Positions 1-64,000 of a stretch of DNA of 64,000 nucleotides are shown here, piece by piece. Source of the DNA: Bacteroidia bacterium. Its GTDB lineage: Bacteria > Bacteroidota > Bacteroidia > J057 > JADKCL01. The stretch spans positions 8,775 to 72,774 of the forward strand of contig JBFGVE010000002.1 of assembly GCA_041565275.1 (NCBI GenBank). Reading direction: 5' to 3'. The translations under genes were made by a program, and so were the position numbers. Under the pieces are notes generated by a model. The model saw only the letters and a list, made by a program, of their open reading frames with translations, ran no database searches and was not told the DNA's origin. Every line of letters starts with the position of its first letter. The first letter of the stretch is position 1.

Positions 1-822
1 TTTTTTGTACTGTTCCAGTTCTTCCTTGGTACGGTATTTGGCGGGATCAGACATAGAGTGCCCTTTATACCTGTAGGTTTTAATTTCAAGGAAGACGGGT
101 CCATGTCCAGGGGTACGGACCAGCTCTGCTGCCTTTTTAGTGTTTTCGTACACTTCGAAAACACTCATGCCATCAACCTGCCAGGCCGGCATTTCATAAC
201 CACTGGCCAATCTGTACAGTTCGGTGACATTTGAAGTACGCTCCACGGAAGTACCCATGGCGTATTCATTGTTCTCCACCATGTAAAGGACAGGAAGTCT
301 CCAGGTCATAGCCAAGTTGAAAGCCTCGTGAAAGGCGCCCTGGCGAATAGCACCGTCACCGAAAATACAGACACAAATTTTGTCTTCATTACGATACTTG
401 TTGGCAAATGCGACTCCGGCACCTAAAGGGATTTGAGCACCTACAATACCGTGCCCCCCCAACATATTATGCTCTTTAGAGAACATGTGCATGGATCCAC
501 CTTTACCCTTGGAACAGCCTGTGGATTTGCCATACATCTCAGCCATTACCTGATTGGGAGAAATCCCTCTGGTAAGTGCAATACCATGATCGCGGTAAGC
601 AGTGATGACTTGATCATCTTTGCGGATAGCTGCCTCAAGTCCGGATGAAACGGCCTCCTGGCCTATATAGAGGTGGCAAAAGCCTTTGATCTTTTGCTGC
701 ATATACATTTGGCTGGATTTCTCCTCAAACCTTCTTTGCAACAGCATCTCCTCGTACCAATGCATTAACAATTCCACGTTGTAGGGCTGATCTTCTCGCG
801 TTTCAGTCTTAGATTTTGCCAT
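1..822 (-). CDS. pdhA: Pyruvate dehydrogenase E1 component alpha subunit (partial; C-terminus lies beyond the left edge)
   Basis: Absent from the ORF track because it runs off the edge. My minus-strand translation from the ATG at 822..820 gives MAKSKTETREDQPYNVELLMHWYEEMLLQRRFEEK..FCHLYIGQEAV..GKGGSMH..CIFGDGAIRQGAFHEAFNLA..YRYKGHSMSDP. This is the TPP-dependent E1-alpha pattern. Confidence 0.85.
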   Translation of the reverse strand, partial: MAKSKTETREDQPYNVELLMHWYEEMLLQRRFEEKSSQMYMQQKIKGFCHLYIGQEAVSSGLEAAIRKDDQVITAYRDHGIALTRGISPNQVMAEMYGKSTGCSKGKGGSMHMFSKEHNMLGGHGIVGAQIPLGAGVAFANKYRNEDKICVCIFGDGAIRQGAFHEAFNLAMTWRLPVLYMVENNEYAMGTSVERTSNVTELYRLASGYEMPAWQVDGMSVFEVYENTKKAAELVRTPGHGPVFLEIKTYRYKGHSMSDPAKYRTKEELEQYKK

Positions 823-915
823 TTGACCTGATTGATATATGTATGGACTCACCCATTAAAAGGATCAGCAAATTAATTAAATATTTCTTGAATAAGAAAG
901 GCAGAGCAGGGGTTC

Positions 916-1287
916 CTATCTTAAAAGAGTAGCGACCCACTGTCCCAACCATATCCCTCCCAGGCAGATTACCACTGATATTCCGATATACAGGAATGCA
1001 AGACCTGTCCTGCCGTCTTGGAAGAGATCTAAAGACTCAAAGCTAAAGGTTGAAAATGTACTGAAGCCACCGCAAAATCCGGACATTACTCCCAACTGCG
1101 CAGTCCGTGACATTTCGAAGCGTTGGAGCAGCAATCCAGCAAAAAAACCGAGTACGATACAAGCCACCAAGTTAGCAGCCAGAGTTCCAATAGGGAAGCC
1201 GGTTTCAGTTGATCCAAGCCAGCGACCCAGGCCATACCTCGCCAGGCTGCCTATGCCTCCACCTATGAACAGGGCTAAAAGATCCAC
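916..1287 (-). CDS. crcB: Fluoride ion channel CrcB/FluC
   Basis: 123 aa and very hydrophobic. MDLLALFIGGGIGSLARYGL at the N-terminus and GFCGGFSTFSTF centrally are typical of CrcB. The GTG start overlaps the upstream stop codon by 1 nt. Confidence 0.85.
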   Translation of the reverse strand: MDLLALFIGGGIGSLARYGLGRWLGSTETGFPIGTLAANLVACIVLGFFAGLLLQRFEMSRTAQLGVMSGFCGGFSTFSTFSFESLDLFQDGRTGLAFLYIGISVVICLGGIWLGQWVATLLR

Positions 1288-1931
1288 TAGTCTGTCAATT
1301 TGCCTGTAATGATCGTATGTACCCCATCCTGGGCAACAGGATCAGTTTCCGTTTCGATCTTATGCTTTTCATAGCGGCCCTCCTTATTGAACCAGACCTC
1401 TATATTCACCCTCAAGTAAAACAGTATATTGTCTTTGAGGATAAGAGATTGGGCATATCGTAACTTCCCCGATTCGTCTAGTTTGAATTCCTGGAGTTGA
1501 AGTGGTGTATCGAGTACATTGTCTTTCTTGATCGCTGCCTGAAATCCCTCCTTGCCTTCTTTAATGTCGAAATAATCGTTAATGTAACGGTTGGTAGCAT
1601 CGTACTCGAAAAGAAAGTCAAACTCTTCCGTGCTTGGCGGTGGGCCGGGGTCTCCGTCGAGGGAAGTAAAAGCCCCGGTCCGGCAGTTAAGTCGGTAGGT
1701 TTTGGTTTGCGGAATATCTGGAGAATCTCCTGTCACATTGTACACCGCTTTTTCCCAAACTTTACCTTCTTGACAACTGTTCCCCAATTGCTCCCAAAAC
1801 AATTGTTTGTAAAGGGATCCACTCTGTGCCATGGCTGTTGACAAGACGGAAACCAAGGATATAACAAGACCCAAGAACAAGATCCTGATCCCTTCTTTAA
1901 GCATGTTCTGGGATAATCGAGGTGCAGTCAT
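1287..1931 (-). CDS. Hypothetical secreted/periplasmic protein, translationally coupled to crcB
   Basis: 214-aa ORF with an N-terminal hydrophobic signal-like segment (ILFLGLVISLVSVLSTAMAQ). It sits 12 nt downstream of the gpmI stop and overlaps the crcB start. I recognise no family. Confidence 0.5.
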   Translation of the reverse strand: MTAPRLSQNMLKEGIRILFLGLVISLVSVLSTAMAQSGSLYKQLFWEQLGNSCQEGKVWEKAVYNVTGDSPDIPQTKTYRLNCRTGAFTSLDGDPGPPPSTEEFDFLFEYDATNRYINDYFDIKEGKEGFQAAIKKDNVLDTPLQLQEFKLDESGKLRYAQSLILKDNILFYLRVNIEVWFNKEGRYEKHKIETETDPVAQDGVHTIITGKLTD

Positions 1932-1943
1932 AAGGAAGAAATA

Positions 1944-3473
1944 TTATGAGATCAGAACATTACCTGTCATAGCAGCAGGGATTTCAATGTCCATAAGGCG
2001 AAGGATGGTAGGGGCAATGTCTCCCAGCTTCCCAGTTGTTAACCGCCAATCCCTTTTTTCGTTTGAATGCAGGATCAATGGCACCCGAGAAGTGGTATGG
2101 GCGGTATGGGCCGAGCCGTCAGGATTTTTCATTTTGTCAGCATTGCCATGGTCAGCGGTAACCAGAACAGTATATCCACTTTCTAGCGCTACTTCGACTA
2201 TTTGGCGGGTACAGTAGTCAACGGTTTCACAAGCTTTGACTGTAGCTTCCCAAACCCCGGTATGCCCTACCATGTCCGGGTTGGCAAAGTTTAGGCAAAC
2301 GAAATCGACATTCCTTTTTTGCAATTCAGGGATGATTTTATCTCTGATATGAAAGGCACTCATTTCAGGTTGGAGGTCATAAGTGGCTACCTCGGGTGAT
2401 GGGCAGAGAATGCGCGATTCCCCGGTAAAAGGTTCTTCGCATCCCCCATTGAAGAAAAACGTTACATGGGGGTATTTCTCTGTTTCCGCAATGCGGATCT
2501 GCTGTTTTCCCATCCGGCTTAGTACTTCTCCCAAACCATCAGGTATGTCTGGCTTATCAAAAAGTACTTCTACCCGTTCAAAGGTTTCATCGTAACGGGT
2601 CATGGTAAAGAAAGCCAGGTTGATGCATTGAGTAGCTTCTTCTGGAAAATCCTTTTGGGTAAGCATGGTGGTCAGTTGACGACCACGGTCGGTACGAAAA
2701 TTGTAAAAAAGTACGGCATCTCCTTCTTGAATGGTACCAATGGGTTGTCCGTTTTCTGTAATCACTATGGGCTCAATGAATTCATCCGTTATACCCGCAT
2801 TGTAAGAAGCCTGAACAGCATCTTCAGCAGATTGGTAGGCGGTTCCTTCCCCCTGGGTTAAAAGGCGGTAAGATTTGGCGACTCGGTCCCATTTTTGGTT
2901 TCTGTCCATGCTGTAGTACCGGCCGATTACAGATGCGATCTTGCCGATCCCGACTTCATCCACATAGCCCTCTACTTGGCGAACATACTCCAATCCACCA
3001 TTTGGGTCAGTATCACGGCCATCGGTGAAGACGTGAATAAAAACCTGAGGCAAGTCTTCGTGCTGGGACAGAACCTTAAGAATACCCTGCAGGTGAGTAA
3101 TATGTGAATGGACACCGCCGTCGCTAAGCAAACCAAGTAAATGAATTGGTTTTTGTTTTTCCTTAGCGTAGGTAACCAATTGCTGAAAGGTGGTATTGGC
3201 TCCGAAGCTGCCATCTTTCAGTGCCTTGGAAATCCGGATCAACTCCTGGTATACAACCCTGCCTGCCCCAATGTTCATGTGACCGACTTCTGAATTGCCC
3301 ATCTGCCCTGCAGGAAGTCCGACAGCTTCACCAGATGCCTCCAGTGTGGTATGGGGCAGGTATGAAATAGAATGATCGAAAAAGGGCGTATTGGCAGAGT
3401 CAATGGCGGAAACAGATGGATTTGCTGCAATTCCCCAACCGTCCATAATGATTAGAATTACTCTCCTGCTCAT
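1944..3473 (-). CDS. gpmI: 2,3-bisphosphoglycerate-independent phosphoglycerate mutase
   Basis: 509 aa. MSRRVILIIMDGWG, NSEVGHMNIGAGR, LLSDGGVHSH and VTADHGNA are hallmark iPGM motifs. Confidence 0.95.
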   Translation of the reverse strand: MSRRVILIIMDGWGIAANPSVSAIDSANTPFFDHSISYLPHTTLEASGEAVGLPAGQMGNSEVGHMNIGAGRVVYQELIRISKALKDGSFGANTTFQQLVTYAKEKQKPIHLLGLLSDGGVHSHITHLQGILKVLSQHEDLPQVFIHVFTDGRDTDPNGGLEYVRQVEGYVDEVGIGKIASVIGRYYSMDRNQKWDRVAKSYRLLTQGEGTAYQSAEDAVQASYNAGITDEFIEPIVITENGQPIGTIQEGDAVLFYNFRTDRGRQLTTMLTQKDFPEEATQCINLAFFTMTRYDETFERVEVLFDKPDIPDGLGEVLSRMGKQQIRIAETEKYPHVTFFFNGGCEEPFTGESRILCPSPEVATYDLQPEMSAFHIRDKIIPELQKRNVDFVCLNFANPDMVGHTGVWEATVKACETVDYCTRQIVEVALESGYTVLVTADHGNADKMKNPDGSAHTAHTTSRVPLILHSNEKRDWRLTTGKLGDIAPTILRLMDIEIPAAMTGNVLIS

Positions 3474-3633
3474 GAATGCAAAGGTAATCGAATTCAGATC
3501 ATAAACTCGCTTAGGTTGCCACGGGTATTCTAGACTATCGCGCCCATTTTCTGGTTGATTAGTGTATTTCTCATTGTTAGGAGCGGAAAAAACCTTAACT
3601 TAGTTTGTTAAGTGTAAAGAAACGCCACGTAAG

Positions 3634-4086
3634 ATGAATCTTGTCAACAATACTCGTCAATCCTTCCTGATACTTTTGCTGATATTTTCTTTTGCCGCCA
3701 CTCAGGCTCAAAGTTTTAGATTGACTGAGGTGTCCGACGTCCATACTGTAAGTATCGATAAAGATACTGCTCCTGATCTGGACTGGGGTATAACCAAATT
3801 GGGATCTGTCGTTCGAGCAAAAGTGGAATTCACCAATACGCTTGGTAAACAGGTCACATTGGTTCGGGTTTTAGCCAGTGAAGGGTGCTATATTGTTGGT
3901 AGCCTTTACCCCTTAAGGAATGTCAAGGTCGAACCCGGTCAAACCCAAGAATTTTTCGTCATCGCCAAAGGCGACGAATTAGGAGAACATACCTACAATG
4001 TAGAATTGATCCTTGAAGATGAAAAAGGGATACGTTCTCGCAGGGGCGTTTTTCAATTTCGTGGTTCAGTCGACGCGAGAGAATAG
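3634..4086 (+). CDS. Small secreted protein, DUF1573-like (PapD/ASH-type beta-sandwich)
   Basis: 150 aa with a signal peptide (FLILLLIFSFAATQAQ). The layout LDWGITKLGSVVRAKVEFTNTLGKQVTL..EGC..VEPGQTQEFFV resembles DUF1573 proteins. This is motif-level only. Confidence 0.45.
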   Translation: MNLVNNTRQSFLILLLIFSFAATQAQSFRLTEVSDVHTVSIDKDTAPDLDWGITKLGSVVRAKVEFTNTLGKQVTLVRVLASEGCYIVGSLYPLRNVKVEPGQTQEFFVIAKGDELGEHTYNVELILEDEKGIRSRRGVFQFRGSVDARE

Positions 4087-4161
4087 CCAACTTTACGATC
4101 CAGCAAAGGAAATCCAAGTTGGTGTTGATATTCACCAAGAGTGAGATAGCTGATCGTTACC

Positions 4162-5193
4162 TCAATTGAATAGCAGTATTTCACTGGGTATTGCTCCTGC
4201 TTTCCGTTCCATTTGCAGGTTGCCACTGTTTAAATCAAACTGGATTATATTCCCCGCTTGAACAAAATCAACTGCGTCTGTGATCAGAACAAAATCTTCC
4301 TGAAGATGGAAATTGTAAAATGTCCGGTTGGTAGCCTCAATAAAAGGACTGGTCGGTAAAGTTGTCTCTTCTATCCCCATCTTGTAAAAGTCCCCATCGA
4401 GGAAATACAGTGTTTGCCCATCTTGTGAAACCGCCAATTGAGTGGGATTTCTTTGCAGGCTGGGGAACGGAAAGGCATCTTCGACAGATCGGGTGGCAAC
4501 ATTCAGGCGCATCAAATTCGGGATCTCTTTTCCTATTCCACCGCTGGACAGTACCCAAACATCTCCTTTGGCATCCCGGACCAAACTGTTGGGTTCGAGG
4601 CCCACAGTTATACTGTCCATTACCTGGTCTGTAAGGATGTCGATCAACACGATTTTATCCGACCCCATCTTGGTCACCCAAGCTTCATTCCCGATCAAAA
4701 GCATTTCTTCTGTCCAGGCTCCGATCGGGATTTCTCCGGTTTGGGTGCAGTTGACGGGATTGACTACGGTCAATGAGCCTGAATAAAGATCACTCAGATA
4801 GGCCTTTTGTGAATTGATGGGCAGTAAGAATCGGGGAGAGGTGAGTCCTTCCAAATGGGCTTCAATTTTTCCAGTAACGATGTCCAGTTTGAAGAGCCTA
4901 CCACTGTTGTTTACCACAATGAAAACGGAGGAATCTATCCGGACCATAGATTGAGCGACATCACCCAATGGGATTCCATTGGCTTCAAAAAAAATATTTT
5001 GAAACACCTCACCTTCAGGATCCATAAAAGAAAGGGAAGCATTTCCCCAATTGAAATTCCCTTCGTTGAGAATCCAGGTTCCCTTGGACAAGTCGGAAGT
5101 TACATCTGGAACAGGGATTGGCTCGCCGGTGTTGCCACAACCAGCAAAAGCCAGGATCAGAATTCCTGACAGAAGAGTAAACAAATATTTCAT
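4162..5193 (-). CDS. Surface lipoprotein, beta-propeller-like (YncE/DUF5074-like); last gene of the B12-riboswitch operon and a candidate BtuG-type partner of the receptor
   Basis: 343 aa with a lipobox LILAFAGC. ILNEGNFNWGNASLSF follows just after the signal, then repeated strand-turn segments. The ATG overlaps the receptor stop (ATGA at 5190..5193). Confidence 0.55.
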   Translation of the reverse strand: MKYLFTLLSGILILAFAGCGNTGEPIPVPDVTSDLSKGTWILNEGNFNWGNASLSFMDPEGEVFQNIFFEANGIPLGDVAQSMVRIDSSVFIVVNNSGRLFKLDIVTGKIEAHLEGLTSPRFLLPINSQKAYLSDLYSGSLTVVNPVNCTQTGEIPIGAWTEEMLLIGNEAWVTKMGSDKIVLIDILTDQVMDSITVGLEPNSLVRDAKGDVWVLSSGGIGKEIPNLMRLNVATRSVEDAFPFPSLQRNPTQLAVSQDGQTLYFLDGDFYKMGIEETTLPTSPFIEATNRTFYNFHLQEDFVLITDAVDFVQAGNIIQFDLNSGNLQMERKAGAIPSEILLFN

Positions 5194-7139
5194 AGTCCTT
5201 TGCGTTCGAGTTGAAGTTTAATACCCAAATAAAAATTGCGACCAGGCATAGGCCGCCAGGCTATAGCTTGGTAGTCTGTATTCCACAGGTTTCTAATTCC
5301 TCCGTAAGTCTCGATCCGGGTGGATCTCCCCAAGGCGAAACTGCCCCGGACTTCACCCAGGTGATAGCTGGGAAGAAAGGTAGAATGATCGCTGGAAGTA
5401 TAGCGAATACCGGTAAATTGCTGAAAGACATAAAAATTAAAGCGCCCGTAGTTGCCTTGGAAGGAGATAGTACTGTTGTGAAGAGGGGTGTAGATCAACT
5501 GTTTGTCGAGGGCGATTGTCTGATCAGGCTGGGCCTGTATTCCCTGGCTGAAAACGAGGGCATAACCTGCTTTGATCCTGTAATTGAATCTATGGGTGTT
5601 TTGAAACCATTCCAGGTTGATCTCCCCTCCTCTGGTAAAGACCAATTGCACATTCTCAGGTGACCAAATATTACCCTGTTGTGGTATCCATTGGATCCAA
5701 TTGTCAATCAAGGATGCATAGAAGTCGGTCCCTATGATTAATTTCCGTTCATTTCGATTGCTAAGTGGCATGATCACTTTATCGAAACCCGCTTCGGCGG
5801 TCCAGGAGGTTTCGGTTTTTAGGTCTGGATTTCCACCAGGAACCCAGTACCGATCATTTAGGGTCGGAAAACGGTAATTTCTCGAAAGATTGACATTAAA
5901 ATGGTTAAAGTTATTGATGCGGTAGTGGTAGGCTGCATATCCGTAAGGGAGGGTGAACCGGCCGTTTTGGTAGGACTCCCGGACCAGAAGGTTGATGCGG
6001 TGTTTGCTTTTTCCCATTTTAAGTTTTGCAAAGGCAGTGGCTTTGATTTGGGAAAGGTCTTCGCCAAATACTTCAGAGCGAGCAATATCATACCCCATTT
6101 GGCCTCCGAATTTTAAATGGTCATCGTGAGGAAGTTTGGGATTAAGTGGAGTAAACTCTACATTGATGTCATTTTGAAAAGAGAGGGAACTACTGAAGAT
6201 AGAGGCCTGATAGTTTTGGTAATCGAGCCGTTCGGAACTGTGAGAGAGGGTACTTACCAGCATCCACTTGCCTGGAATGGTCCTTCGGTATTCAAGTTGT
6301 GCTTTGAGGGCACGGTCATATTGGGATTCGGTGAGATTACTGGTCAACATGGTGGGGGGCAACTCCCGGTCTGCAACATTGAACCAGATCCGGCCTATAA
6401 GTCCTTTTTCATAACTGCCTAGCCCAACTTGGTGCATGATGGAGAGTTGACTCATCCGGCTATGTTGAAGGGTGTCCAAGGGGCTTCCAGATCGGGCAAT
6501 ATTGCGGAATGTAAAATCATTTCGACCTGTGATTGCAACGGCCTGGATCGCCATCCAAAGTTTCCCTTTTCGGAATTGACCATCAAGGTGACTCCTGAAA
6601 TTTCCAAAGCTCCCGGCTTCTTGTCCTACTTCGAACTGTGCACAATTTCCCTCATAACCAAATAAACCCCAATTTGAAAGGTCAATTGCACCACCCAGTC
6701 CGCCGGATCCTAGGTCTAAAGATGTACTGCCAAAATGAACTTCTATCTTGTCAAAGAGCCCAACTGCACCCAAACTGAGATCTGTCTGGCCCGTCATGGA
6801 TGAGTTCATGGGAACCCCATTCCAGAATATCTGGGTATGACCCGCACCTGTACCCCTGAAAGAGGGTGTCGACAGGCCCACCTGCCCGTAGCTTTTGATG
6901 AATACGGCTGGGACCTCATTGAGTAGATCTGCCAAAGGAGAGGATTTGTGAAATTCGATTTGAGCTGGCCTGATATTGAGAACATTCTCGCGAGGGCTTA
7001 TTTCTAGGATCTCAACTGCTGGGAGTTCACTTGTATCAATGGAATCAATCGATTGCTCATCAACTATCTGTCCTGTCACCCAACTCGAATACAGCAATAC
7101 GCAGGTTAAAATGGTTACAAAATAGCGCCTATTGTACAT
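5190..7139 (-). CDS. btuB: TonB-dependent outer-membrane receptor, BtuB-sized (putative cobalamin/corrinoid receptor)
   Basis: 649 aa with a signal peptide. The plug region reads VPAVFIKSYGQVGLSTPSFRGTGAGHTQIFWNGVPMNS..GQTDLSL and is followed by a long beta-barrel-type sequence. It lies in an operon behind a cobalamin riboswitch. The gene symbol is inferred from context, not from a search. Confidence 0.7.
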   Translation of the reverse strand: MYNRRYFVTILTCVLLYSSWVTGQIVDEQSIDSIDTSELPAVEILEISPRENVLNIRPAQIEFHKSSPLADLLNEVPAVFIKSYGQVGLSTPSFRGTGAGHTQIFWNGVPMNSSMTGQTDLSLGAVGLFDKIEVHFGSTSLDLGSGGLGGAIDLSNWGLFGYEGNCAQFEVGQEAGSFGNFRSHLDGQFRKGKLWMAIQAVAITGRNDFTFRNIARSGSPLDTLQHSRMSQLSIMHQVGLGSYEKGLIGRIWFNVADRELPPTMLTSNLTESQYDRALKAQLEYRRTIPGKWMLVSTLSHSSERLDYQNYQASIFSSSLSFQNDINVEFTPLNPKLPHDDHLKFGGQMGYDIARSEVFGEDLSQIKATAFAKLKMGKSKHRINLLVRESYQNGRFTLPYGYAAYHYRINNFNHFNVNLSRNYRFPTLNDRYWVPGGNPDLKTETSWTAEAGFDKVIMPLSNRNERKLIIGTDFYASLIDNWIQWIPQQGNIWSPENVQLVFTRGGEINLEWFQNTHRFNYRIKAGYALVFSQGIQAQPDQTIALDKQLIYTPLHNSTISFQGNYGRFNFYVFQQFTGIRYTSSDHSTFLPSYHLGEVRGSFALGRSTRIETYGGIRNLWNTDYQAIAWRPMPGRNFYLGIKLQLERKGL

Positions 7140-7142
7140 CTG

Positions 7143-7550
7143 TCATTGTCTTGCATGGTACGGGTTGAGCACTTTTGCCGTGAATTCGTGTTGGTCATCG
7201 ATTTTAATGCGAAAAATATATACGGCCCCCGGCTGCTTTTGCAGCGTATACTCTTCTTCCCAGTTGCCTTCGGCGGCTGTGGTCCAATGTTCCATCCTTT
7301 GCCCACTCATGGCATATACCTCCACTTCTACGGAAGTTTTTATTCCTTTAAACCGAAGGAGTACGGTCCAGTTGTTATTCTCTTCGCGCATACCGAGCTC
7401 GACTTTGGCTTCGGTGAATGGTTCTTTCCCTATCTGGAAGGCTGTACTTGTACAGGCGTAGCCATCTCCGGCACCTCCAGTATAAGGTACCTGTGCGGAA
7501 CCCGTAAAGGTAAAGGCTAACCCAAATGTGAGAACAGTGAGCCATTTCAT
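7143..7550 (-). CDS. Secreted miniprotein: signal peptide plus short linker plus a T9SS-CTD-like C-terminal domain
   Basis: 135 aa with signal MKWLTVLTFGLAFTFTGSAQ. The C-terminal part (VEVEVYAMSGQRMEHW..YTLQKQPGAVYIFRIKIDDQHEFTAKVL) looks like a Por_Secre_tail sorting domain. ATGA overlap with the upstream gene at 7547..7550. Its stop lies 3 nt from the receptor start. Confidence 0.5.
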   Translation of the reverse strand: MKWLTVLTFGLAFTFTGSAQVPYTGGAGDGYACTSTAFQIGKEPFTEAKVELGMREENNNWTVLLRFKGIKTSVEVEVYAMSGQRMEHWTTAAEGNWEEEYTLQKQPGAVYIFRIKIDDQHEFTAKVLNPYHARQ

Positions 7551-9091
7551 CTCCGCACCCCTCTTCCTCCGGATGTTCCGCGTCTGGAGGACGGTGCCAG
7601 CCCAGAATAATACCTGTCCGATACCGCCAAGTCACGGAACCCTGGTAGAATACCACTGTTCCAGCCTCCTCCCCGGTAGCCACCACCGGCACTTTCTGGC
7701 CAACCTGAAACATCAGCGTTGCCATTTGTATCCAGTTGTCCATTTCCATTACTTCCCAAGAAGGAAACACCAACCGGGCCTGCATTGACGCACTGTTCCC
7801 ATAGGTTGCCGCTCATTTCCATGACACCATAGTAGGAGGCGCCAGATTGCAGGCGGTCACTGCTGGCGTGGGCTGCAAAGCCGCAGCGGAGTGGCCCTTG
7901 GGGACCGTCGTAGCCGTGGCTGGCCAGTCCCATTAAAGCAGTAGGTGATTCTGTCACCGACTCCCATAGGGTACCGTCTTGTAAAAGGGTATTGGCATCC
8001 ATCACCAAATCAGTTCCCCAGGCGAATTCATTTGGAACTGGGACCACAGGACCACGGCAAGCCTTTTCATACTCTAGTTCTGTCATGGGGGAAAGGCCTG
8101 CCCAATCAAAATAGGCCAGGAGATCCTCCCAGTTAAGAAAATTGCAGGCGCGGTTCTGACCATCCTCCTCGCTGTTGAAAGCTCCATCTGCAGAAAGATC
8201 GGATCCGAAGACGGCTGGCTGTCCATTCAATCCAGGTTGATAAACCCGGATTCCATTTCGAAGATTGGCGAAACGGGTGAAGGCATGGGTGCCAGCTTCA
8301 ACATACGGCCCGGATGAGGTCCGGGAGACTTGTTGGTCAACCGTCAAGTGGTTGAGAAAGTCTGTGTATTGTTCTTGACTGATCTCATACTTCATGCAAT
8401 AGAAGCCATTGCTACCTTTGGGATACGCCGCAGGAATTAATCCATTGGGAGGATATGTACTGTTTCCGGTGGTAGATCCGGGGTCGGGTCCGAGTGCAAT
8501 TTCAGATTCGTCCATAACCAGTACAGTTGCTTGGGAAGTACTCTCTCCAAGACTGAAATTGCTGCTGCCATCTCCTAGCCAATATGGCCCCCCCGGAATC
8601 CAGACCATTTCCACACCAAATACATCCAAAGAATAATTGCCCTCGGCAAGTGCGTTGGCCAACTGGAGGGTAACCTGAGTGCTATAGATTGTGCCCGAAC
8701 CAATATAGCAGCGTTTTAAGAATACCCCGAGACCATCTGAAACAGGGTTGATGGTCAATAGGTAAGGGTCAGAAGACTCAAAGCCAATTCCTGAATTAGA
8801 AAATTGAAGTGGGTCCCACTCTCCCTCACCTGTCTTGATCTTGGCAAAGATCCAAACTGCATCGTGGTTACCGGGCCCAATGTTCAAGTACCAGCTGTTT
8901 TCCCAACTGACTCGGAACGAAATCGTTTGCTTATCTACCAGCCTGGCGTCACTCAATTGCAGGTTATTGGCAAGTGAAATCTGGAAAAACAATCCTACAC
9001 AAAGCATAGTTCTACCCAATTGGCAAAAAGGGAGGAAGATCCGTTGATGGATTTTGGACCTCCGGTGGATCATTTTTGATAAATTGATCAC
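7547..9091 (-). CDS. FGE-sulfatase/SUMF1-family (GldJ/GldK-like fold) protein with a unique N-terminal domain
   Basis: About 510 aa. Family-like motifs are MVWIPGGPYWLGDG, LSPMTELEYEKACRGP, SGNLWEQCVN and YRGGGWNSG. There is an N-terminal hydrophobic signal. The start is ambiguous: GTG at 9091 (overlapping the upstream stop) or ATG at 9073. Confidence 0.65.
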   Translation of the reverse strand: MINLSKMIHRRSKIHQRIFLPFCQLGRTMLCVGLFFQISLANNLQLSDARLVDKQTISFRVSWENSWYLNIGPGNHDAVWIFAKIKTGEGEWDPLQFSNSGIGFESSDPYLLTINPVSDGLGVFLKRCYIGSGTIYSTQVTLQLANALAEGNYSLDVFGVEMVWIPGGPYWLGDGSSNFSLGESTSQATVLVMDESEIALGPDPGSTTGNSTYPPNGLIPAAYPKGSNGFYCMKYEISQEQYTDFLNHLTVDQQVSRTSSGPYVEAGTHAFTRFANLRNGIRVYQPGLNGQPAVFGSDLSADGAFNSEEDGQNRACNFLNWEDLLAYFDWAGLSPMTELEYEKACRGPVVPVPNEFAWGTDLVMDANTLLQDGTLWESVTESPTALMGLASHGYDGPQGPLRCGFAAHASSDRLQSGASYYGVMEMSGNLWEQCVNAGPVGVSFLGSNGNGQLDTNGNADVSGWPESAGGGYRGGGWNSGILPGFRDLAVSDRYYSGLAPSSRRGTSGGRGVRR

Positions 9092-10383
9092 CGCTTGATT
9101 AAATGTTTTGTATAGTCACCAGATTCCGCATGTAATTTGAGCAGGTAGTTTCCTGCTGAGAGGTTACTTAGATCAAGCTCGGTGATTACCTTCACTTCCG
9201 AAGTGAAAAAGACACAATTCCCGGAAAAGGAGTAGATCCTTATAGAGAGGGGTAAGTCATTCAGACGACTTGCATCTATTGTTACCTGATCCGTGAAGGG
9301 GTTGGGATAGGATTTAACAATTACCTCGTCTGAGAACAAATCACTGGAACCAGTGGCGAGGCGCCCATCTACGTCAAAGGCTTCAGGTGAGACTCCTACT
9401 GCCACGGAATCTATCAGAATTCCGGAGGAATTATACCGGTAAATACTCCCCCAGGTACTGTAATCGGTTGCAGACAGATAAAATTCTATGTTCTGGGTAT
9501 CCATGGCACTTCCGGCCCAAGGCCCGGGGATCATAGGTGTATTGCTGAGTGCATAGGGATTTGATCCTTCGATCTCAACACTGTTAAAAGCTCCGTCAAA
9601 CATACCGTAGAGGGTATTGCCAACCAGGGTTGTAGCGCCGTTGAAGCCGATAGGGTAGGGTACTGTGGTGGAAATTGCGGTGCGTGCTCCGAGTGGAATC
9701 TGGGAAATAACTCCGGTAGTACTGCCAAAACTGAGGGAACTCAGAGTGTAGAGCATACTGTCACCTGGGCGGAAGAAAATGTCAGTGACAGATTCTCCCA
9801 GTGAGTCAAGGTTAATTTCGGTGATGAGCGTGCTGTTGTTCAGGTTGATCAGGGCAACTTTACCCGTTGTACTACCGAATCCACCAGGGACGGTCACATA
9901 GGCAGTGTCATTGACCACAACTACTCCTTCGCATTGGCCGGAAATGTTTTGTACAGCAGCAACTTCGCTGAGGTCAGACTGGTTGAAGATCCGTACGTAG
10001 TCAGAGTTAACGGGAAACCCACAAGCCGCAACAAGGGCGGCCTGGTTCGGAGCAGTGGTAATGGATCGAACTCCGGGAGCAGGTACAGACGACATTCGGG
10101 TATAAGTGTCGATGTTATACTTCAGGATCATACCGTCAGCGGCAACATATGCGTACTGGCCGTCGACCAGCACATCCTGTACTGAGCTAACCTCAATTGT
10201 ATCAAAAATGAAGTAACTGCCGGTAACAAGGTTCCAGGCAGCAACCGTAGCTGCATCAGTTGTGTCTGCAAAATCTCCTCCGTTGGCGATGATCAACTGC
10301 CTTGAAGGTTGGGCCAGTGACAGCAGCGGAATGAAGAAAGCACTAAAGAATGCGAATCCGATAAGAATAGAAGAAAACCTCAT
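9088..10383 (-). CDS. T9SS-secreted protein, beta-propeller-like body with a C-terminal Por sorting domain; first gene after the cobalamin riboswitch
   Basis: 431 aa with signal MRFSSILIGFAFFSAFFIPLLSLAQ. The body has LIIANGGDF and repeated strand-turn segments. The C-terminus KSYPNPFTDQVTIDAS..IRIYSFSGNCVF..LSAGNYLLKLH..YTKHLIKR is a typical type-A T9SS CTD. Confidence 0.65.
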   Translation of the reverse strand: MRFSSILIGFAFFSAFFIPLLSLAQPSRQLIIANGGDFADTTDAATVAAWNLVTGSYFIFDTIEVSSVQDVLVDGQYAYVAADGMILKYNIDTYTRMSSVPAPGVRSITTAPNQAALVAACGFPVNSDYVRIFNQSDLSEVAAVQNISGQCEGVVVVNDTAYVTVPGGFGSTTGKVALINLNNSTLITEINLDSLGESVTDIFFRPGDSMLYTLSSLSFGSTTGVISQIPLGARTAISTTVPYPIGFNGATTLVGNTLYGMFDGAFNSVEIEGSNPYALSNTPMIPGPWAGSAMDTQNIEFYLSATDYSTWGSIYRYNSSGILIDSVAVGVSPEAFDVDGRLATGSSDLFSDEVIVKSYPNPFTDQVTIDASRLNDLPLSIRIYSFSGNCVFFTSEVKVITELDLSNLSAGNYLLKLHAESGDYTKHLIKR

Positions 10384-10504
10384 AGCGTTAAATTAGGCTA
10401 ACAATGAATACCATGAGCTTTGGATGTGAAATGAGGTGACAAGTCGGAAAACCTGTACCCGCATTTTCATGATAACTTTTCACCCGAAAGCCCTGAAACT
10501 ATGC

Positions 10505-10680
10505 AAAAGGCAGGTCTTCTGGCTTCCCAAACTCTGGTACCTTCCCATTCGGACATGAACAGTGGTTTTGACCAGATCCCGACCTGGATCGGGTGGGTTA
10601 CAGCAGCGGGGACTGCTCCGGAATTACACCGGATTCCCTTTTAATCCCAGGTCGTCGGACCCGGAAACCTATGCGGCACG
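10505..10680 (-). promoter_or_regulatory. Cobalamin (adenosylcobalamin/B12) riboswitch
   Basis: Four conserved blocks read 5'->3' on the minus strand. AAAAGGGAATCCGGTGTAATTCCGGAGCAGTCCCCGCTGCTGTAA is at 10642->10598. AACCACTG is at 10567->10560. GGGAAGGTACCAGAG is at 10546->10532. The B12 box AGCCAGAAGACCTGCC is at 10524->10509. All are in canonical order, about 125 nt upstream of the ATG at 10383. Confidence 0.88.
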
Positions 10681-10745
10681 AAAGTAGGGATTATTCTCAA
10701 CAAATCTTGTATTTTCGCGTTATAACATGGAATTGATCTGAATAA

Positions 10746-11243
10746 ATGATACATCGATTTGCATTCATCCTGTTATTGCCCATTTACTTTGGTCAGATTT
10801 CAGTGGCCCAGCCGCTGATCAGGGTTATCAAGTTTCCGGATCTGGAATCCTACTTCGATCGGGAGAATGACACTCTCTATGTGATCAACTTTTGGGCTAC
10901 TTGGTGCCGCCCCTGCGTGGCTGAGCTTCCCTTCTTCGATGATGCGGCAGAAAAGTATGCGGAAGATCAGGTTCAGGTATTACTCGTGAGTCTTGATTTT
11001 GTGGATGAAATCGATGGTAGAGTGGCAGAGTACATTGCCCGCAGGGAACCCCAGTCTCCTATTTTGTTATTGGATGAACTCAACGCCAATTCCTGGATCG
11101 ACAAAGTTGCTGCTGAATGGACAGGCGCGATCCCAGCGACTATTTTCGTCAATAAAAAACAAGGTATTCGGGAGTTTCACCAAGGTGATTATACCCGGCA
11201 AGAATTATTTAAAAAGTTAGAAGAATTAATCCACAAGCCATGA
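10746..11243 (+). CDS. TlpA/ResA-like periplasmic thiol:disulfide oxidoreductase
   Basis: 165 aa with a signal peptide and the thioredoxin-fold motif FWATWCRPCVAELP. Confidence 0.8.
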   Translation: MIHRFAFILLLPIYFGQISVAQPLIRVIKFPDLESYFDRENDTLYVINFWATWCRPCVAELPFFDDAAEKYAEDQVQVLLVSLDFVDEIDGRVAEYIARREPQSPILLLDELNANSWIDKVAAEWTGAIPATIFVNKKQGIREFHQGDYTRQELFKKLEELIHKP

Positions 11244-11866
11244 AAAAATTAGTTATTGTATTTACTCTTGCAATGCTTTCATGCGTATTTCTTTATCAGG
11301 CCCATGCCCAGACTGATAAAGCACTGATCGGAGAGAAGGCCCCCACATTTAATCTGAAAAATATAGACGGTAGTATGGTTAGCCTTGATGACTATACCGG
11401 ATCCGAAGGTGTAATATTAATCTTTACCTGTAACCACTGCCCTTACAGCAAACTGTACGAAGACCGCATCAATGAACTAGACGACACACATAGAGGACAG
11501 GGGTTCCCAGTGGTCGCCATTAACCCCAATGACCCCATTGCCTATCCTGAAGACAGCTATGAGAATATGATCGCTCGAGCTAATGAAAAATCATTTAGCT
11601 TCCCTTACCTATTTGACGAAACCCAGGAAGTTGCAACTGCTTATGGTGCTGCCCGAACTCCTCATGCTTATGTGTTGGTCCGAGATAAAGAGAGTGAACA
11701 ATTCTATGTTCGCTATGTGGGTGCCATCGATGATAACCCCAAGGATCCAGATGCAGTTCAGGATAAGTTTATTGAACAAGCGATCACGGATATCAAGAGT
11801 GATAGTGCTGTTTCAAATGAGTACACCAAGGCAATAGGTTGCTCGATCAAATGGAAGGAAAACTAA
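11240..11866 (+). CDS. Thioredoxin-fold (AhpC/TSA-redoxin-like) protein
   Basis: 208 aa with a signal peptide and a CxxC site in ILIFTCNHCPYSK. ATGA overlap with the upstream Trx-like gene. Confidence 0.7.
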   Translation: MKKLVIVFTLAMLSCVFLYQAHAQTDKALIGEKAPTFNLKNIDGSMVSLDDYTGSEGVILIFTCNHCPYSKLYEDRINELDDTHRGQGFPVVAINPNDPIAYPEDSYENMIARANEKSFSFPYLFDETQEVATAYGAARTPHAYVLVRDKESEQFYVRYVGAIDDNPKDPDAVQDKFIEQAITDIKSDSAVSNEYTKAIGCSIKWKEN

Positions 11867-11934
11867 TGGACATTTTACCATTAAACGTCCTAATTAATAA
11901 AAAACTCTCGTCCAGTAATTTAAAACCCCTCCTC

Positions 11935-12810
11935 CTATTCATGTAAGAGTTTCAATAAATATTCCCCGTATCCACTTTTGATCAGCGGCTTAGCTACCTC
12001 TCGTAATTGGTCGTCGTCGATGAAACCCATTCTCCAGGAAACCTCTTCGATACAGCCAACCTTGAGCCCCTGTCGCTTCTCGATGATTTGTACAAAATTC
12101 CCGGCATCTATCAATGAATCATGAGTTCCGGTATCTAGCCAAGCCGTACCCCGACTGAGAATTGAGACTTTTAGTTTTCTGTTTTTCAGGAAAACGCGGT
12201 TCACATCTGTGATCTCCAATTCACCTCTAGAAGAGGGCTTGAGCTCTTTAACAATGTCAATTACAGAGTTGTCATAAAAATAGATTCCCGGCACTGCAAA
12301 GGATGACTTGGGCCGCTCAGGTTTTTCTTCGATGGATAATGCTTCACCATTTTCAGCAAATTCCACTACACCATAACGTGCAGGGTCAGATACGTGGTAG
12401 GCGAATACCATTCCACCACCTTCTTCGCGAATCGTCCGTGAACCCTCCTGCAGGGTTTTAATCAATTCCGTACCGTAGAAGATATTGTCACCAAGGATCA
12501 AGGCCACATCATCCGCTCCTACAAAATCTGCCCCGATGATAAATGCCTGCGCCAACCCTTCTGGGCTGGGCTGGACCGCATATTCGATCCGCATCCCCAG
12601 GTTGGCTCCGTCGCCAAGTAACTGGCGGAACAAATCCGTATGTTCGGGAGTAGAGATGATTAACAATTCACGAATCCCAGCCATCATCATGGTTGAAAGG
12701 GGGTAGTAGATCATTGGCTTGTCGTAAACTGGCATGAGTTGCTTACTTACCGCAATGGTCAATGGATACAAACGGGTGCCGGAACCGCCAGCAAGGATGA
12801 TGCCTCTCAT
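11935..12810 (-). CDS. rfbA: Glucose-1-phosphate thymidylyltransferase
   Basis: [36 protein letters not shown] are canonical RfbA/RmlA motifs. I moved the start from the track's 12912 to the ATG at 12810, because the 34-aa track extension is not RfbA-like. Confidence 0.93.
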
Positions 12811-12891
12811 GTAAATTTTATTAAGATTGTGAGTCTTTGGCAGCAAATTCCTACTTTTGAAGCGAAAAAGAAAATATGATTTGGCCTTGCT

Positions 12892-14379
12892 ATGAAAAGA
12901 AAGATTTTCCACGTACTCTGGATTCTGCTCATCCTTGGAGGACTGGGAATCTCACTGGCCTGGCTGTTCGTCCCCGACTTCAGCTTGATGGTCGGTCGCC
13001 GTTACCGAATGTATTTCGAGGGAAATACCTATCCGGTGACCTATTTGCAAGCCACCCCTTTTGGCGATTCTATTTTTCTTTCCTGGGAAAACCCCGACGA
13101 CAGCCGCTTTGACCATACGGAAATCTATTATTCTGCCAAGGTAGTACCGGACCGGGATGACTACCAAAAGCCACAAAGCGGTTCGGCAGTTGACTCCAAT
13201 AGTGAAGATCCTATCGCAAAAGATCCCAATGGTGGTAATCTCAAAGAATCTCAGAACGGTGACGATAAATCAAGGGTCATCAAGCTGAAAACCCTGGACA
13301 AAAAAACCTCTTATATGTGGTTCAAGCCACCCGGTGGCAACAAAGGTAAAAATGCCTTTTTTACAGCCTACACGGTAGATGGAAACAGTCAATTTTCAGT
13401 TGGTGTCACCGATAAAATCGAACGCAATGGCCAGGGATCAACCTCAGAGAACCCCGACCAAACCTCGAATGCAGGAACGGATTCCGGTTACTCCATTGCA
13501 GACATGAATCCAAACTCAACAATTGAAGGAACCGTATCACACCACTCAATGCCTAATGGTGTCTTCACCTATTGGTACGAATTCAAAAGCGTCTTTTTTA
13601 ACCTTCCGTATTTCATTCTGGAAAATGACCAATTGAAGTGTTGGTTTGCCAACGGCACCCTCTTTGCTATTGAGCACAAAACCGCTGACCTCCGCCCCGA
13701 ATACAACCCATTTGGCCCGATCTATTCTTTCACCAACAGCATGGACACCTGGGAAGTGGTTGCCCCTGAAGTTTCCTACCCTGTCTTCTGCCTTCCCTCC
13801 GAAATGTTTGAGGGCAGTGACAGCACATGGATTGAAACCTACACCGACAGTAATTCCATTACTTTCACCCGCCACCGTTCCTTCGAAGGGGCATTTGCCC
13901 GGATGACCTATACCCTTGACTCCACCCGGCTCAAAGTATCCCTTTTGCCCCTCAACGATTCCAAATACTACGTCCGTTTCAACACCATCGGCAATCCCAA
14001 CTTCAAAGCCATTACCCACTGGGAGGCCAGGCAGGTACTAGGATCAGTTGAAGAAGATGGAAATGAGGAAGCCCAGATTGCGGCCGCAGAAGCTCATACC
14101 CCCGACCAATTCTACAAGCATCAAGACAAAGTCTTCAACGACGAATATCCTTACCTTAACTCCCGCACCTTTCTCCTTATGGGACCGCAAACCGAATTCC
14201 ACCTCTACCACGGTGCACAGAAGCTCTACGTCCTTCGCGAAATCAAAGGGACCAAAGACTTTTTCTATAAGAATTGCTCAGGTGAGGAAAATTTCACTTT
14301 TGGGATGCAGTGGCCATATGAAAATTATGTAGCGGCCATTGATCAGGAATTTTCGTTTGTGGTGGATGTGGTTTATTAG
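12892..14379 (+). CDS. Hypothetical membrane-anchored protein (N-terminal TM, FN3-like module, low-complexity linker, unknown C-terminal domain)
   Basis: 495-aa ORF with [22 protein letters not shown]. The segment [22 protein letters not shown] looks like an FN3-type strand pattern. It is inserted in opposite orientation between rfbA and rfbC. No family recognised. Confidence 0.5.
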
Positions 14380-14414
14380 GGGGAGAAAATGCTCATTATT
14401 ATGGGAAAACGCGA

Positions 14415-14966
14415 TCAGGTAAAAGGACTCTCAAACTCGGCAAACGGAGCATAGGCCTTATCCTTCTCGGACAGGACAGGTTCAGCTATCTCCCAATCAA
14501 TCCCCAGAGCGGGATCGTTCCACATCAGCCCGCCTTCGGATTCCCGATTGTAGATATTGGTACACTTGTAGCAGAAGAGGCAGGTGTCACTGAGGACGGC
14601 AAAACCATGGGCAAAGCCTGGAGGCATCCAGAACATCCGGTGGTTCTCCCCGCTCAAGCGCACACTCCAATGCTGACCATAAGTCGGCGAACCCCGGCGG
14701 ATGTCTACCGCCACATCAATCGCTTCCCCTTGCAGCGCAGCGACCAGCTTGCCCTGGGAGTATGGCGGTGCCTGAAAATGAAGTCCCCGCAAAATGTTTT
14801 TTTCGGAATAGGAGACATTGTCCTGAACGAAGTTTAGGTCAAGCCCAATCTTTAGGAAGGAATTCGCATTGTAAGTTTCCTTGAAGAATCCACGGTGGTC
14901 ACCGAATACATCCGGCTCGATGATCAGGAGGCCTTCTATTCCTGTCTCAATACGCTTGAACCCCAT
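14415..14966 (-). CDS. rfbC: dTDP-4-dehydrorhamnose 3,5-epimerase
   Basis: 183 aa. [26 protein letters not shown] and PPGFAHGF are RmlC cupin motifs. Confidence 0.93.
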
Positions 14967-15912
14967 GCATAGACCTTTTGAAGTATTTGACTGTGGTTTT
15001 CAATCCCTCCTGACGAGAGATTTTGGGTTCCCAGCCGAGCAACTTCCGGGCCAGGGTAATGTCCGGCTCCCGCACCTTGGGATCGTCTTCGGGCAATTCC
15101 TGAAAAGTGATTTTACTCTTTGATTCGGTCAGTGCCACGATCTCCCTGGCAAATTCGAGAATGGAAACCTCTTCCGGATTGCCAATGTTGACCGGCTCTG
15201 GCGAATCGCAGTGGAGCAAGCGGTAGATGCCCTCCACCTGATCGGAAATGTAGCAAAAGCTGCGGGTCTGAGAACCGTCCCCAAAGACGGTAATGTCATC
15301 TCCATTCAAAGCTTGGCCAATGAAGGCCGGCAAAGCCCGACCATCATTGATCCTCATCCGGGGACCATAGGTGTTGAAGATGCGAACAATTCGCGTTTCC
15401 AGGTTGTGGTAACGGTGGTAGGCCATGGTGATGGCCTCCATGAACCGCTTGGCTTCATCATAAACACCACGATATCCAATCGGATTTACATTGCCCCAAT
15501 AGCTCTCCTTCTGGGGATGGACCAGGGGATCACCGTAGACCTCAGACGTAGAGGCGATCAGCATCCGCGCATTTTTAGCCTTGGCTAGTCCGAGGATTTT
15601 GTGGGTTCCCAGCGATCCTACCTTGAGGGTCTGGATAGGAAAGTTAAGGTAATCTTTGGGACTGGCCGGAGAGGCGAAATGCAAAATATAATCCAGGCTT
15701 CCAGCAACGTGGTTGAATTCGGTTACATCATGATGAATGAACTGAAAGTCCTTGTTGCCGAAATGGTGTTGAATATTTTCGAGGTTACCAGTGATGAGGT
15801 TGTCCATCACGATGACTTGAAAGCCCTCGTCAATGAACCTGTCAACCAAGTGCGAGCCTAGAAAACCAGCTCCTCCTGTGATCAAAATACGTCGCTTACG
15901 AATGGGATTCAT
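14947..15912 (-). CDS. uxs: UDP-glucuronate decarboxylase (UDP-xylose synthase), SDR family
   Basis: 321 aa with [17 protein letters not shown], the YDEAKR catalytic pattern and strong UXS-like sequence throughout. The 3' end overlaps the rfbC start by 20 nt. Confidence 0.8.
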
Positions 15913-15915
15913 TTT

Positions 15916-17259
15916 CTATTGCTCTTTGCTCACGCTGGTGCGATTAAGGGCATTGATAACACCCCGTCCGATTGTATTGTAGTAGAATCCACGCTCACGC
16001 ATGTCATCCAGATCGTAAATATTGCGGCCGTCAAAAATGACGGGTTTATTTAGTAGAGACTTTATCTTGTCGAAGTCAGGGGTGCGAAATTCGTTCCATT
16101 CGGTCAAGATGAGCAAGGCATCTGCTCCTTCAAGTGCTTTGTAGCGATTATCTGCTAAGTCAACGGTGAGGTCGGTGTACTCTCGGATTTGCCACATTGC
16201 TTCGGGATCATAGGCCTTGACAATGGCACCCATTCTGGTGAGTTCCTCGATGATGGTCAAGGCCGGGGCTTCGCGGATATCATCGGTATTGGGCTTGAAA
16301 GCCAATCCCCAGACAGCAAAAGTATATCCACTCAGGTCAGAGCCGTAATAGTTCTCAATTTTTTCGACAAGACGATGTTTTTGGGCATTGTTGACCTTCA
16401 TTACGGCATCAAGAAGACGGAAATCGTATTGGTAAGCCTGTGCTGTTCTGTGAAGGGCTGAGACATCTTTTGGAAAGCAGGAACCGCCATAACCAATCCC
16501 GGCAAACAGAAACCGCTTACCGATACGAGAGTCAGACCCGACCCCCCGACGTACCATGTCTACATCGGCACCGACCAACTCACAAAGATTTGCAATCTCA
16601 TTCATAAAGGTGATTTTGGTGGCCAGCATAGAGTTGGCAGCATATTTGGTCAATTCGGAGGACCGCTCATCCATGAAGATAATGGGATTACCTGACATCA
16701 GGAAAGGCTTGTAGAGGCGTTTGAGTATTTTGCGGGCCCGAGGGGAACGAGTTCCTACCACGACACGCTCAGGCTTCAAAAAGTCATTGACAGCTGCTCC
16801 TTCGCGGAGGAATTCGGGATTGGAAACTACATCGAATTCAACCTGTGCGTGACGAGCAATGACCTCAGTTACTCTATCGGCCGTGCCAACCGGAACCGTG
16901 CTTTTGTTGACGATAACCCTGTAATCCTTGAGTATCTGGCCGATATCGTTAGCAACCGCAAGTAGGTGCCGGAGATCCGCAGAGCCGTCCTCCATAGGAG
17001 GAGTTGGTAATGCCAAAAAGATAACCTCTGCAAATTCTACCGCTTTTGCCAGATCATCCGTGAAGGTCAGGCGCCCCTCAGAAGTATTCCGTTCGAAGAG
17101 AACTTCCAAACCGGGTTCATAAATCGGAATTATCCCTGCGTGTAATTTGGCCAGTTTATCTTGGTTATTATCTACACAAATAACATCATTACCGGATTCA
17201 GCAAAACAGGTACCTCCTACCAATCCTACATATCCGGTTCCTACAAAAGCCACTTTCAT
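15916..17259 (-). CDS. ugd: UDP-glucose 6-dehydrogenase
   Basis: 447 aa with MKVAFVGTGYVGLVGG, the catalytic region GIGYGGSCFPKDV and WGLAFKPNTDDIREAP. Confidence 0.9.
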   Translation of the reverse strand: MKVAFVGTGYVGLVGGTCFAESGNDVICVDNNQDKLAKLHAGIIPIYEPGLEVLFERNTSEGRLTFTDDLAKAVEFAEVIFLALPTPPMEDGSADLRHLLAVANDIGQILKDYRVIVNKSTVPVGTADRVTEVIARHAQVEFDVVSNPEFLREGAAVNDFLKPERVVVGTRSPRARKILKRLYKPFLMSGNPIIFMDERSSELTKYAANSMLATKITFMNEIANLCELVGADVDMVRRGVGSDSRIGKRFLFAGIGYGGSCFPKDVSALHRTAQAYQYDFRLLDAVMKVNNAQKHRLVEKIENYYGSDLSGYTFAVWGLAFKPNTDDIREAPALTIIEELTRMGAIVKAYDPEAMWQIREYTDLTVDLADNRYKALEGADALLILTEWNEFRTPDFDKIKSLLNKPVIFDGRNIYDLDDMRERGFYYNTIGRGVINALNRTSVSKEQ

Positions 17260-17321
17260 TATGATTTGTTTTTAGTTTTCCTGGATTCACCAAGGTTTTT
17301 AATTCTGTCTAGCTTAGATGG

Positions 17322-18467
17322 TCACTGGTTGAAAAGTTCTAAAAAATTTCCAGCAATATATGCCACTTGGTTTGCATCCAGTTCAGAGTGCATCGGCAAG
17401 CTGATCACCTCTTCACTCAGGCGCTCAGATACGGGAAAGTCTCCCACCTTGTTGTCATAGGTATAGGCAGGCTGCAGATGCAGGGAAACCGGATAATACA
17501 CCCCCGAAGGAATTCCCCTTTCTCCCAGCTCTTTCCGGATGAAATCACGTTTTTTGCGGCCTGACTTCACACGGAGGGTATACTGGTGGAACACATGTCT
17601 GCAATTGCCAGATCTCCAAGGAGTTACCAAGCCATCTACACCAGCAAATGCTCGGTCATAAAGATCGGCAGCTGCGATTCGGTTTGTGTTGTAGGTATCC
17701 AGGTATTTGAGCTTGGTGTCTAATATGGCTGCTTGAATGGAATCCAGGCGGCTGTTCACCCCTATCATATCATAGTAATAGCGGCGATTGGACCCATGGT
17801 TGCAGACCTGAAGGATCTTGTCAGCCAGTTGGGTATCGTTGGTCCAGAGGGCACCACCGTCTCCGTAGGCACCCAGATTTTTACTGGGATAGAAGGAGGT
17901 GGTACCAACATGGCCAATCAGCCCTGACTGATAAGTCATTCCGCTGGCCATCGTATAGGTTGCACCTATGGATTGAGCGGCATCCTCAATCACATAGAGG
18001 TTATACTTGTTCGCAATATCCATGATCGGTTGCATGTCGGCGGGCTGACCGAAAAGATGAACCGGGACAATGGCCTTTGTTTTTTCGGTAATCGCAGCCT
18101 CAATCTTAGAAGTGTTGATGTTGAAAGAGTCATCGGTTACGTCTACAAATACAGGCTTAAGGCCCAAGAGTGCCACGACTTCACAGGTAGCAGCAAATGT
18201 AAATGGGGTGGTAATGACTTCATCACCAGGTTGAAGTTCCAATGCCATCAGGGCTACCTGAAGGGCATCGGTACCATTTGCGCAGGGAATAACTCGCTCA
18301 GCGCCCAAATAATTGGCTAGGTTGGCGGTGAATTGCTTAACTGCAGGGCCATTGATATAGGCACCGGAAGCGACCACCTCTGCGATGGCAGCATTCATTT
18401 CATGCTTAATACGTTCGTACTGTGTAATGGTGTCCACCATACGAATTGTCATGGATTCCGTCATCAT
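17322..18467 (-). CDS. DegT/DnrJ/EryC1/StrS-family sugar aminotransferase (WbpE-like)
   Basis: 381 aa. [12 protein letters not shown] and [16 protein letters not shown] (PLP-lysine region) are typical of the family. Confidence 0.85.
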
Positions 18468-19048
18468 TTAAGCTTTTTAACCTGATCGCTGATCAATTGA
18501 TAATTATCTTTGCTGCCAACACATTCGGCAAAACCTTTGTCGTCAAATTCAAGTCGGTGACCCCATTCGCTCATCCAGCCTATCTGCCGTGCTGGGTTTC
18601 CCACAACCAACGCATAATCCGGAACATCTTTCGTCACCACCGCTCCCGCACCGACAAATGAAAATTTACCTAATTTGACCCCACATATAATGGTTGCATT
18701 TGCCCCCACAGAGACGCCTTGCTCCAGATGCGTCAATAAATATTCCGATCGGCGCACCACTCCACTACGGGGGTTGATCACGTTGGTAAATACCATGGAA
18801 GGCCCCAGGAAGACATCATCCTCGCAGATAACCCCTTCATAAATAGAGACATTATTCTGAACCTTGACATTGTTCCCCAGCCGCACACCAGATGCAACAA
18901 ACACATTTTGACCAAGGCTACAATGTTCGCCAATTCTGGAGTTTGGCATGATATGACAAAAGTGCCAGACTTTCGTTCCTTTTCCAATATCGACCGGTTG
19001 GTCGATCACAGCGGTCTTATGCACAAAGTATTCAGCTTTCTGTGTCAT
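18464..19048 (-). CDS. Hexapeptide-repeat sugar N-acetyltransferase (WbpD-like)
   Basis: 194 aa with left-handed beta-helix repeats ([35 protein letters not shown]). It overlaps the aminotransferase start. Confidence 0.75.
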
Positions 19049-19131
19049 TAAAGCACGTTTCTAACAGTTGAATTGCGAGGCTTATTGTACTATAATTGTA
19101 CCAACTTTTTTTAAAAGTAATAAAGTTTCAC

Positions 19132-19914
19132 ATGAAATCAACAGTCCTCCACTGTTTAATTATAGGTCTTCTGTTTCTGCCTCAGCTTGTCTCCGGACAA
19201 CAGAATATTCGGGACAGTACGATCAGCTTTGCTTGGACCAGCCTTGGTTATATCGGAAGTGGTCCCGGGGGCGATCTTGATGACCGTTATGGCTACACCA
19301 GTCACTTGATGATTGAGGGAGGTTACAAGTTAAAGAGTAATTTTTATTTTGCTGGTGGGGTCGAATTTCTCTTTGGCAACCGTATCAACGAACCTGTTGC
19401 CCAAGCCATCACTTCTCTGAACGGTACCCCGGAGACTGGCTATATCCAGCAAGCTATTGGTGCCGATGGCCTTTGGTACGATATCCGAATGTATCAACGG
19501 GGCTTTGTTATTCCAATTCGCCTCGGGAAACTCATTCCCATTGTCAAGACCCACAATCAAAATTCCGGTCTTTTTGTGGAACTCGGATCCCAGTTCATCC
19601 AACACAAGGTCCGTATAGAAGTGGTTGGAGACAACGTCCCCCAACTCGCAAATGAATACCTTCCGGGCTACGATCGCCTCACCAATGGGATTGGAATTAC
19701 TGAAGCAATCGGCTATCGGTACCATAGCAATCGGAAATTCATCAATTTTCAGATTGGGTTTCTATTAAGCCAAAACTTCACCCGGAGCCGTCGCGACTGG
19801 AACTATGACTATGGTCGGAAGGATGAAACCCAGCGGCTGGACCTTTTGAGTGGTTTCCGCGTAGGGTGGGTCTTTCCAATTTATCAGTCCGTGGATACGC
19901 GGGCTTATTATTAA
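19132..19914 (+). CDS. Hypothetical outer-membrane beta-barrel-like protein
   Basis: Signal peptide MKSTVLHCLIIGLLFLPQLVSGQQ from the ATG at 19132 (track start is 19096). It has alternating-hydrophobic strands and an aromatic C-terminus. Function unknown. Confidence 0.4.
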   Translation: MKSTVLHCLIIGLLFLPQLVSGQQNIRDSTISFAWTSLGYIGSGPGGDLDDRYGYTSHLMIEGGYKLKSNFYFAGGVEFLFGNRINEPVAQAITSLNGTPETGYIQQAIGADGLWYDIRMYQRGFVIPIRLGKLIPIVKTHNQNSGLFVELGSQFIQHKVRIEVVGDNVPQLANEYLPGYDRLTNGIGITEAIGYRYHSNRKFINFQIGFLLSQNFTRSRRDWNYDYGRKDETQRLDLLSGFRVGWVFPIYQSVDTRAYY

Positions 19915-19996
19915 TTTGCTAGCATTGGGGTGTAGCAATCTCGCCATATCAGTTTCCACCTTCCACATCTTTATAACAATGCATCTGGAAGTGGTC

Positions 19997-20440
19997 TCAT
20001 ACTCGGGCTTCGGCAAAGGTTTTCAGGTTCTTCAGGTTTCTTGCAACCATGCTTTCCGTCATTCCTGAGATCAATCCGCCGGCAAAAAGAGTTAATAAAT
20101 TCTCCCGTTGATTTTCAAGTTTGTAGTTTAAAACGGTTCCATGCTCTTCTTCTGAAATATTGTAGTCGAGCCTGAATTGGAACCGTCGATCCCAAAATGA
20201 AATAGAAAATTTATCGTATTCCTTGTATTCCTCTACGCGGCCTTCGTAGCTTCTTAAAAACAAGCCTTCCCGAATCATTTGCGTGAATCGGGTCCCACGC
20301 GGTTGCAAGGGGTCAATGGGTTCAGGAAACCGGATTGACTCCACTTGCTGCATCCAGAATGGGATCAGTTCGGCTTTTGTGATACAGGAAAACAAAATTG
20401 ATGGTGGAGCCTGGATGACGATGAGTTTATGGATATGCAC
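19997..20440 (-). CDS. SRPBCC (START/AHSA1-like) superfamily protein
   Basis: 147 aa with a GTG start. The size and N-terminal pattern (IVIQAPPSILFSCITKAELIPFW) suggest SRPBCC. This is a weak, motif-level call. Confidence 0.4.
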   Translation of the reverse strand: MHIHKLIVIQAPPSILFSCITKAELIPFWMQQVESIRFPEPIDPLQPRGTRFTQMIREGLFLRSYEGRVEEYKEYDKFSISFWDRRFQFRLDYNISEEEHGTVLNYKLENQRENLLTLFAGGLISGMTESMVARNLKNLKTFAEARV

Positions 20441-20443
20441 GGG

Positions 20444-20770
20444 TTATCTCAATTTGTCATTTTCTCTGTGTCGTTTTGCGTCTCTTTCGGTTTTCTTTTT
20501 CAAGTTTCGTCTCACAGCATCCTCCAAATCTATCCCGGTTTGATTGGCGAGACAGATTACTACAAATAGTACATCTGCCAACTCATCTCCAAGGTCTTTA
20601 TCTTTATCCGTAGGCTTGAAGGATTGGTCACCGTATTTTCTTGCGATGATTCGAGCGACTTCTCCAACCTCTTCTGTTAGTATTGCCACATTTGTCAATT
20701 CAGAAAAATAACGGACACCATAATCCTGGATCCACTGGTCGACTGTTTCTTGTGCTTCTTTAATGGTCAT
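20444..20770 (-). CDS. MazG-like nucleotide pyrophosphohydrolase
   Basis: 108 aa. EEVGEVARII and LGDELADVLFVVICLAN carry the EExxE/ExxD metal-binding helices of MazG-type all-alpha NTP-PPases. Confidence 0.8.
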   Translation of the reverse strand: MTIKEAQETVDQWIQDYGVRYFSELTNVAILTEEVGEVARIIARKYGDQSFKPTDKDKDLGDELADVLFVVICLANQTGIDLEDAVRRNLKKKTERDAKRHRENDKLR

Positions 20771-20878
20771 CTGCGATCTATTAAATTTTATGCTTTCTAA
20801 AAGGTCTGGTTGGGTGCGGAGTTTGGTTCAAGTCAGCAATCAAATTCTGAAGCTTAACTTCGAGTGATTTCAGAGGGT

Positions 20879-22225
20879 TCAGGTTGCCATTCGCAGGATC
20901 CATTCCAGTTGAATTATTAATAAAGTTGCAACTGCGATGCGCCAATTTCTTCTTCCTTTAACGAAACCTTTCATTCCCGCTGGTTTTTTATCTCCATATA
21001 TCATCCAAGAAGTTCCTGCCAATGCCGCATAACCGATAAATATAGGCATCAGAGGTAGGTGATAGGATGGGTGGGAAAAAGAAAAAAAATAGGGTAGGGC
21101 ATAGAGTAAAATGAATATTAGGGTATCCCTGCGTAAGAAGGGTTGTGGAGAATACGATGGTAGAAATAACCAACGCAAGGCCAATACTATTACCAGCAAG
21201 TAGAGAAACCCGTCCACTGCGAGTGTAAAATAGCCCAAAACAGGACGTCCCAGGTTTACCAGTCGAGCTCCGGTAAAGGAGTCAGCTGCAAAGAAGGTCC
21301 GCATTCTGCTGGCTGTTCGTAGGATAAACATTTCGGGTTCATTGACAATATGGCGACGGGTTGCCGTCCAATAGACATTATTTTTTTCAGAGGGAGAGTA
21401 TTCGTGAATGGATTTTAATTCGTTTAAGAGCCCCGGGGGATTCTGGGGTGACATGGTCCAATGTGAGCCATAGTACCACGTTTTGTAGGAAGGGGTCCAA
21501 GGGTTGTTGCCCAGATAGACATTGCGGGCGGTAGCATCGTTAAAGAAAACAAAGCGACCGTGTTGATGGAAGAGAAAACTCAAGGTCAAGGGTACAATGA
21601 CAGCTACAGGGATCAGGGCCGCTGCAAAGCGTGGCCGATGCCGAGTCCAAAACAATGGGCCGAAGACCGCAAGGAGAAAGGTTGAGGGTCGGAAGAGAAT
21701 CGCTAATGCCAAAAAAAGGCCTGAAAGCAGGGCCGGGAAGATATCCCGGTGTTTTCGAAACTTAAGGTACTGGTCGAAGGCCAGGGAGAGTAAAGCAGCA
21801 GTTGGAAGCTGGCTAAGAGGTTCAATGCTGTGGTGGATCAAGGCTGGGAAATAAGCAAGGAGCACCATGGCGAGGTTGGCAGGAAGGTCACCTGATTGCC
21901 TGCGGAGTATGCTGCGTACGGCAATCGCCATTGCCAAGAACCAAGGTAACATGGCTACCCGGGATATCCATGGGTTAAATCCAAAAGCAATTTTCCAACC
22001 AGCAAGATAATAGGTAAGCCCGGGAGGCCAGTAGGGTTCATAGTCATATCCTTGCGCGATGGCGTTGCCAATGCCATCGTAGTAAAGGGCATCACCGATA
22101 AGAGGGCTGTGTGCGTTTACAAGTAGGAAAAAAAGACGCAAAACCATCGCCCAGGCCAATAAAACCCAGAAAGAACTTGATTTACCCAACCATCGCCGCA
22201 AGGCTGAGATCACATTTATCGTCAC
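20879..22225 (-). CDS. Polytopic membrane glycosyltransferase, GT39/ArnT(PMT_2)-like
   Basis: 448 aa with more than 10 hydrophobic segments and an early loop GDALYYDGIGNAIAQGYDYEPYWPPG, as in ArnT-like transferases. GTG start. Confidence 0.5.
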   Translation of the reverse strand: MTINVISALRRWLGKSSSFWVLLAWAMVLRLFFLLVNAHSPLIGDALYYDGIGNAIAQGYDYEPYWPPGLTYYLAGWKIAFGFNPWISRVAMLPWFLAMAIAVRSILRRQSGDLPANLAMVLLAYFPALIHHSIEPLSQLPTAALLSLAFDQYLKFRKHRDIFPALLSGLFLALAILFRPSTFLLAVFGPLFWTRHRPRFAAALIPVAVIVPLTLSFLFHQHGRFVFFNDATARNVYLGNNPWTPSYKTWYYGSHWTMSPQNPPGLLNELKSIHEYSPSEKNNVYWTATRRHIVNEPEMFILRTASRMRTFFAADSFTGARLVNLGRPVLGYFTLAVDGFLYLLVIVLALRWLFLPSYSPQPFLRRDTLIFILLYALPYFFSFSHPSYHLPLMPIFIGYAALAGTSWMIYGDKKPAGMKGFVKGRRNWRIAVATLLIIQLEWILRMAT

Positions 22226-22228
22226 AGT

Positions 22229-22684
22229 TCAGAAGTCACGCTCTTTGGAATCTATAATGATCGTTACTGGGCCATCGTTAACCAGGCTAACCTGCATATC
22301 TCTTCCGAATTCTCCGCTTTTTAATGGTCCGGAAAACCGGAAACGCATCACTTCGAGAAAACGTTCGTAGATAGGGGTGGCAGTTTCAGGTGGTGATGAG
22401 CGCGTGTAGGAAGGACGGTTCCCTTTTTTTGTTTTGGCAAAGAGGGTGAATTGTGATACCACCAGAATACCTCCTTTTACATCCGACACCGATAGATTCA
22501 TTTTACCATCATCGTCATTAAATATTCTGAGTTTCAGCAACTTTTTGACCAGCCATTGTGCATCTTCATCCGTGTCACTATGAGTTATCCCTACTAGCAC
22601 CAACAAGCCTTGCCCAATCTTTCCGACTGTCTTCTCATTTATATCTACTCTTGCTTCACTAACCCGTTGTATCACCAATCGCAT
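22229..22684 (-). CDS. dtd: D-aminoacyl-tRNA deacylase
   Basis: 151 aa with MRLVIQRV, SQFTL and NDGPVT motifs. Confidence 0.95.
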   Translation of the reverse strand: MRLVIQRVSEARVDINEKTVGKIGQGLLVLVGITHSDTDEDAQWLVKKLLKLRIFNDDDGKMNLSVSDVKGGILVVSQFTLFAKTKKGNRPSYTRSSPPETATPIYERFLEVMRFRFSGPLKSGEFGRDMQVSLVNDGPVTIIIDSKERDF

Positions 22685-23068
22685 ATTTGATCCATTTAGC
22701 TTGACAAAACCTGTAGCACTCTAATTGCTTGTAAAGATCTATAACCTCGTTACAGGAGTTACAAATGTATTATTTCTGCCCGTATTCGTAAAATCCTTCC
22801 ATTTCAATCATGATGGGGATGCGTTTCTTTTCAAGGCTACCGCCATCTAAAATGACCTGATCCCCACTGAGGAAATACGATTTCGAGTGACTGAAAAATA
22901 CACCACTGACCTCGTCAACCTCGAAATCACCAGCCACCGTACCGTTTATTTCATGGTAAGTATCTTCTCCAAACCATTAGCCTTTTCTATAGGTTTAGCT
23001 GCATTTGAAATATAATATAACGAAATGGAAACCACCTGATAGGCCTCCTTTTTCTTACCTTTGGACCA

Positions 23069-23860
23069 ATGAGCAAGCACAACCATTCGGACTCTTGGGA
23101 AATTGGTGGCAAAACGCTTCATTCCCGGTTGATGGTAGGGACTTCCCAGTATCCCAATCCGGAACTGATGTTCAGGGCTATCAAAGAAAGTGGGGCTGAG
23201 ATCGTGACTGTTTCCATTCGAAGGATCGATCTCACAGATCCAGATAATACTTTTTTATCTCATGAATTTCTTAATGACTATACCTTACTTCCCAATACTT
23301 CGGGCTGTTATACAGCCCGCGAAGCTATTTTGACCGCTGAATTGGCGCGAGAAGCTTTGCAGACCAATTGGATAAAAGTGGAAGTGATTGGCGATGAAAA
23401 AACCTTGTTGCCCGATCCGACCGAATTGCTGAAAGCCTGTGAAGTGTTGGTTGAGAAAGGTTTTTTGGTACTACCGTATTGTAGTGATGACCCCATTTTA
23501 TGTAAACGGCTGGCTGATTTGGGCTGTGCTGCGGTTATGCCTTTGGCTTCTCCTATTGGTACCGGCCTCGGCATTCGGAACCCCCACAATTTAATGCTCA
23601 TCCGCGATGCGGTCAGAATTCCACTGATCGTTGATGCAGGTATCGGAACAGCCAGCGATGCTGCTACCGCAATGGAGTTGGGATACGATGGAATCCTTCT
23701 CAATACAGCGATAGCTCAGGCCAAAGATCCAGTGCTCATGGCACGGGCAATGAAACTTGGTGTTCAAGCCGGACGTGCCGCACATTTGGCTGGAAGGATT
23801 CCCAAAGCCTACCATTCAAAAGCATCTAGCCCTTTGGATGGGCTGCTTTTTGGGATTTGA
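23069..23860 (+). CDS. thiG: Thiazole synthase
   Basis: 263 aa with [35 protein letters not shown] and [14 protein letters not shown]. Confidence 0.95.
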
Positions 23861-23959
23861 GCAAATAATCAGCTCGGTCAGTCACGGGACTCCTTGGAGT
23901 AAACACTAAGGATCAATGAGGAGGCGGTATACTTCATTGTTCCTGATCTGAGAAAGTAA

Positions 23960-24979
23960 TCAATACTCCCTAACTTCCCTGAAGATCTCCATCAGGGTTT
24001 CCTTGGCTTGCCCAATGGAAATCCCTTTCAATTGAGAGTAAAGTTTGAGGAATTGCATTTTCCCTTCTGGCAGGGGGTACATCCTGGATTTATTATCCGT
24101 TACGATTTTTCTAGCTTCCATGATGGCCTGGGCCTGCAATGATTCCTGATCCGGTGCTGAAATAAAATAGCGAAAGCTCTCATCCCCATCCAAAGGAGGC
24201 AATCCAGGCTCCCCAAATGCTGCTAGAGCTATCTTCTGGTAGTCTTGATCGAGCAGGTTGAAGATCTTCAGTTTCTCTGTAAAGCTGGGGACATTACAAA
24301 ACCAATAGAGCAACTCTTGCTGGATCTCATTTTTTATCGCTGCTGCCATTTCGAGGGCAAGTAAGCGGTCCCTTAAAGAATAGGAAGTCGCCAAACCCAG
24401 CCAGTTTTTCTTTTCTATGGACCCATCAATCCGGCTGATCAGACGTTCTCGACGGCGGTTCACAAAAGTCTTACGGTCTATTGCATAGAGATCGTGGTAT
24501 TTTCTCAGATTCTTCTCATTAACAAAGGTCTTTTCGCACTGCATCCCGATTGACTCTGCCACAGACCGCGAATACTGATGGTCCTGGGCAAAGTGGGTGA
24601 CGATCCGTTCAATATCTGTATACCGAAATGCATAGGACAGCAAGGCGTCTGCCACTTCCTTCCCGTATCCATGCCCCCAAAAATCAGCGTGAATAATATA
24701 CCCCAGGTCCCATTCTACTCTTCCATCTATATCTGATTTTGTGATCCCCGCATCCCCAATGACCTGATTCGTTTCCCTAAGGACCACTACAAACCGCCCT
24801 AATCCTGAACCTCGATAAGGTTCAACATTGGTTTTCAACCAGTTTTGAACTTGATCTTTGGTAAAAGGTACTGGCCAGAAAGCCATCGTTTTGCGATCCA
24901 TCAAAATTGTCCCGATAAGAGTCAGGTCGCGGCTTGTGTACTCCCTGATAATCAAACGTTTGGTGTCTGTAATTTGCAT
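23960..24979 (-). CDS. GNAT N-acetyltransferase (RimJ/RimL-like) fused to an uncharacterised ~165-aa C-terminal domain
   Basis: Residues 1 to about 172 show the GNAT pattern (IGDAGI..WDLGYIIHADFWGHGYGKEVADALLSYAF). The rest (from about NRRRERLISR) is helical and matches no family I know. Confidence 0.6.
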   Translation of the reverse strand: MQITDTKRLIIREYTSRDLTLIGTILMDRKTMAFWPVPFTKDQVQNWLKTNVEPYRGSGLGRFVVVLRETNQVIGDAGITKSDIDGRVEWDLGYIIHADFWGHGYGKEVADALLSYAFRYTDIERIVTHFAQDHQYSRSVAESIGMQCEKTFVNEKNLRKYHDLYAIDRKTFVNRRRERLISRIDGSIEKKNWLGLATSYSLRDRLLALEMAAAIKNEIQQELLYWFCNVPSFTEKLKIFNLLDQDYQKIALAAFGEPGLPPLDGDESFRYFISAPDQESLQAQAIMEARKIVTDNKSRMYPLPEGKMQFLKLYSQLKGISIGQAKETLMEIFREVREY

Positions 24980-25153
24980 AAGAGCCCTTGGTTTATACTT
25001 TTTCCTCGCGTAAATGTGTAAACAACTTAAAAACCAGTTTCATTGCAACTTATTCCAATGTTCATCTTCTCGTCTGAGTGCCAGCGTATCGAAGATAGAG
25101 ATTTGGTTCCTGAGCACCTATATTTTGCAGGTTGAGGATACTGAAAAGAGCGT

Positions 25154-26185
25154 ATGAAAATGTTAACTTGCAGCATGGACGAAAAAATACGAGAGATCCA
25201 GGCTGGTATGGCTGCATACACTGGCTGTGATGTCGATGAATTTAAGCGGTTGTTCACTGGTAAAAATGGTGCGATTAATGCCTTGTTTGCAGAATTCAAA
25301 TCGTTACCCGGACCTGAAAAAGCCAAATATGGGAAGGTACTCAATCAGCTGAAACAAGAGGGTCAAGCTTGGCAGAACAGTCTCGCTGAAGCCCAAAAGG
25401 TAAATGTAAAGGTTGATCGTCCTGATGACCTTACTTTGCCAGGCGAACCTCATTTTCAAGGTTCCCGACATCCACTCGCTATTATCCAAACCCGGATCAA
25501 TTCTATTTTTTCCAAAATTGGATTTGCCATAGCTGAGGGTCCTGAAATCGAAGATGACTGGCACAATTTCTCTGCTCTAAACATTCCCGAAGACCATCCG
25601 GCCAGGGATATGCAGGACACTTTCTTCCTTGAAGATGGAAAGGTACTCCGGACCCACACCTCCAATGTCCAGATTCGGGTTATGGAGACTCAAGCACCAC
25701 CTATTCGCATCCTGGCCCCCGGTAAGGTTTTCCGCAATGAAACTGTATCTGCCCGTGCCCATGCTTTCTTTCACCAGGTGGAAGGCTTGTATGTCAATGA
25801 AAATGTGAGCTTTCCAGATATGGTTCAGGATCTGGACTACTTTGGTAAGCAGATGTTCGGATCCCAGACCAAGATCAGACTTCGGCCCTCTTACTTTCCA
25901 TTTACCGAGATCAGTGCTGAGATAGATGTCAGTTGTATGATCTGCGGCGGAGACGGCTGCAACATCTGTAAGTACACTGGATGGGTCGAAATCCTTGGTT
26001 GTGGCATGGTTGATCCCAACGTCTTGGAGAATTGTGGGATTGACTCCAATATCTACAGTGGCTATGCATTTGGAATGGGGATTGAACGCATTGCCATGCT
26101 CATCTATGGCGTCAATGACCTTCGCCTGTTCTCTCAAAACGATATTCGTTTCTTGCAGCAATTCGAATCTATTCATCCCTTTTGA
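25154..26185 (+). CDS. pheS: Phenylalanine--tRNA ligase alpha subunit
   Basis: HPLAIIQ, DHPARDMQDTFF, LRTHTS, FRNE, FHQVEG and GMGIERIAML are the class II motifs. The true start may be the MDEK methionine a few codons in. Confidence 0.95.
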   Translation: MKMLTCSMDEKIREIQAGMAAYTGCDVDEFKRLFTGKNGAINALFAEFKSLPGPEKAKYGKVLNQLKQEGQAWQNSLAEAQKVNVKVDRPDDLTLPGEPHFQGSRHPLAIIQTRINSIFSKIGFAIAEGPEIEDDWHNFSALNIPEDHPARDMQDTFFLEDGKVLRTHTSNVQIRVMETQAPPIRILAPGKVFRNETVSARAHAFFHQVEGLYVNENVSFPDMVQDLDYFGKQMFGSQTKIRLRPSYFPFTEISAEIDVSCMICGGDGCNICKYTGWVEILGCGMVDPNVLENCGIDSNIYSGYAFGMGIERIAMLIYGVNDLRLFSQNDIRFLQQFESIHPF

Positions 26186-26210
26186 TCTTTTGACACTTCT
26201 AAAACAGACT

Positions 26211-27071
26211 ATGAAAGCACTTTCAGATATCAATCACATCGCAGTCCTTGGCGCAGGTGTCATGGGGCGAGGTATAGCCGTAGCTGCTTCCGTTGCTGGT
26301 TACCAAGTGACGCTTTTTGACATCAACAAGGATGTTTTGGATCAGGCATCGACCTATACTGAAGCATTTTTTTCTGGATCGGTCAAGCGTGGCAAAATGA
26401 CAGAAGACCAAAAAGTCAAGGCTCTGGGCAGGATTAAGCACACCAAAGATATCGGTGACATGGTAGCCAACTTCATCGTCGAGGCTATTTTGGAGAATCT
26501 GGAGTTGAAACAGCAGGTACTGCGGGAAATTGAAGTCCAAAACGATATGGAAACCATCATTGCTTCTAACACATCAACTATTCCAATCACCCAGATTGCA
26601 GCTGGCTTGGACCGTCCGGAAAATATTGTTGGAATGCATTTTTTTAATCCTGCACCTATTATGAAATTGGTAGAGGTGATTTCCGGCGAAATGACCGCTG
26701 ATTGGGTTGTCCAACTTACTTTTGAACTAGCGGAAAAGATGGGTAAGAAGCCTGTCCGCGCCAAAGATGAGCCTGGGTTTATCGTGAACCGGGTAGCACG
26801 TCACTTTTACCTGGAAGGCTTAAGGGTACTGGAAGACCGGGTCGCCCCTCATGATGCGATCGATCGGCTTATGGAAGCTTCAGGTTTCCGCATGGGGCCG
26901 TTTAAACTCATGGACCTTATCGGTGTGGAAACCAATCACGAGGTCACCAAATCCCTTTACAATGCATTTTTCCAAGACGAGAAGTTTCGGCCTAGCCGGG
27001 TGCAACAAAAGAAAGTTGATGCTGGACATTTCGGTAGAAAGACAGGCCGGGGATTCTACCTCTACGAGTGA
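26211..27071 (+). CDS. hbd: 3-hydroxyacyl/3-hydroxybutyryl-CoA dehydrogenase
   Basis: From the ATG at 26211: MKALSDINHIAVLGAGVMGRGIA.., SNTSTIPIT, HFFNPAPIMKLVEV and PGFIVNR. The track's upstream extension from 25995 overlaps pheS and is discarded. Confidence 0.85.
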   Translation: MKALSDINHIAVLGAGVMGRGIAVAASVAGYQVTLFDINKDVLDQASTYTEAFFSGSVKRGKMTEDQKVKALGRIKHTKDIGDMVANFIVEAILENLELKQQVLREIEVQNDMETIIASNTSTIPITQIAAGLDRPENIVGMHFFNPAPIMKLVEVISGEMTADWVVQLTFELAEKMGKKPVRAKDEPGFIVNRVARHFYLEGLRVLEDRVAPHDAIDRLMEASGFRMGPFKLMDLIGVETNHEVTKSLYNAFFQDEKFRPSRVQQKKVDAGHFGRKTGRGFYLYE

Positions 27072-28390
27072 AACTCTTGCTTCATATTCCCACATACAAC
27101 TTCTAGAAGCTGCTCGGGAAGCAAATATTTTGAAGTTAGTCTTCTGACATCTTCCGGTTGCACGGACTGGATCACGTCAAATTGCTTATCCAGTTCAGAA
27201 AAATCAAGTTCATTGACAAGACAGGTCCGGATCAGGCTCCCGATCTGTGATGGGGTCTCCCGGGCAGAGATTGAACGACCCAACATGTAATTTTTGACCA
27301 ATTCTAGTTCCCCATCCCTAACCCCTGTATTGATCAACAAATGGATCTCTTTACGAATTTCGTCCAAGGTTGGTCTGATGTATTCATTGCCTACATCAGT
27401 TTGGACCACAAAGGTACCCCCATACTTCATAGAAAGCCATGCAGAGTAAATTCCGTAAGTGAATCCTTTTTCTTCACGGATATTCTTCATGAGTCGGGAA
27501 CCAAAGTAGCCACCTAAAATGGTATTGACCACCTGCATGGGATAATAATCGGAATGGTTACGTGCGAATCCCCTATGCCCTACTCTTACAGTTGCCTGCA
27601 TCGTATTTTCTTGTTCAAAGTAGTGGAATCCTGAAGATTCACTGGGCAAGGGAGCGGTAGCGGCAGATTCACTTGGAGATACCTTTTTGGAAGGATCAAT
27701 CTGGCTCTCTGTTCCAAACTCTTTGTTGAGTAGGTCAAGTAAACGGTCCTCATCAAACCGACCGGAAGCTACCAATCTACAATTGCTTAGGTTAAAGTTT
27801 CGTTCGTAAAAGTCCTTTAAAGCTTCCATTTCCAAACTCCGGATGTCCGATACGGTAGTAGTCTTTCCATAAGGATGCTCCTGCCCGTTCAGTAACCAGT
27901 TAAATTCTTTCCGGGCTATGAAGGAGGTTTTCTTTTCTTCTACCTCCAGACTACGAATGGATCGGGCTTTCAGAATTACCAGTTCTTTCTCGGGAAAAGA
28001 GGGGCGTAGTAGCATTTCTGAGAGCAGTGGCACGGTGTTACCCAAGTACTTGCTCAGGGTAGTAAGGTTAAATGTTGCACTTTCATTACCCGTTTCCGAG
28101 CTTAAAGATGCACCGTAACTATCTAGAAGCTTTGCGAGTTCGAGCCCGGTGTAGTTCTCAGTTCCCTCTTGCATAATACGGGCACTGAAATCTGAAATCC
28201 CGGTTTTGGCTTCGAAACTGCGACCAGCAGGAAATAAAGCATCAATCTCAACGATCTCTTGACTTCCAAACTGAACTGTATAGACGGGTATACCATTATC
28301 AAGATGGTTGAGGGAGACTTGAGGAAATGGTACTTTCACCATGGGTGAGGCCACCGGTGCTTTGGTTCTGTCGAGCTTAGTGATTTCCAT
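27062..28390 (-). CDS. M16 (pitrilysin/insulinase) family peptidase subunit lacking the HxxEH site (non-catalytic partner)
   Basis: From the ATG at 28390 (MEITKLDRTKAP..). It has M16-like architecture but no HxxEH motif. It overlaps the upstream M16 gene by 14 nt. Confidence 0.7.
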   Translation of the reverse strand: MEITKLDRTKAPVASPMVKVPFPQVSLNHLDNGIPVYTVQFGSQEIVEIDALFPAGRSFEAKTGISDFSARIMQEGTENYTGLELAKLLDSYGASLSSETGNESATFNLTTLSKYLGNTVPLLSEMLLRPSFPEKELVILKARSIRSLEVEEKKTSFIARKEFNWLLNGQEHPYGKTTTVSDIRSLEMEALKDFYERNFNLSNCRLVASGRFDEDRLLDLLNKEFGTESQIDPSKKVSPSESAATAPLPSESSGFHYFEQENTMQATVRVGHRGFARNHSDYYPMQVVNTILGGYFGSRLMKNIREEKGFTYGIYSAWLSMKYGGTFVVQTDVGNEYIRPTLDEIRKEIHLLINTGVRDGELELVKNYMLGRSISARETPSQIGSLIRTCLVNELDFSELDKQFDVIQSVQPEDVRRLTSKYLLPEQLLEVVCGNMKQEFHS

Positions 28391-29624
28391 TTTCAGGGAG
28401 ATAATATAGGGTAGAACAATTACTGGGATCGAAATAAGTACGGGTGGCGCTGATGATATCTTCCCGAGAGACACTTAAATAATGGTCAAGAGAAGAATTT
28501 GCCAATTCAAGGTTTCCAAGTGCATCACTCACGGCCAGGGCTATTGCCTTGTTGAGTAAGGTGGTTCGCTCCAAGGTATAGTGGCTTTCAATGGAATTCT
28601 TTACCCTGATGATTTCAGTATCTTCTACTTCCAACAATCCTTGTAGGACTTCCTCAAGCGCAGACTCATACTCCTCAGGGGTGTGTCCTTCTGCCAGAGT
28701 AGCATCAATAGAAACCATTCCCGGATCATGTGCTCCCCAGGAAAAAGCATTCACGTTGGTCACAACTTGCTTTTCCTTGACCAGTGCCTGGTAAAGATGG
28801 CCTGCCTTCCCTGCTGATAAAATATCTGTGATCATATCTGCAGCGAAATAACCTTGTGCGGTCTTCGCAGGAATATGGTACATTTTGTAGACTGCTGGAA
28901 ATGGTACTTTCCGGTAAACTGTTTTCCGTCGGGCTTCGGTTTGCTTGGGTTCTGCAGGCAATGGTTGATGCCTCAGAGCTCGACGAGGAATAGAGCCAAA
29001 CCACTTATCTGCTAGTCGCCGCACTTGATCCAATGTCACATTACCCACAACAACCAAAGTGGCATTGTTGGGGGCATAAAACCTATAGAAAAAATCCTTT
29101 ACATTGTCGAGGGTAGCACCTTCAATGTGTGAAATATCCTTTCCAATGGTCGGCCAGCGGTACGGGTGTGTGTTGTAGTGAATGGACCGCAACTCTAAGT
29201 GAGCATCACCGTAGGGCTTGTTCAGATAGCGTTGCTTGAACTCCTCGATCACCACGCTTTTCTGTACGTCAAGGCTTCTTTGTGAGAAGTCTAATTCTAA
29301 CATTCGGTCTGACTCCAACCAAAAGCCAGTCTCAATCTGATTGGCGGGAAGAGTCAAATAATAGTTGGTAAGGTCATTGGAAGTAAACGCATTGTTTTCT
29401 CCTCCGACCCGTTGCAGTTGGCTGTCGTAACTGGGGATATTCTTGCTACCACCAAACATGAGGTGCTCAAACAAGTGAGCAAATCCAGTTCGTTCCTCAT
29501 CTTCATTCTTGGCTCCAACCCTGTACAAAAGGTCAAGTACCACTTTGCCGATACTTTGATCCATATGAACAACGACACGGAGACCATTCTCAAGGTAAAA
29601 AGACTGATATTCTATCTTAGACAT
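28377..29624 (-). CDS. M16 family zinc peptidase (catalytic subunit)
   Basis: The inverted zincin motif GFAHLFEHLMFGGS (HxxEH) is near the N-terminus. I prefer the ATG at 29624 (MSKIEYQSF..) over the track's GTG at 29642. Confidence 0.8.
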   Translation of the reverse strand: MSKIEYQSFYLENGLRVVVHMDQSIGKVVLDLLYRVGAKNEDEERTGFAHLFEHLMFGGSKNIPSYDSQLQRVGGENNAFTSNDLTNYYLTLPANQIETGFWLESDRMLELDFSQRSLDVQKSVVIEEFKQRYLNKPYGDAHLELRSIHYNTHPYRWPTIGKDISHIEGATLDNVKDFFYRFYAPNNATLVVVGNVTLDQVRRLADKWFGSIPRRALRHQPLPAEPKQTEARRKTVYRKVPFPAVYKMYHIPAKTAQGYFAADMITDILSAGKAGHLYQALVKEKQVVTNVNAFSWGAHDPGMVSIDATLAEGHTPEEYESALEEVLQGLLEVEDTEIIRVKNSIESHYTLERTTLLNKAIALAVSDALGNLELANSSLDHYLSVSREDIISATRTYFDPSNCSTLYYLPENGNH

Positions 29625-29761
29625 ATTTTCCACAATAATCACCGGACCAGACAGTTCCGGCTAAAATCCAAAGCCCACTAAGTTAGGTAAATCAACGGGT
29701 TTTGAAATTCACATTTTATGAATTCATCAAAAAACTGTATCAATTAAGTGGTAGTTTTGCT

Positions 29762-29959
29762 TCAACTTTTCACTTCCTTCGGGAACTGAAGCCTGAGGTT
29801 ATTCAAAAAAAACTTTTTCCGAGCATCAAAAGCGGCCTCTCCCAAATGGTCAAACTCTGACCTGAATCTCTCCCATTCCTTACCATATACAGTTTTGAAA
29901 GCATGCGAGTCGATCTGTTTTTTGTCGAGGTAGGTTTCAAACTTGGAAATATTAATCAT
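29762..29959 (-). CDS. Small hypothetical protein (65 aa)
   Basis: An isolated ORF in a gap with nothing competing on either strand. It is charged and helical, with no recognisable family. Confidence 0.35.
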   Translation of the reverse strand: MINISKFETYLDKKQIDSHAFKTVYGKEWERFRSEFDHLGEAAFDARKKFFLNNLRLQFPKEVKS

Positions 29960-30040
29960 GTTGAGCTTTAAGTACGGGCACCTATTTGTTGCGTTTAAAT
30001 GTTCTGAGTGATTAAGTTCCTACCTGATATTTGAAAGGTC

Positions 30041-30071
30041 AAAAAAAGAACCCAGAAATAATCCGGGCTCT
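30041..30071 (-). terminator. Rho-independent terminator downstream of nrdA
   Basis: Minus strand: AGAGCCCGG-ATTATTT-CTGGGTTCT followed by TTTTTT. This is a 9-bp stem with two G:U pairs, about 37 nt after the nrdA stop. Confidence 0.6.
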
Positions 30072-30107
30072 TTATATATGCTTATCGTCCTGATCCCTTT
30101 TTAAGGC

Positions 30108-32471
30108 TCAGCCGCTACACATCAGGCAATCTTCGCCGTTTTCGATCTCGCACAGCAGTTCCTCCGCGGTTTTATTCTGACCTGCAGAAGTTTTGCGGTC
30201 ACGTAACATCTGAGCATCCACAGTAAACTTGATCGCATCGGCTGCGGATTTTGTCCTCAGGTAGTACATGCCTGTCTTCAGGCCTTTTTCCCAGGAGTAG
30301 AAGTGCATGGAAGTTAATTTTGCATAATTGGCATCCTGAAGGAAGACATTCATAGACTGACTTTGGCAAATATATGCACCTCTGTCGGCAGCCATTTCGA
30401 TAATGGCTTTTTGCTTGATCTCCCAACTGGTCCTATAAAGCAATTTGAGACTTTCAGGGATATCATCCATGTCTTGAATGGAGCCATTGGCAGCCATTAG
30501 GCGATGTTTCATTTCTTCATCCCACAGCCCCATACTGATGAGGTCATTCATCAGGTGCTTGTTGACAATCACAAATTCTCCGGATAAGGTCCGACGAGAA
30601 TAGATATTGCTTGTATAGGGTTCGAAACATTCATTGTTACCCAAGATTTGAGAAGTGGAAGCAGTTGGCATTGGGGCTACCAAAAGAGAATTGCGTAGCC
30701 CATGCTTTTGTATCTTGTGCTTTAGGTCGATCCAATCCCATCGGTCGGAAGGAGTTACCCCCCACATATCGTATTGCAATTCGCCTTGCGATGCAGGAGA
30801 ACCAGAATAAGTCTCATAGGTTCCATACTTTCTAGCTTGTTCATTCGAAGAGGTCAATGCACCATAATAGATCGTCTCGAAGATGTCCTTGTTCAATTGA
30901 CGGGCTTCTGCACTGTCAAATGGAAAACGCAAAAGCATGAAAGCATCTGCCAATCCTTGTACTCCGATGCCAATTGGACGGTGGCGCAAATTGGACTTCT
31001 CTGCTTCAGGTACCGGGTAGTAGTTGATATCAATGATCTTGTTGAGATTCCGGGTAAGCACCTGAGTGACTTCAAAAAGTCGTTGATGATCAAATTTTCC
31101 ATTGTTAACAAATCGAGAAAGAGATATAGATGCAAGGTTACATACCGCTACTTCATCCGGAGCTGTATACTCAATTATTTCAGTACAGAGATTAGAAGAG
31201 CGGATCGTCCCAAGATTTTTTTGATTTGACTTCCTGTTAGCTGCATCCTTGAAGAGAATGTAGGGCGTTCCGGTTTCGATTTGTGAATCAAGAATTTTGA
31301 ACCAGAGTTCCTGGGCCTTAACGACTTTACGAGCACGGCCTTCAGCTTCGTACTTCAGAAAGAGTTCGTCAAATTCCTCTCCGTGAAGATCTGCCAACCC
31401 AGGAGCCTCATTAGGGCAGAACAAAGGCCAGTTGCCATTTTCTTTAACCCTCCGCATAAACATGTCTGGAACCCAAAGAGCGTAAAACAAATCCCGGGCG
31501 CGGTTTTCTTCTTTTCCGTGGTTCTTTTTCAATTCCAAAAAATCAAAAACGTCTGCATGCCAAGGTTCCAGGTAAATGGCAAAGGCACCTTTACGCTTTC
31601 CTCCACCCTGATCTACATAACGGGCAGTATCGTTGAAAACACGAAGCATTGGAACTATACCATTGGATTTCCCATTGGTACCCTTTATATATGAACCTGT
31701 CGCCCGGATATTGTGAATGCTAAGACCGATTCCCCCCGCTGACTGAGAAATCTCAGCACATTGCTTCAGGGTAGCAAAAATCCCGGGAATGCTATCATCC
31801 TTAACCGTCAGAAGAAAACAGGAAGAAAGTTGAGGCTTAGGAGTTCCTGAATTAAAAAGAGTGGGTGTCGCATGGATAAACCACTTTTCAGACATCAAGT
31901 GATAAGTTTCAAGCGCTGCCTCAATGTCTTCTCCGTGGATACCAACTGAGACACGCATCAGCATATGCTGTGGACGCTCACGGATCCTACCATCCATTTT
32001 CAGGAGGTAAGATCTCTCCAGCGTTTTGAAACCGAAATAGTCGAAGTTGTAATCCCGGTCGTAAATAATAGTTGAATCCAGTAGATCAGCGTATTTTTTG
32101 ACAACTGACATGGTAAAGTCAGAGATCAAGGGAGCGGATTCGCCAGTTTTCGGATCGACATATCTATGCAGCTTCTCCATTGTTTTGGAGAATGATTTTT
32201 CTGTCTGCTTGTGGAGATTGGAAATCGCAATACGGGCAGCTAAAATAGCGTAGTCCGGGTGCTTGGTAGTCAATGAGGCCGCTGTTTCAGCAGCAAGGTT
32301 GTCGAGATCGGTAGTTTTTACACTGTCATAGACCCCCTCAATCACCTTTTTAGCGACGTTTATGGGTTCGATATAATTGGGATCAAGTCCGTAAACCAGT
32401 TTTGTGATCCGAGCGGTGATCTTATCGAACTTCACCGGTTCTTTTTTTCCGCTCCGCTTTATTACATACAT
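30108..32471 (-). CDS. nrdA: Ribonucleoside-diphosphate reductase, class Ia large subunit
   Basis: 787 aa with an N-terminal ATP-cone ([18 protein letters not shown]). The active-site region has SSCFL and NLCTEI, and the C-terminal tail has CLMCSG. Confidence 0.95.
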
Positions 32472-32515
32472 GTTTGGTAGTTGTAAATGTGGTTCTTGGG
32501 TGGGTATTAAAAAAT

Positions 32516-33478
32516 TTAAAATTCTTCGTCTAAGGTAAATACCTGGTCTTCCTTATTGCTCATCACACCAGACTTCTGGTACTCGGCCACCCGCTTTTCA
32601 AAGAAATTGGTCTTCCCTTGCAGCGAAATCAGATCCATCCAGGGAAAGGGGTTAGCTGTCCCGTAGGCTTTGCTGTATCCGAGGGTGATCAGAAGACGAT
32701 CCGCAACAAACTCGATATACTCAGACATCATCTTGGCATTCATTCCGATCAATGACACCGGGAGAGCATCGCTTACGAATTCTTTCTCAATAGCGACAGC
32801 CTGAGTAATGATATCTCGGATGCGGTACTCCTCTGGTTTATCTTCGATCATAGAATATAACAGACAGGCAAAATCGCAATGTAAACCCTCGTCCCGGCTG
32901 ATCAACTCATTAGAGAAAGTCAGGCCTGGCATCAAGCCACGCTTTTTTAGCCAGAAAATAGAACAGAAACTTCCAGAGAAGAAGATACCCTCCACCGCGG
33001 CAAAAGCAACCAAGCGTTCTGCAAAAGAGGCATCATCACCAATCCAGTTCAGAGCCCAATTGGCCTTTTTTTGAACACATTTTACGGTTTCCAAAGCATG
33101 AAAAAGACGATCCTTTTCCTTTGCATCCTTGATGTAGGTATCGATCAAAAGGCTGTAAGTTTCCGAATGGATATTTTCGATGGCAATCTGGAACCCATAA
33201 AAACAACGGGCTTCGGGAACCTGCACTTCAGCAAGAAAACGTTCTGCAAGATTCTCATTTACAATTCCGTCACTTGCAGCAAAGAATGCAAGTACGTGTT
33301 TGATGAAGTGACGTTCATCGGAAGAGAGGGATTCCCAATCAGAAAGGTCTTGGGTCAGATCAATCTCCTCGGCAGTCCAAAAGCTGGCTTCCGCTTGTTT
33401 GTACATTGACCAAATCTCAGATTCCTTAATCGGAAACAAGACAAAACGGTCCTTATTTTCTTTTAGTAATGGCTCCAT
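32516..33478 (-). CDS. nrdB: Ribonucleoside-diphosphate reductase, class Ia small subunit
   Basis: 320 aa. The diiron/tyrosyl ligand regions are [10 protein letters not shown] and SRDEGLH, and the C-terminus is FTLDEEF. Confidence 0.95.
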
Positions 33479-33891
33479 ATACCTGAACGGGGTTATTTTT
33501 AGTTGCTACTCTAAGTTAAAATCTCAAAAATTTATCAATCGATAAACCACTTCGACCTGCATCTGCGATCACATACGCAAACAACTTCTTCATGAATTTT
33601 TCCCGGCCGTGGTCAATGACTGAGGACACAATGATAGCTCTATTTTGCCTACTATCTCAAGGTACTTTTTCAACATAGATTACGGGGATAAAAAATTAAT
33701 GGATTAAAATCCAAGTATTTAACCATGTACAAATCATCTGAGACTGTTTATAATTAATTGTTGTATTCTCCCTTGAAAAATAGGCTGATATCTGTTTGGA
33801 ATTCATATTTTTAATATTAAAAGTGCGTGTGAATACGGGTTTAAACGCTTTGTTAAAACGGCTTAACTGACTGGCAATGAGTGTACCTTTC

Positions 33892-35058
33892 TCAGTACAA
33901 TTGAAAAGGGTTGATGGAAAAGCAGGTTAAAAAAATTATCAGTGCTACCCAGCCTAAGATCTTACGTTTCAGATCAAGGGGTGTGTCATCCGGAGCGCCG
34001 GGATGATCTACTCCGATCATAGTTACTGCCAGCAAAGCATAGACAAGCCAAATAAGGTTCACCTGTACCTCGGGAAATAAATACTTGATCCCAAACTGGA
34101 GCAACATGACGAGCACTGACAAAGTTATGTGTAAAGGAAACTTCCAACTAGGATGGATCCTTTGCAATACGAGCATCAGGAAACCAAAATAGATGAGAAA
34201 GATCAACCCATAATTCCCTACATAAGCCCAAAGGTGCCCCCAAACATTTTGGTCATATTGTGGTAACTCCATCAGCCCTGTCCCACCGAAAAACACCAAG
34301 GCCACTACTGCCAATCGGCTGATAATGCAATGTACCTTTCTGCCAAACAAGCCGTATACAACATGGCCTCCGTCAAGCTGGCCGATGGGAAGCAAGTTCA
34401 AGGCTGTAAAAAACAAGGTCAGATATCCTACAAAGAGAAGCGGGTAGTGCATTACTTCATGTCCGGGCGGTAGCAGGGGGGGATTGGCAAAGAGGGTGGC
34501 CAATCCATTGTAGATAATGTTTGTGCCTGTTGAGATGACCGGGGCACCCCTGGAGGCTTTAATGGCCTCTTCCAAGGTCCAGATATGGTCCAGGTGTATC
34601 ATTGCCGGATGAAGTTCCCCCAAGTATCCGGTCCAAGGTGATTCCGGGAGCATCAGAAAACCGGTAATCAGCATGATCACCGACACCAAAAAGCCCGCCA
34701 GTGGGCCTGCAACACCGATATCAAAATATTTTTTCCGACTGGGAGGTAGCTCCCGGATGCGGATCACTGCACCAAAAGACCCGATGTTCATCATCATAAA
34801 AGGGATGAAAATAGGGATGTAGTAGGGGAGTGAGGTCCGAACATGGTGATAGCGGGCTGTAAAATAGTGGCCAAACTCATGTACAGTCAGAAAAGCAAGA
34901 AATGCGAATGAAAACAACCAACCTTCGCCAAGTTGAGCAAAGGTGAGGTCTCCCCAATAGAAAGCATTCGCGGTCCGCAGTTCTGCCCCTGCCATCAGGG
35001 TAGTAAACACTGTAACCAAAAAGAGAACAATATGAATTAGGTATCCGTGTTTTTTCAT
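33892..35058 (-). CDS. Site-2 protease (M50) family membrane metalloprotease
   Basis: 388 aa and polytopic, with HExxH in TVHEFGHYFTARY and a later LNLLPIGQLDGGHV motif. Confidence 0.8.
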   Translation of the reverse strand: MKKHGYLIHIVLFLVTVFTTLMAGAELRTANAFYWGDLTFAQLGEGWLFSFAFLAFLTVHEFGHYFTARYHHVRTSLPYYIPIFIPFMMMNIGSFGAVIRIRELPPSRKKYFDIGVAGPLAGFLVSVIMLITGFLMLPESPWTGYLGELHPAMIHLDHIWTLEEAIKASRGAPVISTGTNIIYNGLATLFANPPLLPPGHEVMHYPLLFVGYLTLFFTALNLLPIGQLDGGHVVYGLFGRKVHCIISRLAVVALVFFGGTGLMELPQYDQNVWGHLWAYVGNYGLIFLIYFGFLMLVLQRIHPSWKFPLHITLSVLVMLLQFGIKYLFPEVQVNLIWLVYALLAVTMIGVDHPGAPDDTPLDLKRKILGWVALIIFLTCFSINPFQLY

Positions 35059-35142
35059 AATCAGCCGGAATGATCCGGTTGCATTTCCTATATTTACGCT
35101 GCCGACACAAATTTATCTAATAAAGCTGATTCTCCACCTTTT

Positions 35143-36276
35143 ATGATCAAAACGGGTCCATACGAGACAATTCAACAGTTTTGGCAAGGTTTGTTGCCCG
35201 CTGACAGGGCGGATCAGCCCTGCTTGTACACGCGCTATAGGGAGCGGTTTCGCCCTTGCTCTTACAAGGACTTGAATGCCCAGGCCCATTGTGCTGCGAG
35301 TTTTCTGATGAACAGGGGACTCCAGAAAGGTCAAACGGTGGGCTTCTTGTCCCCACCCTGCCTTTCAGCCATCATATTTGACCTGGCCCTACAATTCGTC
35401 GGAGCTGTTGGTATCCACTTGCCGGCGAGTCTCAGCACCGCAGAAATCGAAAGGCTCGCAGAAAAATATCAATTTCAATTCTTGTTTGTAGGTGACCACT
35501 CGACTTACTCTTACCACCGAGAATTCAGCAACCTGAAATCAGCCCTCAAGGGTTTTTTTCTTGAAACCGAGGATGCTGACGGGCTGTCCTCGGACAACCT
35601 TATGACCTTCGATGTTATGGTGCTGAGGGGCAAGAATATCTGGCGTGAACAAAAAGAATTCGTCAAGGAGATGAAGTCAGCAGTCAGATCAGGAGATGTT
35701 TACGCCATGTTTCCCAAGTCACCGGAAGAGCCTACCGAGATGGTTCCCATTCGGTACCAAAAAGTACTGCGGGACCTTTCCACAGCGCGTGAGAGCCTCG
35801 TTGCCGGTAATCGGGTCAATATTGTCGCAACCACATCGGACGACCGGTACCTACACCATATCTTCGGTACCTTTGCCCCGATCGCCAACCATCACCCCCT
35901 TTACCTGATCTCTCCCGATTCTCTCAATGCAGTGATCACCGCTGATATTCGACCCGGCCAGTTGGTCGGTACACCTTCAGATGTCGAAAAGATGTACCAG
36001 TTACTCCCTGATCAGTTTCTGGGCAAAGCCGGAGAAACGGACTTAAGCAAAGCACAGAAATTGATTGACATCCAGGAAGAAGCAGCCCGGTCGGGGAAGA
36101 AGCCATCCTTCATGAAAAACATGAAGTACCGCTCCCACAACCAGCGCCTTTATAAGCAAGTCCGCAAAAAGCTAGGAGGACAGCTTACCCAGATTGTATG
36201 TGATTACCAGGAACCCGAACACAAGGTCAGCAGATTTATTCGTGAATGTGGAATTGAAATTCAGGTAATAGATTAG
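35143..36276 (+). CDS. Acyl-CoA synthetase (AMP-binding/ANL) -like protein, truncated and lacking the P-loop motif
   Basis: 377 aa. The N-terminal two-thirds follows the ANL layout (YKDLNAQAHCAASFLMNRGLQKGQTVGFLS..VGAVGIHLP). The expected TSGTTGxPKG position reads MFPKSPEEPTEM. The ORF stops at ..GIEIQVID, just where the GYGxTE motif would begin. Confidence 0.5.
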   Translation: MIKTGPYETIQQFWQGLLPADRADQPCLYTRYRERFRPCSYKDLNAQAHCAASFLMNRGLQKGQTVGFLSPPCLSAIIFDLALQFVGAVGIHLPASLSTAEIERLAEKYQFQFLFVGDHSTYSYHREFSNLKSALKGFFLETEDADGLSSDNLMTFDVMVLRGKNIWREQKEFVKEMKSAVRSGDVYAMFPKSPEEPTEMVPIRYQKVLRDLSTARESLVAGNRVNIVATTSDDRYLHHIFGTFAPIANHHPLYLISPDSLNAVITADIRPGQLVGTPSDVEKMYQLLPDQFLGKAGETDLSKAQKLIDIQEEAARSGKKPSFMKNMKYRSHNQRLYKQVRKKLGGQLTQIVCDYQEPEHKVSRFIRECGIEIQVID

Positions 36277-36281
36277 CATTC

Positions 36282-36572
36282 ATGAAAGACCCCAACCAAA
36301 TGTCAATTGGTGAAGCCATTCAGGCCTATCTCAAAGAAAGAGGGTTGTCTTCAGATTTCGCGATACAGGAAATCCTCTCGGCCTGGCCCAGAATCATGGG
36401 GAAAGCCATTGCTGAGAATACCGAGAAGGCTTGGTTCAACAACGGGACGTTCTACATCAAGATGCGGACTCCGGTCTGGAAAAATGAACTTTCTATGGCT
36501 AGATCAACGATCAAAGAAATCCTTAACCGCGAAGTGGGGGAAAACCTTATCAACGAAGTTCGGATTTTTTAA
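36282..36572 (+). CDS. DUF721-domain protein
   Basis: 96 aa. The size and pattern (W..I.G..IA..T....F.NGTL.I....VW..EL) resemble DUF721 proteins. Confidence 0.55.
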   Translation: MKDPNQMSIGEAIQAYLKERGLSSDFAIQEILSAWPRIMGKAIAENTEKAWFNNGTFYIKMRTPVWKNELSMARSTIKEILNREVGENLINEVRIF

Positions 36573-36584
36573 ATATCTCAAGGC

Positions 36585-37364
36585 ATGTCTTTCATATCAC
36601 AGGTCCCTAATCTGATTACCCTTGGCAATCTTCTTTGCGGTGTGATAGCTATCATGGTTTGCTTGGTGCCCAGTCTGTCCTACGGAGTTGGATACCATCC
36701 CGCAGATGCTATTCTGTGGTTGGTCGGAATAGCTTTTTTCTTTGATTTTATCGATGGTGCTGTGGCACGTGCCCTCAAAGTAACTTCCCCTATGGGAACC
36801 CAACTCGACTCCCTCAGTGATATGGTCACCTTCGGAGTATTACCTGGCATCCTAACCTTTCTTATTTTCAATTCTATTTTCGATATCCCCATCAATGTTG
36901 ATGGGGAACCGAACTCACCCTTCTTCAAGTGGCCGGAGGTGCTCGCCTTTACCTCACTGCTTCTCCCTCTCGCTTCAGCTTACCGACTTGCCAAATTCAA
37001 CGTTGATACCCGTAAAGATGTGTTCTATGGGGTCCCCACCCCAGTTACTGGCATCTTCTTTACTTGTCTCTTCTGGATTTCCCTCCGTGCTGAAGGCGGT
37101 TTTCTCGTCCAGTATATCTTCCACCCCTATGCGCTTTCTGGCACTATCATCTTACTGGCCTTGCTGATGGTTTCTGACTTTCCACTCCTTTCTTTCAAAT
37201 TCAAGTCGTTTGCACTTCGGCCTAATATTAGTCGTTACCTTTTACTAGGAATTTCCCTAATATTGCTCATCGTATGGTCGATCAAAGCTGTGCCTGTCAT
37301 CATGGTCACTTATTTCTTGCTTTCTATCGTCGACCGGCAACTTATAAATAGAACATCTCGATGA
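36585..37364 (+). CDS. pssA: CDP-diacylglycerol--serine O-phosphatidyltransferase (CDP-alcohol phosphatidyltransferase family)
   Basis: 259 aa and polytopic. It carries the motif DFIDGAVARALKVTSPMGTQLDSLSDMV (DGx2ARx8Gx3Dx3D). Confidence 0.85.
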   Translation: MSFISQVPNLITLGNLLCGVIAIMVCLVPSLSYGVGYHPADAILWLVGIAFFFDFIDGAVARALKVTSPMGTQLDSLSDMVTFGVLPGILTFLIFNSIFDIPINVDGEPNSPFFKWPEVLAFTSLLLPLASAYRLAKFNVDTRKDVFYGVPTPVTGIFFTCLFWISLRAEGGFLVQYIFHPYALSGTIILLALLMVSDFPLLSFKFKSFALRPNISRYLLLGISLILLIVWSIKAVPVIMVTYFLLSIVDRQLINRTSR

Positions 37365-37615
37365 AATTTCGTGCTCTGATCAACATCATGCCCCGTCCCG
37401 AACTTCTCGATCCTCAGGGTAAGGCGACCATTCTTGGCCTCTACAACCTCGGCCTCAATCACGTAGAAGATCTTAGGATTGGCAAACGCATTCACCTTGA
37501 CCTGGAGGCCTCTTCTGAGAAAGAAGCTTCAGTTAAGGTAGACGATGCCTGTAAAAAGTTGCTTGCCAATCTTATCATGGAAGACTATGATTTTGAGTTA
37601 AAGGAGCTGCCTTAA
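37361..37615 (+). CDS. purS: Phosphoribosylformylglycinamidine synthase subunit PurS
   Basis: 84 aa with MPRPELLDPQGKA and a typical PurS length and pattern. Confidence 0.88.
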   Translation: MKFRALINIMPRPELLDPQGKATILGLYNLGLNHVEDLRIGKRIHLDLEASSEKEASVKVDDACKKLLANLIMEDYDFELKELP

Positions 37616-37766
37616 GCCACATACTGGCCTTTCTTCAACCTGTTGCTCGATCGCCTCGAAGGGCAGGGCAGCTAAGGTTTCATCTCCCTATTTTCAAACT
37701 TTTCAAGCGGCAACACAACATTTAATTACGTAGATTGTTCTTAACCGAGAATAGCAACAAGAAAAT

Positions 37767-38114
37767 ATGAATACTATGTCCGAGCCCATGGTTTCCATCT
37801 CGCCTAAAGCACATACACAACTGATGAAACTACGTCAGGAGGAGGGGTATGACCCCAGCCATGGAGTCCGCGTTGAAGTCAAGGGGGGTGGCTGTTCTGG
37901 ATTGTCTTATGATCTGAACTTCGAACAATCGGAACGCCCCGGAGATCACGTTTTTGAATACGAAGGCATGAAGGTGTATGTGGGCGCCAAAAGCCTCCTT
38001 TATTTGGTGGGAACCCAACTTGACTTCACTGATGGCTTGAACGGCAATGGCTTTGTGTTTAACAATCCGAATGCTTCCCGTACATGTGCATGCGGAGAGA
38101 GTTTTGCTGTGTAA
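37767..38114 (+). CDS. erpA: Iron-sulfur cluster insertion/assembly protein (HesB/IscA/ErpA family)
   Basis: 115 aa with GGGCSGLSYDL and C-terminal NPNASRTCACGESF. Confidence 0.9.
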   Translation: MNTMSEPMVSISPKAHTQLMKLRQEEGYDPSHGVRVEVKGGGCSGLSYDLNFEQSERPGDHVFEYEGMKVYVGAKSLLYLVGTQLDFTDGLNGNGFVFNNPNASRTCACGESFAV

Positions 38115-38126
38115 AGATTGAGTGAG

Positions 38127-38162
38127 GGAAGTGGGAATCTTAAAAGTGTCGCACCCACTTCC
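38127..38162. terminator. Perfect 9-bp inverted repeat between convergent genes (possible bidirectional terminator hairpin)
   Basis: GGAAGTGGG (38127..38135) and CCCACTTCC (38154..38162) flank an 18-nt loop. The repeat sits between the erpA-like stop (38114) and the HMG-CoA lyase stop (38167). There is no clear U-tract. Confidence 0.35.
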
Positions 38163-38166
38163 ATAA

Positions 38167-39015
38167 TCAGGTAAACACCTGAGCGGCCATAAACACGGCT
38201 TTGTTTACAGCTGCTGGATTCAGGCCCATCTCCACGCCTTTTTCTGTGAAATACTCAATTAGGCTTTCTGTGGCAATGTTCCCTACCAAGTCGTCTTCCG
38301 CAAATGGACAACCGCCAAAACCCATGATTGCTCCATCAAACCGACGACAACCACCCTGCCAAGCCGCCTCAAGTTTTTCTTTCCTATCCTTGGGAGCTGC
38401 ATGGAAATGTGCTCCGAATTCAACTTCCGGAAATCGGGGGATCAATTCTGAGAAAATTTGATTGATCGCTAAAGCATCAGCCGTTCCAATGGTGTCTGCT
38501 AAGGAAATAATCTTTATCCCTATCGCTGTCATTTTCTCGACCCAATTCCCCGCTAGGACTGGGGACCAGGGATCATTGTAGGGATTTCCAAACCCCATTG
38601 ATATGTAGATTACCAGTTCTTTGCCATGGGTCTGGCACAATGCCTGTACCTCACGAACAACTTCCACAGACTGGATAATCGTTTTGCGGGTATTGCGAAG
38701 TTGGAATGTCTCTGAGATGGAAAATGGATATCCCAGGTACCGGATTTGAGGGTGTTTACAGGCACTGATGGCACCGCGTACATTGGCAACAATAGCGAGC
38801 AACTTGGTCTGTGTATTCAGTAAGTCTAATTCTGCCAGCACTTCAGCAGTATCTGCCAGTTGGGGAATGGCTTTGGGTGAGACAAAAGACCCAAAATCGA
38901 GAGTGTCAAATCCAACCTTGAGCAATTGGTTGAGATAGTCAATCTTGATTGCGGTGGGGATGGGACGTTTCCATCCCTGCATAGCGTCACGGGGGCATTC
39001 GATGAGTTTCACCAT
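38167..39015 (-). CDS. Hydroxymethylglutaryl-CoA lyase
   Basis: From the ATG at 39015: MVKLIECPRDAMQG.., then FVSPKAIPQLAD, SLADTIG and HFH. This is the HMGL-like TIM-barrel pattern. The track start at 39045 is a TTG. Confidence 0.85.
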   Translation of the reverse strand: MVKLIECPRDAMQGWKRPIPTAIKIDYLNQLLKVGFDTLDFGSFVSPKAIPQLADTAEVLAELDLLNTQTKLLAIVANVRGAISACKHPQIRYLGYPFSISETFQLRNTRKTIIQSVEVVREVQALCQTHGKELVIYISMGFGNPYNDPWSPVLAGNWVEKMTAIGIKIISLADTIGTADALAINQIFSELIPRFPEVEFGAHFHAAPKDRKEKLEAAWQGGCRRFDGAIMGFGGCPFAEDDLVGNIATESLIEYFTEKGVEMGLNPAAVNKAVFMAAQVFT

Positions 39016-39069
39016 ATAATTATAAATTTCCTTAACTTCAGGCAAACATCACAATAAAATAGACTTCGA

Positions 39070-39600
39070 ATGGGGAAATTCAACACCATCAACTTAAAGA
39101 GTTGGATCGAAGAGAACCGACATCTGCTTAAGCCACCTGTGGGGAATAAACAAATCTGGAGACAAGTTGAGGATTTCATCGTAATGGTGGTAGGTGGTCC
39201 GAATGTGCGCACAGATTATCATTACAACGAAAGTGAAGAGTTTTTTTATCAACTGGAAGGCAATATGGTCTTGCGGGTGATCGATGAAGGCAAGCCTGTT
39301 GACATCCCTATTTCGGCTGGAGAGATTTTCCTGCTGCCTGCCAAGGTTCCTCACTCTCCACAGCGTGAAGCAAATTCGGTCGGTCTTGTTATTGAAAAAG
39401 TCCGCGAAGGAGGAATGACGGACGGTCTCCAGTGGTATTGTGCTAATTGTGACAACCGTATCTTTGAAGAGTATTTTTTCATGAAGGACATCGTATCTCA
39501 GATGCAACCGGTCTTCGAAAAGTTTTATCGTTCCGAAGAAAACCGAACCTGTAATAAGTGCGGTACTTTGCATCCAGCACCTGAGAAATTCCGCAGCTAG
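39070..39600 (+). CDS. nbaC: 3-hydroxyanthranilate 3,4-dioxygenase
   Basis: 176 aa cupin with [23 protein letters not shown] and [10 protein letters not shown]. The C-terminal CANC..CNKC forms a rubredoxin-like site. Confidence 0.9.
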
Positions 39601-39918
39601 GATGGGATCTCTTGTACAGGGCATATTGGATGCCTCTTCCAGACTTTTTATTCGCTTTCTTAGATTGACCTCTTAATATTTCGACAGTAGCTATCAACGG
39701 CAAAAGCTCCTTGTTCTCTACCCTTACCATCAGTCTTTCGGGTCGGCAAATCTTTTTGTTGGTTTGGGCTTAACCCTTGTGATTCAGAAAGGCGTAGGTT
39801 AAACTACATGTGGAGAAAGGTAAAAATGGCCAGTGCTACTCCAACTTGAATCATCCGGGGTTATAGTTCCAATTCATTTTGAAGTAATTTTGTTCGATTG
39901 CTTGCTAATGATGTCTTT

Positions 39919-40584
39919 ATGAAAGCTAGTTCGGAGATCGTTGCACTACTGAAAAAGGAGCTGCTCTTAGAATGGAAACAAAAATATGCTCTATACGGTC
40001 TACTGATGTATTCTCTAAGCATGGTGTTTGTAATTTCGATCGGTCTGCAAAATACTCTTCCTCCTCAGGCATGGAACGTAGTTTATTGGTTAATTCTTCT
40101 ATTTGTTTCTGTGAATTCGATCGCCAAAAGCTTTATGAGTGAGTCCGAAGGACAACTGTTGTACATTTACAACCTAGCCAGTGCGCAAAGTATCATTTTG
40201 GCTAAGCTGATCTATAACTGCCTGCTGATGTCCCTCATTGCGGTGATCACGCTTTTGTTCTTCGTCTTTTTTGCTTTCAACGGCAATTTTGGGGACCTCT
40301 CCCAGTACTTGGTGGTTGTAATCGCAGGGAGTTGGACCTTCGCAGCCAACATGAGCATGGTTTCAGCCATTGCAGCCAAAGCAAAGCAACGCACAACTTT
40401 GTTGGCAGTTTTGAGTTTTCCCCTTGTCATTCCTCAAATGTTGGTCTGTATTTCGGCTTCGGGAAAAGCAATTGCAGGCGATCCTTGGGCAAACTCTTTC
40501 GGTGAGATTGCTTTTTGCATTAGCTTTATTGTGATAATTGCCTCGGTATCTGTTATTTTGTTTCCCTTCCTTTGGAGGGATTAA
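39919..40584 (+). CDS. ccmB: Heme exporter membrane protein CcmB
   Basis: About 221 aa from the ATG at 39919 (track start 39898 is a TTG), with 6 hydrophobic segments. It sits immediately upstream of ccmC. The call rests on family pattern and context. Confidence 0.75.
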   Translation: MKASSEIVALLKKELLLEWKQKYALYGLLMYSLSMVFVISIGLQNTLPPQAWNVVYWLILLFVSVNSIAKSFMSESEGQLLYIYNLASAQSIILAKLIYNCLLMSLIAVITLLFFVFFAFNGNFGDLSQYLVVVIAGSWTFAANMSMVSAIAAKAKQRTTLLAVLSFPLVIPQMLVCISASGKAIAGDPWANSFGEIAFCISFIVIIASVSVILFPFLWRD

Positions 40585-40593
40585 AGTCTGGAT

Positions 40594-41307
40594 ATGAAGA
40601 GAAAAGACATCCTCCGCATCGTATGCATGGTTTTGGCCTTTGGTCTGGTTATTTACACGATCGTATCAGGTTTGTCTTCAACCTTGCCCTACCAAGGCCC
40701 AACCAATGGTCAAACTTCGAGGAATTTCTTTTTTCACGTTCCGATGTGGTTTGCGATGATGGTAATGGGATATACTTCCGTAGTGTACAGTATTAAGTAT
40801 CTTCGAAAAATGGATCCCCGGCATGATGTATTGGCCGCAGAGGCTGCAAGGCTAACAGTTCTGTTCGGTGTTTTGGGGTTACTCACAGGCATAGTTTGGT
40901 CAAGGGTCACCTGGGGCCAGGCACTTGACAGCACAGACCCGGGTGCGTGGTGGCCTTGGGAACCAAAGCAGACCATGGCCTTGATATGTGTCCTGATCTA
41001 TCTGGGTTTCTTTTTGATCCGCTCTTCTTTTTCGGACCCTGTCCAGAGAGCCAAAATATCTTCTGTTTTCAATATCTTCGCTGCAGCATCCATCTATCCA
41101 CTGCTCTATGTTATTCCGAAAGTCCTTCCGGGTCTTCATCCCAATACCGGTGGTGATGGATCGGCTCTTGGTACTATGAGCCCTGGATATTATTACATTT
41201 TCTGGCCTGCTGTTCTTGGATTCATTTTGACTGCAGCATGGTTGCTGGATCTGAGAGGTCGCATCGCTGTCATCAATTACGAACTCAATTCCATCGATGA
41301 TGAATAG
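40594..41307 (+). CDS. ccmC: Heme exporter / heme-handling protein CcmC
   Basis: 237 aa and polytopic. It has the WWD-type motif region WGQALDSTDPGAWWPWEPKQT and conserved histidines. Confidence 0.85.
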   Translation: MKRKDILRIVCMVLAFGLVIYTIVSGLSSTLPYQGPTNGQTSRNFFFHVPMWFAMMVMGYTSVVYSIKYLRKMDPRHDVLAAEAARLTVLFGVLGLLTGIVWSRVTWGQALDSTDPGAWWPWEPKQTMALICVLIYLGFFLIRSSFSDPVQRAKISSVFNIFAAASIYPLLYVIPKVLPGLHPNTGGDGSALGTMSPGYYYIFWPAVLGFILTAAWLLDLRGRIAVINYELNSIDDE

Positions 41308-41551
41308 ATTTCTGAACATCCTCAACGGATTTATGGCGCCTGATCCCAATAGCTTCCTTTTCAAAGATGAAAAGATCAATACCGTGATCGTCGTCCTGGT
41401 AATCGTTTGGACTATTATCGCAGGATATATGTTCTTTACCGGGCAGAAGATCAGCAGGATTGAAAGGGAAGTTGCTGACCTAAAAGAGAAGTATTCAGTC
41501 AGGGAAGAGGAAAAAGAAAATAGAATTGAAATTCAGGATAACCGCTCATGA
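41297..41551 (+). CDS. Small single-TM protein in the CcmD position
   Basis: 84 aa with one TM (VIVVLVIVWTIIAGYMFF) and a charged C-terminal tail. It overlaps ccmC and ccmE. Assignment is positional only. Confidence 0.45.
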   Translation: MMNRFLNILNGFMAPDPNSFLFKDEKINTVIVVLVIVWTIIAGYMFFTGQKISRIEREVADLKEKYSVREEEKENRIEIQDNRS

Positions 41552-41958
41552 AAACTGTGAACATAGCCAAGTTGATCGGCATCGCTCTTATAGCAATGCT
41601 GGGTTTGGTATTTTTATCATTCAGTGGTGTGCTCGGCAGTGCCAGCAAATATACTACCTTTACTGAAGCGAAGAAGTCAGGCGGATCTGTACATGTAGTC
41701 GGGCAATGGGTCCGTCGGAACCAAGCCCACTATGACATTGACAACGACATTTTTTCATTCTACATGCAAGACACCTCCAATGTGGTATCAATGGTTCAGT
41801 ACCATGATCCTCAACCTATCAATTTTGAGACAGCCGACAAGATTGTGATCGAAGGGAAGTATTTAGGAGAGGTGTTTGATGCAGAGCGTATTTTGATGAA
41901 ATGCCCTTCCAAATACAATAAGGATGAATTCACAATTGAAGAGGCTAAATCCAGTTGA
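41548..41958 (+). CDS. ccmE: Cytochrome c maturation heme chaperone CcmE, CXXXY variant
   Basis: 136 aa with an N-terminal TM anchor and an OB-fold-like body. The C-terminal ILMKCPSKYNKDE aligns with the canonical VLAKHDENYTPPE, so Cys119 (TGC at 41902..41904) replaces the heme-binding His and Tyr123 is retained. Confidence 0.85.
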   Translation: MKTVNIAKLIGIALIAMLGLVFLSFSGVLGSASKYTTFTEAKKSGGSVHVVGQWVRRNQAHYDIDNDIFSFYMQDTSNVVSMVQYHDPQPINFETADKIVIEGKYLGEVFDAERILMKCPSKYNKDEFTIEEAKSS

Positions 41959-42002
41959 AAAGGTCAAACCTCTTTGGGATTTGAAACGCAGTAATTACAC
42001 TT

Positions 42003-45000
42003 ATGACAGGCGGATTTCTTGGAGAATTATTTGCAGCGTTGTCCTTTGGCAGTGCATTGGTTTCAGCTCTGTCTTTGCTGATTGGGAGTGAGCGAAAAGG
42101 GCCTGAAACGCCAGGATGGCGGAAAATAGGCTATACTTCTTTCGCCATTCATGCCTTTTCAGTGGTGGGGATTATTGGGACGATGTTCTACTTGATAGCT
42201 TCCCACCAGTTCCAGTACCATTATGTTTGGAGTCATTCTTCAAGCGAGCTTCCAGTCTATTACATGATCTCGTGTTTCTGGGAAGGACAGGAGGGGAGTT
42301 TCCTTTTATGGACCTTCTGGAATGCTGTCTTGGGGGGAATCTTATTGCTTTTTGGCAATAAGGCTTGGCGGGACACCGTCGTTGGGGTTATTGCTTCGGT
42401 TAATCTAGTACTAGCCTCAATGATCCTAGGCGTCTATGTTCCTGACTTAGGAACGTTGGTATTGATCCTACTGGTTATTCTCAGCCCGGCAGTTTACCTG
42501 ATCTACCGTTTTTTACAGAAGAAAGACGATCTGCTTTCCAAAGGAGTGATTCATATCGCTGGTGGAGTAGTCGCAGTCATTTCTGCCACGCTGATCTTAA
42601 CCGATAACTCAGGTGTATTTTCATTCTCAAAGCTTGAAAGCATGTTCAGCAGTGGAGGTTCGCCTTATTTGCTGGCTTTCTTGTTCATCCTGGGATTCAC
42701 GATTTTAGTGGTCACTCAAATTGTCAAGGCGGTCTCCGCAAGCGAAAAGAAAGAACTGGATACGAGGGAAATATTCTCCGCCATCGCCCTCATTTTCGTT
42801 GGTATCCTGGCCCTTACAACGGAAATCGGGACCGCCAAGATCGGCTCTTCTCCCTTCCTTCTTTTAAAGGATGCATTTCCCGACGCCCCTATCTTTAGGG
42901 CCAATCCTGACTTTATCCCGGTCAACGGAAACGGACTCAACCCATTGCTCCAGAACTATTGGATGGTGATCCACCCTCCGACTCTCTTCCTTGGCTTTGC
43001 TTCCACGGTAGTACCCTTTGCATTTGTGATGGGGGGATTGATAACGGGGCGCTATGTAGAATGGATCCGTCCTTCCGTTCCCTGGCTGATCTTTTCTGTA
43101 ATGATCTTGGGAATTGGGATCATCATGGGTGGGTATTGGGCGTATGAAACCCTCAATTTCGGAGGCTATTGGAACTGGGACCCGGTTGAAAACTCAAGCT
43201 TAGTACCCTGGATCGCAGGTATTGCTGCTTTACATGCCTTGGTTGCTTACAGGAAGAGCAAAGCATTTCTCAAATTGACCATGGTCTTGGTATCTGTCAC
43301 CTTTCTTCTGGTCTTATACAGTACTTTCCTGACGAGAAGTGGTATCCTTGGTGAAACCTCAGTCCACACCTTTACCGACCTTGGGCTGAGTGGACAGCTT
43401 ATCTTGTTGATGGCGATCTACTTCATTTGGATGTTGTCTGTCTTTGTCAGCCGCTGGAATGTAATCCCGTCTGGGACAAGGGTGATCAGGTACCGTTCCG
43501 CCGAATTTGTTCTTTTTCTTGCAGTTGCTGTATTGTGCTCAGTGGGTATCATCATTACAATCGCCACTTCGATCCCGGTATTCAACAGTGTGTTAGGTAC
43601 CAATTTTGCTCCTGTCAAGGATGTATCTTTCTTTTACTTTCGATGGATTGTTTGGTTTACTATTGCCTTGGCCATCCTGTCTGGTGTAGGTCAGTTTATG
43701 TACTGGCGACGGATCGGTAAAAAGAAACTAAGCTCGGCCCTCTTGCGCCCTTACCTGTTGGCCCTCGGTTTAGCCTCCGGAATGATCGCCTCAATTATCT
43801 TCTTTACCAATTGGGACTTCATCTACGAACCACGCTACCGGGAATGGGCTGAATTGGCCGAGTTGTCCGAAAATGGGATCATCAAGGCATTTCGCTATGT
43901 CCGCCTCTCTTTCTTCATCTTTACTGATGAAATCCTTCTCTTTAGCGCCTTGTTCATGGTTCTTGCGAACCTCGATGTTATGATCAACCTGTTGAGCAAA
44001 AAGCGAAAGACGCGTATAGTCACAGGTGGATCAATTGCCCATATTGGTTTTGCTTTGATGCTGATCGGTTTTTTATTCTCTTCTGGCTATGATCAGGTAA
44101 TCTCCAAGAATGTAAATCCCCAGGAACTTACAGCTCTTCCACAAGATGCCCGGATCGACAATGTGCTATTGGAAAAGAACCGCCCTCGGGATATTCTCGG
44201 GTATCAGGTGACTTATACCGGTAAAAAGGAAGCCCACCCACCGTTGGAAGATGTACAAGTACTCTGGCAAACTGAGGACGAATTCAAAGTTAGTTTCTTG
44301 GATGTAACCGGTGATAAATATGCTATACAGCTCCCAAAATTGGTTTTTCTGAATGCTGTAGGAAAGATTAACATGGATTTTGTGAAGGAGTTCCTGGATG
44401 ACAAGATCGATTTCCTCCGCCCTAAACATATCAATGACCGCACGTTGTACGGAGTAAAATTCACACCCCGGTTAAATAACAAAGACGGAACCGTAGAATA
44501 CAGGGAAGACAATTCTTTTGTTCTCTATCCGGAGGCTGAGGTCAACTCGGAAATGGGCCTGATCGCCCACCCTTCCCGCAAGATCAAGGCAACTTCCGAT
44601 ATCTATGTGCACGTCTCCACCATTCCAAAAGTCGAAGAAGAGGAAGCAAAGTTTGAGTTTTACCGCGTTACTGCTCAGATCGGAGATACTATGCAGACCG
44701 CACGGGCGGGAATTTACTTTGCCGGAATTACCCCGCAAGAAACATCCGGAACTCCTTTTTCACTGATTGTACAGGTTGACCTCCAGATAGTCACAGATAA
44801 GGGTACCCATTTGGTTGCCAATCCTCTTTACCGGATTGACCTACAGAATCAAATATCTATAAAGGACTTTTACATAGAAGAGATTGCCACTTCAGTGGCT
44901 ATGGTTTCCATTGATCCTGAAACGGGCACCTTTGGATTTCAATTTCAGGAACGCACCAATCCTCCGGAAGATATCATTGTGATTCAAGCTTTAAAAAAGC

Positions 45001-45152
45001 CTTATATCAATGTTCTGTGGCTTGGTACTTTTATTCTCGTGGCTGGTTTTGTGGTAGCTATGGTTCGCAGGATAAAAGAAAACTTTCGACTGGGCGGAAA
45101 ACCGGACGTTGCTGAGGAAGAATACCCAGAAACGCAGGAAAGGGCGGATTGA
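42003..45152 (+). CDS. ccmF: Cytochrome c heme lyase/CcmF, unusually long (1049 aa)
   Basis: WWD motif FGGYWNWDPVENSSLVPW, HPPTLFLGF, and many TM segments. A ~330-aa Cys-free soluble region lies before the final TM helix. Confidence 0.88.
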   Translation: MTGGFLGELFAALSFGSALVSALSLLIGSERKGPETPGWRKIGYTSFAIHAFSVVGIIGTMFYLIASHQFQYHYVWSHSSSELPVYYMISCFWEGQEGSFLLWTFWNAVLGGILLLFGNKAWRDTVVGVIASVNLVLASMILGVYVPDLGTLVLILLVILSPAVYLIYRFLQKKDDLLSKGVIHIAGGVVAVISATLILTDNSGVFSFSKLESMFSSGGSPYLLAFLFILGFTILVVTQIVKAVSASEKKELDTREIFSAIALIFVGILALTTEIGTAKIGSSPFLLLKDAFPDAPIFRANPDFIPVNGNGLNPLLQNYWMVIHPPTLFLGFASTVVPFAFVMGGLITGRYVEWIRPSVPWLIFSVMILGIGIIMGGYWAYETLNFGGYWNWDPVENSSLVPWIAGIAALHALVAYRKSKAFLKLTMVLVSVTFLLVLYSTFLTRSGILGETSVHTFTDLGLSGQLILLMAIYFIWMLSVFVSRWNVIPSGTRVIRYRSAEFVLFLAVAVLCSVGIIITIATSIPVFNSVLGTNFAPVKDVSFFYFRWIVWFTIALAILSGVGQFMYWRRIGKKKLSSALLRPYLLALGLASGMIASIIFFTNWDFIYEPRYREWAELAELSENGIIKAFRYVRLSFFIFTDEILLFSALFMVLANLDVMINLLSKKRKTRIVTGGSIAHIGFALMLIGFLFSSGYDQVISKNVNPQELTALPQDARIDNVLLEKNRPRDILGYQVTYTGKKEAHPPLEDVQVLWQTEDEFKVSFLDVTGDKYAIQLPKLVFLNAVGKINMDFVKEFLDDKIDFLRPKHINDRTLYGVKFTPRLNNKDGTVEYREDNSFVLYPEAEVNSEMGLIAHPSRKIKATSDIYVHVSTIPKVEEEEAKFEFYRVTAQIGDTMQTARAGIYFAGITPQETSGTPFSLIVQVDLQIVTDKGTHLVANPLYRIDLQNQISIKDFYIEEIATSVAMVSIDPETGTFGFQFQERTNPPEDIIVIQALKKPYINVLWLGTFILVAGFVVAMVRRIKENFRLGGKPDVAEEEYPETQERAD

Positions 45153-45922
45153 TGCGGATTGGATTGATCGGTACTGGTAATGTAGGCTGGAACTTGGCGG
45201 CAGGTATCGTAAATAGTCCTTATGCCATGGTACAGGTCCTATCAAGGAACAGGGCATCCGCCGCTGCGTTGGCAAAAGAGTTCAAAATACCCCATTCGGG
45301 TAAGTCTCCCTTGGACCTGCTCCCGGATCTGGACTTGGTCATTCTTGCCGTTAGTGACCACAGCGTTTCAGAGGTTGCCCTCGCTGTTGGCCCGCACTTC
45401 TCTCAAACAATATTTGTTCATACATCAGGGTCTGTTTCCTTAGAGGCGCTAGTGCCTGTCGGATCCAAGATAGGGGTCTTTTACCCGATGCAGACCTTTA
45501 CCAAAGGCCGAAAAGCAGATTGGAAGGAGGTTCCCATATTTCTGGAAGGGGATGTAGCAGTTCTGGACAAAATCCGTCCACTAGCGGAGTACCTCTCCGA
45601 CCGGGTAAGTGATTTTGATTCAATAGATCGGCTTAAACTCCATCTGGGAGCCGTTTTGGCAAGTAATTTTGTTAATTACCTTTTCCTGCTGGCAAGTGAT
45701 ACAGTACGCGATCTTCCAGAGGCAAACCTCTCTACTTACGCTCCATTGATCCGGGAGGCGGTAGATAAAGCTTTCGACATCGGCCCCTCAAAAGCTCAAA
45801 CCGGGCCAGCCCGGCGAGGTGATGAGGTTACAATGCAAAAGCACCTTCAGCTGCTTTCTGGAAAGGAGAAAGAATTGTATAGGCTCATCTCGAAAATGAT
45901 TTTTGACCGATTCAAAGGTTGA
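45152..45922 (+). CDS. Rossmann-fold oxidoreductase-like protein (ProC/F420-NADP oxidoreductase N-domain plus DUF2520-like C-domain)
   Basis: MRIGLIGTGNVGWNLAAG is a dinucleotide-binding start. ATG at 45152 (track start 45149 is a TTG), overlapping the ccmF stop. Confidence 0.5.
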   Translation: MRIGLIGTGNVGWNLAAGIVNSPYAMVQVLSRNRASAAALAKEFKIPHSGKSPLDLLPDLDLVILAVSDHSVSEVALAVGPHFSQTIFVHTSGSVSLEALVPVGSKIGVFYPMQTFTKGRKADWKEVPIFLEGDVAVLDKIRPLAEYLSDRVSDFDSIDRLKLHLGAVLASNFVNYLFLLASDTVRDLPEANLSTYAPLIREAVDKAFDIGPSKAQTGPARRGDEVTMQKHLQLLSGKEKELYRLISKMIFDRFKG

Positions 45923-45973
45923 TCCTTAGTATCCAAATGGAACGCCCGTCTCAATACTTCCTGTCGAAAAAGA

Positions 45974-47113
45974 TCATTTGAGGAGTTGGCGAGAAATCAC
46001 AATTTGCTGGATCTCGCTGGTTCCTTCGTAGATTTCTGTGATTTTTGCATCCCGATACATCCGTTCCACATGGTAGTCCTTGACATAACCGTTTCCACCA
46101 TGGATCTGGACGGCTTCGGAGGTCACCTCCATCGCCACTTTAGAAGCGTAATATTTGGCCATGGCACTGCTGAAGTCATAATTGCCACCGGTGTCTTTGT
46201 CATAAGCAGATTTCAGGACCAGCAGACGAGCTGCTTCTATTTCGGTAGCCATATTAGCCAACTTAAACTGGATGGCTTGATGGTGCATGATCTCCTTGCC
46301 AAAAGCTTTACGGACCTTTGCATATTCACGAGCCAGTTCGTAGGCACCACTTGCGATGCCCAACGCCTGGGCTGCAATCCCGATACGTCCTCCGGATAGT
46401 GTCTTCATGGCAAATTTGAAACCGAATCCGTCTACACCTACGCGGTTCTCTTTTGGAACAATGACATCGTTAAAATTCAAGGTGTGGGTGTCGGAACTCC
46501 GGATACCAAGTTTATTTTCTTTGGGACCTACTTCAAAGCCTTCCATTCCCTTTTCTACAATGAGGCAGTTGATGCCGCGGTGCCCTTTTTCTTTGTTGGT
46601 CTGGGCCATGACCAAGTAGATAGAGGCTGAGTTGCCGTTTGTAATCCAGTTTTTGGTGCCATTGAGAACATAGTGGTCACCCATGTCAAGGGCAGTGGTG
46701 CGTTGTTGAGTAGCATCAGAGCCAGCTTCCGGTTCGGAAAGACAAAAAGCACCGATCTTTTGACCAGTGGCCAGTGGCACCAAGTATTTCTGCTTTTGCT
46801 CTTCGGTGCCAAATTTTTCCAAGCCCCAATTAACCAGTGAGTTCTGTACTGAAACGACCACTGCTGCTGAAGCATCCTTCTTGGAAAATTCGTCTATGGC
46901 GAGGACATAAGAAACGGTATCCATGCCGCTACCACCATACTTGGGATCGACCATCATACCCAAAAACCCGAGTTCCCCCATCTTTTTAATCTGTTCCGTA
47001 GGGAAGCGTTGTGCCTCATCTCGCTCGATCACGTCGGGCCACAACTCATTCACAGCAAAATCCCGTGCCGAGTCACGGATCAACAGATGTTCTTCTGACA
47101 ATTCAAAGTTCAT
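45974..47113 (-). CDS. Acyl-CoA dehydrogenase (short/butyryl-CoA type)
   Basis: 379 aa with CLSEPEAGSDA, WITNG, GGRIGIAAQALG and YEGTSEIQ motifs. Confidence 0.92.
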   Translation of the reverse strand: MNFELSEEHLLIRDSARDFAVNELWPDVIERDEAQRFPTEQIKKMGELGFLGMMVDPKYGGSGMDTVSYVLAIDEFSKKDASAAVVVSVQNSLVNWGLEKFGTEEQKQKYLVPLATGQKIGAFCLSEPEAGSDATQQRTTALDMGDHYVLNGTKNWITNGNSASIYLVMAQTNKEKGHRGINCLIVEKGMEGFEVGPKENKLGIRSSDTHTLNFNDVIVPKENRVGVDGFGFKFAMKTLSGGRIGIAAQALGIASGAYELAREYAKVRKAFGKEIMHHQAIQFKLANMATEIEAARLLVLKSAYDKDTGGNYDFSSAMAKYYASKVAMEVTSEAVQIHGGNGYVKDYHVERMYRDAKITEIYEGTSEIQQIVISRQLLK

Positions 47114-47456
47114 GGGTATACCTGAGTTAATGTTTCCACACTAAAAACCAAAAGTTCCACAATTAGGACCACAAAAATAATAGAAACTCAGCAGAGACAA
47201 ACTCCCTGAAATACTTTTCTTGGGAATAATGTCGATGATTGATACGAATAAGATAGTGGTCCTGGCCTATTCAAAGGTCCCTAGCTCCTTAGCCTGTTGA
47301 ACCACCCTCTTAGAAAACCTTCCTTCTTCTTGTTCCCGAACCTTTACAATTGTAGAAGACAGATAATTTAGTTTCTTAATTTCTGTCAGCCTACTACACC
47401 CAGAAAAACAGAAATCCTAATGCACCGACCAAGCAATTGCAATAACCCAGTTGGAT

Positions 47457-49607
47457 TTAGAAATAAAATTCAGTTTTCCACTCCTTTGTGAACCTAAGCC
47501 TAGCGTCAAATGATTTCCCTGTGCGGCTGGTGAATCCCTTGACATGTTTTGCTGTCACTCCTTCACGAATTAACTCTTCTAAATGCTCCTTTTCGATAAA
47601 TTTGCCCGCGATATATGGTTTGACGGTAAAATCACATCCCTCATTGTATCTGGAACAACCAAAGGCGCGCTTTCCCTTTAAAACATTCCCTTTTTTACAT
47701 TTGGGACAGACCAGTCCCTCCAGAATGTATGAGGGCATAGTTGTCGAAGGTGACTTCATACCTTTGACTTCATTGATGATGGTTGCAGTATACCGCTTGA
47801 CCTCGTTCATAAATTTAACGTGATCGTACTGGCCCTTGGCAATTTTATTGAGACGTGATTCCCATTCCCCAGTCAGGTCGGGACTGGCAATTGGCCTGGT
47901 TCGGACCAATCGGATCAGAGCCAGGCCTCGTTCAGTCGGTATCAACTTCTTTTTGTCTCTTCGAATATAATTGCGCTTGATCAACCGTTCAATCATTCCG
48001 GCTCGGGTAGCCGGTGTGCCCAGACCTCGGTCCTTCATCGCTTCCCGCAATTCTTCGTCTTCCATTTCCTTACCACAAGTTTCCATCAAGGCCAAAATAC
48101 TGGATTCCGTATGGATAGGAGGTGCCTTGGTACGCTTTTTTGGCATCTTCTTCTCCCGGATATCCAGGAATTCCCCGACCTTCACATAGGGCAATTCAGC
48201 CTCTTCTTTTTTTCTGTCTCTTTTTCCATTTCTCTTTTTTCGTTTGTCCAATGCTTGGTCAAGGCTAAAATAGACCAGGCGCCAGCCGGGATCCTTGACC
48301 ATGGTTCCTTTGGCACGAAAACGCTCTCCTGCCTCTTCAAATACGATCTCGGACAATTCTTTTTGGCAGGTTCCCATGAATGCACCCAGTAAACGGCGAA
48401 CAACCAAATCATAAATCATGTAATGTTCCTTAGGCATCCCGGAAGATGTAGGAGGCGTTTCTGTGGGAATAATGGCGTGGTGGTCTGTGACCTTGCGGTC
48501 ATCGAAAAATCTGCTCTGCTTTTTGAGGCCCCGTTGACGAATGACTCCTATAAAAGAGGTGTAGGCTCCAACAGAGGATAAGTTCTTTAACAATGCAGGC
48601 ATTTGAGGGTAGAGGTCATCTGACAAATATTGAGAATCGGTACGAGGGTAGGTGAGGGTCTTGTATTTTTCGTACAGTTCCTGAGCCAGGTCGAGGGTCT
48701 TCTGGGCGGAGAAATTATATCTCTTGTTAGCATCCTTCTGCAGGGAAGTTAAATCGTAGAGCAGTGGCGGTTGTTCCTGTTTGGGCTTTTTATTGGCTGA
48801 TTCAACCACAACCTTGTTCCCTAGTTTCTCGAGGACTTCTCTGGCCTTGACTTCTTCCGTAAATCTATCGGTCCCTTCAGTGAACCATTTGGCTTCAAAC
48901 TGCTGCCCTTCTTTTTCCAGGTCCAGGATTAATTCCCAGTAAGTTTCCGAAGTGAATGCCTCGACTTCCAGATAGCGGTCAACCAGCAATTTCAGGATTG
49001 GAGTTTGTACCCTGCCTAGCGAAACAGGCTGTTTCCGTTTCTGGTTTTCCGAGGTGAAGGGTCTTTGCTTTCCGTATTTTAGCGTATACGCCTGGGTAGC
49101 ATTGATCCCGACTAACCAGTCCGCTTCAGATCGGCAACGGGCCGCGTGGTATAAGTTGTCGTAATCGGTACCCGGTTTGAGTCTGGCGAATCCTTCCTTG
49201 AGTGCTTTGTCCGTCTGAGAAGAAACCCAGAGACGGGTAAATGGCGCTTTACAGCCTGACTGGAGATAGATATAGCGAAAAATGAGTTCTCCTTCTCGGC
49301 CGGCGTCTGTTGCACAAATAATCTCGTCGGCACTATTGAACAGTTGTTCTATGACCCTGTATTGCCGAGCCCTGCCTTGGTCATCGGTGACCTTCGTTTT
49401 GAATGAATCCGGAACAATGGGTAAAGTAGACAATGACCAAAAAGGATATCCATAGTCCTTTGTATCCGACAAGGATACCAAGTGACCGATGGCATAGGTA
49501 ACCTGGTATCCATTTCCTTCAAAATAGCCCTCCAAACGCGTTTTGGCACCCAGTACCCGGGCCAGTTCACGCGCAACGGATGGTTTTTCTGCGATCACGA
49601 CTTTCAT
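47457..49607 (-). CDS. topB: DNA topoisomerase III (type IA)
   Basis: 716 aa with a Toprim N-terminus (MKVVIAEKPSVA). The active-site region has LTYPRTDSQYLS. C-terminal Zn-ribbons read CPKCKKG..GCSRYNEGC. Confidence 0.88.
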   Translation of the reverse strand: MKVVIAEKPSVARELARVLGAKTRLEGYFEGNGYQVTYAIGHLVSLSDTKDYGYPFWSLSTLPIVPDSFKTKVTDDQGRARQYRVIEQLFNSADEIICATDAGREGELIFRYIYLQSGCKAPFTRLWVSSQTDKALKEGFARLKPGTDYDNLYHAARCRSEADWLVGINATQAYTLKYGKQRPFTSENQKRKQPVSLGRVQTPILKLLVDRYLEVEAFTSETYWELILDLEKEGQQFEAKWFTEGTDRFTEEVKAREVLEKLGNKVVVESANKKPKQEQPPLLYDLTSLQKDANKRYNFSAQKTLDLAQELYEKYKTLTYPRTDSQYLSDDLYPQMPALLKNLSSVGAYTSFIGVIRQRGLKKQSRFFDDRKVTDHHAIIPTETPPTSSGMPKEHYMIYDLVVRRLLGAFMGTCQKELSEIVFEEAGERFRAKGTMVKDPGWRLVYFSLDQALDKRKKRNGKRDRKKEEAELPYVKVGEFLDIREKKMPKKRTKAPPIHTESSILALMETCGKEMEDEELREAMKDRGLGTPATRAGMIERLIKRNYIRRDKKKLIPTERGLALIRLVRTRPIASPDLTGEWESRLNKIAKGQYDHVKFMNEVKRYTATIINEVKGMKSPSTTMPSYILEGLVCPKCKKGNVLKGKRAFGCSRYNEGCDFTVKPYIAGKFIEKEHLEELIREGVTAKHVKGFTSRTGKSFDARLRFTKEWKTEFYF

Positions 49608-49661
49608 ACCTCAAAGATACAAAGGGGTAGATTAACACAATTAGAATTGTTACTTTCAGGA

Positions 49662-50648
49662 ATGGCAACGGCAACTCGACCACCTGAACTCAGTGCTTTT
49701 TGTTTCATTTTCCTGGTGATCTTTGGTATTTCTTCTTGTGGTGGAGATCCAGGAAAAGCCTGGGAAGAACAACCGGATATTATAGTTACCAAGGCTCCGA
49801 AATATCCTGTAGCCAGCAATTTCCGTCCAGTCTTAAACGATGGTTTTTTCTTCATCGTAGAATTGAGGATGGAATATAGCCAGCCCTTTCTTTTTGTCGA
49901 AGGACAAAACCTGGGTTTAGTTGAATGCTCTGGTTATCCCGGAGACTATGAGGTGCCGGATTTGATTAACCTGTACCAGGAGAGGAAAGAACAGGAAGGA
50001 GGGTATGCAGATGTCGTTTTGGCGGCTCACCCGGAAGTTCCTATGAAACTCATTCATTTTATTCTTCGTCAATTTCGGATGCACGGGGTTTTCAGTTTTT
50101 ATTTTCAGGTTCTTCCTGCAGATGGGACCGAGGTTGAAATGGCACTCATGTATCAGGATTGGGGCCCCTATTCAAAAGATCAGTTGGAATTTCTTTTTGA
50201 AAACTCTCCTTGCAGTCCGAGTGAAACCACTCCTCTCAGGTCAGAAAATTCTACCAAGACGGGGGATAGCCACCCGTCTTTTGCCAATCAAATACCTGTT
50301 GGTAGGGATAAGGTTGTAAATAGCGGTAACGGGAGAATTCTTCAACTCCTTGAGTTTCCAGAGGAAAATGATATCCTGATCCTGGCCAGTGGAAAGGTAT
50401 CCCTGGACAAGGATACCCTCAGCTTGAGTGCATTGGGAAACCGCCTTCGTAGGCAGCAGGAATTATCTGAATCTCCTGTCAGAGCTTTGGTTTCCGTATC
50501 GGATGAAGCCAGGTTCGAAAGGCTCATCTTAACCATGGACCAGTTGATCATGTCAGGATTGAGTTCTGCTGTTCTGGTTTCCGAATGGGAAATGAACTAT
50601 TTGAACAGCCTTCGTCACTCCAGACAGCAAACAGGTGACGAACAATAA
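49662..50648 (+). CDS. Hypothetical lipoprotein with two ExbD/TolR-periplasmic-domain-like modules
   Basis: From the ATG at 49662: MATATRPPELSAFCFIFLVIFGISSCGG (lipobox). Two segments resemble the ExbD C-domain pattern: ..ADVVLAAHPEVPMKLIHFILRQFRMHGVFSFYFQV and ..VRALVSVSDEARFERLILTMDQLIMSGLSSAVLV. The track's upstream extension overlaps topB. Confidence 0.4.
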   Translation: MATATRPPELSAFCFIFLVIFGISSCGGDPGKAWEEQPDIIVTKAPKYPVASNFRPVLNDGFFFIVELRMEYSQPFLFVEGQNLGLVECSGYPGDYEVPDLINLYQERKEQEGGYADVVLAAHPEVPMKLIHFILRQFRMHGVFSFYFQVLPADGTEVEMALMYQDWGPYSKDQLEFLFENSPCSPSETTPLRSENSTKTGDSHPSFANQIPVGRDKVVNSGNGRILQLLEFPEENDILILASGKVSLDKDTLSLSALGNRLRRQQELSESPVRALVSVSDEARFERLILTMDQLIMSGLSSAVLVSEWEMNYLNSLRHSRQQTGDEQ

Positions 50649-50697
50649 ATGATAAACCAAATTTCTGGTCATAGCGTTTTATTTTGGTCAATCTAAA

Positions 50698-51672
50698 TTA
50701 CCATCCGAGAACATAAGCAAATATCAATGGGGCAACTATGGTTGCATCGGACTCAATAACGAACTTGGGAGTTTGGGGAAGTAATTTCCCCCATGTGATC
50801 TTTTCATTGGGTACAGCCCCGGAATAAGAACCATAGCTGGTAGTGCTATCGCTGATTTGACAGAAGTAAGACCACATAGGAATATTATCCAGTTGTAGGT
50901 CCTGATGCAACATTGGAACAACACAGATAGGAAAGTCACCTGCGATACCGCCACCCACTTGAAAGAAGCCTACACCTCTACCTTTTGTGTTATCTTGGTA
51001 CCATTTGGATAACAGCATCATGTAATGAATACCCGATTTCATAGTTGTGGGGACAAGTTCTTTCTGAATGCAGTAGGAGGTAAAATAATTACCACAAGTA
51101 GAATCTTCCCACCCCGGTACGATGACGGGAATCCCTTTTTTGGCGGCAGCGAGGAGCCAACTGTCGGCTGGGTCTATCTGATAACTATCCTCTAATTCTC
51201 CATTTAGCAGGATTTGATAAAAGAACTGGTGTGGAAAATAACTTTCCCCTTTTTCATTCGCAGCCTTCCACACATCATACAAATGTGCCTCGATCCTCTT
51301 CATTGCTTCTTCTTCCGGAATGCAGGTATCAGTTACACGGTTGTAGTGATTATCTAGTAATTCCTTCTCTTGTTCGGGCGACAAGTCACGATAGTTTGGA
51401 ATCCTTTTGTAATGATTGTGCGCTACCAAGTTGAATACATCTTCTTCAAGGTTCGCTCCTGTACAAGTAATGATATGAACTTTATCTTGTCGTATCATTT
51501 CTGCCAGCGATTTACCAAGTTCTGCAGTACTCATGGCCCCTGCTAACGTGATCATCATCTTGTTACCAGCATTGATTTGCGCGTCGTATTCCTTGGCTGC
51601 ATCAACAAGTGTAGCAGCATTGAAATGTCTGTAGTGCTCTTCGATAAATTGGGATACTTTTCCTTCTTTCAT
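50698..51672 (-). CDS. Deoxyhypusine synthase-like protein
   Basis: 324 aa. ITLAGAMSTAELG, IITCTGANLEEDVFNLV and GGGIAGDFP are characteristic of the DHS/homospermidine-synthase-like family. Confidence 0.75.
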   Translation of the reverse strand: MKEGKVSQFIEEHYRHFNAATLVDAAKEYDAQINAGNKMMITLAGAMSTAELGKSLAEMIRQDKVHIITCTGANLEEDVFNLVAHNHYKRIPNYRDLSPEQEKELLDNHYNRVTDTCIPEEEAMKRIEAHLYDVWKAANEKGESYFPHQFFYQILLNGELEDSYQIDPADSWLLAAAKKGIPVIVPGWEDSTCGNYFTSYCIQKELVPTTMKSGIHYMMLLSKWYQDNTKGRGVGFFQVGGGIAGDFPICVVPMLHQDLQLDNIPMWSYFCQISDSTTSYGSYSGAVPNEKITWGKLLPQTPKFVIESDATIVAPLIFAYVLGW

Positions 51673-51893
51673 TTTACGCTATTTTCTCAGGACAACAATT
51701 TGTAAAGTGTCTATGAAGTCGATGCTCCAGACAGATTAAGAATCAATTTTTCTAGAATCCAGCAAGAGAATTCCTCGGTTGATAATCACACCTAAACCAC
51801 TCCGTATTATCAGGGAAAGTATAGATCAAGCTATCTCGTTAAAAATAATCAATAATTGCTGACCGGAACAAAATAGATTGCCAAATTTGCCGA

Positions 51894-52913
51894 ATGAAAG
51901 GTTACCTATTCAGGCGGACAGGTTCCCCTCAGGTTTTGAAACTGACGGATGTACCTGATCTACCAGCTCCAGGTTCGGGAGAGGTCCAGGTTAGGACTAA
52001 GGCCATCGGTCTTAACTATGCGGAAATTTTGTCTCGGAAAGGACAGTACAGTTGGGCACCCAAGAGGCCCTATGTCATCGGTATGGAGGCCTTTGGAGAA
52101 GTGGTCGCCATTGGAGATGGGGTCACGGGCTTCCAGGTTGGAGACAAAGTGATGACTGGAGGACAATGCGGTGCCTACGCGGAATATGTCAACGTACCCT
52201 CCTTTCTCGCCTTTCAGGCTTTTCCAGATTTCACAGATAGTGAAAATGCGGCTGTATTGGTCAATTATATGACGGCGTGGATTGCGCTCTTTTGCCAGGC
52301 CCGGGTAGAGACCGGGGAAACGGTGTTGGTGCAGGCGGCAGCTGGTGGAGTGGGAACAGCGGCTGTACAATTGCTCAAAGCCCATGGTTGCACGGTGATT
52401 GCAATGGCCAGTAATCCAGAGAAAATAGATCTGCTTAACCGCCTGGGTGCTGACTTGACGGTCAATTATACTAAAGAAAACTTTTATGATATCATCCTGG
52501 AAAAAGATATGCGGCCGGATATCGTATTGGAGTTGGTAGGAGGAGACGTGTTTAAGAAAAGTTATGCTTTACTCAAGCCATTCGGGCGCATGGTCGTAGC
52601 TGGGTTTGCCAGCATACCTCTGGTAAAATGGAATCCTTTTTCCTGGATCAAAACCGTTCGTATGGCTCCGAAAGCAAAAGTCATGGATATGGCTAAGCGG
52701 TCGATAGGAATATATGCTACCCACATCGGCTATTTGATAAACAATCCGGAATTGGTGGTGGAAAATTTCGAGGAAGGACGCAAATTTATGATCAGGCATA
52801 AGATCCGTCCTGTTATCGGCAAGGAATTTAATTTTGATCAAATCCCGGAAGCACACGCATTCATGGAAAGCCGTGCCAGTTATGGAAAGATTGTCATCAA
52901 CGTCTCTGACTAA
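51894..52913 (+). CDS. Medium-chain (zinc-type) dehydrogenase/quinone oxidoreductase family protein
   Basis: 339 aa with a GroES-like N-domain and a Rossmann motif VLVQAAAGGVGTAAVQL. Confidence 0.8.
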   Translation: MKGYLFRRTGSPQVLKLTDVPDLPAPGSGEVQVRTKAIGLNYAEILSRKGQYSWAPKRPYVIGMEAFGEVVAIGDGVTGFQVGDKVMTGGQCGAYAEYVNVPSFLAFQAFPDFTDSENAAVLVNYMTAWIALFCQARVETGETVLVQAAAGGVGTAAVQLLKAHGCTVIAMASNPEKIDLLNRLGADLTVNYTKENFYDIILEKDMRPDIVLELVGGDVFKKSYALLKPFGRMVVAGFASIPLVKWNPFSWIKTVRMAPKAKVMDMAKRSIGIYATHIGYLINNPELVVENFEEGRKFMIRHKIRPVIGKEFNFDQIPEAHAFMESRASYGKIVINVSD

Positions 52914-53010
52914 CACGGGGTCTTCAGGAGTCGCCAGGTGTTGCGTTCTATTTTCCCATCCGGCCTCAGTTGATCGTATCTTCCCAAATGTCAATCTATT
53001 TTCCGATCTG

Positions 53011-54912
53011 TTAGTACGACCTGATACCCTTTCCTTCCACATAGTTGATGAAAGCCTGGTTGACTACTCTGTTCCCGCCAGGAGTAGGGTAGTCTCCGGA
53101 AAAGTACCAATCGCCCAGGTGGTTAGGGATGGCTTTGGCTAGATTGGCCAGAGGTTGATACACAATTTCAACTTGACAATCCAAATTGTCAGGTTTCAGC
53201 AGATCAGCTATTTTCCTTGAGATTTCATCTTCGGTAAACAACTCGTAGATGGCCTTAACTGCGTTGCGGGTATGAAGAAGATCGTATTCCTTCAGGGCGA
53301 CGCATTCTCGATATACTTGGTGAATGGTGCCATGCATGCCACGCTCGTTGAGCAAGGCAATTGCAGCCTGGAAAGCAGCGAACCGACCAATCTGAGACAT
53401 GTCGATGCCATAACAATCCGGGTATCTGATCTGAGGTGCAGAGGATACAATGATGATTTTCTTTGGCTGAAGCCGTCCCAAGATGCGTAAAATACTTTGT
53501 TTCAGGGTTGTTCCCCGAACGATAGAATCATCAATGCAGACCAAGTTATCTACCTTGGGGGTAAGAATTCCTTGGGTTACATCGTATACGTGGGCCACCA
53601 AATCATCACGGGCGTTGTCATCGGTAATGAAGGTTCGTAGCTTGATGTCTTTGATAATTACTTTTTCCACCCTGGGACGAGCATTCAAAACCCTTGACAA
53701 ATCTCCTTCGGTCGCTTTTCCCTGCAACTCCCGTATCTGCCGTATTTTCTCCTGGTTCATATAAGTTTCGACCCCTTTGATCATTCCCCAGAATGCAGTT
53801 TCAGCGGTGTTGGGAATATAACCAAAGACTGTGTGGTCGAGGTCGTGTCCTACATGTTCCAAAATCTTAGGCACTAGAATATCACCTAATGCCATCCTTT
53901 CTCTGTAGATGTCAGGGTCGTTGCCTCGGGAAAAATAGATTCTTTCAAAAGAGCAACTCTTCTTTTCCCGAGCCTCAGTGAATGCTTTGACGGAAAATTC
54001 TCCATTTCGCTTGATGGTGATCAAGTGACCGGGTTCGAGTTCTTTTATATCATCATAAGCAACCTCGAATACAGTAGAAATAGCGGGGCGCTCTGAGGCA
54101 ACTACTATCACGTCATCATTCTCGTAGTAGTGACAAGGACGAATTCCGTTGGGGTCACGAGCTACCCACCCGATCCCACAGCCTATGAGTCCACCCATAA
54201 CATAGCCTCCATCCCAGCGTTTGGCAGCCTTTCGGATGATTTTTCGGGTGTCTAGTCCTTCAGCGATCAGGCTTGAAATCTCTTGTTTACTTCTGCCTTG
54301 TTGCTTGAACTTGGCATGTAGTTCTTCATTTTCCTCATCCAGAAAGTGTCCGATGCGTTCCAGAACTGTTTCTGTATCTGAGATGTAGCGGGGGTGTTGA
54401 CCCAACTCAACAAGGTATTGGAAAAGGTCGTGGACATTGGTAAGGTTAAAATTACCTGCGATGGTCAGGGTCCGGGACCGCCAATTGTTGGAGCGAACGA
54501 CGGGGTGGCAGGCATCAATATTATAGGATCCGTGGGTTCCATACCGGAGATGTCCTAACAACAGCTCGCCGGCAAAACCAAAATGTTCATGCAGCAGGTC
54601 TTCATCTTGCTCAATTCCAGGATACCTTTGCTGGAGTAAGGCCATTCTTCCACTGATCTCTTTGAAGAGTGCTCCCCAAGGAGAATTCTGGTTGTTCCGC
54701 AATCTTTTCAGGTAAGGGCTACCCGGTGGAACATCCAGTTTGAGACTGGCTAAACCAGCCCCGTCCTGGCCCCGGTTATGCTGCTTTTCCATCAACAAAT
54801 ACATCTTGTTCAGGCCCCAAAGAGGCGTACCGTATTTGTGCTTGTAAAACTTGAGGGGTTTTTTGAGGCGGATCATTCCGATTCCGCACTCGTGTTTGAT
54901 TTGATCGGACAC
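53011..54912 (-). CDS. purF: Amidophosphoribosyltransferase (long, Bacteroidota-type)
   Basis: 633 aa with a GTG start. The N-terminal Ntn-amidotransferase segment reads KHECGIGMIRL, with NRGQDGAG. The PRTase motif is LVCIDDSIVRGTT. Confidence 0.85.
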   Translation of the reverse strand: MSDQIKHECGIGMIRLKKPLKFYKHKYGTPLWGLNKMYLLMEKQHNRGQDGAGLASLKLDVPPGSPYLKRLRNNQNSPWGALFKEISGRMALLQQRYPGIEQDEDLLHEHFGFAGELLLGHLRYGTHGSYNIDACHPVVRSNNWRSRTLTIAGNFNLTNVHDLFQYLVELGQHPRYISDTETVLERIGHFLDEENEELHAKFKQQGRSKQEISSLIAEGLDTRKIIRKAAKRWDGGYVMGGLIGCGIGWVARDPNGIRPCHYYENDDVIVVASERPAISTVFEVAYDDIKELEPGHLITIKRNGEFSVKAFTEAREKKSCSFERIYFSRGNDPDIYRERMALGDILVPKILEHVGHDLDHTVFGYIPNTAETAFWGMIKGVETYMNQEKIRQIRELQGKATEGDLSRVLNARPRVEKVIIKDIKLRTFITDDNARDDLVAHVYDVTQGILTPKVDNLVCIDDSIVRGTTLKQSILRILGRLQPKKIIIVSSAPQIRYPDCYGIDMSQIGRFAAFQAAIALLNERGMHGTIHQVYRECVALKEYDLLHTRNAVKAIYELFTEDEISRKIADLLKPDNLDCQVEIVYQPLANLAKAIPNHLGDWYFSGDYPTPGGNRVVNQAFINYVEGKGIRSY

Positions 54913-55045
54913 TCTGTATCCAGTTATTAATATAAGGTGCTACTAACCTACAGAGCCCAAATTTAGCTCTATTTTTTTTAATTGTTTCACCCAAAGGTTT
55001 TTTTGGATTAGTTTCAGTTTTTAAACCTTACAAAGCCCCTTCTTC

Positions 55046-55585
55046 ATGAACGAAGTCAAGATACTTGATAAGGACTTTACTCTCTTAATATCAGAATCAG
55101 AATTGCAAGACCAAATATACTTGCTGGCGCAGCAATTGAATGTTATCTATGCAGGATGTGATCCAATGATAGTAAGTGTATTAAACGGATCATTCATATT
55201 TGCTGCCGATCTGGTCAGACATCTCAACTGGGATCCTGAGATTCATTTTATTAGGGTTAATTCCTACAAAGGAAGTATGACCAGTTCGGGTGAGATGCAT
55301 ATGCTGTTGGATTTAAAGGCCTCCGTTGAAGGAAGAGATGTTCTTTTGGTCGAAGATATAGTAGATACAGGCAATACCCTGGAGTGGCTACGCCATCGCA
55401 TTAAGAGGTGCGGAGCAGCTTCTGTCAGGCTGGTAACCCTTCTATTCAAAGAAGAGGCTTTCCAAGCCGAGACCCCTCCGGAGTTTATTGGGTTCAACAT
55501 TCCCAATGCCTTCGTGGTCGGTTATGGTATGGATTATGCTGAGCGTGGTCGCAACCTGTCTGCGATATACCGACTTATAATTTAA
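55046..55585 (+). CDS. hpt: Hypoxanthine phosphoribosyltransferase
   Basis: 179 aa with the PRPP-binding motif VLLVEDIVDTGNTL and C-terminal GYGMDYAERGRNL. Confidence 0.92.
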   Translation: MNEVKILDKDFTLLISESELQDQIYLLAQQLNVIYAGCDPMIVSVLNGSFIFAADLVRHLNWDPEIHFIRVNSYKGSMTSSGEMHMLLDLKASVEGRDVLLVEDIVDTGNTLEWLRHRIKRCGAASVRLVTLLFKEEAFQAETPPEFIGFNIPNAFVVGYGMDYAERGRNLSAIYRLII

Positions 55586-55586
55586 G

Positions 55587-56276
55587 GTGGCTTCCCGGGG
55601 GAAAAAGAAAAATAAGCAACCGCTCCTCTTCAAAGTGGCACTTTTCCCTCTTTGGTTTGTTTTGATCGCTATACTTCCATTCATTCTATTGATCCGAGTA
55701 TCCGTTTTCGTTTATGCCAATCTTGATCTGGATCCCTGGTTTTGTCTTGCTTTTGGTGCTATACCTACCTTTATCCTGACCTTCATCTATTTAAACCGGA
55801 TTACCAGGACCTTATTCTCCAGGAAAAAAACAAAAAAGGGCGCCAGAAAAATCAACTTTCGTCTTGCCATCGTATTGGTAGGCGGTTTTATATCTTATAC
55901 ATTGTTCTTCCTTTCTGGAAACAATGCCAAAACGACACAAGTAAAAGGCGAGTACTATTCCGTTCACCCTCTGCTGCGGACCACAGTAGGGACTTTGGCT
56001 ATTTTTGATCGAGACTTAGTCATTACAGACATGTCTCGGGTTCCTGAAGATTATCGGGATATGGGCCTCACCACTAAGAGCAGATCCCTGCATTTTCCCC
56101 AGATGGATGGGTATGTCCATGCCATTGATCTCAGGACCAATAACCGCCCCGAATGGCGAAATACTGTGTTGCGGTGGTATTTTGAATTGATGGGCTTCAA
56201 TACTTTAAGGCATTCAGGCTCGGGTGACCACCTTCATATCTCTCTGTTTATCCATGAACGTCCTGGGGCGTTGTAA
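55587..56276 (+). CDS. Membrane protein with a C-terminal domain carrying LAS/M15-like metal-ligand motifs (hypothetical)
   Basis: 229 aa with a GTG start 1 nt after the hpt stop. There are 3-4 TM segments, then SRSLHFPQMDGYVHAIDL and GDHLHISL, reminiscent of SxHxxGxAxD / HxH in VanY-type peptidases. This is weak. Confidence 0.35.
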   Translation: MASRGKKKNKQPLLFKVALFPLWFVLIAILPFILLIRVSVFVYANLDLDPWFCLAFGAIPTFILTFIYLNRITRTLFSRKKTKKGARKINFRLAIVLVGGFISYTLFFLSGNNAKTTQVKGEYYSVHPLLRTTVGTLAIFDRDLVITDMSRVPEDYRDMGLTTKSRSLHFPQMDGYVHAIDLRTNNRPEWRNTVLRWYFELMGFNTLRHSGSGDHLHISLFIHERPGAL

Positions 56277-56353
56277 CCTTGGTCTCGGCTCTTGCTTGGC
56301 TTCTCAGTGATATGGGACTATCTTTGCTGCTTTACTCCAAAAACACAATCGAC

Positions 56354-56938
56354 ATGTTCAATATACTTCTTTTTGGCCCTCCTGGTGTAGGTAAAGGCAC
56401 GCAGTCTAATCTTATCAAGGAACAATACGACCTAGAACACCTGTCCACAGGAGATATGCTCCGTGCAGCTCGGAAGTCTGAGACAGAGCTCGGGAACTTG
56501 GTTGCTGCCATCATGGATGCTGGAACTCTAGTCTCCGACGAAATCGTTAACGAACTGGTTCAGGAGCGCGTTACAACCGGAATAGATAAACAGGGATTCA
56601 TTTTTGATGGCTATCCCCGTACTGTTGCTCAGGCTCGATATCTGGATGACATCCTGGACAAGGCAGGTTCTCCGATTGCAGCGGTTGTATTTCTCGAGTC
56701 CCCTGAAGAAGAGTTAATCGAGCGTTTACTGAAGCGTGCCCAAGACCAGGGACGCGCTGATGATACAAAGGAAGTGATAGAGGCACGGATCGTCAACTAC
56801 AATGCCCAAACACTTCCCGTTGCGAAGTATTACCAGTCACAGGGAAAATTACAAATGATCAATGGGGTTGGTTCCATTGAAGAAGTTGCGACTCGTATCC
56901 GGACTGTTTTAGAAAAAGTTAGGACCGCTAAGGTTTGA
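56354..56938 (+). CDS. adk: Adenylate kinase
   Basis: From the ATG at 56354: MFNILLFGPPGVGKGTQS (P-loop), GFIFDGYPRT. The short LID form lacks the Zn Cys motif. Confidence 0.95.
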   Translation: MFNILLFGPPGVGKGTQSNLIKEQYDLEHLSTGDMLRAARKSETELGNLVAAIMDAGTLVSDEIVNELVQERVTTGIDKQGFIFDGYPRTVAQARYLDDILDKAGSPIAAVVFLESPEEELIERLLKRAQDQGRADDTKEVIEARIVNYNAQTLPVAKYYQSQGKLQMINGVGSIEEVATRIRTVLEKVRTAKV

Positions 56939-56941
56939 TCA

Positions 56942-57958
56942 ATGCCTCCACATCCATTTGTTGATCACGTTCGCATCTACTTTCGCAGTGGCAGAGGCGG
57001 TAGGGGTGTAGTATCCTGGCGCAGGGAGAAGTATGTAGACAAAGGAGGACCAGATGGTGGTGACGGAGGGAAAGGTGGAGACATCATCCTCGAAGGGAGC
57101 GGCCAACTTTGGACTCTATTAGATCTTAAATATCGCAAGCATATCCATGCAGAAAATGCTGCACCCGGTGAAGGTAATCGGAAAACCGGAAGATCTGGCA
57201 AGGACCGGATTGTCAAGGTTCCATTGGGAACGGTCGTAACGAACGAAGAAACCGGAGAAGTTTTAGGAGAGATCAAAGAAGAAGGAGAGCGTTTGACCAT
57301 TTTGACCGGAGGGCATGGCGGAAAAGGAAATTGGCATTTTCGTTCTTCCTCCAACCAAGCACCGGAATATTCTAGTGAAGGTGGCCCTCCAAAGGAAATG
57401 GTTGCAGTACTGGAGTTAAAAGTGCTTGCTGACATAGGCTTGGTCGGTTTTCCCAATGCAGGAAAGTCTACCCTGCTGTCAGTTGTTACGGCTGCCAGAC
57501 CCAAGATCGCGGATTATGCATTTACTACACTGGTTCCCAATCTGGGAATCGTCAAGTACAAAGACTATCAAAGCTTTGTACTTGCTGATATCCCTGGAAT
57601 CATAAAGGGCGCCAGTAAAGGGAAGGGACTAGGAACCCGCTTTCTGCGTCACATTGAGCGTAATTCGGTACTTCTCTTCATGATCTCGGTAGAGAGTGAT
57701 GACATAATTGAAGAATATGAGACCCTGGTCGGTGAATTGAGGGCCTATGCCCCTGAATTGATCCACAAAGATCGTTTCCTTGCGATTACTAAAACCGACC
57801 TCCTCGATGAAGAAGAACTAGAGCAACTCAAGGGAAGTCTGCCTGACGTACCTTGGCATTTCATATCTTCAGTCACCCAAGAGGGCCTTCCTGAACTAAA
57901 AGATAGGCTTTGGCAAATGCTAAATCCTGGTAAGAATAAGGAATTTTGGGAAGATTGA
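56942..57958 (+). CDS. obg: GTPase Obg/CgtA
   Basis: 338 aa with a Gly-rich Obg fold (GGRGVVSWRREKYVDKGGPDGGDGGKGGD). G1 is GFPNAGKST, G3 is DIPG and G4 is TKTD. Confidence 0.95.
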   Translation: MPPHPFVDHVRIYFRSGRGGRGVVSWRREKYVDKGGPDGGDGGKGGDIILEGSGQLWTLLDLKYRKHIHAENAAPGEGNRKTGRSGKDRIVKVPLGTVVTNEETGEVLGEIKEEGERLTILTGGHGGKGNWHFRSSSNQAPEYSSEGGPPKEMVAVLELKVLADIGLVGFPNAGKSTLLSVVTAARPKIADYAFTTLVPNLGIVKYKDYQSFVLADIPGIIKGASKGKGLGTRFLRHIERNSVLLFMISVESDDIIEEYETLVGELRAYAPELIHKDRFLAITKTDLLDEEELEQLKGSLPDVPWHFISSVTQEGLPELKDRLWQMLNPGKNKEFWED

Positions 57959-58215
57959 TTTTCTCAGTCTTTATAGGTAGTTTACACGTTGCGTTGAATT
58001 TCGTTGTCCTTTTATATTTCCTGGGGCAACCAATGAAATCGTTATAGCTACGTTAGCTTGAATTGGGTTTTTGAGGCTGGAGTCGAAAATAAGGGTGGGG
58101 TACCTACGTGTAAAGCTTGGTGGGTTCTCTTTTTGGAATCTCAACTGATACCTAAGCCAAATAAGCCAGCCACTGATCTTGTATTGCTTTTGGATCACTC
58201 TAATGAGTGTTGGTT

Positions 58216-60543
58216 ATGGAAACGCTAAGAAAATCGCATCTATTTTTGATAAAGTTCCTTGTCTTGGTCATTGGAATGGCGTTTCCCCAGTTTGCTATAG
58301 CGCAAATACCGACCAATTATTGTTTTGGAGGAACAAAGGTCGGGGATATTACTCCAACTGTTCCTTGGCAAGTTTGGCCATGTGTTACGGGTGGGGACTA
58401 CCTGGAATTTTATGCTGTTGCAGGAAACCAATATATTTTTACCTTCTGTTTTGCGGGTGGTGCAGCTACCTGGGATACCCAGCTAAGTATCTCGGACAGT
58501 GCTGGAAATTTTCCAACGGGATATGACCCAGGAACCCCCGACATTGACAGTGTCCGTAATGATGACTTTTGTTTCTTGCAGTCCTATTTGGTTTTCCCTT
58601 GTCGAGCCAGTGGAACTTACCGGTTACTGACTAGTTTCTACGACTCTGGCTCGGGGGGAGATTGTCAGACCTCTACTCAGTGTGGTGCCCTTGCATATAA
58701 GGTTGAGCCTCCCAGAGGTGGGACAGGAGATGATTGTGTCAATCCTCATGTAATCAGCTCACTACCATTCTCCACAGGTGGACTGACCACCAGAGATTTC
58801 AGTAATGATTATAATCAATCCCATGCCTGCAATTCAACCTATATGAACGGTTTGGATTACGTTTTTTCCTACGATGGAACCGCAGGAGAATGCATCTCTA
58901 TTTTTACTCAGAACACATTCACTTACTCTGGTCTTTTCCTGTTGGATGGTTGTCCTGACGACCCTTCTACCAATTGTGTAGCTTTTTCTGAGGCAGCTTC
59001 TGGAAGTCCTTTCCTGAGTAACATTGCACTGGGTTCTACAACCACTTATTATATTGTGATATCCGGTATCTCGGGTCTGCCGTATATGCCTTTTGATATC
59101 AGTGTTAGCAATTGTGTAGCTGTAGGTATTGGAAATACTTGTGCAAATCCATTTCCGATTCCTGGTCTGCCCTATAGCCAACAGGGCTTTACGACTTGTG
59201 GGTTTGGCGATGATTACGATAATACTACTGCTTGCTCCAGTTCTTTTATGAACGGAGAGGACTTTGTATTTAGTTATAGCTCACCTGGTGATGAATGTAT
59301 CCGTATTGATTTGGAAAACACAGGCCAGAATACGGGATTTTTTGTCTATGATGGTTGTCCTACGCTATCCAATTGTGTAGCTCAACGAACGGAAGTTGAT
59401 GGGAATCCAAAATTGAGAAGGATTAACTTGGACAGTGCTGGCACTTATTACATTGTCGTTTCCACCCAGCCCAACCCTAATTGTACTCCTTTTGACATAG
59501 AAATAACTCAATGCCCTCCAGCATGTAATAGTCCTTCAAATGGTTCTGATTTATGTTCTCAGGCCACTGTAGTTAGCTTGGGTCCCAATGATACAGTATG
59601 TGGATTCACCGATGAGCTGTACGGGGCTGATGCCAGTACTGATCTCCTAAATGATTTCTGCGGAACCATTGAAAATAATACTTGGTATTCTTTTGCTGCG
59701 GATTCTACTACCATGACTTTTGTTGCAGAAGCTGGAAATTGCCTTTCCGGATTTGGTATACAAGCAGAAGTCTTCTCCTCTTCTGATTGCTTCAACTTCA
59801 CTTCTGTTTCTGATTGCTGGAATCCCATGTTGGCTACTACTGGTATTTTCCAGGCTACAAACCTCACGGTGGGTAATTCTTATTATCTTATGTTAGATGG
59901 CTATGCCGGAGATGATTGTGAGTTCCGGCTTTATCGTAGCCAGGATCCTCTTCCGATTGAGTTCGGACCCTTTGTTGTGAGTCTGAATGGCTCTACTTCT
60001 ACCATAAGTTGGGAAACCTTCATGGAATCCAACAATCGGGGCTTTGTTATTGAGCGTGGGCAGCAAGATGGTTTGGGTGAAACTGGTCATGTCCTCTGGG
60101 AAGATATATCCTTCGTAAAGGGACTGGGAGATACCGAAGATGGTCATGTTTACACCTATGTTGACGAGATTACTTTCAATGGTAGGCCTTATTTTTACCG
60201 TATCAGGCAATTGGATTACAATGGACAGTCGACTTTTTCAGAGATTCGCTCAGTAAATCCAGAAGGACCAATTTCCAGTAGCTTGCTGGCCCTCTATCCA
60301 AACCCAGCTAAGGATTGGATAAATTTGACTTATTATTCTCACCAGAAAGCATCTGTCAGTTTGCAAATGCTAGATCTGAAAGGGCGGGTCGTTATGAAAA
60401 AGGATTTCCAAGAAAACTCTCCTGGTGTGTTTGAACACAAGATCCACTTGGGTCAATTTAGCCAGGGGCTATACCTGTTCAACCTACAGCTGGGATCTGC
60501 AAGATATACCCGCAAGATTTTTATTTCCCGATCAGATTTGTAG
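58216..60543 (+). CDS. Large T9SS-secreted protein with four Cys-rich ~130-aa tandem modules, an Ig/FN3-like module and a Por C-terminal sorting domain
   Basis: Signal METLRKSHLFLIKFLVLVIGMAFPQFAIAQ from the ATG at 58216. Repeated modules include GDDCVNPHVISSLPFST..YMNGLDYVFSY..GECISI.. and GNTCANPFPIPGLPYSQ..FMNGEDFVFSY..DECIRI... The CTD reads LALYPNPAKDWINLTY..LDLKGRVV..GLYLFNLQ..YTRKIFI. Confidence 0.65.
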   Translation: METLRKSHLFLIKFLVLVIGMAFPQFAIAQIPTNYCFGGTKVGDITPTVPWQVWPCVTGGDYLEFYAVAGNQYIFTFCFAGGAATWDTQLSISDSAGNFPTGYDPGTPDIDSVRNDDFCFLQSYLVFPCRASGTYRLLTSFYDSGSGGDCQTSTQCGALAYKVEPPRGGTGDDCVNPHVISSLPFSTGGLTTRDFSNDYNQSHACNSTYMNGLDYVFSYDGTAGECISIFTQNTFTYSGLFLLDGCPDDPSTNCVAFSEAASGSPFLSNIALGSTTTYYIVISGISGLPYMPFDISVSNCVAVGIGNTCANPFPIPGLPYSQQGFTTCGFGDDYDNTTACSSSFMNGEDFVFSYSSPGDECIRIDLENTGQNTGFFVYDGCPTLSNCVAQRTEVDGNPKLRRINLDSAGTYYIVVSTQPNPNCTPFDIEITQCPPACNSPSNGSDLCSQATVVSLGPNDTVCGFTDELYGADASTDLLNDFCGTIENNTWYSFAADSTTMTFVAEAGNCLSGFGIQAEVFSSSDCFNFTSVSDCWNPMLATTGIFQATNLTVGNSYYLMLDGYAGDDCEFRLYRSQDPLPIEFGPFVVSLNGSTSTISWETFMESNNRGFVIERGQQDGLGETGHVLWEDISFVKGLGDTEDGHVYTYVDEITFNGRPYFYRIRQLDYNGQSTFSEIRSVNPEGPISSSLLALYPNPAKDWINLTYYSHQKASVSLQMLDLKGRVVMKKDFQENSPGVFEHKIHLGQFSQGLYLFNLQLGSARYTRKIFISRSDL

Positions 60544-60691
60544 ATCCAAAGTATGGCTGAAGTATGACAACCGCAAGGATGCGGCAAGGACTATAGATTT
60601 GATTCCTTTTTTGATTGACATAGGACTTTTATGAGGGGTATTCAGCGGATTTCTTACTCCGTATCTTTTGACTAACTTTGTGCTCCCAAAA

Positions 60692-63241
60692 ATGAGAGGC
60701 TGGAAAGTCATAGCGAGTATAATCCTAAGACAAAGAATACCCATATTGATCGTGGTGATTCTGGCCACTGCATTTATGTGGTCTGTCCGCGGTACCGAGC
60801 AGATGCACGACTTTGGTAAGATCATTCCACCTTCTGATCCTGATTTTATTGATTACCAAGAATTTCGGGAAGAGTTTGGAGCCGATGGAAACGGACTGGT
60901 AATTGGATTTGAAGGTGATATTTTTGGTCTGGAATTCTTCAATGAAATTTACAAGCTGACAGAAGTCCTTGAACAGATTGACGGGGTCACTTCTGTACAG
61001 TCTATTGCCAATGCTACCCGGATCATTGCAGATTATGAGACGGAAAGTTTTCAGTTGCAGCGGATTGCGGAAAGGCCAGCCTCCAGTGAGGCGGAAATGG
61101 ACTCTTTGAAAAAGATTCTGACAGCCCTCCCATTCTATGAGGGCTTGCTCATTAACAAAGACAATACAGTCACTTTATTGCTGGTCACGATTGATAACGA
61201 TCGGCTGGATACATCGGAGAAATCTGAAATTGTTGGTGGGATCTCCAAGGCAGCTTATAGGACTCAAGAGAGAATAGGAGTGGAAGCACACCTTTCTGGC
61301 TTGCCCTATATCCGAACCTTTGTAAATGGGTTTATCTTAGAAGAGATGATCCTTTTCCTGGGTTTGGCTGTTTTGGTCATGGGAATAGCGCTCTTCTTCA
61401 CTTTCAGATCAATTACAGCCGTCATATTTCCCATGTTGGTCATCTGTATTGTCATAGTTTGGTCAATGGGGATGATGGGGTTGCTGGGATATAAGATCAC
61501 CATTCTGACTGGTATTCTTCCGGCTTTGATTGCCGTGATTGGTGTCCCGAACTCTATCTATTTGTTGACTAAATATCATTTTGAGTTCAAGAGGTCCGGT
61601 AATCAAATACGGGCTTTAGTTAACGTCATACAGAAGATCGGGATCGTCACGGTGATGACCAATGCGACGACTGCAGTAGGTTTTGGGGTGCTTTATTTTA
61701 CTCGGATCCAAATGTTGAAGGAGTTTGGTGTCCTTGCTGGTCTGAGTGTGGTAGTTACCTTTTTTATCTCCCTGCTGCTGATCCCCATCATCTTCAGTTT
61801 TCTACCTCCTCCCTCTCAGCGTCATGTCAAGCACACAGAACGAAAACTCTTGCAGGGAGCTATTAGGTTCCTTGACTCCACAGTACAAAAGCGACGTTGG
61901 GTGGTGTATGGTATAAGTTTAATTCTTGTAGGAGTAGCCGTTTGGGGGATGAATCAACTGGAGCCAAGAGCGCGTGTTGTGGATGACCTTCCCAACGATG
62001 AAAAAGTTATTTCTGACCTCAGGTTCTTTGAAAGGGAATTTGGTGGAGTAATGCCATTTGAGGTCGTGGTCAACACCCACAGAAAGCGAGGTATTACCAG
62101 AAGGTCGATTTTGAAGGGACTTGATGAATTCCAAACCTTAATGGCTGGATTTCCCGAAATATCCCGTGCTGTCTCCATCCTTGACCTTGTCAAATTCGGG
62201 AGGCAGGCATTTCTGAGCAATTTCCCGGAAGAGTACGTATTGCCAAGTTCAGAAGAGTACTCGGCAATTCAGGCTTTTACCAAAAACAGTCAAATAGATT
62301 CTCTTTTCGGTGAGATAGCCATATTCGATACAACTTTTTCCAAAGTGAGGATAAAAGCCAGTGTGCAGGATGTCGGGGCCAAGCGTTTGGGACCCATAAT
62401 CGATTCTCTGGAACAGCATTTGGTAGATATATTTGTAGTTAATCTAAAGCCTGATCGCCTCAAAGAAGGTGAAAAATACAAAGTCTGGGAAGGTAGAGAT
62501 TCATTTCGAATCAAGTACGGAAATGAGGTGTACACGCCTGGAGATATCTTTGAAGCTGGTGATACTTCTATGCAATATGAAATACTTCACGGTGAGGGAA
62601 AGATTGATTTCGCCGACAAAGTGAAGATCACAGGGACTACAAAAATATTCATCAAGAGCAATGATTATCTGATTAGGAATTTGTTTCAGAGTCTTATGAT
62701 TGCATTCCTGGTGATCGCCATTTTGATGGCTTTACTTTTTGGTTCTCTGAAAATGGTGATCATCGCTTTAATTCCCAATTTCTTGCCATTGGTATTGACC
62801 GCAGGAATTATGGGGATATTGAACATTCCGATCAAACCTTCTACCGCCTTGATCTTCTCGGTCGCTTTCGGAATTGCAGTAGACGATACGATACACTATT
62901 TGGCTCGTTACCGGTTGGCTCGTAAGACTGGCAACGGTGTAGCAGAAGCTGTCTCCAACTCTTTCAAGGATACAGGTGTAAGTATGATCTATACATCAAT
63001 CATTTTGTTTTTCGGATTCGTTATTTTCGCCTTTTCTTCTTATGGTGGGACTGCGGCCCTGGGTCAATTGACCTCCCTAACTTTGTTGATCGCTCTCTTT
63101 ACAAATCTGCTACTTCTTCCCTCTCTTTTGATTTCATTCCATAAAGATGAGGAGCAGTTTGCAGATGGCTGGATTGATTATGACGAGGAACGGGACGAAG
63201 TGGAGATGATACAAGATTTCATGAAAGGAGATGATGGATAA
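60692..63241 (+). CDS. RND-superfamily MMPL/HpnN-like transporter
   Basis: About 849 aa from the ATG at 60692 (track start is a TTG). It has two 6-TM bundles separated by large soluble loops, with the motif GIAVDDTIHYLARY in the second bundle. Confidence 0.7.
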   Translation: MRGWKVIASIILRQRIPILIVVILATAFMWSVRGTEQMHDFGKIIPPSDPDFIDYQEFREEFGADGNGLVIGFEGDIFGLEFFNEIYKLTEVLEQIDGVTSVQSIANATRIIADYETESFQLQRIAERPASSEAEMDSLKKILTALPFYEGLLINKDNTVTLLLVTIDNDRLDTSEKSEIVGGISKAAYRTQERIGVEAHLSGLPYIRTFVNGFILEEMILFLGLAVLVMGIALFFTFRSITAVIFPMLVICIVIVWSMGMMGLLGYKITILTGILPALIAVIGVPNSIYLLTKYHFEFKRSGNQIRALVNVIQKIGIVTVMTNATTAVGFGVLYFTRIQMLKEFGVLAGLSVVVTFFISLLLIPIIFSFLPPPSQRHVKHTERKLLQGAIRFLDSTVQKRRWVVYGISLILVGVAVWGMNQLEPRARVVDDLPNDEKVISDLRFFEREFGGVMPFEVVVNTHRKRGITRRSILKGLDEFQTLMAGFPEISRAVSILDLVKFGRQAFLSNFPEEYVLPSSEEYSAIQAFTKNSQIDSLFGEIAIFDTTFSKVRIKASVQDVGAKRLGPIIDSLEQHLVDIFVVNLKPDRLKEGEKYKVWEGRDSFRIKYGNEVYTPGDIFEAGDTSMQYEILHGEGKIDFADKVKITGTTKIFIKSNDYLIRNLFQSLMIAFLVIAILMALLFGSLKMVIIALIPNFLPLVLTAGIMGILNIPIKPSTALIFSVAFGIAVDDTIHYLARYRLARKTGNGVAEAVSNSFKDTGVSMIYTSIILFFGFVIFAFSSYGGTAALGQLTSLTLLIALFTNLLLLPSLLISFHKDEEQFADGWIDYDEERDEVEMIQDFMKGDDG

Positions 63242-64000
63242 TACTACAAAATCCCCAAAGAAAGTTTATCCTGAAGATAGGCTCGTATCCTTGCCGGATC
63301 TGGATCAAGAGGTTCTGAAGTGGTGGAAGGAGAATGACATTTTCAAAAAAAGCATTGATAAGCGGGATGGAAGCCCGCAATTTGTCTTTTTTGAAGGTCC
63401 TCCTTCTGCAAATGGAATGCCAGGAATTCACCATGTGATTGCCAGGACCATTAAAGATATTTACTGTCGCTATAAGACCCTCAAGGGTTTTCAGGTCAGG
63501 CGTAAGGCAGGGTGGGACACTCATGGGCTTCCAGTTGAGCTCAAGGTAGAGAAGGAGTTAGGCATCAGTAAGACTGATATTGGGAAAGAGATATCCATAG
63601 CGGAATACAACAAGGCATGCCGTGAAGCTGTTATGCGGTTCAAAGATGAGTGGAACCAACTGACTGAAGAAATGGGCTACTGGGTTGATCTGGGAAACCC
63701 CTACATTACCTTTAGCAACGAATATATTGAATCATGTTGGGCACTATTGAAGCAACTATACAGCAAAGATCTCTTGTACAAAGGCTATTCAATCCAGCCC
63801 TACTCTCCTGCTGCAGGTACTGGTTTGAGTTCTCATGAACTTAATCAACCAGGCTGTTATCGAGATGTGACCGACAACACCGTGACGGCTCAGTTTAAGG
63901 TTATTCGCGATGAATCATCAGAATTTTTGTTTGCCGCGACTACCCATCAGATATATTTCCTTGCCTGGACCACTACGCCCTGGACCTTGCCTTCCAACAC
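63231..64000 (+). CDS. ileS: Isoleucine--tRNA ligase (partial; N-terminal ~256 aa, continues beyond the right edge)
   Basis: Absent from the track because it runs off the edge. My translation gives MMDNTTKSPKKVYPEDRLVSLPDLDQEVLKWWKENDIFKKSI..FVFFEGPPSANGMPGIHHVIARTIKD..GWDTHGLPVE. This is the class I HIGH-region pattern of type-2 IleS. Confidence 0.9.
   Translation, partial: MMDNTTKSPKKVYPEDRLVSLPDLDQEVLKWWKENDIFKKSIDKRDGSPQFVFFEGPPSANGMPGIHHVIARTIKDIYCRYKTLKGFQVRRKAGWDTHGLPVELKVEKELGISKTDIGKEISIAEYNKACREAVMRFKDEWNQLTEEMGYWVDLGNPYITFSNEYIESCWALLKQLYSKDLLYKGYSIQPYSPAAGTGLSSHELNQPGCYRDVTDNTVTAQFKVIRDESSEFLFAATTHQIYFLAWTTTPWTLPSN

Follow-up and report, generated by a model that had tools for sequence, protein, structure and literature searches.

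The locus considered here raises the question of what three genes for putative surface proteins, two of them carrying predicted T9SS sorting domains and one an FGE fold, do between a cobalamin riboswitch and the genes for a BtuB-like receptor and its lipoprotein partner. The window, i.e., the whole stretch of DNA that was analysed, covers 64,000 nucleotides of a contig from a Bacteroidia bacterium. The reading we favor, with a probability of about 0.62, is that of a B12-repressed BtuBG importer extended by surface capture proteins delivered through T9SS. The features on which the argument builds are as follows.

10679-10686, minus strand: putative promoter box of the Bacteroidota -7 type, TACTTTCG, lying on the 5' edge of the riboswitch match
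10492-10687, minus strand: cobalamin riboswitch aptamer (RF00174; cmscan 103.8 bits, E 6.9e-25, model positions 1-189)
9088-10383, minus strand: G1, 431 aa
7547-9091, minus strand: G2, 514 aa with a GTG start
7143-7550, minus strand: G3, 135 aa
7458-7484, minus strand: conserved tag YTGGAGDGY (G3 residues 23-31), just past the predicted cleavage site between GSA and QVP
5190-7139, minus strand: G4, 649 aa
4162-5193, minus strand: G5, 343 aa

The five open reading frames lie exactly where the earlier note had placed them. On one side an ORF of the plus strand (3634-4086) converges on them, and on the other thioredoxin-like genes (from 10746) diverge from them. The riboswitch is full-length with respect to its model (gathering score, 31.5), and the G1 ATG is found 108 nt downstream of its end. 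The box at 10679-10686 is one that we take to be a candidate promoter from the Bacteroidetes -7 consensus TAnnTTTG; over 12 aligned orthologous leaders its consensus is TTACCTTTG, with A8, T11, T12, and G14 invariant. G2 and G3 share an ATGA overlap (7547-7550), as do G4 and G5 (5190-5193), G3 and G4 are 3 nt apart, and G1 and G2 overlap by the 4 nt of a GTGA or, with an ATG at 9073 as the start instead, are separated by 14 nt, one fewer than first counted. Alternative ATG starts of G2 are present at 9073 (M7) and 9007 (M29), and one of these is the probable true start. The overlapping stop and start codons, along with the conservation of the riboswitch and the gene set across many genomes, argue for one unit behind the riboswitch, as had been proposed, and we infer that G1-G5 are co-transcribed.

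This conservation is extensive. Synteny of the riboswitch and the module is found in at least 46 non-redundant loci and in several gene orders, contradicting uniqueness to one genome, the carriers being dozens of environmental Bacteroidota, and the five-gene arrangement is beyond chance. Nafulsella turpanensis ZLM-10 and Pontibacter sp. G13 are examples of carriers in culture. The exact order riboswitch-G1-G2-G3-G4-G5 is seen in 19 of the 46 non-redundant riboswitch-bearing loci, with permuted or truncated versions in the others. Using Rfam, 11 of 18 loci proved to have an orthologous riboswitch upstream of the same genes, and using nhmmer 49 of 85 did, the calls being concordant in all 18 doubly checked loci (18/18). 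Five operon architectures were observed, each under the riboswitch. One variant is BtuB-G1-G2-G3-BtuG, another, from Cytophagales, is G2-G3-BtuB-BtuG, and in a third a G2::G3 fusion is followed by a G1-like protein and then by BtuG. In a Bacteroidales variant, the riboswitch is present and BtuBG is absent, and a DUF4465 protein (a BtuJ-type B12 binder, E 1e-44 to 1e-54) is followed by G2-G3. Of the earlier proposal of an extended scavenging or remodelling apparatus linking T9SS to a TonB receptor, the scavenging part agrees with the five riboswitch architectures, one of them with DUF4465, while remodelling remains unsupported, G2 being devoid of the FGE cysteines.

The core of the operon is the most readily interpreted. 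G4 possesses Plug (52.8 bits) and TonB-dependent barrel (66.9 bits) domains and matches the solved Bacteroides thetaiotaomicron BtuB chains 8bmx_C, 8p98_A, and 8p97_A at E 5e-46 to 7e-46 (phmmer); judged by homology, it is a Bacteroidota-type BtuB TonB-dependent transporter. G5, with a DUF5074 match of 57.6 bits (cut-off 27.2) and the lipobox LAFAGC19 (lipid-anchor Cys19), matches the solved BtuG chains 8p97_B, 8okv_B, and 8bn0_A over residues 36-337 (phmmer, E 1.9e-52 to 1.1e-50) and shares with BtuG the motifs NEGNF, GNAxLS, LGDVAQSM, VVNNS, and SPR[YF]. By the same token, it is a BtuG surface lipoprotein, the seven-bladed propeller lid of BtuB, even though, unlike in BtuG2 of B. thetaiotaomicron, two tryptophans of the upper-ligand cavity are replaced (W194 by M and W272 by N; for the cavity see PMC10404256). 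Homology thus points to a BtuB-BtuG core, a TonB-dependent barrel under a B12-binding propeller lipoprotein cap, beyond the mere resemblance noted previously, and B12 regulation of the operon and corrinoid import by G4-G5 are both very probable.

G1 had been described as a T9SS-exported, propeller-like protein. The sorting domain is confirmed (residues 359-431; Por_Secre_tail 49.8 bits, cut-off 27; TIGR04183 46.4 bits), but the second term was too vague, as a profile of 12 positional G1 orthologues aligns with one of 12 BtuG-position orthologues at an hhalign probability of 98.5% (E 2e-15, 288 columns), and searches with the G1 profile recover solved BtuG chains (E ~3e-6) as well as solved CTDs (E 1.8e-11). 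Homology therefore identifies G1 as a beta-propeller paralogous to BtuG in which a T9SS CTD of type A stands in place of the lipid anchor, presumably secreted or surface-attached via T9SS. Most of the corrin-site BtuG motifs are replaced in G1 (NEGNF by ANGGxF, DVAQS by SVQxV, VVNNS by VAADS), thus B12 binding by this protein is only putative, and we give it somewhat less than an even chance.

G2 does belong with the FGE fold, as suggested: PF03781 (FGE-sulfatase) matches at 38.2 bits (cut-off 23.3), limited to residues 228-434, the G2 profile matches human FGE at E 7e-5, and the AlphaFold model of a homologue 43% identical to G2 (pLDDT 88.3) retrieves bacterial FGEs with Foldseek (E 5e-8, target TM 0.52). 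None of the NCBIfam models, including those for GldJ/GldK, match G2. An N-terminal beta-sandwich (residues ~40-165), which is a new domain, precedes the FGE-fold domain (~170-514), and a signal-peptidase-I site, with cleavage between A and NNL, is conserved in the family. The family is large, with more than 3,000 homologues, 2,001 clusters when grouped at 50% identity, and a spread over at least 513 GTDB species, and G2 is unusually conserved, with ~50% identity across orders and more than 60 near-invariant positions. As only one Cys (C316) is invariant, the catalytic Cys pair of FGE is absent, and the FGE-fold domain is predicted to be non-catalytic. Five residues, R486, D487, A489, Y495, and R504, are invariant in the B12 clade of G2 only, and by manual alignment all fall within the loop that bears the catalytic cysteines in true FGEs; this former active-site loop co-varies with the type of partner motif.

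That partner is G3, which had been taken for almost nothing but a sorting domain. It turns out to also possess a conserved N-terminal motif that travels with G2: its build is a signal peptide, an N-terminal tag, a short linker, and a CTD, and the family form of the tag is Q-x-x-Y-x-G-G-x-G-D-G-Y-A. All of the 24 aligned members share Y23, G25, G26, and G30, conservation reaches 90% or more at Q20 and G28, and the CTD opens with YPNP in most; the family profile matches solved T9SS CTDs (8glk_D, E 4e-8). The profile searches called for in the earlier note recovered Por_Secre_tail, FGE-sulfatase, DUF5074, and the TonB barrel, while for G3 TIGR04183 scored 21.8 bits, slightly below the cut-off of 23; it is matched at E ≤ 0.01 by 17 of the 24 family members. 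Further T9SS cargo of the source organism is encoded at 58207-60543 of the window.

The linkage of G2 to the tag is close. In nearly every genome examined, G2 is followed by a tagged T9SS substrate, and the strict pattern [YF]xGGxG[DGS]G[YFH] is present in 44 of 72 ORFs directly downstream of G2 genes versus 8 of 1,342 other ORFs (at least 100 aa) from the same loci. Natural G2::G3 fusions are found in three lineages (P0125, P0149, P0152) and are independent; they keep the linker, the motif, and the CTD, which assigns G2 to export by T9SS, and a separate G3 is absent from the loci carrying them. In the AlphaFold model of a natural fusion, with only three sequences covering this part, the linker and the motif (501-547) have pLDDT below 50 and the motif is not docked on the FGE domain. 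The B12 clade of G2 has the riboswitch upstream in 47 of ~53 loci with sufficient flank, versus 0 of 14 for two other clades, which have unrelated neighbors and larger partners, namely large adhesin-like T9SS cargo proteins with repeats of the motif at their N-termini. The G2-partner cassette is thus not intrinsically a B12 device.

The biochemical roles that we infer for G1, G2, and G3 would fit together as follows. The riboswitch would repress an operon for corrinoid capture and import at the outer membrane. G1 would leave the cell by T9SS and act either as a released, hemophore-like corrinoid carrier or as a surface-attached B12 trap feeding BtuG, by analogy with the BtuJ-to-BtuG/BtuH hand-off ("bucket brigade") of B. 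thetaiotaomicron. G2 and G3 would form a single functional unit, G2 being a non-catalytic FGE-fold binding protein without an export tag of its own, and G3 providing the sorting domain and the short N-terminal tag pGlu-x-x-Y-x-G-G-x-G-D-G-Y-A (here pGlu-VPYTGGAGDGYA). By binding this tag, G2 would be exported by, and surface-tethered through, G3 and would serve as an additional corrinoid-binding or hand-off station. A function of G1-G3 in corrinoid acquisition is probable. The specific tag-docking, piggy-back part of G2-G3 is speculative and on balance unlikely; we know of no established case of such T9SS export.

The same tag allows for another reading, in which G2 would be an enzyme on a re-tooled FGE scaffold, modifying in the periplasm the N-terminal tag Y-x-G-G-x-G-D-G-Y that G3 carries, with a peptide of ~35-40 residues left once PorU has cut off the CTD and exported by T9SS; this RiPP-like product would bind cobalt or corrinoids or serve in signalling, and the CTD would be a removable export leader. 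The passenger of only ~35-40 residues, with its invariant motif 0-3 residues from the mature N-terminus, the enzyme-like conservation level of G2, the clade-specific residues at the former active-site loop, and the fusions, as those of enzyme and substrate, all fit this scheme, as do the activities of FGE-family members: FGE itself works on short peptide motifs, and PvdO is said to function in pyoverdine maturation. However, neither a copper-binding Cys pair nor an alternative catalytic constellation was found in the G2 family alignment, in the fusions G2 would leave the cell together with its substrate, the repeated motif on large cargo in the non-B12 clades is more in keeping with a docking site than with a peptide product, and we know of no precedent. 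We consider the scheme improbable.

To a similar extent we doubt that G1-G3 are B12-starvation-induced adhesins or other surface proteins, co-regulated with BtuBG but mechanistically separate and not binding corrinoids, for example for attachment to B12-producing cells or particles. The adhesin-like partners of the non-B12 clades, the C-terminal extensions of remoter G2-like proteins (resembling, by eye, lectin (LamG-like) or DUF1566-type domains), the weak resemblance of the G2 N-domain to peptide-binding beta-sandwiches, and the motifs lost from G1 would agree with such roles, yet G1 remains a BtuG-family propeller that, within the sampled loci, is nearly confined to these riboswitch operons, G2-G3 are paired with a DUF4465 B12 binder under the riboswitch without BtuBG, and no adhesin-capable passenger domain is present in the 24-member G3 family alignment. 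Finally, it is highly improbable that riboswitch control is limited to G4-G5 and that G1-G3 are a neighboring T9SS cassette with its own promoter, incidentally tightly spaced. Sigma-70-like and terminator-like matches inside the region would speak for this, but they occur at about the frequency in shuffled sequence (9 versus 10.1, and 15 versus 8.8 ± 3.7); on the other side, the junctions have 4-nt overlaps, G1-G3, sitting between the riboswitch and btuB, are the genes closest to the former, and in several architectures only G1/G2/G3-type genes follow it.

The importer extended by T9SS-delivered capture proteins, which we thus prefer, can be compared with known systems. The BtuB-BtuG system of B. 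thetaiotaomicron, with its accessory B12-binding lipoproteins BtuH and BtuJ (Wexler 2018, PMC6143338; Abellon-Ruiz 2023, PMC10404256; Putnam 2022, PMC8941943; BtuJ1 preprint, 10.1101/2025.07.01.662609), is similar in its control by a cobalamin riboswitch, in BtuB being directly followed by BtuG, and in the extra surface proteins of the operon. Here, in contrast, these proteins are neither lipoproteins nor DUF4465/BtuH domains, G1 and G3 carrying T9SS sorting domains and G2 the FGE fold, and btuFCD genes are absent from the five-gene operon. The literature searched, including the key BtuG/BtuH/BtuJ papers, is silent on T9SS and on FGE/sulfatase-type proteins in B12 uptake loci, and within it G1-G3 appear undescribed in this role, in agreement with the earlier note. 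To our knowledge, gut Bacteroides lack T9SS and use surface lipoproteins instead; if our reading is true, T9SS cargo would take the place of BtuH and BtuJ in environmental Bacteroidota.

With FGE/SUMF1 and the PF03781 family (EgtB, OvoA/OvsA, PvdO), G2 shares the fold of its C-terminal domain. Unlike FGE/SUMF1, it lacks the Cu-binding cysteine pair, possesses the extra beta-sandwich and large insertions, and is secreted, and its gene adjoins, in nearly all loci, a tagged T9SS substrate, not sulfatases. Also comparable are PorK/GldK/GldJ, FGE-fold lipoproteins of the T9SS/gliding machinery (PMC12421860, PMC12365241, PMC12635249), which likewise represent a repurposed, non-catalytic FGE fold associated with T9SS in Bacteroidota. 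G2 differs from these in having a signal-peptidase-I site and no lipobox and in behaving like cargo, with a CTD fusion known from three lineages, rather than like a machine part, and their chains are absent from its PDB sequence matches and its top 50 Foldseek matches. Another parallel is offered by the ligand shuttles of TonB-dependent receptors, such as the HasA-type hemophores and HmuY/HusA of Porphyromonas gingivalis. In its proposed role G1 would resemble these as a soluble or surface-attached binder encoded and co-regulated with a TonB-dependent receptor, and would differ from them in its corrinoid ligand, in its paralogy to the very protein that forms the lid of its receptor, and in its export by T9SS.

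By the Rfam models, the window holds one full-length cobalamin riboswitch, and it is followed on the same strand by five genes, here called G1 to G5 in their order after the riboswitch:

10492-10687, minus strand: cobalamin riboswitch RF00174 (Rfam), 103.8 bits versus a gathering score of 31.5, model positions 1-189 of 189
9088-10383, minus strand: ORF G1, a BtuG-like propeller with a T9SS C-terminal sorting domain (CTD)
7547-9091, minus strand: ORF G2, a beta-sandwich joined to an FGE fold
7143-7550, minus strand: ORF G3, a probable tagged mini T9SS substrate
5190-7139, minus strand: ORF G4, a BtuB homologue
4162-5193, minus strand: ORF G5, a BtuG homologue

G1 and G2 overlap by 4 nt (GTGA), G2 and G3 overlap at an ATGA, a gap of 3 nt separates G3 from G4, and the stop codon of G4 overlaps the ATG of G5 in the ATGA at 5190-5193; the five genes are probably co-transcribed. 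The neighbors on either side are unrelated to the module: downstream of G5 lie iPGM and an ORF that converges on the unit, and upstream of the riboswitch lie thioredoxin-like genes that diverge from it. The nearest relative of the window proteins is encoded by an uncultured Bacteroidia MAG (locus L005), with 64-80% amino-acid identity over all five. The domains that the earlier note had guessed without database searches all hold: a CTD in G1, PF03781 in G2, a sub-threshold TIGR04183 match in G3, Plug and barrel in G4, and a DUF5074 lipoprotein in G5. For two long ORFs elsewhere in the window, at 12892-14379 (plus strand, 495 aa) and 20879-22225 (minus strand, 448 aa), Pfam gives no match at E <= 1e-4.

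Within the leader (10370-10520, minus strand), the 3' strand of the aptamer, AGAAGACCU, is predicted to pair with AGGUUUUCUUC, which starts directly after the AUG of G1 (MFE -41.7 kcal/mol, z -3.1 versus shuffles), and this predicted pairing may belong to an expression platform that acts on translation. A TAnnTTTG-like box is found at 10679-10686 on the minus strand, at the very 5' edge of the Rfam match (window copy TACTTTCG). It has the consensus TTACCTTTG in the 12 aligned leaders (alignment A2), where it hardly varies and always lies at the 5' edge. It is consistent with the Bacteroidetes -7 promoter element, and this candidate -7 box would place the transcription start at the aptamer.

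The last two genes represent the BtuB-BtuG core, as the earlier note had suggested, and homology to solved chains from Bacteroides thetaiotaomicron upholds this. G4 matches PF07715 (Plug, 52.8 bits) and PF00593 (barrel, 66.9 bits), and the solved BtuB chains 8bmx_C and 8p98_A (E 5e-46). An E. coli-type BtuB equivalog was considered and rejected (TIGR01779, 63.9 bits versus a cut-off of 599.7; NF007926, 45.2 versus 836), and, judged by these models, G4 is a relative, not an equivalog, of the enterobacterial BtuB. G5, encoded directly downstream of this btuB homologue, is a lipoprotein (lipobox LAFAGC19) that matches PF16819 (DUF5074, 57.6 bits) and, over residues 36-337, across the whole seven-bladed propeller, the BtuG chains 8p97_B (E 1.9e-52) and 8bn0_A (BtuG2, E 1.1e-50). 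It has in common with BtuG the motifs NEGNF, GNAxLS, LGDVAQSM, VVNNS and SPR[YF] (SPRF in G5), of which NEGNF, LGDVAQSM, VVNNS and SPRF belong to blades 1-4. Of the four residues named for the upper-ligand cavity of BtuG, Trp194, Trp272, Tyr316 and Tyr335 (PMC10404256), G5 keeps Tyr316 alone, with Met, Asn and Phe replacing Trp194, Trp272 and Tyr335, respectively.

G1 is, on sequence grounds, a BtuG paralogue, not a BtuG. When 12 G1-position genes were compared with 12 BtuG-position genes as separate positional alignments (A5, A6), hhalign returned a probability of 98.5% (E 2e-15, 288 columns); cross-scores from the iterated HMMs of G1 and G5, which were cross-contaminated, were excluded, and the clean positional alignments were used instead. 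The G1 profile matches both the solved BtuG chains (E ~3e-6) and solved T9SS CTDs (E 1.8e-11), and the CTD of G1 itself scores 46.4 bits with TIGR04183 (cut-off 23) and 49.8 bits with PF18962 (cut-off 27). A true BtuG is rejected for G1, as it possesses a signal-peptidase-I site (SLA|QP) and no lipobox, thus no lipid anchor, and as the corrin-site motifs of BtuG are replaced by ANGGxF, SVQxV and VAADS. Since these versions of the motifs differ from those of BtuG, G1 is a plausible rather than an established corrinoid binder.

G2 belongs to a large family, with over 3,000 homologues, a spread over at least 513 GTDB species and 2,001 clusters at 50% identity (E <= 1e-30), all these counts taking in the whole family, including clades without a B12 link. 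Common to its members are a signal peptide ending in A|NN, an N-domain with the motifs SWxNSW and NHDAVW, and an FGE-like domain ending in GGRGVR. The window protein, with a signal-peptidase-I site at A|NNL, matches PF03781 at 38.2 bits over residues 228-434 only, and has no NCBIfam match at E <= 0.1; its profile matches human FGE (E 6.6e-5). Its own AlphaFold model, built from an 18-sequence alignment, has a pLDDT of 59.5 (below 50 in the FGE domain), and Foldseek matches it to generic beta-sandwiches alone. For a 43% identical homologue, P0149, a natural fusion of G2 to G3, a 118-sequence alignment gave a pLDDT of 88.3, and the FGE-like domain of this model matches the bacterial FGEs 6xtq, 6muj and 2q17 (Foldseek E 5e-8, target TM 0.52), as well as OvsA; its N-domain is a beta-sandwich with weak Foldseek matches. 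The Cu(I)-binding catalytic cysteine pair of FGE is C336/C341 of the human enzyme, in the C-terminal loop. In a manual alignment to human FGE, the G2 segment matching this loop is RGGGWNSGILPGFRDLAVSDRYY, or ...GWNSGILPGFRDLAVSDRYY..., with no Cys in either; the sole invariant Cys among 18 family sequences is C316. Lacking the catalytic pair, G2 does not qualify as a formylglycine-generating enzyme, and a function in sulfatase maturation is rejected, as no sulfatase genes are found nearby. PorK, GldK or GldJ are rejected as well, based on the signal-peptidase-I site and on the lack of GldJ/GldK NCBIfam matches at E <= 0.1, and chains of these proteins are not found among the PDB hits of G2 or its top 50 Foldseek hits. 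The corrinoid remodelling proposed in the earlier note has to be abandoned: the operon encodes no CbiZ- or CobS-type protein, and no enzyme active site is recognizable in G1-G3. Some remote G2-like proteins (P0227, P0245, P0259, P0278) have NWDAAW instead of NHDAVW, no separate partner in the same polypeptide context, and other C-terminal extensions, DUF1566-like or LamG-like by eye, and these differing extensions suggest that the beta-sandwich and FGE-fold pair may be a general extracellular module.

Across 84 related loci, the gene 3' of G2 is nearly always one for a T9SS substrate, which in the B12-linked clade is approximately 115-155 residues long. The G3 proteins of this clade are built of a signal peptide, the motif AQ-x-x-Y-x-G-G-x-G-D-G-Y-A, a linker of approximately 25 residues and a CTD starting with YPNP (alignment A7), with Y23, G25, G26 and G30 invariant in the family; as a peptide, the tag would read pGlu-VPYTGGAGDGYA. 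With TIGR04183, the window G3 reaches 21.8 bits, short of the cut-off of 23, and Pfam gives no match for it; of 24 positional orthologues, 17 have a TIGR04183 match at E <= 0.01, and the profile of the family matches solved CTDs, 8glk_D (E 4e-8) and those of gingipains. This family was assembled from positional orthologues, as the direct large homologue search with G3 yielded 2 proteins, due to a word-index limit. One further T9SS cargo is encoded in the window at 58207-60543 on the plus strand (778 aa, Por_Secre_tail 44.1 bits, PPC pre-peptidase domain), and the organism thus has T9SS substrates besides those of the module. Of 72 ORFs directly downstream of G2, 44 contain the strict tag motif, versus 8 of 1,342 other ORFs, and direct scanning of the downstream DNA revealed extra copies, missed by the ORF map, at L009, L020 and L041. 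Natural fusions, of G2, a linker, the motif and a CTD in one polypeptide, are the proteins P0125 (locus L043), P0149 and P0152, whose mutual identity is only 42-50%, and there is no separate G3 at the fusion loci. By Rosetta-stone logic, these fusions are evidence for a joint action of G2 and G3 and for an exit of G2 from the cell via T9SS. Recognition of the tag by G2 is a proposal; linker and motif (residues 501-547) are disordered in the fusion model (pLDDT < 50), and docking of the tag on G2 thus has no modelling support, although, with just three sequences covering the tail, the model does not speak against docking either. The loop of G2 equivalent to the FGE active site covaries with the motif type of the partner, and contains all five residues invariant in the B12 clade only (R486, D487, A489, Y495, R504). 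A less likely rival is that G2 is an enzyme that modifies the tag, yielding an exported peptide, for which the place of these residues speaks and against which the missing cysteine pair.

The order found in the window recurs, as a search across genomes, called for in the earlier note, reveals. Rfam confirmed the riboswitch in 11 of 18 loci tested, and an nhmmer profile built from the confirmed riboswitches, agreeing with Rfam in 18 of 18, detected it in 49 of 85 sources, in each of them upstream of the genes and with the same orientation. When loci are grouped by G2 sequence clustering, the riboswitch is present at 47 of approximately 53 loci of the B12 clade with enough flank and at 0 of 14 in two other clades; the B12 linkage is conserved, but in one G2 clade only. 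The architectures following the riboswitch are these:

G1-G2-G3-BtuB-BtuG, in 19 of 46 non-redundant loci, the window counted
BtuB-G1-G2-G3-BtuG
G2-G3-BtuB-BtuG, in Cytophagales
a G2::G3 fusion, then a 750-aa G1-like protein, then BtuG
DUF4465, then G2-G3, in four Bacteroidales loci

DUF4465 (PF14717, BtuH/BtuJ), matched by none of the five window proteins, is an experimentally established BtuJ-type B12-binding domain (10.1101/2025.07.01.662609, PMC13398666). Among cultured organisms, Nafulsella turpanensis ZLM-10 has riboswitch-G2-G3-BtuB-BtuG (L041) and Perlabentimonas gracilis riboswitch-DUF4465-x-x-G2-G3 (L051), and Pontibacter sp. G13 is a further carrier (P0148). Two loci (L047, L053) have a divergent layout, with BtuG, BtuB and a G3-like gene on one strand and the riboswitch, G1 and G2 on the other, pointing away, so that G3 accompanies btuB, not G2. 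Outside the B12 clade, G2 stands with its partner alone, as a cassette of two genes amid housekeeping genes, and the partners are larger (306-2,075 aa), with tandem, Cys-containing copies of a looser motif. A cassette of G2 and a partner with a T9SS CTD is also found in a sequence labelled as the gammaproteobacterium Glaciecola amylolytica THG-3.7 (L080, CP034120.1, 6980-9423); its gene order matches that of a Fluviicola sp. MAG (L081, 5780-8199), the first 70 residues of the partners being nearly identical. G2 is further encoded on contigs from a Luminiphilus bin and a Bifidobacterium breve bin (L066, L071), and all three labels look like mis-assigned or mis-binned DNA of Flavobacteriales or other Bacteroidota. 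Two more RNA elements near G2 loci, a DUF805b motif (RF02914, 44.4 bits, L020, 3265-3302) and a SAM riboswitch (RF00162, 65.8 bits, L043, 15000-15099, minus strand), are seemingly unrelated to the module.

The homologies, the conserved linkage to the riboswitch, and the coupling and fusions of G2 and G3 are shown by the sequences; a common transcript, export via T9SS, corrinoid binding by G1 or G2 and recognition of the tag are inferred. Under the mechanism we propose, scarce B12 would cause the riboswitch to release expression of the entire operon, and G4 and G5 would form the import complex, a known mechanism assigned here by homology. G1 would be exported via T9SS, then released or attached to the surface, where it would gather corrinoids and pass them to BtuG, much as BtuJ1 hands off to BtuG2. 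G2 has a Sec signal peptide as its sole export signal; by binding G3 at its N-terminal tag, it would be exported and tethered through the CTD of G3, adding another binding station, if G2 binds corrinoids. An alternative, which accords less with the relationship of G1 to BtuG, is that G1-G3 are adhesins induced by starvation. Independent transcription of G1-G3 is the weakest rival, set against the tight junctions through to G5, and the scan of the region for consensus promoters and terminators gave counts close to those for shuffled sequence and was left out of the evidence. To the joint reading as a whole we assign a probability of about 0.25: that G2 and G3 represent an unrecognized two-component T9SS system, of a pGlu-x-x-Y-x-G-G-x-G-D-G-Y-A tag on a mini-substrate and an FGE-fold protein recognizing or modifying it, by which a CTD-less protein rides out and is tethered to the surface, or a modified peptide is exported by T9SS, and that one clade was recruited for B12 capture, making, with the secreted BtuG paralogue, a hemophore-like corrinoid system.

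B12 is a keystone micronutrient that most Bacteroidota must scavenge, and, to our knowledge, all that is known of its capture at their outer membrane comes from gut Bacteroides, which display lipoproteins. For Bacteroidota of soil, freshwater and the sea, the locus suggests a second solution, a widespread one, in which the accessory proteins of the B12-linked clade appear to be delivered by T9SS. The large unnamed FGE-fold family gains a testable context, the conserved tag and its FGE-fold partner could prove a new T9SS-associated mechanism and may reveal a new way to load or anchor T9SS cargo, and the predicted secreted BtuG paralogue could act as an extracellular corrinoid carrier, with a bearing on how natural communities cross-feed on B12 and compete for it. 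The earlier note's statement that the three promoter-proximal genes have no described role in corrinoid uptake agrees with our search, as neither the full texts that it covered, from which many subscription papers are missing, nor the key BtuG, BtuH and BtuJ papers link T9SS or FGE-type proteins to B12 loci, and an earlier mention is thus possible. Overall, the locus shares the BtuB-BtuG core with the closest known systems, the btu loci of B. thetaiotaomicron, and differs from them in the accessory set and its route to the surface.

Follow-up and report, generated by a model that had tools for sequence, protein, structure and literature searches.

What is a protein with the fold of the formylglycine-generating enzyme (FGE) doing in an operon under cobalamin control, where it is flanked by a T9SS cargo on one side and a BtuB-like receptor on the other? 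We addressed this on a stretch of 64,000 nucleotides (64 kb), which in its whole length is called the window here. The operon is headed by a cobalamin riboswitch aptamer at 10492..10687 on the minus strand (RF00174 over its full model 1-189, 103.8 bits, E 6.9e-25); nothing else in the 64 kb of the window matches an Rfam family at gathering score. Behind it, on the same strand, follow a probable propeller with a T9SS C-terminal sorting domain (CTD), the FGE-like protein, a 135-aa ORF, BtuB and BtuG, tightly packed, with start and stop codons that overlap or nearly abut. A promoter and terminator scan returned 9 promoter-like sites against 10.1 expected, and the operon, whole or in part, was present in three DNA runs of one marine metagenome study. 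The preliminary description of this DNA had placed an FGE-fold ORF within a cobalamin regulon, between T9SS cargo and btuB; this observation is confirmed as real, with the riboswitch upstream, the packed genes downstream, and a PF18962 cargo and a BtuB-like receptor on the two flanks.

The first gene after the riboswitch (9088..10383, minus strand) encodes a T9SS cargo of 431 aa that has a type-A sorting domain at its C-terminus (PF18962, 49.8 bits at residues 359-429; TIGR04183, 46.4 bits) and is probably folded as a beta-propeller. Its match to the BtuG structures is a weak tail match (E 0.015), BLASTP of it against the 343-aa BtuG homologue of the operon gave nothing significant, and relatives of it were found by tblastn in 12 of the 78 related loci that were compared. 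At the other end of the operon, the BtuB-type TonB-dependent transporter (5190..7139, minus strand, 649 aa, PF07715 and PF00593) has as its closest solved structures the B. thetaiotaomicron BtuB chains 8bmx_C, 8p98_A and 8p97_A (E about 5e-46). The BtuG-type surface lipoprotein (4162..5193, minus strand, 343 aa) belongs to a seven-bladed propeller family (PF16819, 57.6 bits), has a Cys in its signal peptide, and matches 8p97_B at E 1.9e-52 and both 8bmx_D and 3dsm at about 1e-50; these three are BtuG3, BtuG2 and apo-BtuG2 in the available text of PMC10404256.

The FGE-like gene itself (7547..9091, minus strand) encodes 514 aa, made up of a signal peptide (1-41), a beta-sandwich (42 to about 168) and an FGE-like domain (about 169 to 514). 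Its ORF starts with a GTG that overlaps the upstream stop codon as GTGA, and an ATG stands 6 codons further in. The FGE/SUMF1 fold, which had first been proposed from four sequence blocks, is borne out at several levels: the blocks are all present in the translation (MVWIPGG..WLGDG at 162-175, LSPMTELEYEKACRGP at 333-348, GNLWEQCVN at 428-436 and YRGGGW at 472-477), Pfam places PF03781 on residues 228-434 (38.2 bits, E 1.7e-9, cut-off 23.3), and the AlphaFold2 model (pLDDT 90.7, pTM 0.90) aligns with the solved FGE 5nxl (Z 19.8, rmsd 2.9, 226 residues aligned). FGE, EgtB and PvdO structures align with the model at Z 19-20 over about 225 residues with 22-23% identity. When solved structures were searched by sequence, with either the one protein or the family profile as query, only the central FGE blocks aligned (best E 7.5e-5). 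Among 8000 candidates scored, 3049 relatives were obtained at E <= 1e-3, while the rest of the 64-kb window holds no paralogue of the gene.

The first part of the protein, about 170 aa that had matched nothing recognisable in the preliminary description, stayed without a Pfam or NCBIfam family for residues 1-170, and it can now be divided into the signal peptide and the beta-sandwich (residues 42-168, 8588..8968 on the minus strand), the latter being the predicted docking site for a strand of the partner protein described below. Modelled alone, the sandwich reaches a pLDDT of 92.7; no solved relative was found at Z >= 8 among 48,161 chains (the top one is CBM3b, Z 6.5), and an ESM Atlas search with this domain returned unnamed Bacteroidota clusters only, at 0.91-0.92. 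AP2 mu2 and staphylococcal adhesins of the ClfA/SdrE type are weak structural neighbours of the domain, at Z values (5.5-5.9) which lie within chance fold resemblance, and homology is not claimed; these sandwiches bind peptides by strand addition, and the same mode of addition at the edge is predicted for the domain here.

What the family has in common became visible in the comparison of the 78 related loci, in which the next gene could be scored in 66 and the preceding gene in 71. In 50 of the 66 loci (44 of 52 outside the clade that is linked to B12) the next gene reaches the PF18962 gathering score, while the preceding gene does so in 11 of 71; in the B12 clade the preceding gene carries PF18962 in 10 of 14 loci. 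A motif of the form [YFWVLHIA]xGGxxDG (in short, [YF]xGGxxDG) occurs within the first 90 residues of 42 of the 66 next genes, compared with 3 of 696 other ORFs of at least 80 aa, and those three adjoin an FGE-like paralogue or a BtuB gene; several of the 24 next genes that missed the motif have relaxed motifs or reflect ORF-calling errors. The family is tied to a neighbouring T9SS cargo with an N-terminal GGxxDG and not to B12, the B12 link being a matter of one clade only. Cultivable carriers of the cassette include Flavobacterium aquatile LMG 4008 and F. dankookense DSM 25687. Outside that clade, the partners carry 3-13 repeats of the motif, spaced 26-27 residues apart, usually with one FGE-like gene alongside, and a Cys stands 16 residues past the GG in 77% of 206 repeat units; this repeat Cys is absent from most B12-clade partners. 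Several repeats beside one FGE-like gene would fit an enzyme that modifies the repeats as well as multivalent docking. The association with the partner gene had gone unnoticed in the earlier look at this DNA.

In the operon, the partner is the 135-aa protein (7143..7550, minus strand), the ATG of which overlaps the stop codon of the FGE-like gene as ATGA. It consists of a signal peptide (1-19), the peptide QVPYTGGAGDGYACTSTAF.. (20 to about 42), a linker and a T9SS type-A CTD (about 57-135). The CTD scores 21.8 bits with TIGR04183, just below the cut-off of 23, and has no Pfam match; among the small partners of the other B12-clade loci, 7 of 14 reach or exceed the PF18962 gathering score, and an HMM built from the C-terminal halves of 14 aligned small proteins matches Pfam-verified CTDs at protein C-termini. 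A motif of the GGxxDG type occurs only once in the window, as YTGGAGDGY in this protein, and the partner residues G25, G28 and G30 are invariant in the alignment of the small proteins. As far as its sequence can tell, the 135-aa ORF is the minimal form of the partner: a signal peptide, one YTGGAGDGY motif, a linker of about 20 residues and a CTD. A small protein with motif and CTD was found in 15 of the 16 B12-clade members, and in the remaining one (L005) the contig ends 600 bases past the gene.

Structure prediction joins the two proteins into one complex. The ipSAE was 0.96, 0.95 and 0.94 in three runs, compared with 0.00 for the best of 3 controls; the mark that we took for a complex is one that 116 of 157 solved complexes attain, as do 2 of 215 mismatched pairs, counts which apply here only roughly, since our complex was predicted from unpaired, self-made alignments. 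The pLDDT of the partner is only 66-67, while at least 87% of the contacts agree between runs. In the models, partner residues 20-42 (codons at 7425..7493, minus strand), which form the predicted binding peptide, are wedged between the two domains of the FGE-like protein, the sandwich and the FGE domain, and all take part in the predicted interface, and the strand 31-38 runs antiparallel to FGE-like residues 153-161. The predicted interface comprises 23 partner residues and about 150 confident contacts, including the strand pairing; its sandwich part is formed by residues 41-51, 54-77 and 148-163, though 76 itself is not listed. The universally conserved residues N42, W63, W67, N75, D77, E161, K234, Y235, Q241, A315, G404, R413, G417 and G422 all lie in it; conserved residues are only about two-fold enriched there (14 of 66 positions, versus 49 of 408 elsewhere).

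To hypothesize, the FGE-like protein is a non-enzymatic docking protein which receives its T9SS signal and its surface anchor in trans and which has been recruited in this operon as an accessory of BtuBG, a reading to which we give a probability of about 0.5. The protein, like its family a signal peptide followed by a beta-sandwich and an FGE-fold domain, would be exported by Sec, and the conserved job of the family would be to bind the mature N-terminus of the adjacent T9SS cargo, that is [YF]xGGxxDG and a short strand, with the strand adding to the edge of the sandwich and the Gly-rich motif packing on conserved residues of the FGE-like domain. The small partner may be a detachable secretion tag and anchor, because it is reduced to a signal peptide, one motif, a linker and a CTD; it would attach to the FGE-like protein while both are in the periplasm and then take it through the T9SS, and after exchange of the CTD for the usual lipopolysaccharide anchor the FGE-like protein would stay tethered to the cell surface. 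One clade of such cassettes appears to have come under the control of a cobalamin riboswitch, alongside a T9SS-anchored propeller and the BtuB-BtuG pair, and there the cassette would most likely serve as a surface accessory of corrinoid uptake. An extracellular destination finds support in fusions: a distant family member (P0191, 669 aa) bears a PF18962 CTD in cis (32.2 bits), and other members are fused to GEVED, to fn3 and Lcl_C, to Ice_binding, or to Lcl_C and PT-HINT (the CTD or extracellular-type fusions being 6 of the 23 odd-length members scanned, among 150 listed).

Could the protein be an enzyme instead, one that acts on the neighbour's GGxxDG repeat and modifies it, with the sandwich recruiting the substrate, the FGE-like domain carrying out the catalysis and the B12-operon partner being a modified, surface-anchored peptide? 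The source annotations do name family members "SUMF1/EgtB/PvdO family nonheme iron enzyme" or "formylglycine-generating enzyme", the nearest solved folds are enzymes, enzyme and substrate genes are commonly neighbours, the many Cys-bearing repeats to about one FGE-like gene amount to a typical enzyme:substrate ratio, and the predicted complex sets the motif against the FGE-like domain. However, the catalytic Cys pair of FGE, the presence of which the preliminary description had left to be checked, is absent. Human FGE residues 86..368 map in the fold alignment onto residues 158..514 of the model, and since the catalytic, Cu-binding cysteines C336 and C341 (positions taken from PDB mutant titles) lie near the C-terminal end of that range, while the last Cys of the FGE-like protein is C434, the pair has no counterpart and there is no FGE Cu site. 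Among the 63 positions that are universally conserved in the family there is no His, and C232 is the sole Cys. Most B12-clade partners lack the repeat Cys, and the large predicted interface with its strand pairing is more like that of a stable complex than of a transient one. Taken together, we regard such an enzyme as unlikely.

Two specific enzyme identities were also tried. FGE/SUMF1 and EgtB/OvoA have the PF03781 domain in common with the FGE-like protein and are among its best structural matches. A catalytic FGE was rejected, the fold being present and the Cys pair not; sulfatase genes, which are not strictly defining of an FGE, occur neither in the operon nor in the scanned neighbours of the related loci. 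EgtB and OvoA have an N-terminal DinB-like domain which bears an iron-binding His triad. A sulfoxide synthase of this type was set aside as well, as the N-domain of the FGE-like protein is an all-beta sandwich and not a DinB-type domain with an EgtB-like His triad, and no His is universally conserved.

Another explanation would have the FGE-like protein act as a periplasmic chaperone or pilot, which keeps hold of the GGxxDG N-terminus of the cargo up to its export and does not leave the periplasm with it. It agrees with the strict adjacency to T9SS cargo, with the predicted binding of the cargo N-terminus, and with a signal peptide of type I (in 76 of 90 members, Ala is the last residue before the mature protein, which begins with a conserved NN[LVI]) in a protein that has no CTD of its own, PF18962 or TIGR04183, and no lipid anchor. 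The B12-clade cargo is only a motif and a CTD, though, which leaves nothing to chaperone, and the fusions to a CTD in cis, GEVED, fn3, Lcl_C, Ice_binding and PT-HINT point to a role outside the cell, so this explanation appears quite improbable to us.

The place of the operon under a riboswitch raises the possibility that the FGE-like protein binds or chemically remodels corrinoids directly, with the adjacency of the small protein being secondary. The B12 context is indeed kept by orthologues: RF00174 lies upstream on the same strand at 14 of the 78 loci in addition to the window, all 14 being confirmed by Rfam. Riboswitches were called with an nhmmer profile of eight aligned riboswitches, and Rfam agreed with all 14 of its positives and with all 5 of the negatives that were tested; 64 loci were labelled riboswitch-free, 59 of them by the nhmmer profile alone. 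In a tree of 90 rows, all 15 riboswitch-linked proteins, that of the window included, fall in one clade of 16 rows (SH-aLRT 99), the sixteenth of which (L006) has only about 390 bases upstream of the gene. Riboswitch control is kept in this clade across Chitinophagales, Cytophagales, Sphingobacteriales and a Rikenellaceae MAG. The gene shares its operon with BtuB and BtuG, and at one locus (L045) a DUF4465 gene stands between the riboswitch and the cassette and directly precedes the latter, which recalls the BtuH/DUF4465 loci of Bacteroides; the available text of PMC13398666 presents DUF4465 as a domain that binds B12.

Against direct corrinoid binding, 74 of the 90 tree rows have no B12 context, and neither sequence nor fold of the FGE-like protein matched a known B12-binding family (BtuG, DUF4465 and others). 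Only 5 FGE-like positions are specific to the B12 clade (H76, R486, D487, A489 and R504); as no new ligand pocket can be made out and the partner occupies the FGE groove in the predicted complex, direct contact with a corrinoid is unsupported. The clade-specific His76 could be taken in its favour, but residue 76 is outside the interface list and tracks a Tyr at partner position +6, which is present in 13 of the 15 pairs that have the His, and this co-variation was set aside because a single clade explains the pattern. We therefore hold a direct role with corrinoids to be very unlikely. The known loci of Bacteroides nonetheless offer a useful comparison: like BtuG, BtuH/DUF4465 and BtuJ, the FGE-like gene is found in a cobalamin-riboswitch operon with BtuB and BtuG, but those proteins are lipoproteins with demonstrated B12 binding, whereas the FGE-like protein has another fold, no lipid anchor and, if it is exported to the surface, a dependence on the T9SS.

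That the protein is a structural part of the T9SS or the gliding machine of the GldJ/GldK/PorK type is hardly credible, as the FGE fold shared with PorK, the same phyla and the T9SS cargo genes around it are set against a lipobox-like string in 1 of 90 members only, tandem copies and varied cargo contexts in place of gldLMN-type neighbours, and a whole clade under a B12 riboswitch, which is unlikely for core machinery. The NCBIfam library, which presumably includes the GldJ and GldK models, gave no family at E <= 0.01 for the FGE-like protein. The solved PorK chain 9p6h_B aligns with the model at Z 18.6 (rmsd 5.1, 238 residues aligned), no better than the FGE enzymes do; the list of fold matches included PorK and not GldJ or GldK, and absence from that list carries no weight. 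The suggestion of a GldK/GldJ-like structural adaptor in the preliminary description can thus be retained in part: an adaptor accords better than an enzyme with the missing FGE Cys pair and with the predicted docking of a peptide, while kinship with GldJ and GldK beyond the fold is not supported.

As an analogy, these proteins are instructive. PorK, GldK and GldJ occur in the same phyla, have the same FGE fold and have lost the catalytic cysteines, as has the FGE-like protein; according to the available text of PMC12421860, the substrate groove of FGE is repurposed in PorK as a protein-docking surface, and that of PMC12635249 describes GldK as tethered to the tails of its partner. Unlike them, the FGE-like protein is not a lipoprotein and bears an N-terminal beta-sandwich; what it is predicted to bind is a peptide at the N-terminus of a cargo rather than PorN/GldN or a C-tail disulfide, and its gene is accessory, variable between clades and sometimes in tandem rather than part of the core machinery.

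For the docking protein with its signal in trans, the export step deserves attention. The T9SS translocates folded proteins through a 36-strand barrel (as given in the accessible part of PMC9251779), and in the literature we found no precedent for a non-covalent complex exported through it. Hitch-hiker export, by Tat co-translocation or by piggy-back import into peroxisomes, in which a folded protein without a signal rides on a signal-bearing partner (PMC4273604, available text), resembles the proposed route in concept only, the machine and the membrane being others. Tentatively, and with more doubt than conviction, we would go one step further and propose that the T9SS exports a protein lacking a sorting domain by means of a minimal tag of GGxGDGY and CTD, that the gene pairs of this kind, thousands of them in Bacteroidota, are a modular system of surface display, and that the B12 clade is a new class of T9SS-dependent surface accessory with which environmental Bacteroidota capture vitamin B12. 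The tag would lock onto the FGE-fold protein, pass with it through the translocon and keep it fastened to the lipopolysaccharide of the surface, and the larger partners would present several FGE-fold heads on one repeat-bearing stalk.

Within the literature searched, the FGE-like family is undescribed, though the profile of its beta-sandwich matched 2348 cluster representatives (50% identity) at E <= 1e-3. Searches of the literature outside subscription journals and supplements returned no paper that joins "FGE-sulfatase" and "cobalamin riboswitch", and nothing on the cassette for the T9SS with SUMF1, with piggyback or hitch-hiking, or with B12, riboswitch and TonB; the terms formylglycine, FGE, SUMF and sulfatase are absent from the B12 papers PMC12751083 and PMC8941943.

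The FGE fold has recently been shown to be a docking hub in the T9SS core (PorK, GldK and GldJ), and the family described here would be a more variable use of it on the side of the cargo, with a defined short peptide ligand, [YF]xGGxxDG and a strand. The known accessory binders of B12, namely BtuG, BtuH and BtuJ, are lipoproteins of gut Bacteroides, and this operon, coming from a lineage of a marine metagenome, indicates that BtuBG is supplemented with T9SS-anchored parts in environmental Bacteroidota. If the small protein does supply the secretion signal in trans, this would open a new way into the T9SS, possibly of use as a tool for surface display. The gene pair is widespread in Bacteroidota and may show how a protein without an export signal of its own finds a route to the surface.

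The 514-aa FGE-like ORF (9091..7547, minus strand) stands in an operon that opens with a cobalamin riboswitch (RF00174, 10492-10687, minus, 103.8 bits, E 6.9e-25), with five tightly packed minus-strand genes downstream. The first encodes a 431-aa T9SS cargo (10383..9088) with a type-A C-terminal sorting domain (CTD; PF18962, 49.8 bits), whose stop is overlapped by the start codon of the FGE-like ORF (GTGA); the stop of the latter is overlapped by the ATG of a 135-aa ORF (7550..7143; ATGA), and three bases separate the stop of this small ORF from the ATG of a 649-aa TonB-dependent transporter (7139..5190). Among solved structures, the transporter is closest to BtuB chains of Bacteroides thetaiotaomicron (E about 5e-46), and the last gene, for a 343-aa lipoprotein (5193..4162), matched solved BtuG proteins (E 1.9e-52), the PDB codes being those of BtuG2, BtuG3 and BtuBG complexes according to PMC10404256. 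Given these structure matches and the riboswitch, the operon is a true BtuB-BtuG operon under riboswitch control, in which three additional genes precede the btuB-btuG pair, and the preliminary description was right to place the FGE-like gene in a cobalamin regulon, between T9SS cargo and btuB.

Proteins of the 431-aa family (window 9088-10383, minus; L001-L003, L007, L008, L011, L015, L047 and L070 among the fetched related loci) start with a conserved strand, (I/V)(I/V)A(N/S)GG.F, resembling ILNEGNF, with which the BtuG homologue begins. This hints at a distant BtuG-like propeller in which a CTD replaces the lipid anchor; the sequence similarity of the 431-aa protein to the BtuG homologue is not significant. 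Two thioredoxin/AhpC-TSA-like genes (10746-11243 and 11240-11866, plus) are divergent from the riboswitch, and a single copy occurs in the closest relative of the window (L001:4694-5191, minus); they were not found in the other loci checked of the B12 clade, the tree group of 16 rows holding all riboswitch-linked FGE-like proteins. Just downstream of btuG, a 150-aa secreted protein (3634-4086, plus) has a weak TMEM131_like_N match as its sole match. A CrcB fluoride channel gene (916-1287, minus) adjoins a 214-aa ORF without Pfam family (1287-1931, minus), and no fluoride riboswitch reached gathering score within the window.

All four sequence blocks quoted in the preliminary description were found in the translation, and the fold assigned from them is borne out by PF03781, which matched residues 228-434 (38.2 bits vs a cut-off of 23.3). 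With the AlphaFold2 model (95-sequence alignment, pLDDT 90.7, pTM 0.90), FGE structures took the top rank in Foldseek (6xtp, E 7.3e-9), and in VIA-align T. curvata FGE scored Z = 19.8 (rmsd 2.9, 226 aligned), essentially tied with human FGE, EgtB (19.2), PvdO (18.7), PorK (18.6) and T. denticola TvpA (18.1). The first ~170 residues, which had matched nothing recognisable, comprise a signal peptide and, after it, a beta-sandwich (pLDDT 92.7 when modelled by itself). None of 48,161 solved chains reached Z >= 8 with this sandwich (top CBM3b, Z 6.5), and the ESM Atlas returned solely unnamed Bacteroidota clusters for it. The last cysteine lies at or before residue 434 and the fold alignment runs on to 514, therefore both C-terminal catalytic cysteines of FGE, whose presence had been left to be checked, are without counterpart. 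The 63 positions universally conserved in 90 family members include no histidine and one cysteine.

The flanking genes of 78 loci fetched from reference genomes were scanned with Pfam. The gene directly after the FGE-like gene or genes reached the PF18962 gathering score in 50 of the 66 loci having such a gene (44 of 52 outside the B12 clade), and the preceding gene did so in 11 of 71, ten of these belonging to the B12 clade. Immediately past the signal peptide, the downstream proteins open with [YF]xGGxxDG; within residues 1-90, the strict pattern occurred in 42 of the 66 next genes vs 3 of 696 other ORFs from the same loci, and these three also adjoin an FGE-like paralogue or BtuB gene, while many of the 24 misses are relaxed forms (GGSGGGY, GSKGDGY) or ORF-calling errors. 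Partners that do not belong to the B12 clade hold 3-13 copies of the motif; of 157 spacings between copies, 105 measure 27 residues and 35 measure 26, and 77% of 206 repeat units have a cysteine at +16 from GG. PKD or Ig_7 domains and then the CTD follow the repeats. In the Flavobacterium clade (L039, L048, L030 and others; about 2000-12400), genes for two TPR-histidine kinases and for one response regulator of the LuxR type precede the cassette. The partner there (870-1280 aa) has 4-5 GGxxDG repeats at its N-terminus and, in addition, one PKD domain, 7-12 Ig_7 domains and the CTD. The main rival to an export role, namely that the FGE-like protein is an enzyme acting on the partner repeats, accounts both for the many repeats per FGE-like gene and for their conserved cysteine; we consider it unlikely, though the strongest of the alternatives, as no metal or thiol site is conserved and the repeat cysteine is absent from most B12-clade partners.

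Judged by its sequence, the 135-aa ORF is the putative minimal form of the partner: residues 1-19 are a signal peptide, QVPYTGGAGDGYAC... comes next, and a linker of ~20 residues leads to a C-terminal half showing the YPNP / GxY / K-hydrophobic pattern of its relatives. It missed the curated CTD thresholds (TIGR04183 21.8 bits, cut-off 23; no Pfam match), and 7 of 14 small partners from other B12-clade loci reached the PF18962 gathering score. Built from 14 aligned small proteins, including that of the window, an HMM of their C-terminal halves matched 78 of 762 locus ORFs, 64 of them at the very C-terminus, Pfam-verified CTDs being among the matches. The motif occurs once in the 64-kb window, and all but one of the 16 B12-clade members have a small gene of the motif-plus-CTD type (the contig of L005 ends 600 bases past the FGE-like gene). 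In two Chitinophagales loci (L011:4813-5241 and L047:4653-5036, both minus) the small partner heads btuB-btuG on the opposite strand, divergent from the riboswitch, propeller-CTD and FGE-like genes, and no second riboswitch was detected in this arm.

A word-indexed search (8000 candidates scored) gave at least 3049 relatives at E <= 1e-3, of which the best 120 are all 459-577 aa long, so the sandwich and FGE domains travel together; the profile of the sandwich (N-domain) alone matched 2348 cluster representatives (1910 at E <= 1e-10) among 1.84 billion. Fusions were surveyed in 23 odd-length members of the 150 listed for this profile. One representative, P0191 (669 aa), has its own PF18962 CTD in cis, behind an extra Ig-like stretch and with no internal signal peptide, and is a true fusion, not a read-through of two genes; others carry GEVED, fn3 with Lcl_C, Ice_binding, or Lcl_C with PT-HINT. 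Domains of these kinds belong to secreted or surface proteins, and such fusions argue for a module acting outside the cell. The pattern also argues that most members would get their T9SS signal from the partner. A periplasmic chaperone would fit the lack of an export signal, but B12-clade cargo consists of motif and CTD and nothing more, and the cis fusions do not fit, which leaves this possibility somewhat less probable than the enzyme. Two or three N-domain copies per polypeptide (P0127, P0140, P0141 and P0231, 1377-1466 aa, and other representatives of 1050-1550 aa) suggest fused tandem sandwich-plus-FGE units, paralleling the tandem paralogues of loci L038, L068 and L069. Members on short contigs titled Luminiphilus sp. 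MAG (L010, 7.1 kb) and Bifidobacterium breve MAG (L012, 3.3 kb) are probably binning contamination: the bins are labelled Gammaproteobacteria and Actinomycetota, yet their rows nest among Bacteroidota in the tree.

When FGE-like residues 41-514 (95-row alignment) were modelled with the mature partner N-terminus 20-62 (14-row alignment), ipSAE, which expresses the confidence of the model, was 0.96, 0.95 and 0.94 over three runs vs 0.00 for the top of three controls, with partner pLDDT 66-67 and contacts agreeing at >= 87% between runs. Among solved complexes, 116 of 157 attain this ipSAE mark, as do 2 of 215 mismatched pairs; the counts are only roughly valid here because the alignments were our own. 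The partner N-terminal peptide is predicted to dock where sandwich and FGE-like domain face each other, every residue from 20 to 42 taking part: strand 31-38 would pair antiparallel with FGE-like 153-161 and touch 44-46, as strand addition to the sandwich, and the Gly-rich motif would face residues 234-244, 312-315 and 402-422. Universally conserved positions are modestly enriched at this interface (14 in 66 vs 49 in the other 408), and they include the sandwich signature residues N42, W63, W67, N75 and D77. C232 is universally conserved, and C316, adjoining the predicted interface residues 312-315, is nearly invariant; by analogy with GldK-SprF, a disulfide tether through C232/C316 and the repeat cysteine of non-B12 partners is conceivable.

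The riboswitch context seen in the window recurs among orthologues: an nhmmer profile from eight Rfam-verified riboswitches found a same-strand upstream riboswitch in 14 of 78 loci, all 14 confirmed by Rfam, and of the riboswitch-free loci five were checked by Rfam (none found) and the other 59 were called by nhmmer alone. An IQ-TREE phylogeny (quick, LG+G4) with 90 family proteins places all 15 riboswitch-linked rows in a single group (SH-aLRT 99) together with L006, which has about 390 bases of contig upstream. By record titles, its taxa are Chitinophagales, Cytophagales, Sphingobacteriales and a Rikenellaceae MAG. The recurring order is riboswitch, propeller-CTD, FGE-like, small partner, BtuB, BtuG; in a variant, L029, two DUF5074 genes come next, and in the Rikenellaceae locus (L045:5936-8948) the riboswitch is followed by DUF4465 (162.9 bits), the FGE-like gene and a 138-aa motif-plus-CTD protein, with neither propeller nor btuB directly after. 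DUF4465 is described as a B12-binding domain in PMC13398666. A DUF805b RNA motif (RF02914, 44.4 bits) lies at L007:3265-3302 (plus), about 2 kb upstream of the riboswitch. Direct corrinoid binding by the FGE-like protein finds no support, because there are just five B12-clade-specific positions and, in the predicted complex, the partner fills the groove; an enzyme modifying corrinoids fits poorly and is quite improbable.

GldJ, GldK and PorK are lipoproteins. The FGE-like family has a conserved mature N-terminus, NN[LVI], directly following a type I cleavage site, the residue before it being alanine in 76 of the 90 proteins, whereas a single one of the 90 has a lipobox-like string, and no NCBIfam model matched the FGE-like protein at E <= 0.01. 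The GldJ/GldK-like identity considered earlier is not upheld, and a machine part of this type is a poor fit and very improbable; the protein is neither a working FGE nor GldJ/GldK. Its closest precedents include PorK, where the FGE substrate groove has turned into a protein-docking surface (PMC12421860), and GldK, tethered to tails of outer-membrane partners (PMC12635249).

To hypothesize, the small protein would act in trans as secretion tag and anchor for the FGE-like protein, and the complex of both would cross the T9SS, through whose 36-strand barrel folded proteins pass (PMC9251779), and stay on the surface. Export of the FGE-like protein by T9SS via a tag protein in trans is our boldest reading. 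In the literature searched, outside subscription journals and supplements, we found no paper connecting an FGE-like protein with B12 loci and no description of the cassette. We class the protein as a Bacteroidota FGE fold that is non-catalytic and serves for docking, and in the operon of the window the surface-tethered FGE-like protein would serve corrinoid acquisition beside BtuBG.
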